Program-made: the position numbers and the translations under genes | Assembly: GCA_021204165.1 (NCBI GenBank) | Contig: JAJPZU010000112.1 | Coordinates: 1 to 11,574 of the forward strand | Source of the DNA: Prevotellaceae bacterium | GTDB taxonomy: Bacteria > Bacteroidota > Bacteroidia > Bacteroidales > Bacteroidaceae | Direction of reading: 5' to 3' | Length of the DNA stretch: 11,574 nucleotides | Shown: positions 1 to 11,574 of the stretch, piece by piece | Layout: every line of letters begins with the position of its first letter | Position numbering within the stretch: the first letter of the stretch is position 1 | The notes under the pieces: generated by a model | What the model was told of the DNA's origin: nothing | Database searches by the model: none | The model's input: the letters and a program-made list of their open reading frames with translations, nothing else

Positions 1-10
1 AAGTTAGGGG

Positions 11-120
11 AGGTGGCGCGTAGCGACGGAGGAGTCTGTCGAAAACACCCACCAACTACACACGAGGAGTCTGCTGAAAACATCCCGCTAAATATACATG
101 AGTAGTCTGTAAATACACTC
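11..120. repeat. Left terminal repeat block. Nt 11-46 (aggtggcgcgtagcgacggaggagtctgtcgaaaac) form an inverted repeat with the last 37 nt of the window. Three direct copies of the core GAGGAGTCTG / GAGTAGTCTG lie at 29-38, 64-73 and 100-109, ~35 bp apart.
   Basis: Direct comparison of the window start with the reverse complement of the window end. The 36/37-nt match has a single 1-nt indel. The two subterminal core copies also have counterparts at the other end. Confidence 0.8.
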
Positions 121-226
121 ACTTAAACAAGAAGCATAATATTCCCACACGGAAACAGAGGGAAAAGAATCAGGGACACCATCACGATGCCCCTGAAAAA
201 CACAATGATTTCCGACAAGTCATACA

Positions 227-1681
227 CTATAAAGGCATGTTGCCATGCTTCTTCGGCGGATTGCTCTGATTCTTGTTACGAGTCATCTCCAGTGCCTGAA
301 TAAGACGTATGCGGGTGTCACACGGCTGTATGATTTCATCAATATAGCCAAGCTGTGCAGCCGGCATAGGATTGGCAAATTTACGTCGGTATTCCTCTAT
401 CGCCGCCGCGCGCTCTTCCGGCGAAGCCTTTCGGTAGAGAATGTTACATGCACCTTCCGCTCCCATCACGGCAATCTCCGCAGTCGGATAAGCTAAATTC
501 ACATCCGCACCGATACATTTGCTGTTCATCACAATGTATGCCCCGCCATAAGCCTTGCGCGTGATGAGTGTGAGCTTCGGTACTGTGGCCTCAGCAAAAG
601 CATACACAATCTTAGCCCCATGACGGATGATGCCGTTGTGCTCCTGATCTGTTCCCGGAAGGAAGCCCGGAACATCCTCCACCGCCACGAGCGGAATATT
701 AAAGCAGTCGCAGAAACGGATAAAGCGGGCAGCCTTGTCGCTTGCGTCAATATCGAGCGCACCGGCAAGGAAGTTTGGCTGATTTGCCACAAAACCCACT
801 GTGCGGCCGGCAAGACGTCCGAATCCTACTACAATGTTCTTGGCAAACTCGGTCATCACCTCGAAGAAATACTGCTGGTCGCATACCGGTTCTATGATAT
901 TGCGTATGTCATACGGCACATTAGGGTCTTCCGGAACCACATTGTCCAGTTCATGGCACACGCGGGTTATCTCATCTGTCACCGGATAGACAGGGGCATC
1001 TTCCATATTATTGGAAGGGATGAATCCAATCAGTTCGCGGATGGTCATCAGAGTCTCTTCCTCATCGCGGCAGACGAAATGGCTCACACCGCTCACACTG
1101 CTATGCGTCATGGCACCTCCGAGTGTCTCCTTGTCAACCGCTTCATTCGTCACGGCACGAACCACGTCCGGACCGGTGACAAACATCTGGCTCTGTCCCT
1201 TCACCATGAGAATGAAATCTGTCAGTGCAGGAGAATAGCACGACCCTCCGGCGCAAGGCCCGAGTATGGCAGAAATCTGCGGAATCACTCCGGATGCCAT
1301 CACGTTTTGCCGGAAGATGTGTGCAAAACCGGTCAGACTTTCCACTCCTTCCTGTATGCGTACACCTCCGGAATCGTTCAGACCGATAATCGGTGCTCCG
1401 TTTTTAAGGGCAAGTTCCTGCACTTTCACAATCTTCTGCGCGTTTGCCGCACTGAGAGAACCTCCCAATACCGCAAAATCAAAAGCATAGACGAAGACAA
1501 TGCGTCCGTCAATCTTGCCGTATCCGGAAATCACACCGTCGCCCTCCACACGCTTCTTGTCCATGCCGAAGTCGTTGCAACGATGCACCACATGCTTGTC
1601 CATTTCCACAAATGTTCCTTTGTCAAGAAGCAAATCTATGCGCTCACGTGCTGTGAGTCTCTGTATCTTATTGTCATTCAT
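227..1681 (-). CDS. Acyl-CoA carboxylase carboxyltransferase subunit, the propionyl-CoA carboxylase beta / methylmalonyl-CoA decarboxylase alpha family.
   Basis: 484-aa ORF whose N-terminus (LTARERIDLLLDKGTFVE...GLNDSGGVRIQEG) and overall layout are typical of the CoA-carboxyltransferase family. It overlaps the upstream carrier-protein gene by 8 bp, which implies translational coupling. Confidence 0.9.
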   Translation of the reverse strand: MNDNKIQRLTARERIDLLLDKGTFVEMDKHVVHRCNDFGMDKKRVEGDGVISGYGKIDGRIVFVYAFDFAVLGGSLSAANAQKIVKVQELALKNGAPIIGLNDSGGVRIQEGVESLTGFAHIFRQNVMASGVIPQISAILGPCAGGSCYSPALTDFILMVKGQSQMFVTGPDVVRAVTNEAVDKETLGGAMTHSSVSGVSHFVCRDEEETLMTIRELIGFIPSNNMEDAPVYPVTDEITRVCHELDNVVPEDPNVPYDIRNIIEPVCDQQYFFEVMTEFAKNIVVGFGRLAGRTVGFVANQPNFLAGALDIDASDKAARFIRFCDCFNIPLVAVEDVPGFLPGTDQEHNGIIRHGAKIVYAFAEATVPKLTLITRKAYGGAYIVMNSKCIGADVNLAYPTAEIAVMGAEGACNILYRKASPEERAAAIEEYRRKFANPMPAAQLGYIDEIIQPCDTRIRLIQALEMTRNKNQSNPPKKHGNMPL

Positions 1682-2192
1682 TGTTTTCGTTCAGTTTTAA
1701 TGTTATCAATGTCTGTCCGACCTTCACACTGTCGCCTTCTGCCACAAGCACAGAAAGCACCTCGCAATCAGCCGCGACCTTATAGTTCGACTGCATCTTC
1801 ATAGCCTCCATAGTCAGTACCGTGTCTCCGGCCTTCAGCTTGTCGCCCTGCTTGCAATACGCTTTTACTATCTTGCACGGCATCGGCGCCGTCACCTGAT
1901 CGCTCTGCACGGCATCCGTCTTTTTCCGCATACGCATGTATTTTGCCTGCGAGTCCAACATGTCAATCTGGTAAGTCGAATAGTTGACATTCACGCGGTA
2001 ATGCTTTCCTGCATCGCTCTTCACCAGCTCTGCCTTGTACGAGTTTCCATTGTGAATAATCGAACATGTTCCGTTTTGCAACATGGCCACATCCACATCA
2101 TAAACTTGTCCGTCTATATCAATCTTCACGTTGTTTCCGTCTTTGCTCAACAGCGTGACATCTACAATCTTGTTTCCAACCTGAATATCCAT
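1674..2192 (-). CDS. Biotin carboxyl carrier protein, i.e. a biotin/lipoyl-attachment domain protein.
   Basis: 172-aa ORF. The C-terminal biotinyl domain carries the canonical EAMKM motif (LTMEAMKMQ), with the biotinyl-Lys codon at ~1797-1799. The gene sits between the biotin carboxylase and carboxyltransferase genes. Confidence 0.9.
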   Translation of the reverse strand: MDIQVGNKIVDVTLLSKDGNNVKIDIDGQVYDVDVAMLQNGTCSIIHNGNSYKAELVKSDAGKHYRVNVNYSTYQIDMLDSQAKYMRMRKKTDAVQSDQVTAPMPCKIVKAYCKQGDKLKAGDTVLTMEAMKMQSNYKVAADCEVLSVLVAEGDSVKVGQTLITLKLNENNE

Positions 2193-2308
2193 TATAATCG
2201 TTTTTTAGTTTAAGTTCTGCCTGCACATCGTTCATGCGGCTTCAAAATTCCACGAAACCGGACACCATGCGGGCGGCAGGCAGATGGTTGTGCAATCTTA
2301 TCGTACCA

Positions 2309-3835
2309 TTATACTCTCAACACACCCTTCTGCAATCCGAATGTTCTCCAGCGATTGATGGCGGACTGTCCCTGTTTGCATTCAGCCGCCCCACCGGTAT
2401 TTTCCTCCAGATTCATAAGGTAGTCTATGTAGGCGGCAATCACCGCCATCTCTTCGCTCTCGTTCTTGAATCCCGGACGCGGACGCAGACGCTCCGCATT
2501 GCGCTCTATAAAATAGGTGTTGTAGTTTCCTTCACGGAAATCAGGCACATCAATGATGCGGCGCAAGTAGCGTATGTTCGTAGTCAGACCGACAATCTTA
2601 TATTCATACAGCACTCTCCTCATGCGCTCAATGGCATACTGTCTCTCCGTAGCCCAAACGATAAGCTTTCCAATCATCGGATCGTAATGTACGGGAATCT
2701 CATAGCCCTCATATACATAGCTGTCGATTCGGATACCAATGCCGTGAGGCTCTGTGAGCTGAACAATCGTTCCCGGCGAAGGCATGAAGTTATGCTCCGT
2801 ATCCTCCGCACAGATGCGGCACTCTATGGCATGTCCTCTTTGGCGGATATCCTCCTGACGGTAGCCCAGCGGTTGTCCGTCAGCAATAAGAATCTGCTGT
2901 TTCACAAGATCGACGCCGACAACTTCTTCCGTGATAGGATGCTCCACCTGAAGCCGGGTGTTCATTTCAAGGAAATAGAAATGATGGTGCTTATCCACAA
3001 GAAACTCAATGGTGCCGGCACCGATGTAGCCCACCGCTTTTGCCGCAGCCACCGCCTTCTCGCCCATTTCGCGGCGAAGAGTGTCATCAATAAACGGCGA
3101 CGGACTTTCTTCTACTATTTTCTGGTGACGACGCTGCACAGAACATTCGCGGTCGTAAAGATGGATGACATTGCCATGCTTGTCGCCAAGTATCTGAAAC
3201 TCTATGTGGTGAGGCTCCTCGACAAACTTTTCGATATAGACTGTATCATCGCCAAACGAAGCCATCGCCTCGTTCTTTGCCGCATTGTACATCTCTATCA
3301 CATCTTCTTCGCGTTCAATAAGTCTCATGCCTTTTCCGCCGCCACCCATAGAAGCCTTCAGCATCACGGGGAAGCCAATCTTTCGGCACACCTCCAAGGC
3401 TTCCTCGCCACTGCTCAATTGCTCCTGAGTTCCGGGCACAACGGGCACTCCCGCCTTTATCATCTGTATGCGGGCGGAAATCTTGTCGCCCATCAATTCC
3501 ATGGTTTCCGGCTTTGGACCGATGAAGATGATGCCTTCAGCTTCACAACGACGCGCAAACTCGGAATTTTCGGAAAGGAAACCGTATCCCGGGTGAATGG
3601 CATCCACTTTGTGCTTCTTTGCCGCCTCGATAATGTGGTCGATATTCAGGTAGCTGTCTGCCGACGACGCACCGCCGATACACTCTGCTTCGTTTGCAAA
3701 AACGACATGGCGCGACAGACGGTCGGCAGTGCTATAGACAGCCACAGAACGTATGCCCATTTCATAACAAGCACGCATCACCCGAATCGCAATCTCACCG
3801 CGATTGGCAACCAATACTTTTCTTATCATAAACAT
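2309..3835 (-). CDS. accC: Biotin carboxylase subunit of an acetyl/propionyl-CoA carboxylase.
   Basis: 508-aa ORF with the N-terminus KVLVANRGEIAIRVMRA typical of biotin carboxylases. It also has an ATP-grasp glycine-rich loop (MLKASMGGGGKGMR) and a conserved C-terminal biotin carboxylase domain. Confidence 0.93.
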   Translation of the reverse strand: MFMIRKVLVANRGEIAIRVMRACYEMGIRSVAVYSTADRLSRHVVFANEAECIGGASSADSYLNIDHIIEAAKKHKVDAIHPGYGFLSENSEFARRCEAEGIIFIGPKPETMELMGDKISARIQMIKAGVPVVPGTQEQLSSGEEALEVCRKIGFPVMLKASMGGGGKGMRLIEREEDVIEMYNAAKNEAMASFGDDTVYIEKFVEEPHHIEFQILGDKHGNVIHLYDRECSVQRRHQKIVEESPSPFIDDTLRREMGEKAVAAAKAVGYIGAGTIEFLVDKHHHFYFLEMNTRLQVEHPITEEVVGVDLVKQQILIADGQPLGYRQEDIRQRGHAIECRICAEDTEHNFMPSPGTIVQLTEPHGIGIRIDSYVYEGYEIPVHYDPMIGKLIVWATERQYAIERMRRVLYEYKIVGLTTNIRYLRRIIDVPDFREGNYNTYFIERNAERLRPRPGFKNESEEMAVIAAYIDYLMNLEENTGGAAECKQGQSAINRWRTFGLQKGVLRV

Positions 3836-4424
3836 CTATATTTGGTTATACACTTTCTTCCATCTCAAAACAAAATATAATACGATATCAGAAAGCACAC
3901 TCCGAGAACCGCATGACAAAGCGGACAACTCACGAAAGAATACATATCCCAAGAATACATGAATACACAAAAAACACCGATATTCCATCCCGGAATCTCA
4001 GCAAAACAGTATTCTCAGTATTTTTCCGGCAGCTCTTATTCCCGAGAGCGGCATCTGAACATCGGCATCGGCAGGTCTTCTGACTTCTCCATTGGCAGCA
4101 CGGCCTTCCCAACCACAATTATTTACAGCCTCACGGCAATAACAAAGGTCAGTGGCACAACATGATGATGTGTTGCCATAAAAAACAGGAGTTACAGCTA
4201 CGGGTATAGTTACAGACTCACACTGTATTCCCTCTTAGTCTGTCCGTCTTTCCTGAGTGCTTCTTCCTGAAGTCCGCCATTCCCGAAATCAGATTAGGCA
4301 AATTCCAGTCTCAACAAGCCTCAAATGAAGAGGACAAGAACCAAATGCGCGGCAAAAGTACACATAAAATCCGAATCCATGCACTTTTTACCATATTTTT
4401 ACTCCAAACATTCTATGAAACTCT

Positions 4425-4512
4425 TGTGTTTTCTCCGGTATTTCCCCTGTGCTTTTCCGGTATTTTCCCGGTGTTCTTCCTGTATTTTTCCTGTATTTTC
4501 CCGGTTTTTTCC
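4425..4512. repeat. Array of phased short direct repeats with a GTATTT(T)CC(C) core, about four copies at ~11 or ~22-bp spacing, in the flotillin-accC spacer.
   Basis: ccggtatttcccc / ccggtattttcccgg / ctgtatttttcc / tgtattttcccgg read directly from the sequence. The spurious plus-strand ORF 4345..5163 translates these as a repeated IFPVF peptide. Confidence 0.6.
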
Positions 4513-4559
4513 ATAAAAAAGCATGGGACATTCCGCTTCTTTCGGAAATGCCCCATGCA
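4513..4559 (-). terminator. Putative Rho-independent terminator downstream of the flotillin gene.
   Basis: On the minus strand, GCATGGGGCATTTCCG-aaag-aagCGGAATGTCCCATGC forms an imperfect ~14-bp stem, followed by TTTTTTAT. It lies immediately 3' of the flotillin stop at 4579. Confidence 0.55.
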
Positions 4560-4578
4560 CCGTTTCTCTTTAGTTTAT

Positions 4579-5955
4579 TCAGTCTTCTACTTCTTCCGCA
4601 TCCACAGCAGGCTCTTCTTTTTTCTTCGCCAGATACTCCGGCAAATTAAGCCCCGCCATATCGAAAAGTTCGTTAAGCGGCGGAACAGACTTCATCAGTC
4701 CGGACACGAAACCGGCTGTAGAGCCTTTTCCGTCTGCACCACCGGCACCATTGTCCCAAACAGTCACATGGTCAATGTTGATACCCTTGACAGCCTCAAC
4801 CTGAGTCTTGACAAGCTCAGGAAGCTTTTCGAGCAGCAACAGCATGTATGCCTTGTTGGCATCTCCTCCGGCAGCCTGAACCATCTTGTCATAACCGGCA
4901 GCCTGCTTCGTCAGCACTTCATACAAACCTTTTGCTTCTGCCTCCATCTTGGCATAAATGGCATCTGCTTCACCCTTTGCATTGACACGCACGCGCTCTG
5001 CTTCCGCCTCCGCTTCGATGATAAGTCGTCTCTTCTCAATCTCCTGCGGAACGAGTACGTTGGCTGTTTCCGTAGAGCGTTCACGTTCTGCACGCGCTTC
5101 CTCAGCCTCGCGTTCTGCCGCGTATGCTTCCTGCAATGCCTTTGCCTGCTGTACTTTTTCTGAGGCTGTGGCTTTACGCTGTGCCTCCGCTTCCTTCTCA
5201 CGGCGATAAGCCTCGGATGCAGCAATGGCAACCTTCGCTTCGTTCTCACCCTTTACGGCTTCCGCATTGGCTTCGGCTGTACGTATGCGGGTTTCTCTCA
5301 CCGCTTCCGCCTTACCGATTTCACCGACTTTATCTTGCTCTGCCACTCTCACTTTTGCCTCATTTATCGCTTTGGCAGCAGCTTCACGTCCGAGAGCCTC
5401 TATATATCCGCTCTCATCTTTTATATCGGTCACGTTCACATTTATCAGACGAAGACCAATCTTTTTCAGTTCCACTTCTACATTGGCAGAAATGCTCTCA
5501 AGAAACTTGTCACGGTCGTTGTTCAGTTCCTCAATACTCATCGTGGCAATTACCAGACGCAACTGTCCGAAAAGAATATCACGCGCCAGTTCCTGTATCT
5601 GTGCAGCACTAAGTCCGAGCAAACGTTCCGCAGCTGCATTCATGCAATCGTGGTCTGTAGATATACCCACAGTGAAGCGGCTTGGCACATCCACACGGAT
5701 GTTCTGTTTGCTGAGCGCATTTGTCAGATTCGCATCAATACTGATTGGTGTAAGGCTAAGATAAGCATAGTCTTCGATTATAGGCCATACGAAAGCACCG
5801 CCGCCATGCACGCAACGTGCCGACGTTTTGCTGCTTTTACTCCCATAAATCACCAAAATTTTGTCCGAAGGACACCGTCTGTAACGATTCACAATGGAAA
5901 CGAACAGCGCAATAGCCACTACAGCGGCAATTACAATAAGATACATAGATTCCAT
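4579..5955 (-). CDS. SPFH / band-7 flotillin-like protein of the YqiK/FloT type.
   Basis: 458-aa ORF with an N-terminal transmembrane helix and an SPFH domain (…ILVIYGSKSS…RVDVPSRFTVGIS…). A long Ala/Glu/Arg/Lys-rich coiled-coil region follows, then a C-terminal acidic tail. This architecture is typical of bacterial flotillins. Confidence 0.88.
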   Translation of the reverse strand: MESMYLIVIAAVVAIALFVSIVNRYRRCPSDKILVIYGSKSSKTSARCVHGGGAFVWPIIEDYAYLSLTPISIDANLTNALSKQNIRVDVPSRFTVGISTDHDCMNAAAERLLGLSAAQIQELARDILFGQLRLVIATMSIEELNNDRDKFLESISANVEVELKKIGLRLINVNVTDIKDESGYIEALGREAAAKAINEAKVRVAEQDKVGEIGKAEAVRETRIRTAEANAEAVKGENEAKVAIAASEAYRREKEAEAQRKATASEKVQQAKALQEAYAAEREAEEARAERERSTETANVLVPQEIEKRRLIIEAEAEAERVRVNAKGEADAIYAKMEAEAKGLYEVLTKQAAGYDKMVQAAGGDANKAYMLLLLEKLPELVKTQVEAVKGINIDHVTVWDNGAGGADGKGSTAGFVSGLMKSVPPLNELFDMAGLNLPEYLAKKKEEPAVDAEEVED

Positions 5956-6044
5956 AATTAATTATTTTAATATCCAACTTTTCAAGATTACAAGACCGGT
6001 TGCCGCATGAAGTGCCCCCTGTCTGAAGAAAGTTTCAAATTCAT

Positions 6045-6137
6045 CTCTCTTGGTCAAAAATTCTCATCCCTTTGGGTCAAAATTTTCATTCCTTTAGTCA
6101 AAAAAATCTCATCCCTTTGGGTCAAAGATTCTCTACC
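6045..6137. repeat. Four tandem ~23-bp direct repeats of tttgggtcaaaaattctcatccc variants. Each contains the dyad TTTG-GGT-CAAA. They sit between the NfeD-like stop and the flotillin start.
   Basis: tctcttggtcaaaaattctcatccc | tttgggtcaaaattttcattcc | tttagtcaaaaaaatctcatccc | tttgggtcaaagattctctacc. The last copy overlaps the stop codon of the upstream gene at 6122-6124. Confidence 0.75.
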
Positions 6138-6700
6138 ACCAGCATTTCTCCGCCGACAACATCAGTAATCCGCACCTTGCGCCCTGTGGTTATCGCCTCA
6201 CCCTCTGTAACCGCATCCAGTTCATGCACGGAACCGTTCACACTTATCTGCACTTTTCCTCTGCCGCTCTTCTTCTCCGGAATGCGCAGATAGACATCTG
6301 CCACACGTCCCTTGCAATATTCAATGCGGAAGGCGCCGTTTGCCTCCAGCTTCTTGGTCTGCTTGTAGATAAAGAAGAACATCCACACAAAAAACAAGCC
6401 TACGGCTGCTGCCACGAGTGCCAGCAACACAGCATTACCCATCAGCGAATGCAGACAGACACCTGCCCAGCCGAAGCCCACAAAGAAATTGACAAGGCTC
6501 CTTATAGAGAACAACGACAGTCCTCCTCCCAAATCCATTGTGTCTCCGGCATCAAAATCGACATCTATGTCGCTTGAATCCATTCCGAACAACGTAAGCA
6601 GAAGCTGTATTACAAACACAGCTGACCCGACAAGTGCACAAACCCAGAACACTTGCTGCATAGTTTCAAGTCCACTGAACCAAATTGAAAAACTCTCCAT
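6122..6700 (-). CDS. NfeD/YqiJ-like membrane protein, the usual operon partner of a flotillin.
   Basis: 192-aa ORF with 3-4 N-terminal hydrophobic helices and a C-terminal soluble ~60-aa beta-rich OB-like tail (GRVADVYLRIPEKKSGRGKVQISVNGSVHELDAVTEGEAITTGRKVRITDV). It lies directly upstream of the flotillin gene on the same strand. Confidence 0.7.
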   Translation of the reverse strand: MESFSIWFSGLETMQQVFWVCALVGSAVFVIQLLLTLFGMDSSDIDVDFDAGDTMDLGGGLSLFSIRSLVNFFVGFGWAGVCLHSLMGNAVLLALVAAAVGLFFVWMFFFIYKQTKKLEANGAFRIEYCKGRVADVYLRIPEKKSGRGKVQISVNGSVHELDAVTEGEAITTGRKVRITDVVGGEMLVVENL

Positions 6701-6899
6701 ATTCTAATTAGTTTTACGGTTATATAAATCATATTCTGAAATGATATGTCCACCATCTATTTTACAAAGAGGGAACATCCTTAAAAAAAATAACATTACC
6801 AGACTGCATTTTTCATTAAACACTCTCCTTCTCACTGCATTTTCATAATTCATAAAAGACTCCGATTAATTATTTTAATGATAAATGCCAATCTTATAA

Positions 6900-7580
6900 T
6901 TACCATACATATTGCGATGGATATTTTACTTGCATGAAAGTGAAGCCATGCCCCATTACGCTATGGTGAGAAGTCGTCTGTGCTGTCATATTTGATACAA
7001 TACTGCCAAACACCTGCATATTTGCTCTTGCGTCACCGCGTGAAGCAAGAATGGGTGCATCAGGGACATCGTAATCGCGCCATGCAAATAAGCAGACCTT
7101 TTGGGGATATGTCAAGAGATTTACAGCTGTTGTAGATTCTTGAATCAAAACTTCTATCGATTTAAGCATTTGCTGTCTGGCTTTTGCCCGTTTCCCTTCC
7201 GGGTATTTTCCCGTATTAGGCTCAACATATTTTTCCTCATAACAACACAAGTCACAGAATACAACTTTTTCATGTACCATTCCTGTCTCTGTCATTAATA
7301 AATCACATCGGTCTTTAATATTGGCAGTAGTGCCTGCAAATTGTTCGATATACTTTTCAAAACGAACCACAGCAATTTCCTTGCCATTATTATTCACCTT
7401 CAGAACTTCTTTATTGCATTCATTACGGTAAGCCCTTTCAGGCAATTGCTGACATCGTATGCAACTCTTGGAGTCGGTTTCTGAGAAAGGTTCGCGTATT
7501 CTGTAGAGAGGCACTTCTACTTCTTGTGGATTTATGCCATAATGGAGCGGGAATGCCTTTTTAAGAAAAGATTCTATCAT
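6900..7580 (-). CDS. Hypothetical Cys-rich protein that is translationally coupled to the upstream ABC-type ATPase. It is the candidate effector or partner of a two-gene defence-like cassette.
   Basis: 226-aa ORF. Its ATG overlaps the ATPase stop in an ATGA arrangement (7577-7580). It contains CxxC (CIRC) and HxxxxxCDLCC motifs. Composition is AT-rich like the ATPase gene. I recognise no family with confidence; a DUF4276/RloB-type partner is possible but unverified. Confidence 0.6.
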   Translation of the reverse strand: MIESFLKKAFPLHYGINPQEVEVPLYRIREPFSETDSKSCIRCQQLPERAYRNECNKEVLKVNNNGKEIAVVRFEKYIEQFAGTTANIKDRCDLLMTETGMVHEKVVFCDLCCYEEKYVEPNTGKYPEGKRAKARQQMLKSIEVLIQESTTAVNLLTYPQKVCLFAWRDYDVPDAPILASRGDARANMQVFGSIVSNMTAQTTSHHSVMGHGFTFMQVKYPSQYVW

Positions 7581-8737
7581 ACGTCAAGATTTACAAATTC
7601 ATTATAAATGTGACTCATCAACTCTGAGAGGTCGTAAGTATCTACAATCCACCGTCCGCGTTCATTTTGGACAAGCAAATCTTGTATCTCTCCTTCATAT
7701 ATTCGATAAACAGCCGTGTTAGTCCTGCTCAATTGGGCACGTACTGCATTTGTTTGGTTTAGTAAAACATTCAAGTAGTTAAGAATATACGGACTATGGG
7801 TCGCAAGCATCATATTAATTTCTCGATTTTCATCCGCATGTGTTGCCGACAGCACAATTTCTTCTATGAGTTTGCACTGTGCATCAGGGAACAGACTTAA
7901 CTCAGGTTCTTCAATATGGATATATACTTGTTTCTTCAAATCGCTGGGTTCTGCGACAGCCCGAAACTTGTTCAATCTTTCCATATCATACAGATAGTTC
8001 AGGACAGAGCGCTTGAATGCGTCCTTAAATGAAAAGCCATTTGCGCTGGCATAGTTCTTTACAATCAAAGCGACCGATGCTGACGTTTGAATGCCGGATG
8101 AAGCTTCTCGTAAGTCGATTGGCTCATGACGGCTGTCATTTGGAATGACGGTGTAGCGTGTAGGCTTACCTTTGGGGTGGGTTATCTGAAGCTTCATGCC
8201 TATATAGTCCAACGGTATCTCTTTGTCGTTTGCCGATGCTCTGACAAAATCATTGTTTGTTTCATGAAAATAAAATCCCAAGGTTGCACCTGTGTTTTGG
8301 GATGCCTTTTGCGCCCATGTCGGAATGATGTTTCGGTTTTCAGAGATATAGGACACTTTGTTGAACACCAAATGGTCAGAAGATATAATGGGAAGTCTGC
8401 CTAATTTCTTGTTTTCCATCAAGATGGTGTATTCCGTTTCATCATCCATGACTACACTATACCTAATTACACTTGACGAGTCAAGCATTTTATACATTCC
8501 CGTTTCTTTCATCATCGAATCGAAGCGCATCCTGAAAGGAGAGCTTGTTATTTTTGAATGCTTCAAATAAGAACGGATGTTTGCCATTTTGTACAGATAG
8601 CGCATCATGCTTATCAGCTTCATCAGTGTGCTTTTACCACTTGCGGATTCACCAATCAACACAGTGAATGGCAGAAGGCCAAGGTTCTCAATGTGCTTTA
8701 GCGGACCAATATTTTTAATTGTTATAAATTCCTTCAT
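7577..8737 (-). CDS. ABC-type ATPase of the AAA_21/AAA_15 (SMC-like) family with no fused transporter domain. The longest ORF extends to 8815, but the start at MKEFITIKNIG (8737) is more plausible.
   Basis: Walker A GESASGKST at ~8627-8653. An ABC-signature-like SSGIQ motif. A Walker B / D-loop VYIHIEEPELSLFP. An H-loop LATHSPYIL. There is no transmembrane region. GC is low compared with neighbouring genes. Confidence 0.85.
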   Translation of the reverse strand: MKEFITIKNIGPLKHIENLGLLPFTVLIGESASGKSTLMKLISMMRYLYKMANIRSYLKHSKITSSPFRMRFDSMMKETGMYKMLDSSSVIRYSVVMDDETEYTILMENKKLGRLPIISSDHLVFNKVSYISENRNIIPTWAQKASQNTGATLGFYFHETNNDFVRASANDKEIPLDYIGMKLQITHPKGKPTRYTVIPNDSRHEPIDLREASSGIQTSASVALIVKNYASANGFSFKDAFKRSVLNYLYDMERLNKFRAVAEPSDLKKQVYIHIEEPELSLFPDAQCKLIEEIVLSATHADENREINMMLATHSPYILNYLNVLLNQTNAVRAQLSRTNTAVYRIYEGEIQDLLVQNERGRWIVDTYDLSELMSHIYNEFVNLDV

Positions 8738-8956
8738 AATAAAGTTTTGTTTTTCAAACAATCTGATAAAGTATGATTTACCCAATAAAGATACTAATTT
8801 GTACTTCAACAGCAAAAAAAATCCTGTATTGTGACGCTAAAAACGTGAATTTATTACAGAAATGGCACTTTGTCATGTCAAATCAGAAGGTGAAGTGTCA
8901 AAACAGGAGATACAATCCAAACTTATTGTTGCATGAACATCTGGGGCCAGAGCCGC

Positions 8957-9478
8957 CTAATCCTCCAGCCAGTCCTCCGACAAACTGAAGTCCTTGTCCG
9001 CAAACAAGTCCGCCAGCCCGGAAATCTGCTTCAGCCTCAACAGCTCATCCTTGTCCATGCCGATATTGCGCATAATCCACGCATCCGACATGCCCGCAGA
9101 CGTAAGCTCCGACACGATGTGGCTCATCAGCTCTATCGTGTGCGTACCCCTCGCCCTGTTATGACGTATGGTCGAAGCCATTCTGCACGAAATATCCTTG
9201 TCTATCACCGACACGGGAAGCATCCCCTTCTCCCTGTCATAAATTCGTTTCGATGTCTTCATCACCAGATAGCGGTGGAATCCATCTACAATCTCATACT
9301 TGTCCTCGTCCTTCAAGTAATAGCACACGCAAGGCATGGTGTACCCGTCCTCCCATATCGACAGTTCCAACAGCTTCATCTCCGGAGGAGCCACCATGTT
9401 GGGGTTATAATTGTTCGCCACCACTTTCTCGATAGGCACTGCTATCACATTATATACCGGACTCTTAAAATTTTCCAT
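8957..9478 (-). CDS. ibrB: ParB-like nuclease domain protein (IbrB-like).
   Basis: 173-aa ORF with a ParB/Srx-type motif IVDGFHRY (codons ~9272-9286). It overlaps the upstream PAPS-reductase-like gene by 14 bp, which implies translational coupling. Confidence 0.7.
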   Translation of the reverse strand: MENFKSPVYNVIAVPIEKVVANNYNPNMVAPPEMKLLELSIWEDGYTMPCVCYYLKDEDKYEIVDGFHRYLVMKTSKRIYDREKGMLPVSVIDKDISCRMASTIRHNRARGTHTIELMSHIVSELTSAGMSDAWIMRNIGMDKDELLRLKQISGLADLFADKDFSLSEDWLED

Positions 9479-10763
9479 ATTCCAATGCTTTATATTTTCT
9501 CATCACACTTTCTCGTCTGCTCTTCTCATTCTTGGTCAGGGTAAAGCCCATGTACTTACACACATGGTCGTTTCTCAGTATGCAGATGCAGACACGCTTG
9601 AATGTCGGAATCTCCCGAAACTCCGGAATGTCTATGTCGTCAACGTACTCCATCATGACCGGTCTTTTGTTAGTGCGGTATGCCGTGGTCGTCCCAACCG
9701 TAAACTTCACCCCTGCCGCACGCAATTTTTCAATGGTCTCATCGCTCAGACATCCGCCTTTCGTCCTCCAGAATCTCATGCTCACACCTATCTTGTCCAG
9801 ATAATTGCGGCACACCTTCTCCGGCAACGTGTCCAGCAGAAAGTACATGTACTTTTTCCAAGAAAATCCGTGAGGACATTTTATCGACTTCCATCCCATA
9901 GCCGTCGTATTCCCGTAGATGCCGGAAAAATTGACACCATTGACACGGCTGACCATCCGCCCCCACATGTCGGGGTCTATCGCCCGATAGACACTCAGCG
10001 TAGGTATGGCATGAGAAATGAACGGACTTGCCACCCGCTGCCGCCCAATCGGAATGCCCGCACGCGAATAAAGGTCATAAAGCGGATTATAAGTCCATCC
10101 GAATTTTCCGTTTGCCGTCCAGATGTCAGATGTTTTCCAGTCATAAAGCGGATAAGCGTTATACACATGTGCAGCAAGCTTATGTGTCCATTTGTAATGC
10201 GAAAGCCGCCGGTAGTTCTTGGCATTGTGTATGGCCGTCCACCGGTTAAAACTCTCCTGCGTCCTTATGCCTACAAGACAACATATACGTTCACATTTCT
10301 TCCGGTTGCGCAGCCAAGGGGCGAAAAGATACTGGAAGTCATAGTCCCACAAGGCATCAGTGAAGAAATTGAAATCGGCTGCCGTATAAGCCCCCTCAGG
10401 CATTTCCCTCACCCATATATCCTTCTCCGATTCTCCCCAAGGTCTCCAATACGACTGGTGCATGGATGTACAGGTCATGACTTTGAAGGGCACGCAACAA
10501 TGGTACACCTCCAGAATGTCGCGATTCTCCGACAGGGTACGGCGCACATACTCCGTGGTCTGCCGGTACTGCACCTCGTAGTCCATGTGGAACACACCCA
10601 GCTTACGTCCCGGAGCATACCTCCGTATATAGTCTATGCACAGATTCAACAACACTCCGCTGTCCTTGCCACCCGAAAACGAGACATACACATAATCGAA
10701 ATAATCGAATATGATCTTCAGCCTCCTTTGCACTGCTTCATAAACATCAAGTTGCCTAATCAT
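9465..10763 (-). CDS. ibrA: Phosphoadenosine-phosphosulfate reductase family PP-loop protein. It is DndC/IbrA-like, with a PAPS_reduct domain and a C-terminal extension.
   Basis: 432-aa ORF with the PP-loop SFSGGKDS near the N-terminus (~10659-10682). Its size and C-terminal region fit the IbrA/DUF3440-type proteins that pair with ParB-like IbrB. Confidence 0.8.
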   Translation of the reverse strand: MIRQLDVYEAVQRRLKIIFDYFDYVYVSFSGGKDSGVLLNLCIDYIRRYAPGRKLGVFHMDYEVQYRQTTEYVRRTLSENRDILEVYHCCVPFKVMTCTSMHQSYWRPWGESEKDIWVREMPEGAYTAADFNFFTDALWDYDFQYLFAPWLRNRKKCERICCLVGIRTQESFNRWTAIHNAKNYRRLSHYKWTHKLAAHVYNAYPLYDWKTSDIWTANGKFGWTYNPLYDLYSRAGIPIGRQRVASPFISHAIPTLSVYRAIDPDMWGRMVSRVNGVNFSGIYGNTTAMGWKSIKCPHGFSWKKYMYFLLDTLPEKVCRNYLDKIGVSMRFWRTKGGCLSDETIEKLRAAGVKFTVGTTTAYRTNKRPVMMEYVDDIDIPEFREIPTFKRVCICILRNDHVCKYMGFTLTKNEKSRRESVMRKYKALEYGKF

Positions 10764-11164
10764 TCCTTACGTCCTCCGGCATATACCATCTTGTCATAAT
10801 TCTTCCATTCCCTATGTGTCCTGAAGCCGTTGCGTGCAAAGTCAGCCACATGACGCTTGTGTACGACTGCGGTCAGCACAGTCCTGCTCACCGACTCCGC
10901 CACCACCCTGTCGAGCAGAGCATCAATGAGCAAAGAATCGTCGCCCTTGATATAATAATTGTCAATACAGGCTTCACGCTCTTTCTCCTTTACCGGAATG
11001 AATCCGATTACCTCCTTTTTCTCTATGGCCACATACCATTTGTGATGACGGGAGGTCTTGAAGGGATAATTGTTGTTGAGCCTCAACACTGCCGCATTCA
11101 TCACCAGCGGTGCCACCAGCTCATAAAGGCGGGAAGATGTGCCTTCTAAAATCTCAATATTCAT
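10760..11164 (-). CDS. Small protein, possibly with a GNAT-like acetyltransferase fold. It is the first gene of the coupled three-gene operon.
   Basis: 134-aa ORF whose stop overlaps the downstream PAPS-reductase-like gene start by 4 bp. Its beta-alpha pattern is loosely GNAT-like (WYVAIEKKEVIGFI…YYIKGDDSLLIDALLDRV…FARNGF). The fold assignment is tentative. Confidence 0.5.
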   Translation of the reverse strand: MNIEILEGTSSRLYELVAPLVMNAAVLRLNNNYPFKTSRHHKWYVAIEKKEVIGFIPVKEKEREACIDNYYIKGDDSLLIDALLDRVVAESVSRTVLTAVVHKRHVADFARNGFRTHREWKNYDKMVYAGGRKE

Positions 11165-11312
11165 AAAAACAGTCTTTTTGATTCTTGCCTATCCCGACTT
11201 CCGAATCATGAGAGTCTCGGTCTTATAAAGAAGATACATCAGTTGCCACATCCGTAATCTATAAACAGCAGACATCATGAACCATCAAAGTCAAGTAATG
11301 CAATAAACTATG

Positions 11313-11320
11313 CAAAAGTA
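11313..11320 (-). promoter_or_regulatory. Possible Bacteroidetes-type -7 promoter element (TAnnTTTG, here TACTTTTG on the minus strand) upstream of the three-gene operon.
   Basis: Plus-strand caaaagta reverse-complements to TACTTTTG, a match to the Bacteroides sigma-ABfr -7 consensus. It lies ~150 bp upstream of the ATG at 11164. No clear -33 TTTG was found, so this is weak. Confidence 0.25.
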
Positions 11321-11434
11321 CGACAAATACCTTTTTTATTCTACCCGATGTCATATTTTTTACAAGAAGAATACTTAGATACTGTTTTTTAGAAGCCGTT
11401 TGTTTAAATGAATGTATTCAACAATTTTAAGCTT

Positions 11435-11574
11435 GTCTATTTAACGGACTCCTCATGTGTATTTAGTGGAATGTTTTTATATTTGGTGGGGTGTTCTCGG
11501 CAGACTCCTCATGTGTGAATTGTATGTGTTAGCAGACGTTTTCGACAGACTCCTCCGTCGCTACCGCGCCACCT
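11435..11574. repeat. Right terminal repeat block, the inverted partner of 11-120. The terminal 37 nt (11538-11574) are the reverse complement of 11-46 apart from one extra G. On the complementary strand, GAGGAGTCTG / GAGGAGTCCG copies begin 20, 65 and 121 nt from the terminus, so the spacing is 45 and 56 nt versus 35 and 36 nt on the left.
   Basis: Reverse complement of 11435-11574 aligned by eye to 11-140. The gactcctc motifs are visible at ~11447, ~11501 and ~11546 on the plus strand. Confidence 0.8.

Follow-up and report, generated by a model that had tools for sequence, protein, structure and literature searches.

The window analysed here, a stretch of 11,574 nt, is a complete contig of a Prevotellaceae MAG. 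It carries ten genes, all of them on the minus strand (Table 1), and the gene block contains a low-GC, defence-like insertion. Besides the acyl-CoA carboxylase operon with its B12 riboswitch, the content can be summed up as flotillin/NfeD, a candidate defence pair and an IbrA/IbrB-like pair. The 134-aa protein corresponds to the NCBI MAG protein LUD00_05640 [Prevotellaceae bacterium]. No transposase, integrase, recombinase, rve, DDE or Mu domain was encountered in a Pfam scan of the ten genes, and no further plausible ORF was found in the gap between 3.8 and 4.65 kb. The cobalamin riboswitch was the only match of the window to Rfam 15.

Table 1. Genes, riboswitch and repeat parts along the window, in order of position
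Feature	Position	Strand	Remark
hp1 loop and 3' half (AAGTT/TTAGGGGAGG)	1-13	+	full copies read CTCCTCCCCTAAGTTAGGGGAGGTGGCGCGTAGCGACGGAGGAGTCTG
inner, most conserved left-arm part (hp1 end, hp2, first motif copy)	11-46	+	matches the reverse complement of 11538-11574
hp2, short hairpin GGCGC-GTA-GCGAC	15-27	+	one G.A mismatch in the window variant; pairing kept in other variants
left motif copy 1, GACGGAGGAGTCTGTCGAAAACACCCACC	25-53	+	position-weight-matrix score 46.8; exact core
left motif copy 2, ACACGAGGAGTCTGCTGAAAACATCCCGC	60-88	+	exact core
left motif copy 3, degenerate, ACATGAGTAGTCTGTAAATACACTCAC	96-122	+	one core mismatch; aligns with the third motif of other arms
degenerate outer terminus of left arm, TTAAACAAGAAGC	123-135	+	alignment with right arm and other arms
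acyl-CoA carboxylase carboxyltransferase	227-1681	-	
biotin carrier protein	1674-2192	-	
biotin carboxylase	2309-3835	-	
cobalamin (B12) riboswitch, ahead of acyl-CoA carboxylase operon	4053-4296		Rfam match
flotillin	4579-5955	-	
192-aa membrane protein	6122-6700	-	
226-aa protein	6900-7580	-	
AAA_21/AAA_15 ATPase	7577-8815	-	
ParB_N protein	8957-9478	-	
PAPS_reduct+DUF3440 protein	9465-10763	-	
134-aa protein	10760-11164	-	
right-arm outer terminus (reverse complement ...CATTTAAACAAACGGCTTCT) and degenerate half-motif TGTTGAATACATTC	11391-11429	-	resembles TTTAAAACAGYTTC(T) of complete copies
right motif copy 3 (reverse complement ACATGAGGAGTCCGTTAAATAGACAAGCT)	11430-11458	-	core with one mismatch
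right motif copy 2 (reverse complement ACATGAGGAGTCTGCCGAGAACACCCCAC)	11486-11514	-	core match
right motif copy 1 (reverse complement GACGGAGGAGTCTGTCGAAAACGTCTGCT)	11531-11559	-	core match
right hp2 (reverse complement GGCGC-GGTA-GCGAC) and first 4 nt toward hp1	11557-11574	-	compared with complete copies

The two extremities of the window are inversely related. The left end reads AAGTTAGGGG followed by AGGTGGCGCGTAGCGACGGAGGAGTCTGTCGAAAAC (nt 11-46), the latter being the reverse complement of nt 11538-11574 except for one inserted G, and the right end closes with GTTTTCGACAGACTCCTCCGTCGCTACCGCGCCACCT. The perfect stretch covers 27 nt (20-46 versus 11538-11564), and the near-perfect inverted repeat between nt 11-46 and the last 37 nt that was announced in a preliminary description of this DNA is confirmed, with a single 1-nt indel. 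That description also mentioned three occurrences of a core at the left end, some 35 bp apart. Exact copies of the core GAGGAGTCTG lie at 29-38 and 64-73, whereas 100-109 reads GAGTAGTCTG and counts only with one mismatch; the measured spacing was indeed 35 and 36 nt. The right end displays a core triplet as well, which the preliminary description did not contain: it lies on the minus strand at 11546-11555, 11501-11510 and 11445-11454, the last with one mismatch, and is spaced by 45 and 56 nt. Six matches with at most one mismatch were counted against 0.54 expected by chance, and six was reached in none of 200 shuffles. The true repeat unit is longer than 10 nt, namely about 22 to 26 nt, and reads (ACAT)GAGGAGTCTGYYGAAAACAYCCAC. 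Zero copies were detected by the motif matrix in the interior of the window.

Nucleotides 1-135 and 11391-11574 each form a single arm of a larger repeat, the inner side of which borders the contig edge; the outer terminus is reached approximately 130 to 185 nt inward. Likeness of the left arm to other copies stops at its outer terminus (BLAST similarity already ends around nt 116), and the end of the carboxyltransferase gene lies 92 nt inward of this terminus. Between the right arm and the first gene of the window lies the conserved promoter-proximal sequence GGTATTTGTCGTAYTTTTGCATAG. The contig stops just before CCCCTAACTTAGGGGAGG at its right end; the hp1 5' half CCTCCCCTAA and the element centre of the left copy are situated beyond the contig start. 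For the source genome, both copies are known from one arm each, their centre and second arm falling beyond the contig. The two arms are no more alike to one another than either is to copies found elsewhere, and they differ in spacing and in spacer sequence.

Complete copies in other contigs displayed, from the outside to the inside, a terminus GAARCTGTTTTAAA, one to three 22-nt motifs, hp2, hp1, a centre and the mirror arm. The 22-nt motif is (ACAT)GAGGAGTCTGTCGAAAACAYCCAC and recurs at irregular intervals of 35 to 56 nt. The outer inverted termini are AGAARCTGTTTTAAA and TTTAAAACAGYTTCT, and the arms mirror each other across 50 to 130 nt. The hairpin hp1 has 10 bp (CCTCCCCTAA-N-TTAGGGGAGG), and hp2 occurs among the copies as GGCGC-GTA-GCGAC, GTCGC-TTT-GCGAC or GTCAC-GAA-GTGAC. 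The centre spans about 70 nt, and about 50 nt in one genome. Elements range from 70 to 400 bp: complete copies measure 250 to 400 bp, and minimal ones with the same termini 70 to 100 bp, two of which (L020 and L070) consist of the termini and one motif only. Further copies are truncated, rearranged or interrupted by nested insertions. Whole elements are exemplified by L084 (2245-2493), L017 (5990-6262), L064 (2842-3145) and L082 (11173-11421). The centre is always located at the GGGGAGG side and the outer boundary at the CATCCAC...TTTAAAACAGYTTC side; in every small cluster identified with the motif matrix, a reverse motif is followed by the centre and then by a forward motif, the opposite arrangement being absent.

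Both hairpins displayed compensatory changes. One pair of hp1 was C-G in 11 arms and U-A in 11 others, with zero mismatches, and one pair of hp2 was G-C in 22 cases and A-U in two. In three elements (L083, L026 and L077) the two arms carried different hp1 alleles, each still self-complementary. This covariation favours local stem-loops, in single-stranded DNA, cruciform or RNA, over a simple pairing of arm with arm. Thermodynamic folding alone predicted a long arm-to-arm hairpin, with z = -14 to -19. The orientation of the centre was fixed relative to a nested CAATTGCGG... insertion in all three copies marked by it (L036, L010 and L093), and it was identical at one locus shared by two genomes (L036 and L088).

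About 34 copies of the element were gathered from at least three Bacteroidales genomes. When genomes were scanned with a degenerate pattern, copies were located on at least eight contigs of the Bacteroidaceae MAG RGIG8745. Three contigs of a MAG labelled as Roseburia carried copies too; the same contigs encode the Bacteroidales genes OmpH and DUF3575, and a mobile element crossing phyla was therefore rejected. The pattern of the first genome-wide scan was too degenerate, most of its 71 matches being due to chance and lying in unrelated phyla. With a pattern specific for the arm, 14 metagenome loci were retained, 13 of which came from one pocket-mouse (rodent) gut co-assembly. More than 20 other loci contain a stretch of 37 to 47 nt with 88-100 % identity to the segment at nt 11-46. 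Being multi-copy, the sequence is not the single-copy palindrome that the preliminary description had named as the refutation of its own reading.

BLAST of the window against all retrieved loci matched only nt 1-116 and 11438-11574, and the flanks of the copies were unrelated from one locus to another. All 34 inspected copies were intergenic, often at 5 to 95 nt from gene ends, and none was overlapped by an ORF of at least 120 aa. Copies were found upstream as well as downstream of genes, in either orientation. The arm, the hairpin and the whole element were without match in IMG/VR, PLSDB and INPHARED, and a phage or plasmid origin was rejected on these viral, plasmid and phage collections.

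The contig itself appears to have been broken at these repeats. Five Logan short-read contigs from four sequencing runs cover the same locus at 99.8-100 % identity and stop at window positions 11528, 11464, 11545, 11513 and 33. All these independent ends fall inside the arms, as would be expected of a multi-copy repeat. The two contig ends look mutually inverse because the element is palindromic and the assembler stopped within the inner arms of two copies. As the centre lies on the hp1 side, nt 11-46 belong to the inner part of an arm, and the bodies of both elements fall beyond the window, whose interior is flanking DNA and not cargo. Very probably, then, the two ends are arms of two separate copies of a palindromic repeat that is dispersed in Prevotellaceae and related Bacteroidales and at which assembly broke, and the 11.3 kb between them are ordinary chromosome. 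On the right-hand side, the Logan contigs L094 and L095 with the neighbouring DUF5106 gene of the same sample extend only 95 nt upstream of that gene before they break, short of an arm. As the contig starts in a hairpin loop, a hairpin telomere or a circular molecule was considered too; both are disfavoured by the synteny of relatives and by the differing break positions.

This synteny was observed in L091 (GCA_011262095.1), a 133-kb contig of a relative with the same gene order and with 82 % identity for the 134-aa protein. Its gene block is located between DUF5106/MatE and PepSY-like genes, and the repeat is present at neither border; the carboxyltransferase gene is followed by only 126 nt with a terminator hairpin. 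L093 has the DUF5106 context upstream in common with L091 and, ahead of its first gene, is likewise devoid of the repeat; one copy is present elsewhere in its block, after a ParB-like gene. Both relatives lack the element at the orthologous sites; as identity is only ~80 %, insertion boundaries are approximate. In the near-identical genome pairs L036/L088 and L064/L090 the element was present in both members, and no near-identical genome with a precise empty site was found. Since relatives have the genes in the same context without arms, the block has kept its ancestral position. Most simply, small elements were inserted into two intergenic regions of an otherwise stable chromosomal block.

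Taken as a whole, the window is best explained by two MITE-like repeat copies flanking chromosomal genes, an explanation that we consider probable. For the element itself we lean, with limited confidence, towards a non-autonomous DNA transposon (MITE). The outer inverted termini are conserved among arm variants that otherwise differ, and homology between copies ends there; derivatives with internal deletions are numerous, and the lack of the element at orthologous sites of relatives points the same way. The elements are smaller than ~500 bp and devoid of coding capacity, possess terminal inverted repeats, and are dispersed in many copies over unrelated contexts, as are MITEs. Direct matches of 3 bp flanked three of the four copies with both canonical termini (TGA for L082, TTA for L084 and ATA for L070), and in the fourth one, L020, a GTA match needs a 1-nt slip. 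A target-site duplication, which the preliminary description proposed to look for, may thus exist at whole copies elsewhere, though four copies are a small sample; the tips and flanks of a window-sized unit lie beyond the contig. On this reading, the conserved termini, the iterated 22-nt motif or both would be recognised by a transposase of external origin, which would insert the element into AT-rich intergenic DNA with duplications of roughly 3 bp; iterated motifs are the type of feature that may bind several transposase protomers. Neither an autonomous element nor a transposase with the same termini was found in ~300 kb of related loci, and no transposase domain occurs among the window ORFs.

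Bacterial MITEs are the closest kind of known element. Correia elements of Neisseria and BrickBuilt of Porphyromonas gingivalis (PMC4596501) are similarly small and non-coding, with terminal inverted repeats, tens of copies per genome, intergenic sites, deleted or rearranged variants and short flanking duplications. Also a Bacteroidales element, BrickBuilt carries a unit of ~23 nt iterated in tandem (PMC4596501), whereas the 22-nt motif of the present element is irregularly spaced (35 to 56 nt) and mirrored on the two arms. Neither of them shares sequence similarity with the element described here, which is distinguished by two GC-rich local hairpins and a conserved centre of ~70 nt. Correia elements duplicate TA, in contrast to the approximately 3 bp encountered here.

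REPINs and REP doublets (PMC3116915, PMC3337134, PMC3733652) share other traits with the element: inverted hairpin repeats around a spacer, a long hairpin in single strands, intergenic and multi-copy occurrence, the possibility of heterodimer arms, and a head-to-head arrangement. Following this model, inverted hairpin repeats would be multiplied via a single-stranded DNA stage by an HUH tyrosine transposase (RAYT, related to IS200/IS605) encoded in single copy, which recognises the hairpins, in place of a DDE enzyme acting on the termini. The two inverted arms with local hairpins of their own around a spacer fit such a process, as do the differing yet self-complementary hp1 alleles within one element, the compensatory pairs of both hairpins and the very strong single-strand folding. 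The tetranucleotides CGTC and GTAG, moreover, adjoin hp2 and are the tags of two REP superfamilies (PMC3733652). The hairpin geometry nevertheless fits neither the GTAG nor the CGTC families, with a 5-bp stem in hp2 and a 10-bp stem and a loop of 1 to 3 nt in hp1; CGTC families are described with stems of 8 to 9 bp, loops of 4 to 5 nt, AT at the first stem positions and a CCA tail (PMC3733652). The element is also larger than REPINs, and its additional outer arms, composed of iterated motifs and conserved inverted termini, as well as its apparent 3-bp target duplications are foreign to them. In the retrieved loci, none of the copies had a RAYT gene in its vicinity. As for the covariation, only two hp1 alleles exist, and they may reflect one event followed by recombination. 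A REPIN-like origin is consequently regarded as unlikely.

The elements are further associated, in related genomes, with a repeat of ~830 nt without ORF, called 'U', of which at least ten copies with 75-80 % identity to each other were found; this association is not a feature of the window. 'U' is flanked on both sides by the motif clusters of the elements, and its interior contains a series of CAGTGCGCTG palindromes about every 22 nt. It may be imagined that a modular, hairpin-bearing and non-autonomous Prevotellaceae family, of which both hairpins and termini would be recognised, mobilises in paired copies the DNA in between, that is 'U' and potentially gene blocks like the present one with its defence-like cassette. 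This scenario is distinctly unlikely, and nothing indicates that the block of the window was mobilised by paired copies.

A further possibility, which we hold to be very unlikely, is that the palindrome is not currently mobile and is kept in intergenic DNA for a host function, either as a structured RNA or as a module for protein binding, insulation or regulation. The strictly intergenic placement close to gene ends, the conserved hairpins with compensatory change, the conserved centre and its fixed orientation relative to the arm-specific insertion would agree with this, and promoter activity is known for the Bacteroidales MITE BrickBuilt (PMC4596501). The placement on either side of genes and in either orientation, the many truncated or rearranged derivatives and the vacant orthologous sites of relatives argue against it, and no terminator-like T-run follows the hairpins. 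Rfam was without match for the element at gathering thresholds in six loci with complete copies, where a tRNA was the only match, and at E<=1 in one locus. A known RNA family at the window ends or in complete copies was rejected on this basis; a tRNA or tmRNA identity was rejected too, a search for these genes having given none.

The preliminary description had likened the left end to that of a transposon, in the manner of Tn7-, Mu-, IS21- or some Tn3-like ends. The architecture it described is real to the extent that the sequence is multi-copy and forms inverted arms with iterated subterminal motifs; the unit and the polarity assigned to it are wrong. Each end displays three mirrored copies of the motif, the subterminal-repeat arrangement of the Tn7/Mu/IS21 class, for which a transposase-binding role is putative, and the several ~22-bp sites in the same orientation per end, mirrored and irregularly spaced, are alike as well. 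The window could accordingly be viewed as a mobile unit, be it an 11.5-kb Tn7-, Mu- or IS21-like transposon or a composite transposon mobilised by two small elements. The low-GC insertion inside the block and the topology of 'U', identical to that of the window interior, might speak for it, as pairs of elements might move intervening DNA.

Several observations contradict a mobile window. Neither a transposase, an integrase nor a TnsB/MuA/IstA-like domain is encoded between the ends, the unit proper has 70 to 400 bp and no ORF, and the polarity of the window is inside-out compared with complete copies, in which hp1 faces the interior. The tips of Tn7-, Mu- and IS21-like elements are TG...CA, and those of whole small copies GAARC...; Tn7 and Mu generate duplications of 5 bp as opposed to ~3 bp here, read at the flanks of whole small copies only. 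A composite transposon made of two MITE or IS copies has the same topology, but the segment occupies the same context in relatives without copies. The arms are moreover unmatched in spacing and spacer sequence, and assembly breaks account for the contig ends. The mobile unit is already largely refuted by synteny and must be judged highly improbable, and nothing links the ends to the Tn7, Mu, IS21 or Tn3 families. GGGG...CGAAAAC resembles the 38-bp inverted repeat of Tn3, but the spacing differs.

Invertible promoters are common in Bacteroidales, and inverted repeats do flank a segment of ~70 nt here, but an hp1-flanked centre flipped as a DNA switch by a site-specific recombinase can practically be dismissed, given its constant orientation at the L036/L088 locus and relative to the nested insertion, the lack of an adjacent recombinase gene and a window without centre. 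A CRISPR-like array was rejected on account of the irregular spacing of 35 to 56 nt, the mirrored orientation, the degenerate units and the absence of cas genes.

The window is chiefly of value as a caution: when a metagenome contig carries inverted repeats at its two extremities, the cause may be no more than an assembly halted by two copies of a palindromic repeat. Neither a transposon nor a mobile island should be annotated for the 11.5-kb block. The repeat family may serve as a marker of assembly gaps or for strain typing in Prevotellaceae, and as a lead to a partner transposase. No description of it was found in the literature on the core sequence and on Prevotella MITEs. Bacteroidota genomes are rich in MITE-like elements (PMC11602168), and the family is a modest addition to this catalogue. 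DDE-type MITEs do not typically require local hairpins that show compensatory changes, which speaks against the MITE reading. The nested hairpins and the association with the non-coding repeat of ~830 nt, neither of them lying in the window, are mildly unusual for such a family.

Sequences distinct from the palindromic element were repeatedly found beside or inside its copies on loci fetched from other contigs and genomes (L-handles in the table). One of these, 'U', was a repeat of ~830 nt devoid of any ORF and represented by at least ten copies, those from different loci being 74-80% identical. It contained palindromes of the CAGTGCGCTG type spaced by ~22 nt as well as a TTGATAATCAA palindrome. 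Clusters of the 22-nt motif that is iterated in the arms of the element adjoined it, either on a single side or on both. 'U' had no match in Rfam and was absent from the window.

Positions of repeats, insertions and gene sets in the window and in fetched loci
Feature	Sequence	Positions	Strand
'U' repeat	L064	3541-4390	
'U' repeat	L029	6961-7799	
'U' repeat	L070	4194-5017	
'U' repeat, two copies	L082	965-1779 and 11590-12278	
'U' repeat	L031	5580-6391	
'U' repeat	L088	3821-4520	
600-650 nt non-coding repeat	L023	1850-2490	
600-650 nt non-coding repeat	L026	772-1410	-
600-650 nt non-coding repeat	L093	7530-7957	
'X' sequence	L017	7155-7301	
'X' sequence	L085	1-54	
CAATTGCGGAATAGGAGCAATTGGGGAG... 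insertion	L036	7262-7300	
CAATTGCGGAATAGGAGCAATTGGGGAG... insertion	L088	3575-3615	
CAATTGCGGAATAGGAGCAATTGGGGAG... insertion	L010	3268-3310	
CAATTGCGGAATAGGAGCAATTGGGGAG... insertion	L093	7455-7500	
Cobalamin riboswitch	window	4053-4296	-
11-nt-period array	window	4430-4517	
TTCATCCCTTTGGGTCAAAAAT repeats	window	6040-6126	
ATPase and 226-aa protein	window	6900-8815	-
IbrA/IbrB-like set	window	8957-11164	-

Hairpin hp1, located beside the centre of the element, was itself interrupted in several copies. Sequence 'X', which starts with (A)CTACTCTTTGTACACATCTC... and is unrelated to the element, split it in two different copies; contig breaks fell within 'X', which may be another mobile element targeting hp1. 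A nested insertion of 28-45 nt (CAATTGCGGAATAGGAGCAATTGGGGAG...) split the same hairpin at four loci, the L036 and L088 carriers corresponding to one locus in two genomes. Wherever the centre was readable (L036, L010 and L093), this insertion was located on its GGTAA side. In one genome, the element was followed by a further non-coding repeat of 600-650 nt, whose copies were 80-84% identical, started with GACAATTTGATATGTTAAA and held a long hairpin (CTCCGTAGAATCGCG...CGCGATTCTACGGAG).

Contigs L010, L023 and L026 (GCA MAG 'Roseburia sp. NALB_7823_13') and L093 were deposited as Roseburia (Firmicutes). Their genes (OmpH, DUF3575 and others) were of Bacteroidales type, and the same protein was assigned to Bacteroides sp. 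in one source and to Roseburia sp. in another. The Roseburia label looks like an error of binning or labelling.

The window also carried a two-gene insertion of low GC content (0.36-0.43), which was missing from the otherwise syntenic contig of relative L091. It encoded a 226-aa protein without family match and an AAA_21/AAA_15 ATPase, for which PADLOC gave PDC-M29A, a candidate defence protein, as the top match (E = 2e-26). A conserved set of three genes encoded a 134-aa protein (~250 homologues, of 126-193 aa among the matches listed), an IbrA-like PAPS_reduct+DUF3440 protein with weak similarity to BrxP/DndC, and an IbrB-like ParB_N protein.

The cobalamin riboswitch (RF00174) scored 71.6 bits, the gathering threshold being 31.5, and an operon encoding biotin carboxylase, biotin carrier and carboxyltransferase lay immediately downstream. 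A biotin-dependent acyl-CoA carboxylase is, to our knowledge, an unusual target of B12 control. Short direct repeats occupied two intergenic gaps: three to four TTCATCCCTTTGGGTCAAAAAT copies of 22-23 nt each were situated in the 166-nt gap from the gene of a 192-aa membrane protein to the flotillin gene, and eight TTTTCCNGTAT-like units were arranged head-to-tail in the gap separating the riboswitch from the end of the flotillin gene, with a period of 11 nt that corresponds to one helical turn.

Follow-up and report, generated by a model that had tools for sequence, protein, structure and literature searches.

The window analyzed here, an 11,574-bp stretch of Prevotellaceae DNA, carries its genes on one strand between inverted repeats, raising the question of whether it is a mobile unit or a piece of ordinary chromosome. 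Metagenomic contigs with inverted terminal repeats are often read as complete linear genomes or as transposons, and the initial annotation of this DNA proposed three possibilities: a non-autonomous cargo element, a chromosomal segment lying between two inverted copies of a repeat, or a contig broken at both ends by a multicopy repeat, with a leaning toward the second or third. We favor the last of these, with a probability of about 0.85: the window is most probably ordinary Prevotellaceae chromosome, broken off by the assembler within two copies of a palindromic MITE. The window as a whole is not a mobile element.

The repeats themselves are present as described. Positions 20–46 and 11538–11564 form a perfect inverted repeat (pair I2, 27 of 27 nt, 100% complementary), and, read by eye, the match lengthens to 11–46 against 11538–11574, with 36 of 37 positions identical and one indel. 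The window has four occurrences of the 18-mer GAGGAGTCTGYYGARAAC, two per end in mirrored orientation, compared with a mean of 0.04 matches in dinucleotide-preserving shuffles, none of which (0 of 200) reached four. About three degenerate units of this type of motif are found per end, with spacing that is unequal between the ends, and the tandem units at 29–109 have a period of 36 and 2.3 copies (TRF). The window is the entire 11574-bp contig of an NCBI Prevotellaceae MAG, as seen in the protein cluster of the 134-aa protein described below, and the right arm of the inverted repeat reaches the contig's final base. That the window is delimited by repeats is thus no more than a description of where the contig stops, which is inside them.

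Full copies of the same repeat on other metagenome contigs have a canonical layout of 14-nt TIRs (GAARCTGTTTTAAA), two 45-nt inverted arms, and a centre of ~75 nt, and their arms are 95–100% identical to the window ends. Two copies that retain both tips, in contigs L104 and L107, measure 247 nt each from tip to tip, carry the TIRs GAAACTGTTTTAAA and TTTAAAACAGTTTC at both tips with 0–2 mismatches, and are bordered by perfect 3-bp target-site duplications (TGA-element-TGA in L104 and TTA-element-TTA in L107; n = 2 complete copies). A TNA triplet adjoins all five further single tips examined, including TTA at window positions 11389–11391, and the variants across tips are TGA, TTA, TCA, and TAA; no empty site was seen. 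The L107 copy (2235–2500) has a predicted fold of −79.7 kcal/mol (z = −15.8). No ORF is confined to a copy in lists of ORFs of at least 100–120 aa, with one 254-aa ORF in L104 ending slightly within the left MITE arm, and a search of the sequence against Rfam returned no family match. The 247-nt repeat fits a MITE in being small (below ~600 bp) and non-coding, with TIRs and a target-site duplication. No published description of this family was found.

Facing inverted arm pairs are present inside longer contigs (L092 7330–7541, L104 11196–11383, L107 2281–2471, and in L109 and L112), and in L103 and L106 MITE copies are cut by the contig end. At least nine full, partial, or end-cut copies are distributed over six contigs (L103, L104, L106, L107, L109, and L112) of one co-assembly, a count that does not imply a single genome; L092 adds one further copy and the window two halves. 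The MITE is probably multicopy in the window's own genome. Copies in the pocket-mouse co-assembly are surrounded by housekeeping genes (TsaD, methionine aminopeptidase, CinA, and glutamate synthase), with no transposase among the ~10 largest ORFs tested per locus. Across the 1.6 Mb of loci examined, a search for the cognate IS found no TIR pair 0.1–4 kb apart except the two 247-nt copies, and no transposase gene with the TIRs of the MITE was found.

Alignment with the copies in L104 and L107 (alignment A1) matched the window's right end to the left arm of the MITE and the window's left end to the right arm; only ~100 nt of the centre is missing. The half-copy at 1–135, a right arm cut by the contig start, holds the conserved 45-nt arm at ~2–49 (nhmmer arm profile, 2–49) and then further degenerate 36-nt GAGGAGTCTG units (29–109), and its outer end (~125–135) is degenerate, lacking a clear TIR and TNA. 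Just 2 nt separate the contig start from the axis of a small palindrome, CTCCTCTAA-G-TTAGAGGAG, that is present in full MITE copies. The second half-copy, at 11392–11574, is a left arm cut by the contig end, with the outer TIR GAAGCCGTTTGTTTAAA at 11392–11408, TTA just before it, and the conserved arm at 11534–11574 (nhmmer 11574–11534). The last letters of the contig are ...CCGCGCCACCT, and contig L103 stops at ...CCGCGCCACC, one base short of that point. Both window copies exceed the canonical 247 nt because of extra 36–56-nt GAGGAGTCTG units, which alignment A1 does not contain in the canonical copies. The tip of the right MITE, at 11392 after TTA, points toward the genes and so places them outside that MITE. 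The two half-MITEs are likely to be two different copies in the genome.

The initial annotation placed ten genes on the minus strand, and all ten ORFs were confirmed, in agreement with independent gene calls on Logan contigs. Matches in Pfam or NCBIfam at E ≤ 0.01 were obtained for seven of the ten proteins, with the ParB_N and NCBIfam FloT scores under their curated cut-offs, while the 134-aa, 226-aa, and 192-aa proteins have none at this threshold. The absence of a recombinase also held up: no transposase, integrase, or recombinase family matched any of the ten minus-strand proteins, and the ten largest plus-strand ORFs had no Pfam match. All of the following features are on the minus strand. 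The carboxylase operon comprises an acyl-CoA carboxyltransferase subunit of 484 aa (227–1681; Pfam Carboxyl_trans, 4.7e-185), whose top NCBIfam match is the mmdA subfamily, under cut-off, a biotin carboxyl carrier protein (BCCP) of 172 aa (1674–2192; Pfam Biotin_lipoyl), and the biotin carboxylase AccC of 508 aa (2309–3835; Pfam CPSase_L_D2, Biotin_carb_N, and Biotin_carb_C; NCBIfam accC 654.6 bits, over cut-off). Upstream of this operon is a cobalamin riboswitch aptamer (4053–4296; Rfam RF00174, 71.6 bits against a gathering score of 31.5, E 2e-16), followed by a flotillin/SPFH-domain protein of 458 aa (4579–5955; Pfam Band_7 and Flot) and a 192-aa membrane protein (6122–6700). The latter is paired with flotillin, upstream of it, in 77 of 80 GTDB relatives and may be called NfeD-like by position only. 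At the far end, a three-gene operon encodes a hypothetical protein of 134 aa (10760–11164; no family match), a PAPS-reductase and DUF3440 protein of 432 aa that is IbrA-like (9465–10763; Pfam DUF3440 1.1e-87, PAPS_reduct 2.7e-12), and a ParB_N-like protein of 173 aa that is IbrB-like (8957–9478; Pfam ParB_N 1.4e-3, under cut-off). The 134-aa protein has 249 homologs, and its gene precedes the PAPS-reductase gene in five of five other contigs checked (L090, L091, L092, L119, and the window's Logan contigs).

The chromosomal nature of this block is indicated by a related genome. A 133-kb contig of GCA_011262095.1 (L090) shares eight genes with the window in identical order, with proteins 82–98% identical (carboxyltransferase 95%, BCCP 93%, flotillin 98%, and ParB_N-like protein 95%), nucleotides 80–82% identical, homology that spans window positions 229–11365 at the nucleotide level, and the cobalamin riboswitch kept at the same place (71.3 bits). 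This contig contains neither the MITE arm motif nor the ATPase cassette, and the block has MatE and DUF5106 genes as neighbors at one end and PepSY-like and response-regulator genes at the other. An ortholog of the DUF5106 flank is present in the window's own sample (SRR15221345) on a separate contig, L114, which breaks off 95 nt upstream of this gene, short of any MITE arm.

The two genes of the window that L090 lacks form an AT-rich cassette on the minus strand (6815–8950), consisting of an AAA_21/AAA_15 ATPase of 412 aa (7577–8815; PADLOC PDC-M29A, 2.1e-26) and a 226-aa protein without a family match (6900–7580). Its GC content is 0.36–0.43 compared to 0.47–0.53 in the rest of the window, window positions 6814–8950 are replaced in L090 by ~155 nt, and no repeats were found at the cassette borders. 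The cassette is an insertion or deletion relative to L090, and the proposal that it was separately acquired agrees with its absence there and its lower GC. The description of the neighboring modules as defence-like holds for the ATPase only and is weak for the PAPS-reductase/ParB pair.

In the favored explanation, the window is an entire contig of a MAG assembled from short reads and derives from a Prevotellaceae chromosome. Its unique part (~136–11391) is a syntenic chromosomal block, in the order three-gene operon, ATPase cassette, 192-aa membrane protein and flotillin, cobalamin riboswitch, accC, BCCP, and carboxyltransferase, probably with a separate copy of the dispersed, non-coding, palindromic MITE on either side. 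An entire MITE would fold as a single long hairpin, and the contig presumably ended inside the MITEs because the assembler was unable to pass such multicopy palindromes, so that the left end retains the right arm of one copy and the right end the left arm of another. Because the MITE arms are inverted relative to one another, the contig looks as though it were bounded by terminal inverted repeats. Other assemblies break at the same places: five Logan contigs from four samples, 99.8–100% identical to the window, all end in the two terminal zones (at 33, 11464, 11513, 11528, and 11545), and L106 likewise has its start as well as its end inside MITE copies. The third possibility of the initial annotation is borne out by these breaks, by the MITE half-copies, and by the extent of the window as a whole contig. 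This is consistent with past work in another member of the Bacteroidales, Porphyromonas gingivalis, in which short-read assembly gaps were chiefly due to IS and MITE copies, two thirds of the gaps in a simulation falling at such copies (PMC5771137).

Under a competing explanation, the window would be an 11.5-kb non-autonomous cargo transposon whose ends, with about three subterminal repeats resembling binding sites, are recognized by a transposase acting in trans. The perfect 27-nt terminal repeat, the GAGGAGTCTG units repeated with asymmetric spacing at both ends, and the lack of a transposase inside fit this picture, and a terminal inverted repeat in which each end has roughly three motif units, unevenly spaced, recalls the ends of Tn7, Mu, and IS21. 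Unlike those elements, the window has no transposase, its repeats are tandem duplications within MITE halves, the extra units being missing from canonical copies, and the enclosed genes are conserved without repeats in L090. The initial annotation had itself named an unchanged gene order lacking the flanking repeats in related genomes as grounds for refuting the element hypotheses, and L090 supplies this against the cargo element. The arms are moreover the inner halves of 247-nt MITEs with their own TIRs and target-site duplications, the outer tip of the right MITE with its TNA flank (11389–11408) lies inside the window toward the genes, and in L092 a MITE copy is found at a different position, right after the ParB-like gene. 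The whole 11.5 kb was accordingly rejected as a TIR-bounded transposon, the repeats not being the outermost ends of an element and the cargo being syntenic chromosome, and we regard the cargo reading as highly improbable. A circle of ~11.7 kb, plasmid-like or excised, that was left unclosed through the palindrome of a single MITE copy is equally hard to credit. The right end, the missing centre of ~100 nt, and the left end would indeed rebuild an arm-centre-arm element in the correct orientation, but no replication, complete partition, or mobilization genes were found in the window, the block in L090 is chromosomal with other genes around it, and the DUF5106 ortholog is on another contig of the same sample. 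The flanks of the outer tips also differ, with TTA at 11389–11391 and no TNA beside the degenerate left tip.

Recombination between the two repeat copies, which would invert or delete the segment and break the assembly through mixed orientations, is an unlikely explanation. The physical layout of a segment between repeat copies, the second possibility raised in the initial annotation, probably holds, with arms identical at 36 of 37 positions; palindromic copies supply both direct and inverted homology, and assembly graphs do break at invertible segments. The identical stretch is just ~37 nt long, however, L103 and L106 break in the MITE without such a paired arrangement, and the ten genes are in self-contained operons, so that inversion would have no obvious regulatory effect. 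Site-specific inversion of the inverton or shufflon type would need a recombinase nearby, and no recombinase gene lies in or beside the segment. It is very unlikely that the two MITEs bound a composite unit, or recombine with one another, in a way that could move, invert, or excise the 11.2-kb carboxylase-flotillin-IbrAB-like block. A more modest version of this idea looks only to the MITE: its arms are 95–100% identical across unrelated gut metagenomes compared to ~80% in the coding DNA of the nearest relative, so that the family may be an undescribed element that is currently active, or its hairpin may have a conserved function. There is almost no chance that the window is a phage-like genome or linear replicon that truly ends in inverted repeats or in hairpin telomeres. 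Inverted repeats do occupy both contig ends, and the axis of the small palindrome lies 2 nt from the left end, but genes for replication, a terminal protein, a telomere resolvase, or structural proteins are absent, the genes present belong to housekeeping metabolism and are syntenic with a chromosome, and the same palindrome is found within long contigs between housekeeping genes. The linear-genome candidate was rejected on its gene content of carboxylase, flotillin, IbrA/IbrB-like proteins, and ATPase.

With the window read as chromosome cut at two MITE copies, the MITE family can be compared to known systems. IS5-family IS elements and their MITEs (IS1031/IS427-type) have short TIRs and a 3-bp TNA target duplication, for which Tourist/PIF-Harbinger elements are the eukaryotic analogue. 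The family described here likewise has short TIRs and a TNA duplication in all cases examined, and it may be moved in trans by an IS5-type DDE transposase, a link drawn from the target-site duplication and TIR tip only, as the 1.6 Mb of loci yielded no transposase gene with matching TIRs. Palindromic intergenic repeats that fold into hairpins include REPINs or REP doublets, ERIC sequences, and the Correia elements of Neisseria. REPIN-type repeats resemble the MITE in having two conserved inverted arms, a variable spacer, a strong predicted hairpin, and a dispersed intergenic distribution, whereas the MITE has distinct outer TIRs and target-site duplications, neither of which is present in REPINs, and is larger than REP doublets. 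The MITEs of P. gingivalis (MITEPgRS/MITE464 and BrickBuilt) are likewise small, non-coding, intergenic, and multicopy with short TIRs (PMC4596501), and the 23-nt minisatellite of BrickBuilt is reminiscent of the internal 36-nt tandem array in the window's copies. In the L109 copy, the TIR tip (GAGACTGTTTTAAA) has GAGACTGTT in common with the published MITEPgRS TIR GAGACTGTTGCA, and except for this tip there is no sequence similarity. The two groups differ in host, Prevotellaceae from animal guts compared to P. gingivalis, and the present family has, unlike the P. gingivalis MITEs, a long internal palindrome, highly conserved 45-nt arms, and consistent 3-bp TNA duplications; those of BrickBuilt are reported as variable (Klein et al. 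2015, PMC4596501).

These results call for caution, in that the terminal inverted repeats of this contig stem from an assembler stopping in two copies of a palindromic MITE, and scans for units bounded by inverted repeats without a transposase will repeatedly flag such contigs, as L106 illustrates. For the organism, the conserved cobalamin riboswitch before the biotin-dependent acyl-CoA carboxylase operon hints at a possible B12-dependent control of this enzyme. For gut Prevotellaceae and related Bacteroidales, the analysis adds a well-defined MITE family of 247 nt, with a TNA duplication and a long internal hairpin, that could help to flag assembly breaks and recent transposition events.

The inverted repeats that the initial annotation had placed at both ends of the window are real and far exceed chance. 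Positions 20-46 and 11538-11564 are complementary at 27 of 27 bases, and when the sequence was read by eye the inverted match extended to 11-46 against 11538-11574 with one indel. An 18-mer, GAGGAGTCTGYYGARAAC, is present in two copies at each end in mirrored orientation; shuffled sequence gave a mean of 0.04 matches and reached four in 0 of 200 shuffles. Each end also carries about three degenerate units beginning GAGGAGTCTG, with spacing that is unequal between the ends, and TRF reported tandem units of period 36 at 29-109. Protein-coding ends running off the contig were considered and dropped, since by eye the frames showed no conservation from one end to the other.

What first pointed to the identity of the repeat was a relative's MAG contig, L092, in which two diverged copies of the window arm lie ~220 nt past the ParB-like gene, inverted, facing each other and ~125 nt apart. 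A looser arm pattern searched in metagenomes gave 21 matches and led to six contigs of one gut co-assembly (Desmarest's spiny pocket mouse) in which the arms match those of the window at 92-100% identity. Facing arm pairs were present in L104 (11196-11383), L107 (2281-2471), L109, and L112, while the arms of L103 and L106 are cut by the contig end. Of the 21 matches, 15 contained the core only, not the full arm, and were taken as chance; the three that were read all lay in unrelated GC-rich DNA. Alignment of the copies (alignment A1) gave an order running from the tip GAARCTGTTTTAAA through 25-40 nt of variable sequence into a 45-nt conserved arm (...TGTTTTCGACAGACTCCTCCGTCGCTACCGCGCCACCTCCTCTAAC), a small perfect palindrome and a centre of ~75 nt, beyond which tip, variable stretch, arm, and palindrome return in mirror image. 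The predicted fold is a single long hairpin (-79.7 kcal/mol, z = -15.8).

The 14-nt terminal inverted repeat (TIR) of these copies is GARRCTGTTTTAAA. Both copies with two intact tips, in L104 and L107, are exactly 247 nt long, and each has a perfect 3-bp duplication in direct orientation at its borders, TGA and TTA, respectively. TNA also precedes every other tip examined (TCA in L103, TCA and TTA in L106, TAA in L109, and TTA at window 11389-11391). Housekeeping genes (tsaD, methionine aminopeptidase, cinA, rsmE, and glutamate synthase among them) lie on either side of the copies, and no transposase was present among the approximately ten largest ORFs tested per locus. This combination defines a MITE: a small element lacking coding capacity, with a short TIR and a 3-bp TNA duplication, that occurs in dispersed copies. 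A CRISPR array and tyrosine-integrase arm sites, both considered for the window ends, were dropped once these full palindromic copies with TIRs and target-site duplications had been found.

The right end of the window aligns with the left arm of the MITE, stopping at ...CCGCGCCACCT (alignment A1), and contig L103 stops one base short of that same end. The left end aligns with the right arm, starting 2 nt from the small palindrome's axis; between the two end halves, only ~100 nt of MITE centre are missing. Extra tandem GAGGAGTCTG units make the half-copies in the window longer than in the canonical form, which explains why the window ends resembled multi-site transposon ends. Terminal inverted repeats would necessarily appear on any contig beginning in one MITE's right arm and finishing in another's left arm, and L106 (2259 nt) is a second fetched contig that both starts and finishes inside MITE copies. 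The exact 134-aa protein belongs to a cluster annotated from an NCBI MAG, 'Prevotellaceae bacterium' (locus tag LUD00_05640), whose longest contig is 11574 bp, the size of the window, itself a complete contig. Logan assemblies of four sequencing runs contain five contigs that match the window at 99.8-100% identity, and all five end within its terminal repeat zones (window positions 33, 11464, 11513, 11528, and 11545), indicating that 'delimited by inverted repeats' describes several assemblies failing there. In simulated short-read assemblies of another Bacteroidales member, two thirds of the gaps fell at IS or MITE copies (PMC5771137). The 11.5-kb 'unit' is very likely a chromosomal contig truncated in two palindromic MITE copies and not a genetic element, as the initial annotation had allowed in listing, as one possibility, contig ends that are breakpoints at a multicopy repeat.

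Comparison with relatives bears on the other proposals. The 80 GTDB loci around flotillin homologs were too distant to inform on synteny (~75% nucleotide identity, only the 192-aa-gene/flotillin pair in common) and contained no MITE arms. The informative relatives, L092 and L090 (the 133-kb contig JAAGKN010000124.1 of GCA_011262095.1), were reached through homologs of the 134-aa protein. L090 has, in the order of the window, the 134-aa gene, the PAPS-reductase/DUF3440 gene, the ParB-like gene, the 192-aa gene, flotillin, the cobalamin riboswitch, accC, BCCP, and carboxyltransferase, with 82-98% identity in proteins and 80-82% in DNA. The homology spans window 229-11365, ending short of both MITE halves, and L090 contains no arm motif; it is flanked on one side by MatE and DUF5106 and on the other by an intrinsic-terminator-like hairpin and PepSY-like and response-regulator genes. 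A cargo transposon mobilised with its genes, for which synteny had been the named check, is contradicted by this same gene order without the repeats. It is also contradicted by the right MITE, which has its own tip at 11392, behind the TNA flank at 11389-11391, facing the genes and thus leaving them outside that MITE and not within a transposon; the left MITE tip (~125-135) is degenerate.

Functional inversion of the segment between the repeats is unlikely: the window has no recombinase, and its arms have only ~37 nt of identity in common. A circle of ~11.7 kb closed by one MITE is geometrically possible but unlikely, because the block is syntenic with a chromosome, replication genes are lacking, and the two MITE tips differ in their flanks. 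Gene content likewise gives no support to a linear replicon with inverted terminal repeats.

A chromosome fragmented at repeats also fits the neighbouring DNA, as the DUF5106 ortholog and its 884-aa neighbour were found in the window's own sample on a separate contig, L114, and the NCBI copy of the DUF5106-ortholog protein belongs to a 'Prevotellaceae bacterium' MAG, where its contig measures 7.2 kb. Against this, L114 ends without reaching a MITE arm, as does L115, a second Logan contig with this ortholog. These two contigs, from two different samples, end at the identical base (position 1), 95 nt upstream of the ortholog gene, and in L092 the homologous sequence continues past that point; the identical end suggests that the assembly graph of the window's genome has a fixed branch there, possibly at a further repeat boundary. 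Matches to the PepSY-like neighbour came only from an unrelated sample, and the contig carrying P0002, an 89%-identical relative, is 1.2 kb long and extends just 121 nt upstream.

A second dispersed repeat of ~0.7-0.9 kb, with copies 75-83% identical, was observed in L104 (965-1837 and 11573-12280), L109 (74-945), L112 (3119-3904), L103 (3-411), and L092 (1-188 versus 7770-7957), the two ends of L092 being direct repeats of each other over 188 nt at 90% identity. It adjoins DUF5128 beta-propeller genes (L104, L109) and MITE copies (L104, L109, L112), and no ORF of at least 120 aa lies wholly within it.

The credible genes of the window are ten ORFs, all on the minus strand: a 134-aa hypothetical protein, a PAPS-reductase/DUF3440 protein, a ParB_N-like protein, an AAA_21/AAA_15 ATPase, a 226-aa protein with no family match, a 192-aa membrane protein, flotillin, AccC, BCCP, and carboxyltransferase. 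Gene calls on the independent Logan contigs agree with these ORFs, the ten largest plus-strand ORFs had no Pfam match, and the window has nothing like a transposase, integrase, or recombinase, confirming the gene content first described. The window contains no tRNA. Window 6814-8950, holding the ATPase and the 226-aa protein, is replaced by ~155 nt in L090 and has a GC content of 0.36-0.43, versus 0.47-0.53 in the remaining window; no repeats were found at its borders. The best PADLOC match of the ATPase, nearly full length, is the candidate defence protein PDC-M29A (2.1e-26), and the 226-aa partner had no PADLOC match. It is reasonable to call this cassette separately acquired and defence-like, as proposed, but the second label is weak for the PAPS-reductase/ParB-like pair, which is part of the conserved block and gave only weak, partial matches to BrxP and DndC, a result we attribute to the PAPS-reductase domain in common. 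The intergenic region between the ParB-like and 192-aa genes holds the cassette in the window and a MITE copy in L092, and may be an insertion hot spot.

A cobalamin riboswitch (RF00174) at window 4053-4296 on the minus strand (71.6 bits) lies upstream of the accC-BCCP-carboxyltransferase operon and is kept in L090 (14725-14951, 71.3 bits), an arrangement suggesting that a biotin-dependent acyl-CoA carboxylase with an mmdA/pccB-like carboxyltransferase is under the control of B12. Two intergenic minisatellites were also observed: flotillin and the riboswitch are separated by an 11/22-nt array of 7.6 or 4 copies (4425-4512), and a 23-nt array of 4.1 copies (6041-6133) separates flotillin from the 192-aa gene. 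The only gaps in the window-L090 alignment (window 4402-4495 and 5970-6119) contain one each, indicating that they vary between species, and the two arrays are reminiscent of 'BrickBuilt', the 23-nt repeats described in P. gingivalis (PMC4596501).

The MITE family itself is an ordinary representative of an already known type of element. TNA duplication suggests an IS5-type DDE transposase acting in trans; as no autonomous partner was found in 1.6 Mb of fetched loci, we infer rather than observe that such an enzyme drives this MITE. The two-site end pattern (GAGGAGTCTGNNGANAAC, 10-40 nt, GAGGAGTCTG) had 0 matches in GTDB representative genomes and JGI metagenome contigs, and the terminal 215-230 nt of the window gave nothing meaningful against PLSDB plasmids. 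A single-site pattern had four isolated matches in viral contigs, judged to be chance. Rfam returned no family for the window ends or full MITE copies, only spurious miRNA-type hairpin matches, and a literature match for the arm sequence was not found; we thus found no description of this family in either source. The published TIR of P. gingivalis MITEPgRS, GAGACTGTTGCA, has the tip GAGACTGTT in common with it (PMC4596501). The 45-nt arms of the window (2-49 and 11534-11574) are 95-100% identical to those of L104, L107, and L112, although this compares the window's MAG with an unrelated pocket-mouse gut co-assembly and the window's closest relative is only ~80% identical in coding DNA; the arms of L092 are diverged (74% complementary). 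Such high arm identity suggests that the MITE spread recently or that its hairpin is under constraint.

Follow-up and report, generated by a model that had tools for sequence, protein, structure and literature searches.

An ATPase and cysteine-rich predicted nuclease gene pair of gut Bacteroidales as a probable remodelled branch of the WonAB-type anti-phage systems

The locus considered here raises the question of whether a two-gene cassette lodged between resident genes of a Prevotellaceae genome is a defence pair of an undescribed kind, as a preliminary description had suggested, or a branch of a class that is already known. The cassette lies on the minus strand of an 11,574-nucleotide stretch of DNA, the whole of which is called the window below, and comprises a gene for a 386-aa ABC ATPase (7577-8737) and one for a 226-aa protein (6900-7580). 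The features of the locus are the following:

6799..8958, no strand: variable (inserted) segment carrying the cassette, 2160 bp (blastn against the related loci L059 and L060; GC)
7577..8737, minus strand: ABC ATPase, 386 aa, WonA-like or PDC-M29A-like (motifs, PADLOC, homologues)
6900..7580, minus strand: 226-aa Cys-rich protein, predicted divergent WonB-superfamily PD-(D/E)xK-like nuclease
7577..7580, minus strand: ATGA overlap, the ATPase stop TGA overlapping the nuclease start ATG
8738..8815, minus strand: 5′ extension of the mechanically called ORF (TTG start); ATG start in homologues and in gene calls

Both open reading frames listed originally (6900-7580 and 7577-8815) are present, on a strand that had been left unstated, and the ATGA overlap between them can be read at 7580-7577. 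The larger frame is real, but its start was placed at a TTG at 8815 (412 aa), whereas the ATG at 8737 (386 aa) is the most likely start because homologues measure 383-387 aa and gene callers on an identical contig give 386 aa. Both proteins have many homologues, which excludes chance ORFs and identifies the two as genuine genes. The stretch 8738..8815 is probably an untranslated leader, with a promoter-like site made up of TTTG (8816-8813), a 19-nt spacer, and TATCTTTA (8793-8786), which we take to correspond to the Bacteroides -33/-7 consensus. A sigma-70 promoter scan performed no better than on shuffled sequence, this model being unsuited to Bacteroidota, and no tRNA or Rfam RNA was found in the cassette. 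A 49-aa ORF at 6704-6853 was rejected as part of the system, since it spans the junction of the insertion and shows no relationship to the small ORFs found beside the pair at other loci.

That the cassette was inserted between resident genes, as first proposed, is borne out by empty sites in two close relatives, L059 and L060 (aa identity to the window of 97% and 89% for NfeD, and of 100% and 98% for flotillin), together with its lower GC content. In both relatives ibrB abuts nfeD, with a 172-bp spacer at the place where segment 6799-8958 sits; blastn homology of the window to them ends at 8959 and 6798, and the ATPase and small-protein genes are absent there. The GC contrast is real, although far smaller than the 25-38% versus 55-62% originally given: the cassette genes have 40-41% and the inserted segment 39.3%, against 47-52% for the neighbouring genes and 47-48% for the flanks. 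The flanking genes are those recognized earlier, namely a carboxyltransferase/BCCP/biotin-carboxylase operon, flotillin, and an IbrA-like gene encoding PAPS_reduct and DUF3440 domains. Neither terminal repeats nor a target-site duplication were found at the ends of segment 6799-8958. The cassette, a gut Bacteroidales one, is horizontally acquired.

The two genes travel together, in agreement with the pairing first claimed: an ATPase homologue lies immediately upstream of the small-protein gene, on the same strand, in 48/48 related loci, even where the small protein is as little as 25% identical, and most of these loci retain the same 4-nt overlap. In 42 of the 48, the small protein has diverged more rapidly than its partner ATPase. 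The family comprises 337 representative clusters from Prevotella, Segatella, Alistipes, Muribaculaceae, and Bacteroidaceae MAGs, and its neighbourhoods are heterogeneous. Two findings count against a defence reading: most loci fall outside recognizable defence islands, and searches of phages, plasmids, and viral contigs, the last with the family profile A1, turned up no member. Five loci have the pair inside a Mod-[pair]-Res operon, an arrangement that persists despite divergence of Mod and Res to 46-49% identity, while in about 40 others, the window included, no restriction-modification (R-M) genes adjoin the pair.

Identification of the ATPase rests on its motifs, its fold, and its relatives. 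The motifs reported earlier are all present and, in the numbering of the 386-aa protein, lie as follows:

8627-8653, minus strand: Walker A GESASGKST, residues 29-37 (K35)
residue 135 of the ATPase, minus strand: R135 in ENRNIIP, in the Q-loop place
8087-8101, minus strand: SSGIQ signature, residues 213-217
7883-7921, minus strand: Walker B/D-loop IHIEEPELSLFPD, residues 273-285
7790-7804, minus strand: H-loop ATHSP, residues 312-316 (H314)

These constitute the OLD-type ABC motif set (GESASGKST, ENR135NIIP, SSGIQ, IHIEEPE at 273-279, and ATHSP), which is invariant in 38 homologues, and a Pfam scan agrees with the original assignment to the soluble AAA_15/AAA_21 ABC ATPases. The structural model has an ABC fold; PtuA is the nearest solved fold, in a group that also contains Rad50/SMC heads, retron ATPases, AriA, and GajA. 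In PADLOC, the best match is PDC-M29A (2.1e-26, model positions 4-337 of 410), AriA models match at only 3e-14, and the match to PD-T4-4_A is weak and partial (3.1e-9), covering C-terminal motifs. Full-length identity is 47% to LB076_RS11680 of Flavobacterium crassostreae, which Adams et al. 2025 list as hit #71 of their Table 5, and 26% (E 2e-33) to an ATPase of Campylobacter that is paired with a canonical WonB-type REase; with a Bacteroides WonA hit, the protein shares local motif similarity only.

The class to which these relatives belong, 'OLD-ABC ATPase + novel REase', has a validated member in WonAB of Vibrio cholerae, carried by the WASA-1 prophage, which protects V. cholerae and Escherichia coli against phages and requires K34, R182, E300, and H333 of WonA and K71 of WonB for its function (Adams et al. 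2025, PMC12137116). WonAB arrests translation without degradation of genomic DNA, and the toxicity of overproduced WonB requires active WonA (PMC12137116). The 'OLD-ABC ATPase + Novel REase' operon, an operon type of Krishnan, Burroughs, Iyer and Aravind (2020) used in Table 5 of Adams et al. (PMC12137116), is the PADLOC candidate PDC-M29, whose A component is the model best matched by the window ATPase; a literature search for PDC-M29 found no description. Among the matches listed in the tables of Adams et al., a motif search yielded no member of the Cys-rich subfamily.

The 226-aa protein is far harder to place. Its cysteine pattern is as first described (C40-x2-C43; H103-x5-C109-x2-C112-C113), and it had been set apart from Toprim, HNH, and DUF4435 proteins, which is consistent with the lack of such a match in every library searched. 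No match was obtained in Pfam, PADLOC, NCBIfam, or PHROGs, nor to DUF4276, RloB, or AbiLii in Pfam, PADLOC, and NCBIfam at E up to 1, to AriB or PtuB in Pfam and PADLOC, or to the PD-T4-4_B and PDC-M29B models, the latter being matched by canonical WonB sequences. A Pfam match to Abhydrolase_8 (E 0.02, below threshold) was dismissed as noise. The 76 diverse family members were likewise unmatched at curated thresholds, with two of them weakly matching Pfam SduA_C; PDB sequence-profile searches with family profiles A1 and A2 returned noise only (DnaA, ADAMTS-5, E above 0.1), and a Foldseek search of the PDB gave nothing significant. Profile-profile comparison was informative: hhalign of the small-protein profile gave 96.8% against LB076_RS11685, the partner of LB076_RS11680, and 94.4% (E 8.8e-8) against a WonB alignment, whose contiguous ELKG is not found in the 226-aa protein. 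This alignment consists of 11 WonB/Novel REase hits among the matches listed and serves as a proxy for WonB of V. cholerae A1552. The comparison places the small protein, by a remote match, in a described effector superfamily; with the ATPase falling in PDC-M29A and the pair sharing homology with the 'OLD-ABC ATPase + novel REase' class, the label of undescribed defence pair does not hold as stated. The pair is most probably an unrecognized, strongly remodelled branch of WonAB-type anti-phage systems and not a wholly new system; what is new is the subfamily, with a remodelled predicted nuclease invisible to current models, its likely novelties being a split (D/E)xK motif, a putative Cys4 metal site, and a C-terminal extension.

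The predicted active site and the cysteines map to the following positions:

7170..7358, minus strand: predicted catalytic core (conservation in 76 members; hhalign to the WonB family)
7356-7358, minus strand: E75, E/D in 74/76, in helix 74-79
7302-7307, minus strand: C92-D93, D93 in 76/76, at the start of strand 94-98
7242-7253, minus strand: D110-L-C-C113, D/E110 in 76/76, in strand 105-113
7170-7193, minus strand: K130...Q137, after the 17-residue insertion; K130 in 76/76 and starting helix 130-146, Q137 in 75/76
7416..7463, minus strand: conserved N-terminal cysteines C40-x2-C43-x11-C55, predicted to form a Cys4 site with C113 (7242-7244)

The hhalign alignment sets this core on the invariant positions of the WonB family (D44, C54-D55, E70-L, K72, Q82). 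The acidic residues and the lysine of a PD-(D/E)xK site are conserved in all or nearly all of the 76 members, with the lysine displaced from its canonical position: the ELKG of WonB is replaced by D-L-[C/T]-C, an insertion of 17 residues, and then G-K. The insertion appears to split the catalytic (D/E)xK motif, leaving K130 as the putative catalytic lysine, an assignment we infer from the alignment because the contiguous, WonB-defining ELKG is absent. C40, C43, C55, and C113, which are conserved in 74, 67, 73, and 73 of the 76 members, respectively, are lost together in three of them (P0228, P0237, and P0226), while C92 is lost independently. The Flavobacterium homologue LB076_RS11685 is devoid of all four cysteines and of the insertion and keeps a contiguous ELK. 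Taken at the level of sequence, this pattern suggests that the four residues form a Cys4 metal site, probably for zinc.

The likeness to WonAB extends from the two-gene operon, in which an OLD-type ABC ATPase precedes a small nuclease, here a predicted one, of the PD-(D/E)xK-variant type, to individual residues: K34 of WonA and K35 here in Walker A, R182 and R135 in the Q-loop place, E300 and E277 in Walker B, and H333 and H314 in the H-loop, along with the aligned nuclease signature D...CD...(D/E)L...K...Q. Unlike WonAB, which is prophage-borne, the pair described here is chromosomal in Bacteroidales, its ATPase has shorter inserts, and its predicted nuclease measures 226 aa as opposed to about 145-170 aa, with the split (D/E)xK, the predicted Cys4 site, and about 60 additional aa at the C terminus. 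Other systems are more distant. PD-T4-4 of E. coli (Vassallo et al. 2022), described as WonAB-related in PMC12137116, also combines an ABC ATPase with a small nuclease in two genes, but its B model is unmatched here. PARIS (AriA/AriB) and Septu (PtuA/PtuB) employ a Toprim and an HNH effector, respectively, neither of which the present partner resembles, and the ATPase here is smaller than theirs. The four co-lost cysteines recall the Fe-S 'iron staple' nucleases of the Cas4/AddB type, but they are spaced differently, and the sequences do not match. In the EcoprrI type I R-M locus, the anticodon nuclease PrrC, likewise linked to an ABC-type NTPase, lies between the genes for modification and restriction, an arrangement echoed by the five Mod-[pair]-Res loci; PrrC, however, is one polypeptide chain whose nuclease domain is of another kind, and most loci of the present family are not R-M-embedded.

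We consider it fairly probable that the two genes make up a mobile anti-phage module of the WonAB/PDC-M29 class, a Bacteroidales-specific subfamily with a remodelled nuclease that would work as WonAB does. The ATPase would dimerize via its ABC head and hold the small nuclease by its C-terminal region, so that the nuclease could be licensed, through ATP binding and hydrolysis, once a cue of infection is detected. The nuclease would then cut nucleic acid at a PD-(D/E)xK-type site formed by E75, D93, D110, and K130 (plus Q137), its target being most likely translation-related RNA and less likely DNA, and cleavage would abort the infection. The Cys4 site (C40, C43, C55, C113), probably by binding zinc, would staple the 17-residue insertion to the N-terminal segment.

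Several other readings bear on this proposal. The pair might be a restriction-like system or an accessory of Type III-like R-M that targets DNA and is not abortive, following the logic of McrBC or of a Res-associated nuclease, with the ATPase loading or translocating on foreign DNA and the REase-fold partner cutting it directly; we regard this as unlikely, if with some chance of being right. The roughly 40 loci that have no adjoining R-M genes indicate that the pair functions by itself, WonAB halts translation but leaves genomic DNA intact (PMC12137116), and the ATPase is of the ABC type, not an AAA+ GTPase like McrB. There is also a small chance that, in the lineage in which Mod and Res of a Type III-like system stably enclose it, the pair guards restriction-modification, as a Bacteroidales analogue of PrrC/EcoprrI and PARIS. 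What the ATPase detects would in that case be anti-restriction factors of phages or an R-M complex that has stalled, and the Zn-stapled, split-motif nuclease would then be unleashed on translation RNA, with the insertion carrying C113 acting as a switch that keeps K130 from the active site until the ATPase acts.

A selfish toxin-antitoxin-like addiction module, in which the ATPase restrains a nuclease toxin and the pair is kept by post-segregational killing instead of phage defence, has in our view a slim chance of being correct. Translational coupling of two genes, horizontal mobility, and patchy distribution would all suit such a module, as would the toxicity of overproduced WonB (PMC12137116) and the Pfam label of AAA_21, 'putative AbiEii toxin, Type IV TA system'; but the WonAB nuclease is toxic only alongside active WonA (PMC12137116), which rules out simple sequestration, no family member was found on plasmids, where addiction modules are common, and degraded copies at L030, L033, and L036 show that loss is tolerated. 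It is very improbable that the pair is categorically undescribed, with an effector of no known type, as first thought. The small protein and, at curated thresholds, the 76 diverse family members do remain unmatched in the sequence searches above, yet the profile-profile links to the WonB/Novel REase family align the catalytic residues, and the ATPase is nearly half identical to one in a published table and finds its best PADLOC match in PDC-M29A, so that this reading is largely refuted. A housekeeping role in DNA repair or chromosome maintenance, as for SbcCD or RecF-type proteins, would fit an ABC ATPase and nuclease with Rad50, SMC, and RecF heads among the top structural matches; it is nevertheless extremely improbable, given that the pair is missing at the same site in close relatives, that its distribution is patchy, its flanks variable, and its GC low, that the 386-aa ATPase has no coiled-coil insertion, and that the partner diverges faster than the ATPase.

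Placing the pair as a branch of WonAB-type systems matters since defence-system catalogues have been built mostly from Proteobacteria and Firmicutes, with gut Bacteroidales poorly covered, and PADLOC models miss this family because its effector has diverged beyond the published profile. The WonAB-like identity extends a validated abortive-infection class into the phylum that dominates the gut of humans and animals, and the series from canonical ELK through the Flavobacterium intermediate to the split motif with its predicted Cys4 site offers a natural probe of how an ABC ATPase licenses a nuclease. The Mod-[pair]-Res loci provide a candidate for a functional connection between pairs of this kind and R-M systems, and the family is also relevant to phage therapy and to the ecology of crAss-like phages in the gut.

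Sequence and profile comparisons place the ABC ATPase gene and the gene for its 226-aa Cys-rich partner as a subfamily of the WonAB / PDC-M29 class, new at the subfamily level only. Both reading frames of the preliminary description are real and lie on the minus strand, with the stop of the ATPase gene overlapping the start of the small-protein gene in an ATGA at 7580-7577. The main features, with ATPase residues in the 386-aa numbering, are listed below.

7577-8815, minus strand: ATPase ORF as mechanically read
6900-7580, minus strand: small-protein gene, 226 aa, by ORF reading
6799-8958: variable segment with the cassette, 2160 bp, 39.3% GC, bounded by homology breaks against two empty-site relatives (L059, L060)
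ATPase residues 29-37: Walker A, GESASGKST
ATPase residues 213-217: SSGIQ
ATPase residues 273-285: IHIEEPELSLFPD
ATPase residues 312-316: ATHSP

Translation of the ATPase almost certainly begins at ATG 8737, giving 386 aa, rather than at TTG 8815, because its relatives measure 383-387 aa and the gene call on an identical contig is also 386 aa. What we take, by eye and against the Bacteroides consensus, to be a Bacteroides-type promoter-like site (TTTG-N19-TATCTTTA, 8786-8816, minus strand) lies 49 nt upstream of this ATG and within the TTG-extended ORF, which supports the shorter start. Gene callers also mark a short ORF (49 aa; 6704-6853, minus strand) in the interval from the nuclease gene to nfeD; it spans the junction at 6798, has no kinship to pair-adjacent small ORFs elsewhere, and probably does not belong to the system.

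The ATPase matches Pfam AAA_21 and AAA_15, and its best PADLOC match is the candidate-system model PDC-M29A (2.1e-26), with AriA, NsnB, HEC-01A, and PtuA far behind. The small protein has no match in Pfam, PADLOC, NCBIfam, or PHROGs, including the PADLOC partner model PDC-M29B. When 76 diverse members of the small-protein family were scanned, no family reached threshold, and SduA_C, the Shedu nuclease domain, was weakly matched by two. Conservation across the family, read against predicted secondary structure, fits an SduA_C nuclease-type fold. Cysteines of the 226-aa protein occupy positions 40, 43, 55, 92, 109, 112, 113, and 163, in agreement with the C-x2-C and H-x5-C-x2-CC patterns previously noticed.

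The WASA-1 prophage of Vibrio cholerae encodes WonAB, a two-gene system that acts by abortive infection, in which WonA is an OLD-type ABC ATPase with essential K34, R182, E300, and H333, and WonB is a PD-(D/E)xK variant inactivated by K71A (Adams et al. 2025, PMC12137116). WonB toxicity requires active WonA, and activation arrests translation without degradation of genomic DNA (PMC12137116). In that paper, PD-T4-4 and the 'OLD-ABC ATPase + novel REase' operon of Krishnan et al. 2020 are both described as related to WonAB, and supplementary Table 5 includes, as hit #71, Flavobacterium crassostreae LB076_RS11680/85 (PMC12137116). Over its full length, the window ATPase shares 47% identity with LB076_RS11680, and the small-protein family profile (A2) aligns with the 'Novel REase' LB076_RS11685 over 169 columns (96.8% probability, E 2.3e-10) and with A4, built from 11 aligned canonical WonB / Novel REase sequences (94.4%, E 8.8e-8).

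Conserved positions of the small-protein family: counterpart in A4 by profile alignment; members conserving the residue; predicted element.
E/D75 (E75 in the profile alignment): D44; 74/76; helix 74-79
C92-D93: C54-D55; D93 in 76/76; D93 at start of strand 94-98
D/E110, followed by L: E70-L; 76/76; strand 105-113
K130: K72; 76/76; helix 130-146
Q137: Q82; 75/76; helix 130-146

The window ATPase also aligns over its full length with a Campylobacter ATPase that has a canonical WonB-type partner (26% identity, E 2e-33). Since PDC-M29A is the best PADLOC match of both the Flavobacterium and Campylobacter ATPases, and canonical WonB proteins match PDC-M29B, PDC-M29 is the PADLOC name for the WonAB-type class, with the window ATPase as a member. 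No Cys-rich member was found among the rows examined of the supplementary tables of PMC12137116.

Within the window's nuclease family, a 17-residue insertion separates 'DL' from 'GK' and splits the (D/E)xK motif, such that position 112, where the lysine is expected, is T or C, and the invariant lysine is K130. C40, C43, C55, and C113 behave as a unit, all four being missing in one member (P0228), three in another (P0237), and two in a third (P0226), whereas C92, part of a 'CD' motif common to WonB, is lost independently. LB076_RS11685 (200 aa) shares the N-terminal helix and overall length class but has a contiguous ELK, no insertion and none of the four cysteines; it looks like an evolutionary intermediate. 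Because this intermediate lacks both, the four cysteines are predicted to form a Cys4 metal site, probably for Zn, tying the insertion to the N-terminal segment. A C-terminal extension of ~60 aa conserves R168, F213, F215, Y220, P221, and W226.

A word-indexed search recovered 98 homologues of the small protein, and an exhaustive profile search 337 representative clusters, nearly all standalone and 200-235 aa long; no family member was found in INPHARED phages, PLSDB plasmids, or IMG/VR. The suggested co-conservation holds: the 48 loci inspected come from 37 species genomes, for the most part gut MAGs of Bacteroidales, and from metagenome contigs, and in each of them the small gene directly follows an ATPase homologue of the same orientation, even at 25% small-protein identity. 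The 4-nt overlap is retained in most; the neighbouring genes vary and are mostly housekeeping. The ATPase is better conserved in 42 of the 48 (mean identity 58.6% vs 46.3%). At L035, L040, and L029, identity to the window's proteins is 63-65% for the ATPase and 30-40% for the partner, the widest gaps being at L035 and L040 (63-64% vs 30%). Such faster nuclease evolution suggests diversifying selection or effector shuffling. Three copies (L030, L033, L036) appear degraded, with the ATPase or small gene truncated or split and inter-ORF gaps of 59-342 nt, indicating that the cassette can decay. Seven loci (L022, L025, L028, L030, L033, L036, L040), all from one 'H076xx cleanbin' project, lie in bins assigned to Clostridiales, Oscillibacter, Oscillospiraceae, Vescimonas, Anaerovoracaceae, Lachnospiraceae, or Azospirillum; these could be mis-binned Bacteroidales contigs or true cross-phylum transfer.

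The flanks are as originally described: a carboxyltransferase/BCCP/biotin-carboxylase operon, flotillin and an NfeD-like gene, and an IbrA-like PAPS_reduct+DUF3440 gene with its ParB-like partner. In two close relatives, L059 (NfeD 97% and flotillin 100% identical at the amino acid level) and L060 (NfeD 89%), ibrB abuts nfeD and both cassette genes are absent. Homology to the window ends at 8959 and 6798, and a 172-bp spacer (L059:5732-5903) replaces the 2160-bp segment, bearing out horizontal insertion; the junctions show neither terminal repeats nor target-site duplication. The GC contrast is smaller than first stated, about 40% vs 47-52% rather than 25-38% vs 55-62%. The adjoining IbrAB-like genes (8957-11164, minus strand), which overlap one another and encode a ParB-like 173-aa protein, a 432-aa PAPS_reduct+DUF3440 protein with weak PADLOC matches to BrxP/DndC, and a GNAT-like 134-aa ORF, are not part of the cassette, since the empty-site relatives carry them too. 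A cobalamin riboswitch (4053-4296, minus strand; Rfam RF00174, 71.6 bits) precedes the biotin carboxylase / BCCP / carboxyltransferase operon, which would be an unusual control for an acyl-CoA carboxylase-type operon.

At five loci (L012, L013, L014, L037, and L054, the last spanning 1962-10052 with intergenic gaps of 12 nt and 4 nt), the pair sits between an N6_N4 methyltransferase (~1010 aa) and a ResIII protein (~1075 aa), with an SNF2 helicase upstream in L012, L014, and L054. L037 keeps this nesting with Mod about 46% and Res 47-49% identical to those of the other four, so the arrangement is old and stable in that lineage, which suggests that the pair is functionally linked there with a Type III-like restriction-modification system. 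Direct DNA restriction or an accessory role in a restriction-modification system is unlikely for the pair, given that its relative WonAB spares genomic DNA. An addiction module is distinctly improbable. Less likely still is a truly new class: 'undescribed' stands for the subfamily but not for the class, as WonAB / PDC-M29 is already known. Housekeeping repair is very improbable for a cassette that close relatives lack.

These comparisons support the defence-like reading of the pair, which we consider probably a WonAB-like sensor-effector system. They establish homology, linkage of the two genes, presence-absence variation of the insertion, the fold class and the conserved residues; a role in defence, assembly of a complex, metal binding, the substrate and the trigger are inferred. 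As in WonAB, the ABC ATPase dimer would hold and license the nuclease, and an infection cue would lead the nuclease to cut nucleic acid, probably RNA of the translation apparatus, thereby aborting the infection.

What the first reader, a model, noticed from the sequence alone, without database searches (positions are those of the whole stretch)
8957..11164. Three-gene coupled operon: GNAT-like small protein, then a DndC/IbrA-like PAPS-reductase PP-loop protein, then a ParB-like nuclease-domain protein (IbrB-like)
All three genes overlap: 4 bp at 10760-10763 and 14 bp at 9465-9478. The middle protein has the PP-loop SFSGGKDS of PAPS-reductase/DndC-type ATP pyrophosphatases. The last has the ParB/Srx DGFHR-type motif. 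PAPS-reductase plus ParB pairs (IbrA/IbrB) are known as regulators in E. coli. They are related to the DndC and DndB logic of DNA phosphorothioation and 7-deazaguanine modification systems, but their biochemistry is essentially uncharacterised. A tightly coupled upstream GNAT-like gene is not a part of the pair that I recognise as described. It may indicate a three-component nucleic-acid modification or conflict system. The operon sits right next to the ATPase cassette, forming a small defence-island-like cluster.
Basis: partly seen in the sequence, partly recalled or inferred. Interest (0 to 1): 0.75.

Follow-up and report, generated by a model that had tools for sequence, protein, structure and literature searches.

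The report
GNAT–IbrA–IbrB three-gene operon
A real three-gene operon, always found together in gut Bacteroidales, adds a divergent acetyltransferase-fold protein to the widespread but biochemically unstudied IbrA/IbrB enzyme pair; comparison with phage versions suggests it chemically modifies DNA, which has not been tested.

Summary

The three-component claim holds. Anchoring on the small gene gives the triad in 79 of 80 Bacteroidales genome loci. Anchoring on IbrA gives 77 of 77 metagenome loci. Order, strand and tight spacing are the same throughout, and no flanking gene is conserved.

The GNAT is a clade-specific addition. E. coli ybdNM and Streptococcus phages lack it. Phage IbrAB modules instead carry an SNF2 helicase, an EctC-like cupin, or distant GNATs in other positions, one of which is a canonical Pfam GNAT.

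The defence-island idea is not supported. The neighbouring ATPase cassette is a strain-specific low-GC insertion of about 2.2 kb, and triad flanks elsewhere are housekeeping genes.

The most likely function, by inference only, is a DNA-directed modification module: an NTP-binding ParB-like partner, an adenylating PP-loop enzyme and an acyl-transfer accessory. I class it as a new variant of a known, uncharacterised kind.

The parts
10760..11164 (-). Gene 1: 134-aa divergent GNAT-fold protein, the first gene of the operon.
9465..10763 (-). Gene 2: 432-aa IbrA/YbdN-type PP-loop enzyme (PAPS_reduct domain + DUF3440).
   Evidence: Pfam PAPS_reduct 2.7e-12 and DUF3440 1.1e-87. It is 31% identical over its full length to E. 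coli YbdN (E 1e-65). A relative from viral contig L091, 62% identical, hits PHROG 2302 at 2.7e-101. The family has at least 5731 clusters. No solved structure exists.
8957..9478 (-). Gene 3: 173-aa IbrB/YbdM-type ParB/Srx-like protein.
   Evidence: It is 50% identical to E. coli YbdM (E 3e-53) and hits PHROG 2159 at 1.3e-77. ParB_N scores 1.4e-3 and Noc 1e-4 over residues 11-75. It is the most conserved of the three, at 73-97% identity across Bacteroidales loci.
10659..10682 (-). PP-loop SFSGGKDS (IbrA residues 28-35), the ATP pyrophosphatase signature.
   Evidence: Read. FSGGKDS is invariant in 155 of 155 IbrA sequences, down to 38% identity.
9558..9560 (-). Codon of IbrA Cys402, in the C-terminal DUF3440 tail motif R-x-C-x5-ND-x2-C-x4-F.
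   Evidence: C402 is conserved in 152/155 sequences and C392 in 121/155. R390 and D399 are invariant, and N398 is conserved in 154/155. The same tail occurs as a stand-alone mini-protein of about 86 aa in phage loci.
9272..9286 (-). DGFHR (IbrB residues 65-69), the ParB/Srx-type DGxHR motif.
   Evidence: D65, G66, H68 and R69 are invariant across the Bacteroidales, E. coli and Streptococcus-phage proteins.
9146..9166 (-). RHNRARG (IbrB residues 105-111), a second invariant IbrB motif.
   Evidence: Invariant in alignments A4 and A5 and in the 69-sequence alignment.
11054..11077 (-). NNNYPFKT (small-protein residues 30-37), the family signature in the alpha2-beta2 loop.
   Evidence: N30, N31, Y33, P34, F35 and T37 are invariant in 62 sequences.
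10940..10963 (-). DNYYIKGD (small-protein residues 68-75). This beta4-alpha3 loop is where canonical GNATs carry the CoA-binding Q/R-x-x-G-x-G/A motif.
   Evidence: N69, Y70 and D75 are invariant and G74 is at least 90% conserved. The canonical motif is not present; placement is by inspection against the topology. Close relatives L095 and L096 lack even the Gly, whereas distant relative L169 has YRQKGV.
10760..10763 (-). ATGA stop/start overlap between gene 1 and gene 2.
   Evidence: The small gene overlaps ibrA, or ends within 5 nt of it, in 62/63 loci.
9465..9478 (-). 14-bp overlap between gene 2 and gene 3.
   Evidence: ibrA overlaps ibrB, or ends within 9 nt of it, in 68/69 loci; -14 is the most common value.
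11313..11320 (-). TACTTTTG, a candidate Bacteroides-type -7 promoter box about 150 nt upstream of gene 1 (weak).
   Evidence: Pattern match. In 45/63 related loci a TAnnTTTG box lies within 260 nt upstream, mostly at -16 to -47. The generic sigma-70 scan was not above chance.

Best explanation
SHOWN. Window 8957-11164 (minus strand) is one tightly packed, self-contained three-gene operon. It encodes a divergent GNAT-fold protein, an IbrA-type PP-loop ATP-pyrophosphatase-family enzyme (PAPS_reduct + DUF3440) and an IbrB-type ParB/Srx-like protein. It is the Bacteroidales three-component variant of the widespread two-gene IbrAB/YbdNM module of bacteria and phages. The small gene is obligatory within this IbrA clade and absent from most other clades.

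INFERRED. The module acts on nucleic acid, most likely DNA, as a covalent modification system.
- IbrB is the NTP-binding, DNA-engaging partner or activator, as DndB, DpdB and the phage 5mYOX-ParB are for their enzymes.
- IbrA uses ATP to adenylate its target through the invariant PP-loop. A near-invariant C-terminal Cys402 may act as nucleophile or sulfur carrier.
- The GNAT-fold protein adds or tailors an acyl group, or acts as a substrate adaptor. Its canonical CoA loop is degenerate.

The biological role would be marking of self DNA: anti-restriction in phages, and an epigenetic or self-identity mark in the bacterial chromosome. The chemistry of the mark is unknown.
For: Operon and three-component status
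- The triad has the same order and strand in 79/80 genome loci across Bacteroidaceae, Prevotellaceae, Muribaculaceae, Tannerellaceae, Odoribacteraceae, Rikenellaceae and Barnesiellaceae. It is present in 77/77 IbrA-anchored metagenome loci.
- Spacing is an overlap or at most 9 nt almost everywhere.
- No flanking gene is shared by more than 6 loci.
- GNAT-linked IbrAs form one clade in an NJ tree of 155 sequences.

Enzyme features
- FSGGKDS is invariant in 155/155 and Cys402 in 152/155 sequences.
- DGxHR and RHNRARG are invariant.

Link between the GNAT and IbrAB beyond Bacteroidales
- Relatives of the small protein occur in 10/80 phage IbrA loci, in three different arrangements: upstream of ibrA, fused to a DUF3440-tail domain, or between ibrA and ibrB.
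- One of them, in L169, is a canonical Pfam GNAT scoring above the gathering cut-offs.

DNA direction
- In Streptococcus phages and 31/80 IMG/VR loci, ibrA is directly preceded by an SNF2-family helicase; in phage CHPC1062 the two genes overlap.
- IbrB also matches the ParB-like N-terminal region of phage DNA methyltransferases (phrog_498, 1e-8).
- A single IbrA-IbrB fusion protein exists (P0382).
- Phage ParB homologues are obligate activators of thymine dioxygenases on dsDNA (PMC13229309). DpdB and DndB are ParB-like partners of DNA-modifying enzymes (PMC12839542 and PMC10853773).
- The module is carried by virulent Streptococcus phages and sits beside tail-fibre and lysis genes in a Bacteroidales prophage contig. 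This fits a function that serves a DNA element.
Against: - There is no biochemical or genetic evidence for any member of the IbrA/IbrB family. The only experimental label, 'co-activators of prophage eib expression' in E. coli, is regulatory.
- IbrA fails the DndC model (18 bits against a cut-off of 290). No sulfur-donor or DndD/E-like genes accompany it, so phosphorothioation in particular is unsupported.
- The GNAT lacks the canonical acetyl-CoA pyrophosphate loop and any Pfam GNAT hit, so it may not be catalytic.
- Other accessory partners (an EctC-like cupin) and ParB/Srx relatives (sulfiredoxin; the SerK serine kinase, weak hit) act on small molecules or proteins.
- Bacteroidales flanks are housekeeping genes with no restriction partner.
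- No DNA-binding domain of IbrB could be demonstrated. The AF2 model was poor, with pLDDT 61.6.
Confidence: 0.45

Rival explanations
1. The module is a transcriptional regulator. IbrB, as a ParB-like DNA binder, controls target promoters together with IbrA as cofactor, as the E. coli name 'co-activator of prophage gene expression' implies. The GNAT modulates the regulator, for example by acetylating it.
For: Phage CHPC1062's homologues carry the IbrA/IbrB 'co-activator of prophage gene expression' annotation. The activation of eib genes by ibrAB in E. coli ECOR-9 is from my own knowledge (Sandt, Hopper and Hill 2002), not from a paper read here. YbdM has been predicted to be a transcription factor (PMC9068703). 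In phage CHPC1062 a small HTH protein follows ibrB.
Against: The catalytic signatures are under very strong constraint (FSGGKDS in 155/155 sequences and the GxRxxES block), which a mere cofactor would not need. The module occurs in virulent phages coupled to an SNF2 helicase or to small enzymes such as a GNAT or a cupin. No recognisable HTH was detected in IbrB by any profile. Activation of gene expression in E. coli could be an indirect result of DNA modification.
Confidence: 0.15
2. The module is an anti-phage defence or abortive-infection system. A ParB-like NTPase/nuclease effector works with a PP-loop sensor or modifier, and together with the adjacent ATPase cassette it forms a defence island.
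For: In this window it is adjacent to an AAA_21/AAA_15 ATPase that matches PADLOC candidate PDC-M29A (2.1e-26), AriA, NsnB and PtuA. IbrA has weak partial hits to BrxP (4.7e-7) and DndC (3.4e-6). ParB/Srx domains can be nicking DNases or NTPases (PMC5512222). Distribution is patchy: 179 matching stretches in a collection of 185,579 species genomes.
Against: The ATPase cassette is absent from all 160 related genome and metagenome loci and is a low-GC indel. Of 92 immediate flanking genes, none is enriched for defence, integrase or transposase families. There is no PADLOC hit for the small protein or IbrB. Close homologues (54-70% identity) are carried by virulent phages.
Confidence: 0.12
3. The module is a small-molecule or protein-directed pathway rather than a nucleic-acid one. 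Examples would be activation and tailoring of a sulfur- or amine-containing metabolite or nucleotide, with IbrB as a Srx/SerK-like kinase, IbrA as an adenylating or sulfonucleotide enzyme, and the GNAT or EctC-like proteins as tailoring enzymes.
For: IbrA belongs to the PAPS-reductase family and has a near-invariant C-terminal Cys. IbrB gives a weak SerK hit. The accessory proteins come from families typical of small-molecule chemistry: GNAT, and Ectoine_synth at 8.9e-39. Chromosomal flanks are housekeeping genes. In the E. coli citR deletion, ybdN and ybdM are de-repressed together with the cys regulon (PMC9068703).
Against: Tight, recurrent coupling to an SNF2-family helicase in phages. IbrB matches the ParB-like N-terminal region of phage DNA methyltransferases. 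The module lies among phage replication and recombination genes. No transporter or biosynthetic neighbour is conserved.
Confidence: 0.2
4. The 134-aa ORF is spurious or an unrelated neighbour, and only the IbrAB pair is functional.
For: There is no Pfam, PHROG or PADLOC hit.
Against: It has 249 homologue clusters with 18 invariant residues and a confident GNAT-fold model. Synteny is strict, at 79/80 and 77/77 loci. Relatives lie next to IbrA in phages in other arrangements, including a fusion.
Confidence: 0.01

Closest known systems
E. coli YbdN/YbdM (K-12) and IbrA/IbrB (ECOR-9 island; 'co-activators of prophage eib expression')
   Same: They share the two-protein core: PAPS_reduct + DUF3440 followed by an overlapping ParB-like gene on the same strand. 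Identity is 31% (YbdN) and 50% (YbdM), full length. The PP-loop, DGFHR, RHNRARG and Cys402 are all conserved.
   Different: E. coli has no GNAT-fold gene; the upstream gene there is the LysR repressor CitR/YbdO. The E. coli pair has only a regulatory phenotype on record and no known biochemistry.
Phage IbrA/IbrB modules (Streptococcus phages CHPC1062 and PY3; PHROG 2302 / 2159; IMG/VR contigs)
   Same: They share the IbrA-IbrB core with high identity (54-55% and 70%), the same order and overlapping genes. A few phage loci also carry relatives of the small GNAT.
   Different: The usual partner directly upstream is an SNF2-family helicase rather than a GNAT. Other loci carry an EctC-like cupin between ibrA and ibrB, a stand-alone DUF3440-tail mini-protein, or an unknown family of about 143 aa.
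DndB/DndC of DNA phosphorothioation, and BrxP of type 4 BREX
   Same: The logic is the same: a ParB/Srx-superfamily DGxHR protein paired with a PAPS-reductase-family PP-loop ATPase acting on DNA (PMC10853773 and PMC12839542). There are weak local hits to the DndC and BrxP models.
   Different: IbrA scores 18 bits against the DndC cut-off of 290. No DndA/D/E, cysteine desulfurase or BREX genes are nearby. IbrA has DUF3440, which DndC and BrxP lack. The motif is DGFHR, not DGQHR.
ParB-like partners of other DNA-modifying enzymes (DpdB with DpdA; phage 5mYOX-ParB; ParB-methyltransferase fusions)
   Same: In each case a ParB/Srx-type protein is encoded next to, or fused with, an enzyme that modifies DNA after replication and is required for or stimulates its action on dsDNA (PMC13229309; PMC12839542). 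IbrB matches the ParB-like N-terminal region of phage DNA methyltransferases (phrog_498).
   Different: The enzyme partner here is a PP-loop adenylating enzyme, not a transglycosylase, dioxygenase or methyltransferase. No modification product is known.
GCN5-related N-acetyltransferases (for example S. aureus 4lua, P. aeruginosa PA0115, RimI, ElaA)
   Different: There is no Pfam GNAT hit. The Q/R-x-x-G-x-G/A CoA loop is replaced by the invariant N-Y-Y-x-x-G-D. hhalign against ElaA finds nothing. The acyl donor and the acceptor are both unknown.

Membership tests
IbrA/YbdN family (PAPS_reduct + DUF3440) | Both Pfam domains, PF01507 and PF11922, above their gathering cut-offs in one polypeptide | tested here: met
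   PAPS_reduct scores 47.5 bits (cut-off 22.5) and DUF3440 scores 292.9 bits (cut-off 25). It aligns over its full length with YbdN at E 1e-65.
IbrA/YbdN family (PAPS_reduct + DUF3440) | Intact PP-loop SGGKDS | tested here: met
   SFSGGKDS is at residues 28-35 and is invariant in 155/155 family members.
IbrA/YbdN family (PAPS_reduct + DUF3440) | ParB-like partner gene immediately downstream on the same strand | tested here: met
   The two genes overlap by 14 bp in the window. The arrangement holds in 68/69 Bacteroidales loci, and ibrB lies on the same strand in 74/80 viral loci.
IbrB/YbdM family (ParB/Srx-like) | ParB N-terminal domain (Pfam PF02195) above its cut-off | tested here: inconclusive
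   The score is 19.1 bits against a cut-off of 26.3. Some close homologues do carry a precomputed PF02195 hit.
IbrB/YbdM family (ParB/Srx-like) | Full-length similarity to YbdM/IbrB, with the DGxHR and RHNRARG motifs | tested here: met
   It is 50% identical over 161 aa to YbdM (E 3e-53). Both motifs are invariant. PHROG 2159 scores 1.3e-77.
DndC (DNA phosphorothioation sulfurtransferase) | Score above the TIGR03183 equivalog cut-off | tested here: not met
   The score is 18.1 bits against a cut-off of 290.4, and only residues 130-216 match.
DndC (DNA phosphorothioation sulfurtransferase) | Neighbouring dndA/dndD/dndE-type genes | tested here: not met
   No gene other than the triad is conserved. 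The flank Pfam scan shows none of these families.
DndB (DGQHR-domain ParB-like regulator) | Match to a DndB or DGQHR model | tested here: not met
   No DndB family appears in the NCBIfam or PADLOC results for the 173-aa protein. The motif is DGFHR.
Type 4 BREX (BrxP) | Full-length BrxP match plus BrxC/PglZ-type neighbours | tested here: not met
   The BrxP hit covers only residues 20-110 at 26 bits. No BREX genes are present in the window.
Assimilatory PAPS reductase (CysH) | C-terminal ECGLH catalytic motif and a CysH-sized protein of about 240 aa | tested here: not met
   The 432-aa sequence contains no ECGLH (by inspection). PDB PAPS reductases match only weakly, at E 0.06-0.13. The ECGLH criterion is from established knowledge of CysH.
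GNAT superfamily | GNAT fold (beta1-alpha1-alpha2-beta2-4-alpha3-beta5-alpha4-beta6-7) | tested here: met
GNAT superfamily | Sequence match to a Pfam or NCBIfam GNAT model | tested here: not met
   There is no Pfam hit, and rimI scores 17 bits against a cut-off of 86. A transitive link exists through the L169 protein. It matches the small-protein HMM at 1.8e-6 and Acetyltransf_1/7/10 above their cut-offs.
GNAT superfamily | Acetyl-CoA pyrophosphate-binding motif Q/R-x-x-G-x-G/A in the beta4-alpha3 loop | tested here: not met
   The loop reads D-N-Y-Y-I-K-G-D-D. Only G74 is retained, and the acidic D75 is invariant. Close relatives L095 and L096 lack even the Gly. Placement is by inspection, not by structural superposition.
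Catalogued anti-phage defence systems (PADLOC-DB v2.0.0) | Model hits for the system's component proteins | tested here: not met
   There are 0 families for the small protein and for IbrB, and only weak partial BrxP/DndC hits for IbrA.

The most novel reading that the evidence does not exclude
IbrA-IbrB may be the core of a large, uncharacterised family of DNA hypermodification pathways (at least 5,700 protein clusters). The PP-loop enzyme would adenylate a position in DNA, on a base or the backbone. Lineage-specific accessory enzymes would then append or tailor the adduct: the divergent GNAT in Bacteroidales, and canonical GNATs, an EctC-like cupin, a DUF3440-tail mini-protein and an SNF2 helicase in phages. 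On this reading the gut Bacteroidales triad writes a new acyl-type mark on chromosomal DNA, and the phage versions are a new class of anti-restriction DNA modification.
Probability: 0.2. Interest if true: 0.88.

Novelty: new variant of a known kind. Interest (0 to 1): 0.6.

Why it matters
IbrA/IbrB (YbdN/YbdM) is a very large family with at least 5,731 IbrA clusters. It is present in E. coli K-12, gut Bacteroidales, dairy Streptococcus phages and many environmental phages. No mechanism is known and no structure has been solved.

This analysis shows that one clade has recruited an obligatory GNAT-fold third subunit. It also shows that other clades have recruited an SNF2 helicase, an EctC-like cupin or canonical GNATs. 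That turns an annotation dead end into concrete, testable biochemistry: an adenylating enzyme, a ParB-like partner and an acyl or amine tailoring step, probably on DNA.

If the DNA-modification reading holds, it would add a new epigenetic or anti-restriction chemistry in abundant human-gut bacteria and industrially relevant phages. If it does not, the strict three-gene synteny still defines a compact system that could readily be cloned and expressed for function discovery.

Tried and rejected
- Megablast of window 6800-11574 against the phage and plasmid collections found nothing.
- Sequence searches of the PDB with IbrA found nothing. With IbrB they found only Noc at 0.0017. A seven-sequence IbrA profile gave only marginal PP-loop hits, at E of 0.012 or worse.
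- The AF2 model of IbrB, built from a shallow alignment (at least 82% identity), had mean pLDDT 61.6 and a disordered N-terminal half. I did not use it for fold search or for any claim about an HTH.
- hhalign of the small-protein profile against E. coli ElaA, the top Foldseek hit, gave no meaningful alignment. The CoA-motif test therefore rests on inspection.
- The afdb50 fold library was unavailable.
- The generic sigma-70 and terminator scan was not above shuffled expectation.
- The repeat search found no parS-like or inverted-repeat element tied to the operon.
- A k-mer search of 63 upstream regions found only A/T-rich promoter-like words.
- Three long IbrA hits (P0348, P0374) and one small-protein hit (P0191) were checked as possible domain fusions. 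They are internal duplications or frameshift artefacts.
- Two GenBank 'Bacteriophage sp.' records carrying the triad were considered as evidence of phage carriage. MT835983 is bacterial chromosome, with MatE, aminotransferase, AraC, MFS and chromate-transporter genes.
- I considered and rejected the idea that the ATPase cassette belongs to the system.
- Literature searches for IbrA/IbrB, DUF3440, ybdN/ybdM and PAPS reductase + ParB found no mechanistic study and no mention of a third gene.


Full report
OBSERVATION

The window is an entire 11,574-bp contig of a Prevotellaceae MAG; the small protein is recorded as LUD00_05640 and its longest contig is 11,574 bp. The mechanical ORF list gives three minus-strand ORFs at exactly the coordinates in the finding: 11164..10760 (134 aa), 10763..9465 (432 aa) and 9478..8957 (173 aa). 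They overlap by 4 bp (ATGA, 10760-10763) and 14 bp (9465-9478). The PP-loop SFSGGKDS (residues 28-35 of the middle protein, window 10659-10682) and DGFHR (residues 65-69 of the last protein, 9272-9286) can be read directly from the sequence.

IDENTITY OF THE PROTEINS

The middle protein hits Pfam PAPS_reduct (2.7e-12) and DUF3440 (1.1e-87), both above their curated cut-offs. It aligns end to end with E. coli K-12 YbdN (31% identity, E 1e-65). It is not a DndC: TIGR03183 scores 18 bits against a cut-off of 290. It is not a BrxP either, with only a partial 26-bit hit.

The last protein scores below the ParB_N cut-off (19 bits against 26). It is nevertheless 50% identical over 161 residues to E. 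coli YbdM (E 3e-53) and hits PHROG 2159 'ParB-like partition protein' at 1.3e-77. NCBI itself names a close homologue 'IbrB-like domain-containing protein'. Neither protein has a solved relative in the PDB.

In the beta4-alpha3 loop, canonical GNATs carry the Q/R-x-x-G-x-G/A acetyl-CoA motif. This family instead has an invariant N-Y-Y-x-x-G-D, and its closest phage-contig relatives lack even the glycine. The fold is therefore GNAT, but use of acetyl-CoA is uncertain. A full scan of 1.84 billion representative proteins finds only 311 relatives, nearly all stand-alone proteins of about 130-140 aa. This is a narrow, divergent family.

IS THE SMALL GENE PART OF THE SYSTEM?

- Anchored on the small protein. 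The species-representative genome collection holds 179 matching stretches, and 80 loci were fetched. They span Bacteroidaceae, Prevotellaceae, Muribaculaceae, Tannerellaceae, Odoribacteraceae, Rikenellaceae and Barnesiellaceae. In 79 of the 80, the small gene is followed directly by ibrA on the same strand. ibrB follows except where the contig ends within ibrA (three loci). The one exception to ibrA is a contig that ends at the small gene.
- Anchored on IbrA. In 80 metagenome loci (IbrA 70-94% identical), the small gene is directly upstream in 77 of 77 loci with room for it. ibrB is downstream in 77 of 77.

Spacing is conserved. The small gene overlaps ibrA, or ends within 5 nt of it, in 62/63 loci. 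ibrA overlaps ibrB, or ends within 9 nt of it, in 68/69 loci. Identity to the window ranges over 45-84% for the GNAT, 59-94% for IbrA and 73-97% for IbrB. Nothing else is conserved: the next most common neighbouring gene family is shared by only 6 loci. A Bacteroides-type -7 box (TAnnTTTG) lies within 260 nt upstream of the small gene in 45/63 loci, mostly at -16 to -47. This fits the small gene being the promoter-proximal gene of an autonomous three-gene operon. The window itself has only a distal box, at 11313-11320.

THE 'DEFENCE ISLAND' CLAIM

The adjacent ATPase (8815..7577) carries AAA_21/AAA_15 domains and matches PADLOC PDC-M29A at 2e-26, along with AriA, NsnB and PtuA. It and its 226-aa partner (7580..6900) look like a defence-type cassette. 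They are unrelated to the triad for four reasons.

- The cassette was found outside the window only in a Logan contig of the same sequence (L001, 100% identical proteins).
- None of the 160 other related genome and metagenome loci has it.
- A blastn comparison with the closest relative, L003, is collinear at 89-93% identity on both sides, with window 6799-8958 replaced by 172 bp.
- The cassette has 36-43% GC against 46-50% for the triad, and it has its own TAAGTTTG box.

A Pfam scan of 92 immediate flanking genes of the triad in other genomes finds aminotransferases, FAD oxidoreductases, CutC, TauE, efflux components, RNase Y and PhoH. No integrases, transposases or restriction genes are enriched.

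WIDER FAMILY CONTEXT

IbrA-type proteins form at least 5,731 clusters, against 249 for the small protein. The GNAT therefore accompanies only a small subset. E. coli ybdN-ybdM has a LysR repressor (CitR) upstream and no GNAT.

Virulent Streptococcus phages CHPC1062 and PY3 carry IbrA (54-55% identical) and IbrB (70% identical), but no GNAT. There, ibrA is preceded by an SNF2-family helicase whose gene overlaps ibrA in CHPC1062.

Among 80 IMG/VR contigs with IbrA relatives (38-65% identity):
- ibrB is on the same strand in 74;
- the SNF2-family helicase is directly upstream of ibrA, or one short ORF away, in 31;
- an unknown family of about 143 aa is nearby in 35;
- an 86-aa stand-alone copy of the DUF3440 C-terminal tail occurs in 10;
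- a cupin of about 131 aa matching Ectoine_synth at 8.9e-39 sits in or beside the module in 12, between ibrA and ibrB where both genes are present.

Relatives of the small GNAT are present in 10 of these 80 contigs, in three arrangements. They lie upstream of ibrA (L095, L096, L133), fused to the DUF3440-tail mini-domain (L108), or between ibrA and ibrB in SNF2-type loci (L114, L120, L121, L123, L131, L169). It also scores above the gathering cut-offs of Pfam Acetyltransf_1, _7 and _10. It therefore ties the Bacteroidales family to bona fide GNATs by sequence.

In an NJ tree of 155 IbrA sequences, all genome-derived GNAT-linked IbrAs fall in one clade. In one set of IMG/VR contigs the triad lies 1-6 kb downstream of tail-fibre and endolysin genes, the prophage 'moron' position. 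A single metagenomic protein (P0382) is an IbrA-IbrB fusion.

MECHANISM: SHOWN VERSUS INFERRED

Shown. The catalytic-type signatures are under extreme constraint.
- FSGGKDS, D61, E63, G165-x-R167-x-x-E170-S171, D208, D213 and W215 are invariant in 155/155 IbrA sequences down to 38% identity.
- Cys402, in the C-terminal DUF3440 tail, is conserved in 152/155.
- DGxHR and RHNRARG in IbrB are invariant.

Established knowledge. The SGGxDS PP-loop marks ATP alpha-beta pyrophosphatases that adenylate their substrates. ParB/Srx domains bind and hydrolyse NTPs and can nick DNA (PMC5512222).

Precedent. ParB-like proteins are dedicated partners of DNA-modifying enzymes:
- DndB in the Dnd modification system that contains DndC, and DpdB with DpdA (PMC10853773 and PMC12839542);
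- phage ParB homologues that are obligate activators of thymine dioxygenases on dsDNA (PMC13229309);
- ParB-methyltransferase fusions (IbrB matches phrog_498).

Inference. Taken with the recurrent tight coupling to an SNF2 helicase and carriage by virulent phages, the best-supported model is a DNA-directed covalent modification module. IbrB engages DNA and activates IbrA. IbrA adenylates the target. The GNAT-fold protein transfers or tailors an acyl group, or acts as an adaptor. I put this at about 0.45.

The rivals are:
- small-molecule or sulfur chemistry, about 0.2, supported by the EctC-like and GNAT accessory types, a weak SerK hit, housekeeping flanks, and co-induction of the cys regulon when ybdNM is de-repressed in E. 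coli;
- transcriptional regulation, about 0.15;
- anti-phage defence, about 0.12.

Phosphorothioation in particular is not supported, because both DndC membership and the Dnd gene-context tests failed.

NOVELTY AND VERDICT

The IbrA-IbrB pair is a known but mechanistically uncharacterised kind. The obligatory GNAT-fold third gene in Bacteroidales was not found in any paper searched, and neither was the set of alternative partners in phages. I rate it a new variant of a known kind, with interest 0.6. A specialist would not be shocked by another ParB plus PP-loop module. However, the strict triad and the partner repertoire make the long-standing question of what IbrAB/YbdNM does directly testable.

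Noticed in passing
window 6900-8815 (minus strand); indel boundaries about 6799-8958: This is a two-gene cassette. The first gene is a 412-aa AAA_21/AAA_15 ATPase that matches PADLOC candidate PDC-M29A (2.1e-26) and also AriA, NsnB and PtuA. It overlaps by 4 bp a 226-aa protein with no family hit. The cassette has low GC (36-43%) and its own TAAGTTTG box at 8925, and it starts immediately after the ibrB stop codon. All 160 other related genome and metagenome loci lack it, and relative L003 has 172 bp in its place. It is probably a recently inserted candidate defence cassette.
   Followed up: partly
window 4053-4296 (minus strand): A cobalamin riboswitch (Rfam RF00174, 71.6 bits, E 2e-16) lies upstream of a biotin-dependent carboxylase operon: biotin carboxylase at 3835..2309, biotinyl carrier at 2192..1674 and carboxyltransferase at 1681..227. 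This gene set is not the usual kind of target for B12 control.
   Followed up: no
L141, L148, L153, L155, L158, L163-L166, L170, L171 (IMG/VR contigs), gene next to ibrA: A protein of about 131 aa matching Pfam Ectoine_synth (EctC cupin) at 8.9e-39 lies immediately downstream of ibrA (one gene further on in L153) in 12 phage contigs, and between ibrA and ibrB where both genes were called. This is the same slot that a distant GNAT occupies in six other contigs.
   Followed up: partly
L108:4344-4997 (+); c8 family, for example L167:4735-4995 (+): The last ~50 residues of DUF3440 (motif P-S-Y-x-x-I-C-x-x-I-L-K-N-D...L-G-F) occur as a stand-alone 86-aa protein upstream of ibrA in 10 phage contigs. 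In L108 this mini-domain is fused to a relative of the small GNAT.
   Followed up: partly
35 of 80 IMG/VR loci, for example L160:7194-7625 (+): An unknown protein family of about 143 aa (conserved W-I-G-H-A-A-C...P-E-D) has no Pfam or PHROG hit. It is the most frequent extra neighbour of phage ibrAB and lies either upstream of ibrA or just after ibrB.
   Followed up: no
protein P0382 (572 aa, one metagenome contig): This is an apparent in-frame IbrA-IbrB fusion, with IbrA residues 1 to about 411 joined to IbrB from about residue 12. It may be a natural fusion or an assembly deletion.
   Followed up: no
L100 and L103 (IMG/VR): These contigs carry IbrA relatives (59% identity) with no detectable ibrB or GNAT, even though L103 has about 5 kb of downstream sequence. 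IbrA can therefore occur alone.
   Followed up: no
window 11447-11555: Three copies of GAGGAGTC(T/C)G-containing repeats, spaced 45-56 nt apart, lie in the non-coding stretch at the contig end. This is upstream of the point (11361) where homology to relative L003 stops.
   Followed up: no
L086 (GenBank MT835983, 'Bacteriophage sp.'): This virome-derived record carrying the triad is bacterial chromosomal DNA. Its genes include MatE, an aminotransferase, AraC, MFS and chromate transporters, an epimerase and a hybrid histidine kinase. The triad hit in it is not evidence of phage carriage.
   Followed up: partly
window 4579-6700 (minus strand): An NfeD-like membrane protein (192 aa) and a flotillin/SPFH protein (458 aa) form a pair downstream of the cassette. 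The pair is conserved next to the triad only in the closest relatives (L003, L174, L175).
   Followed up: no
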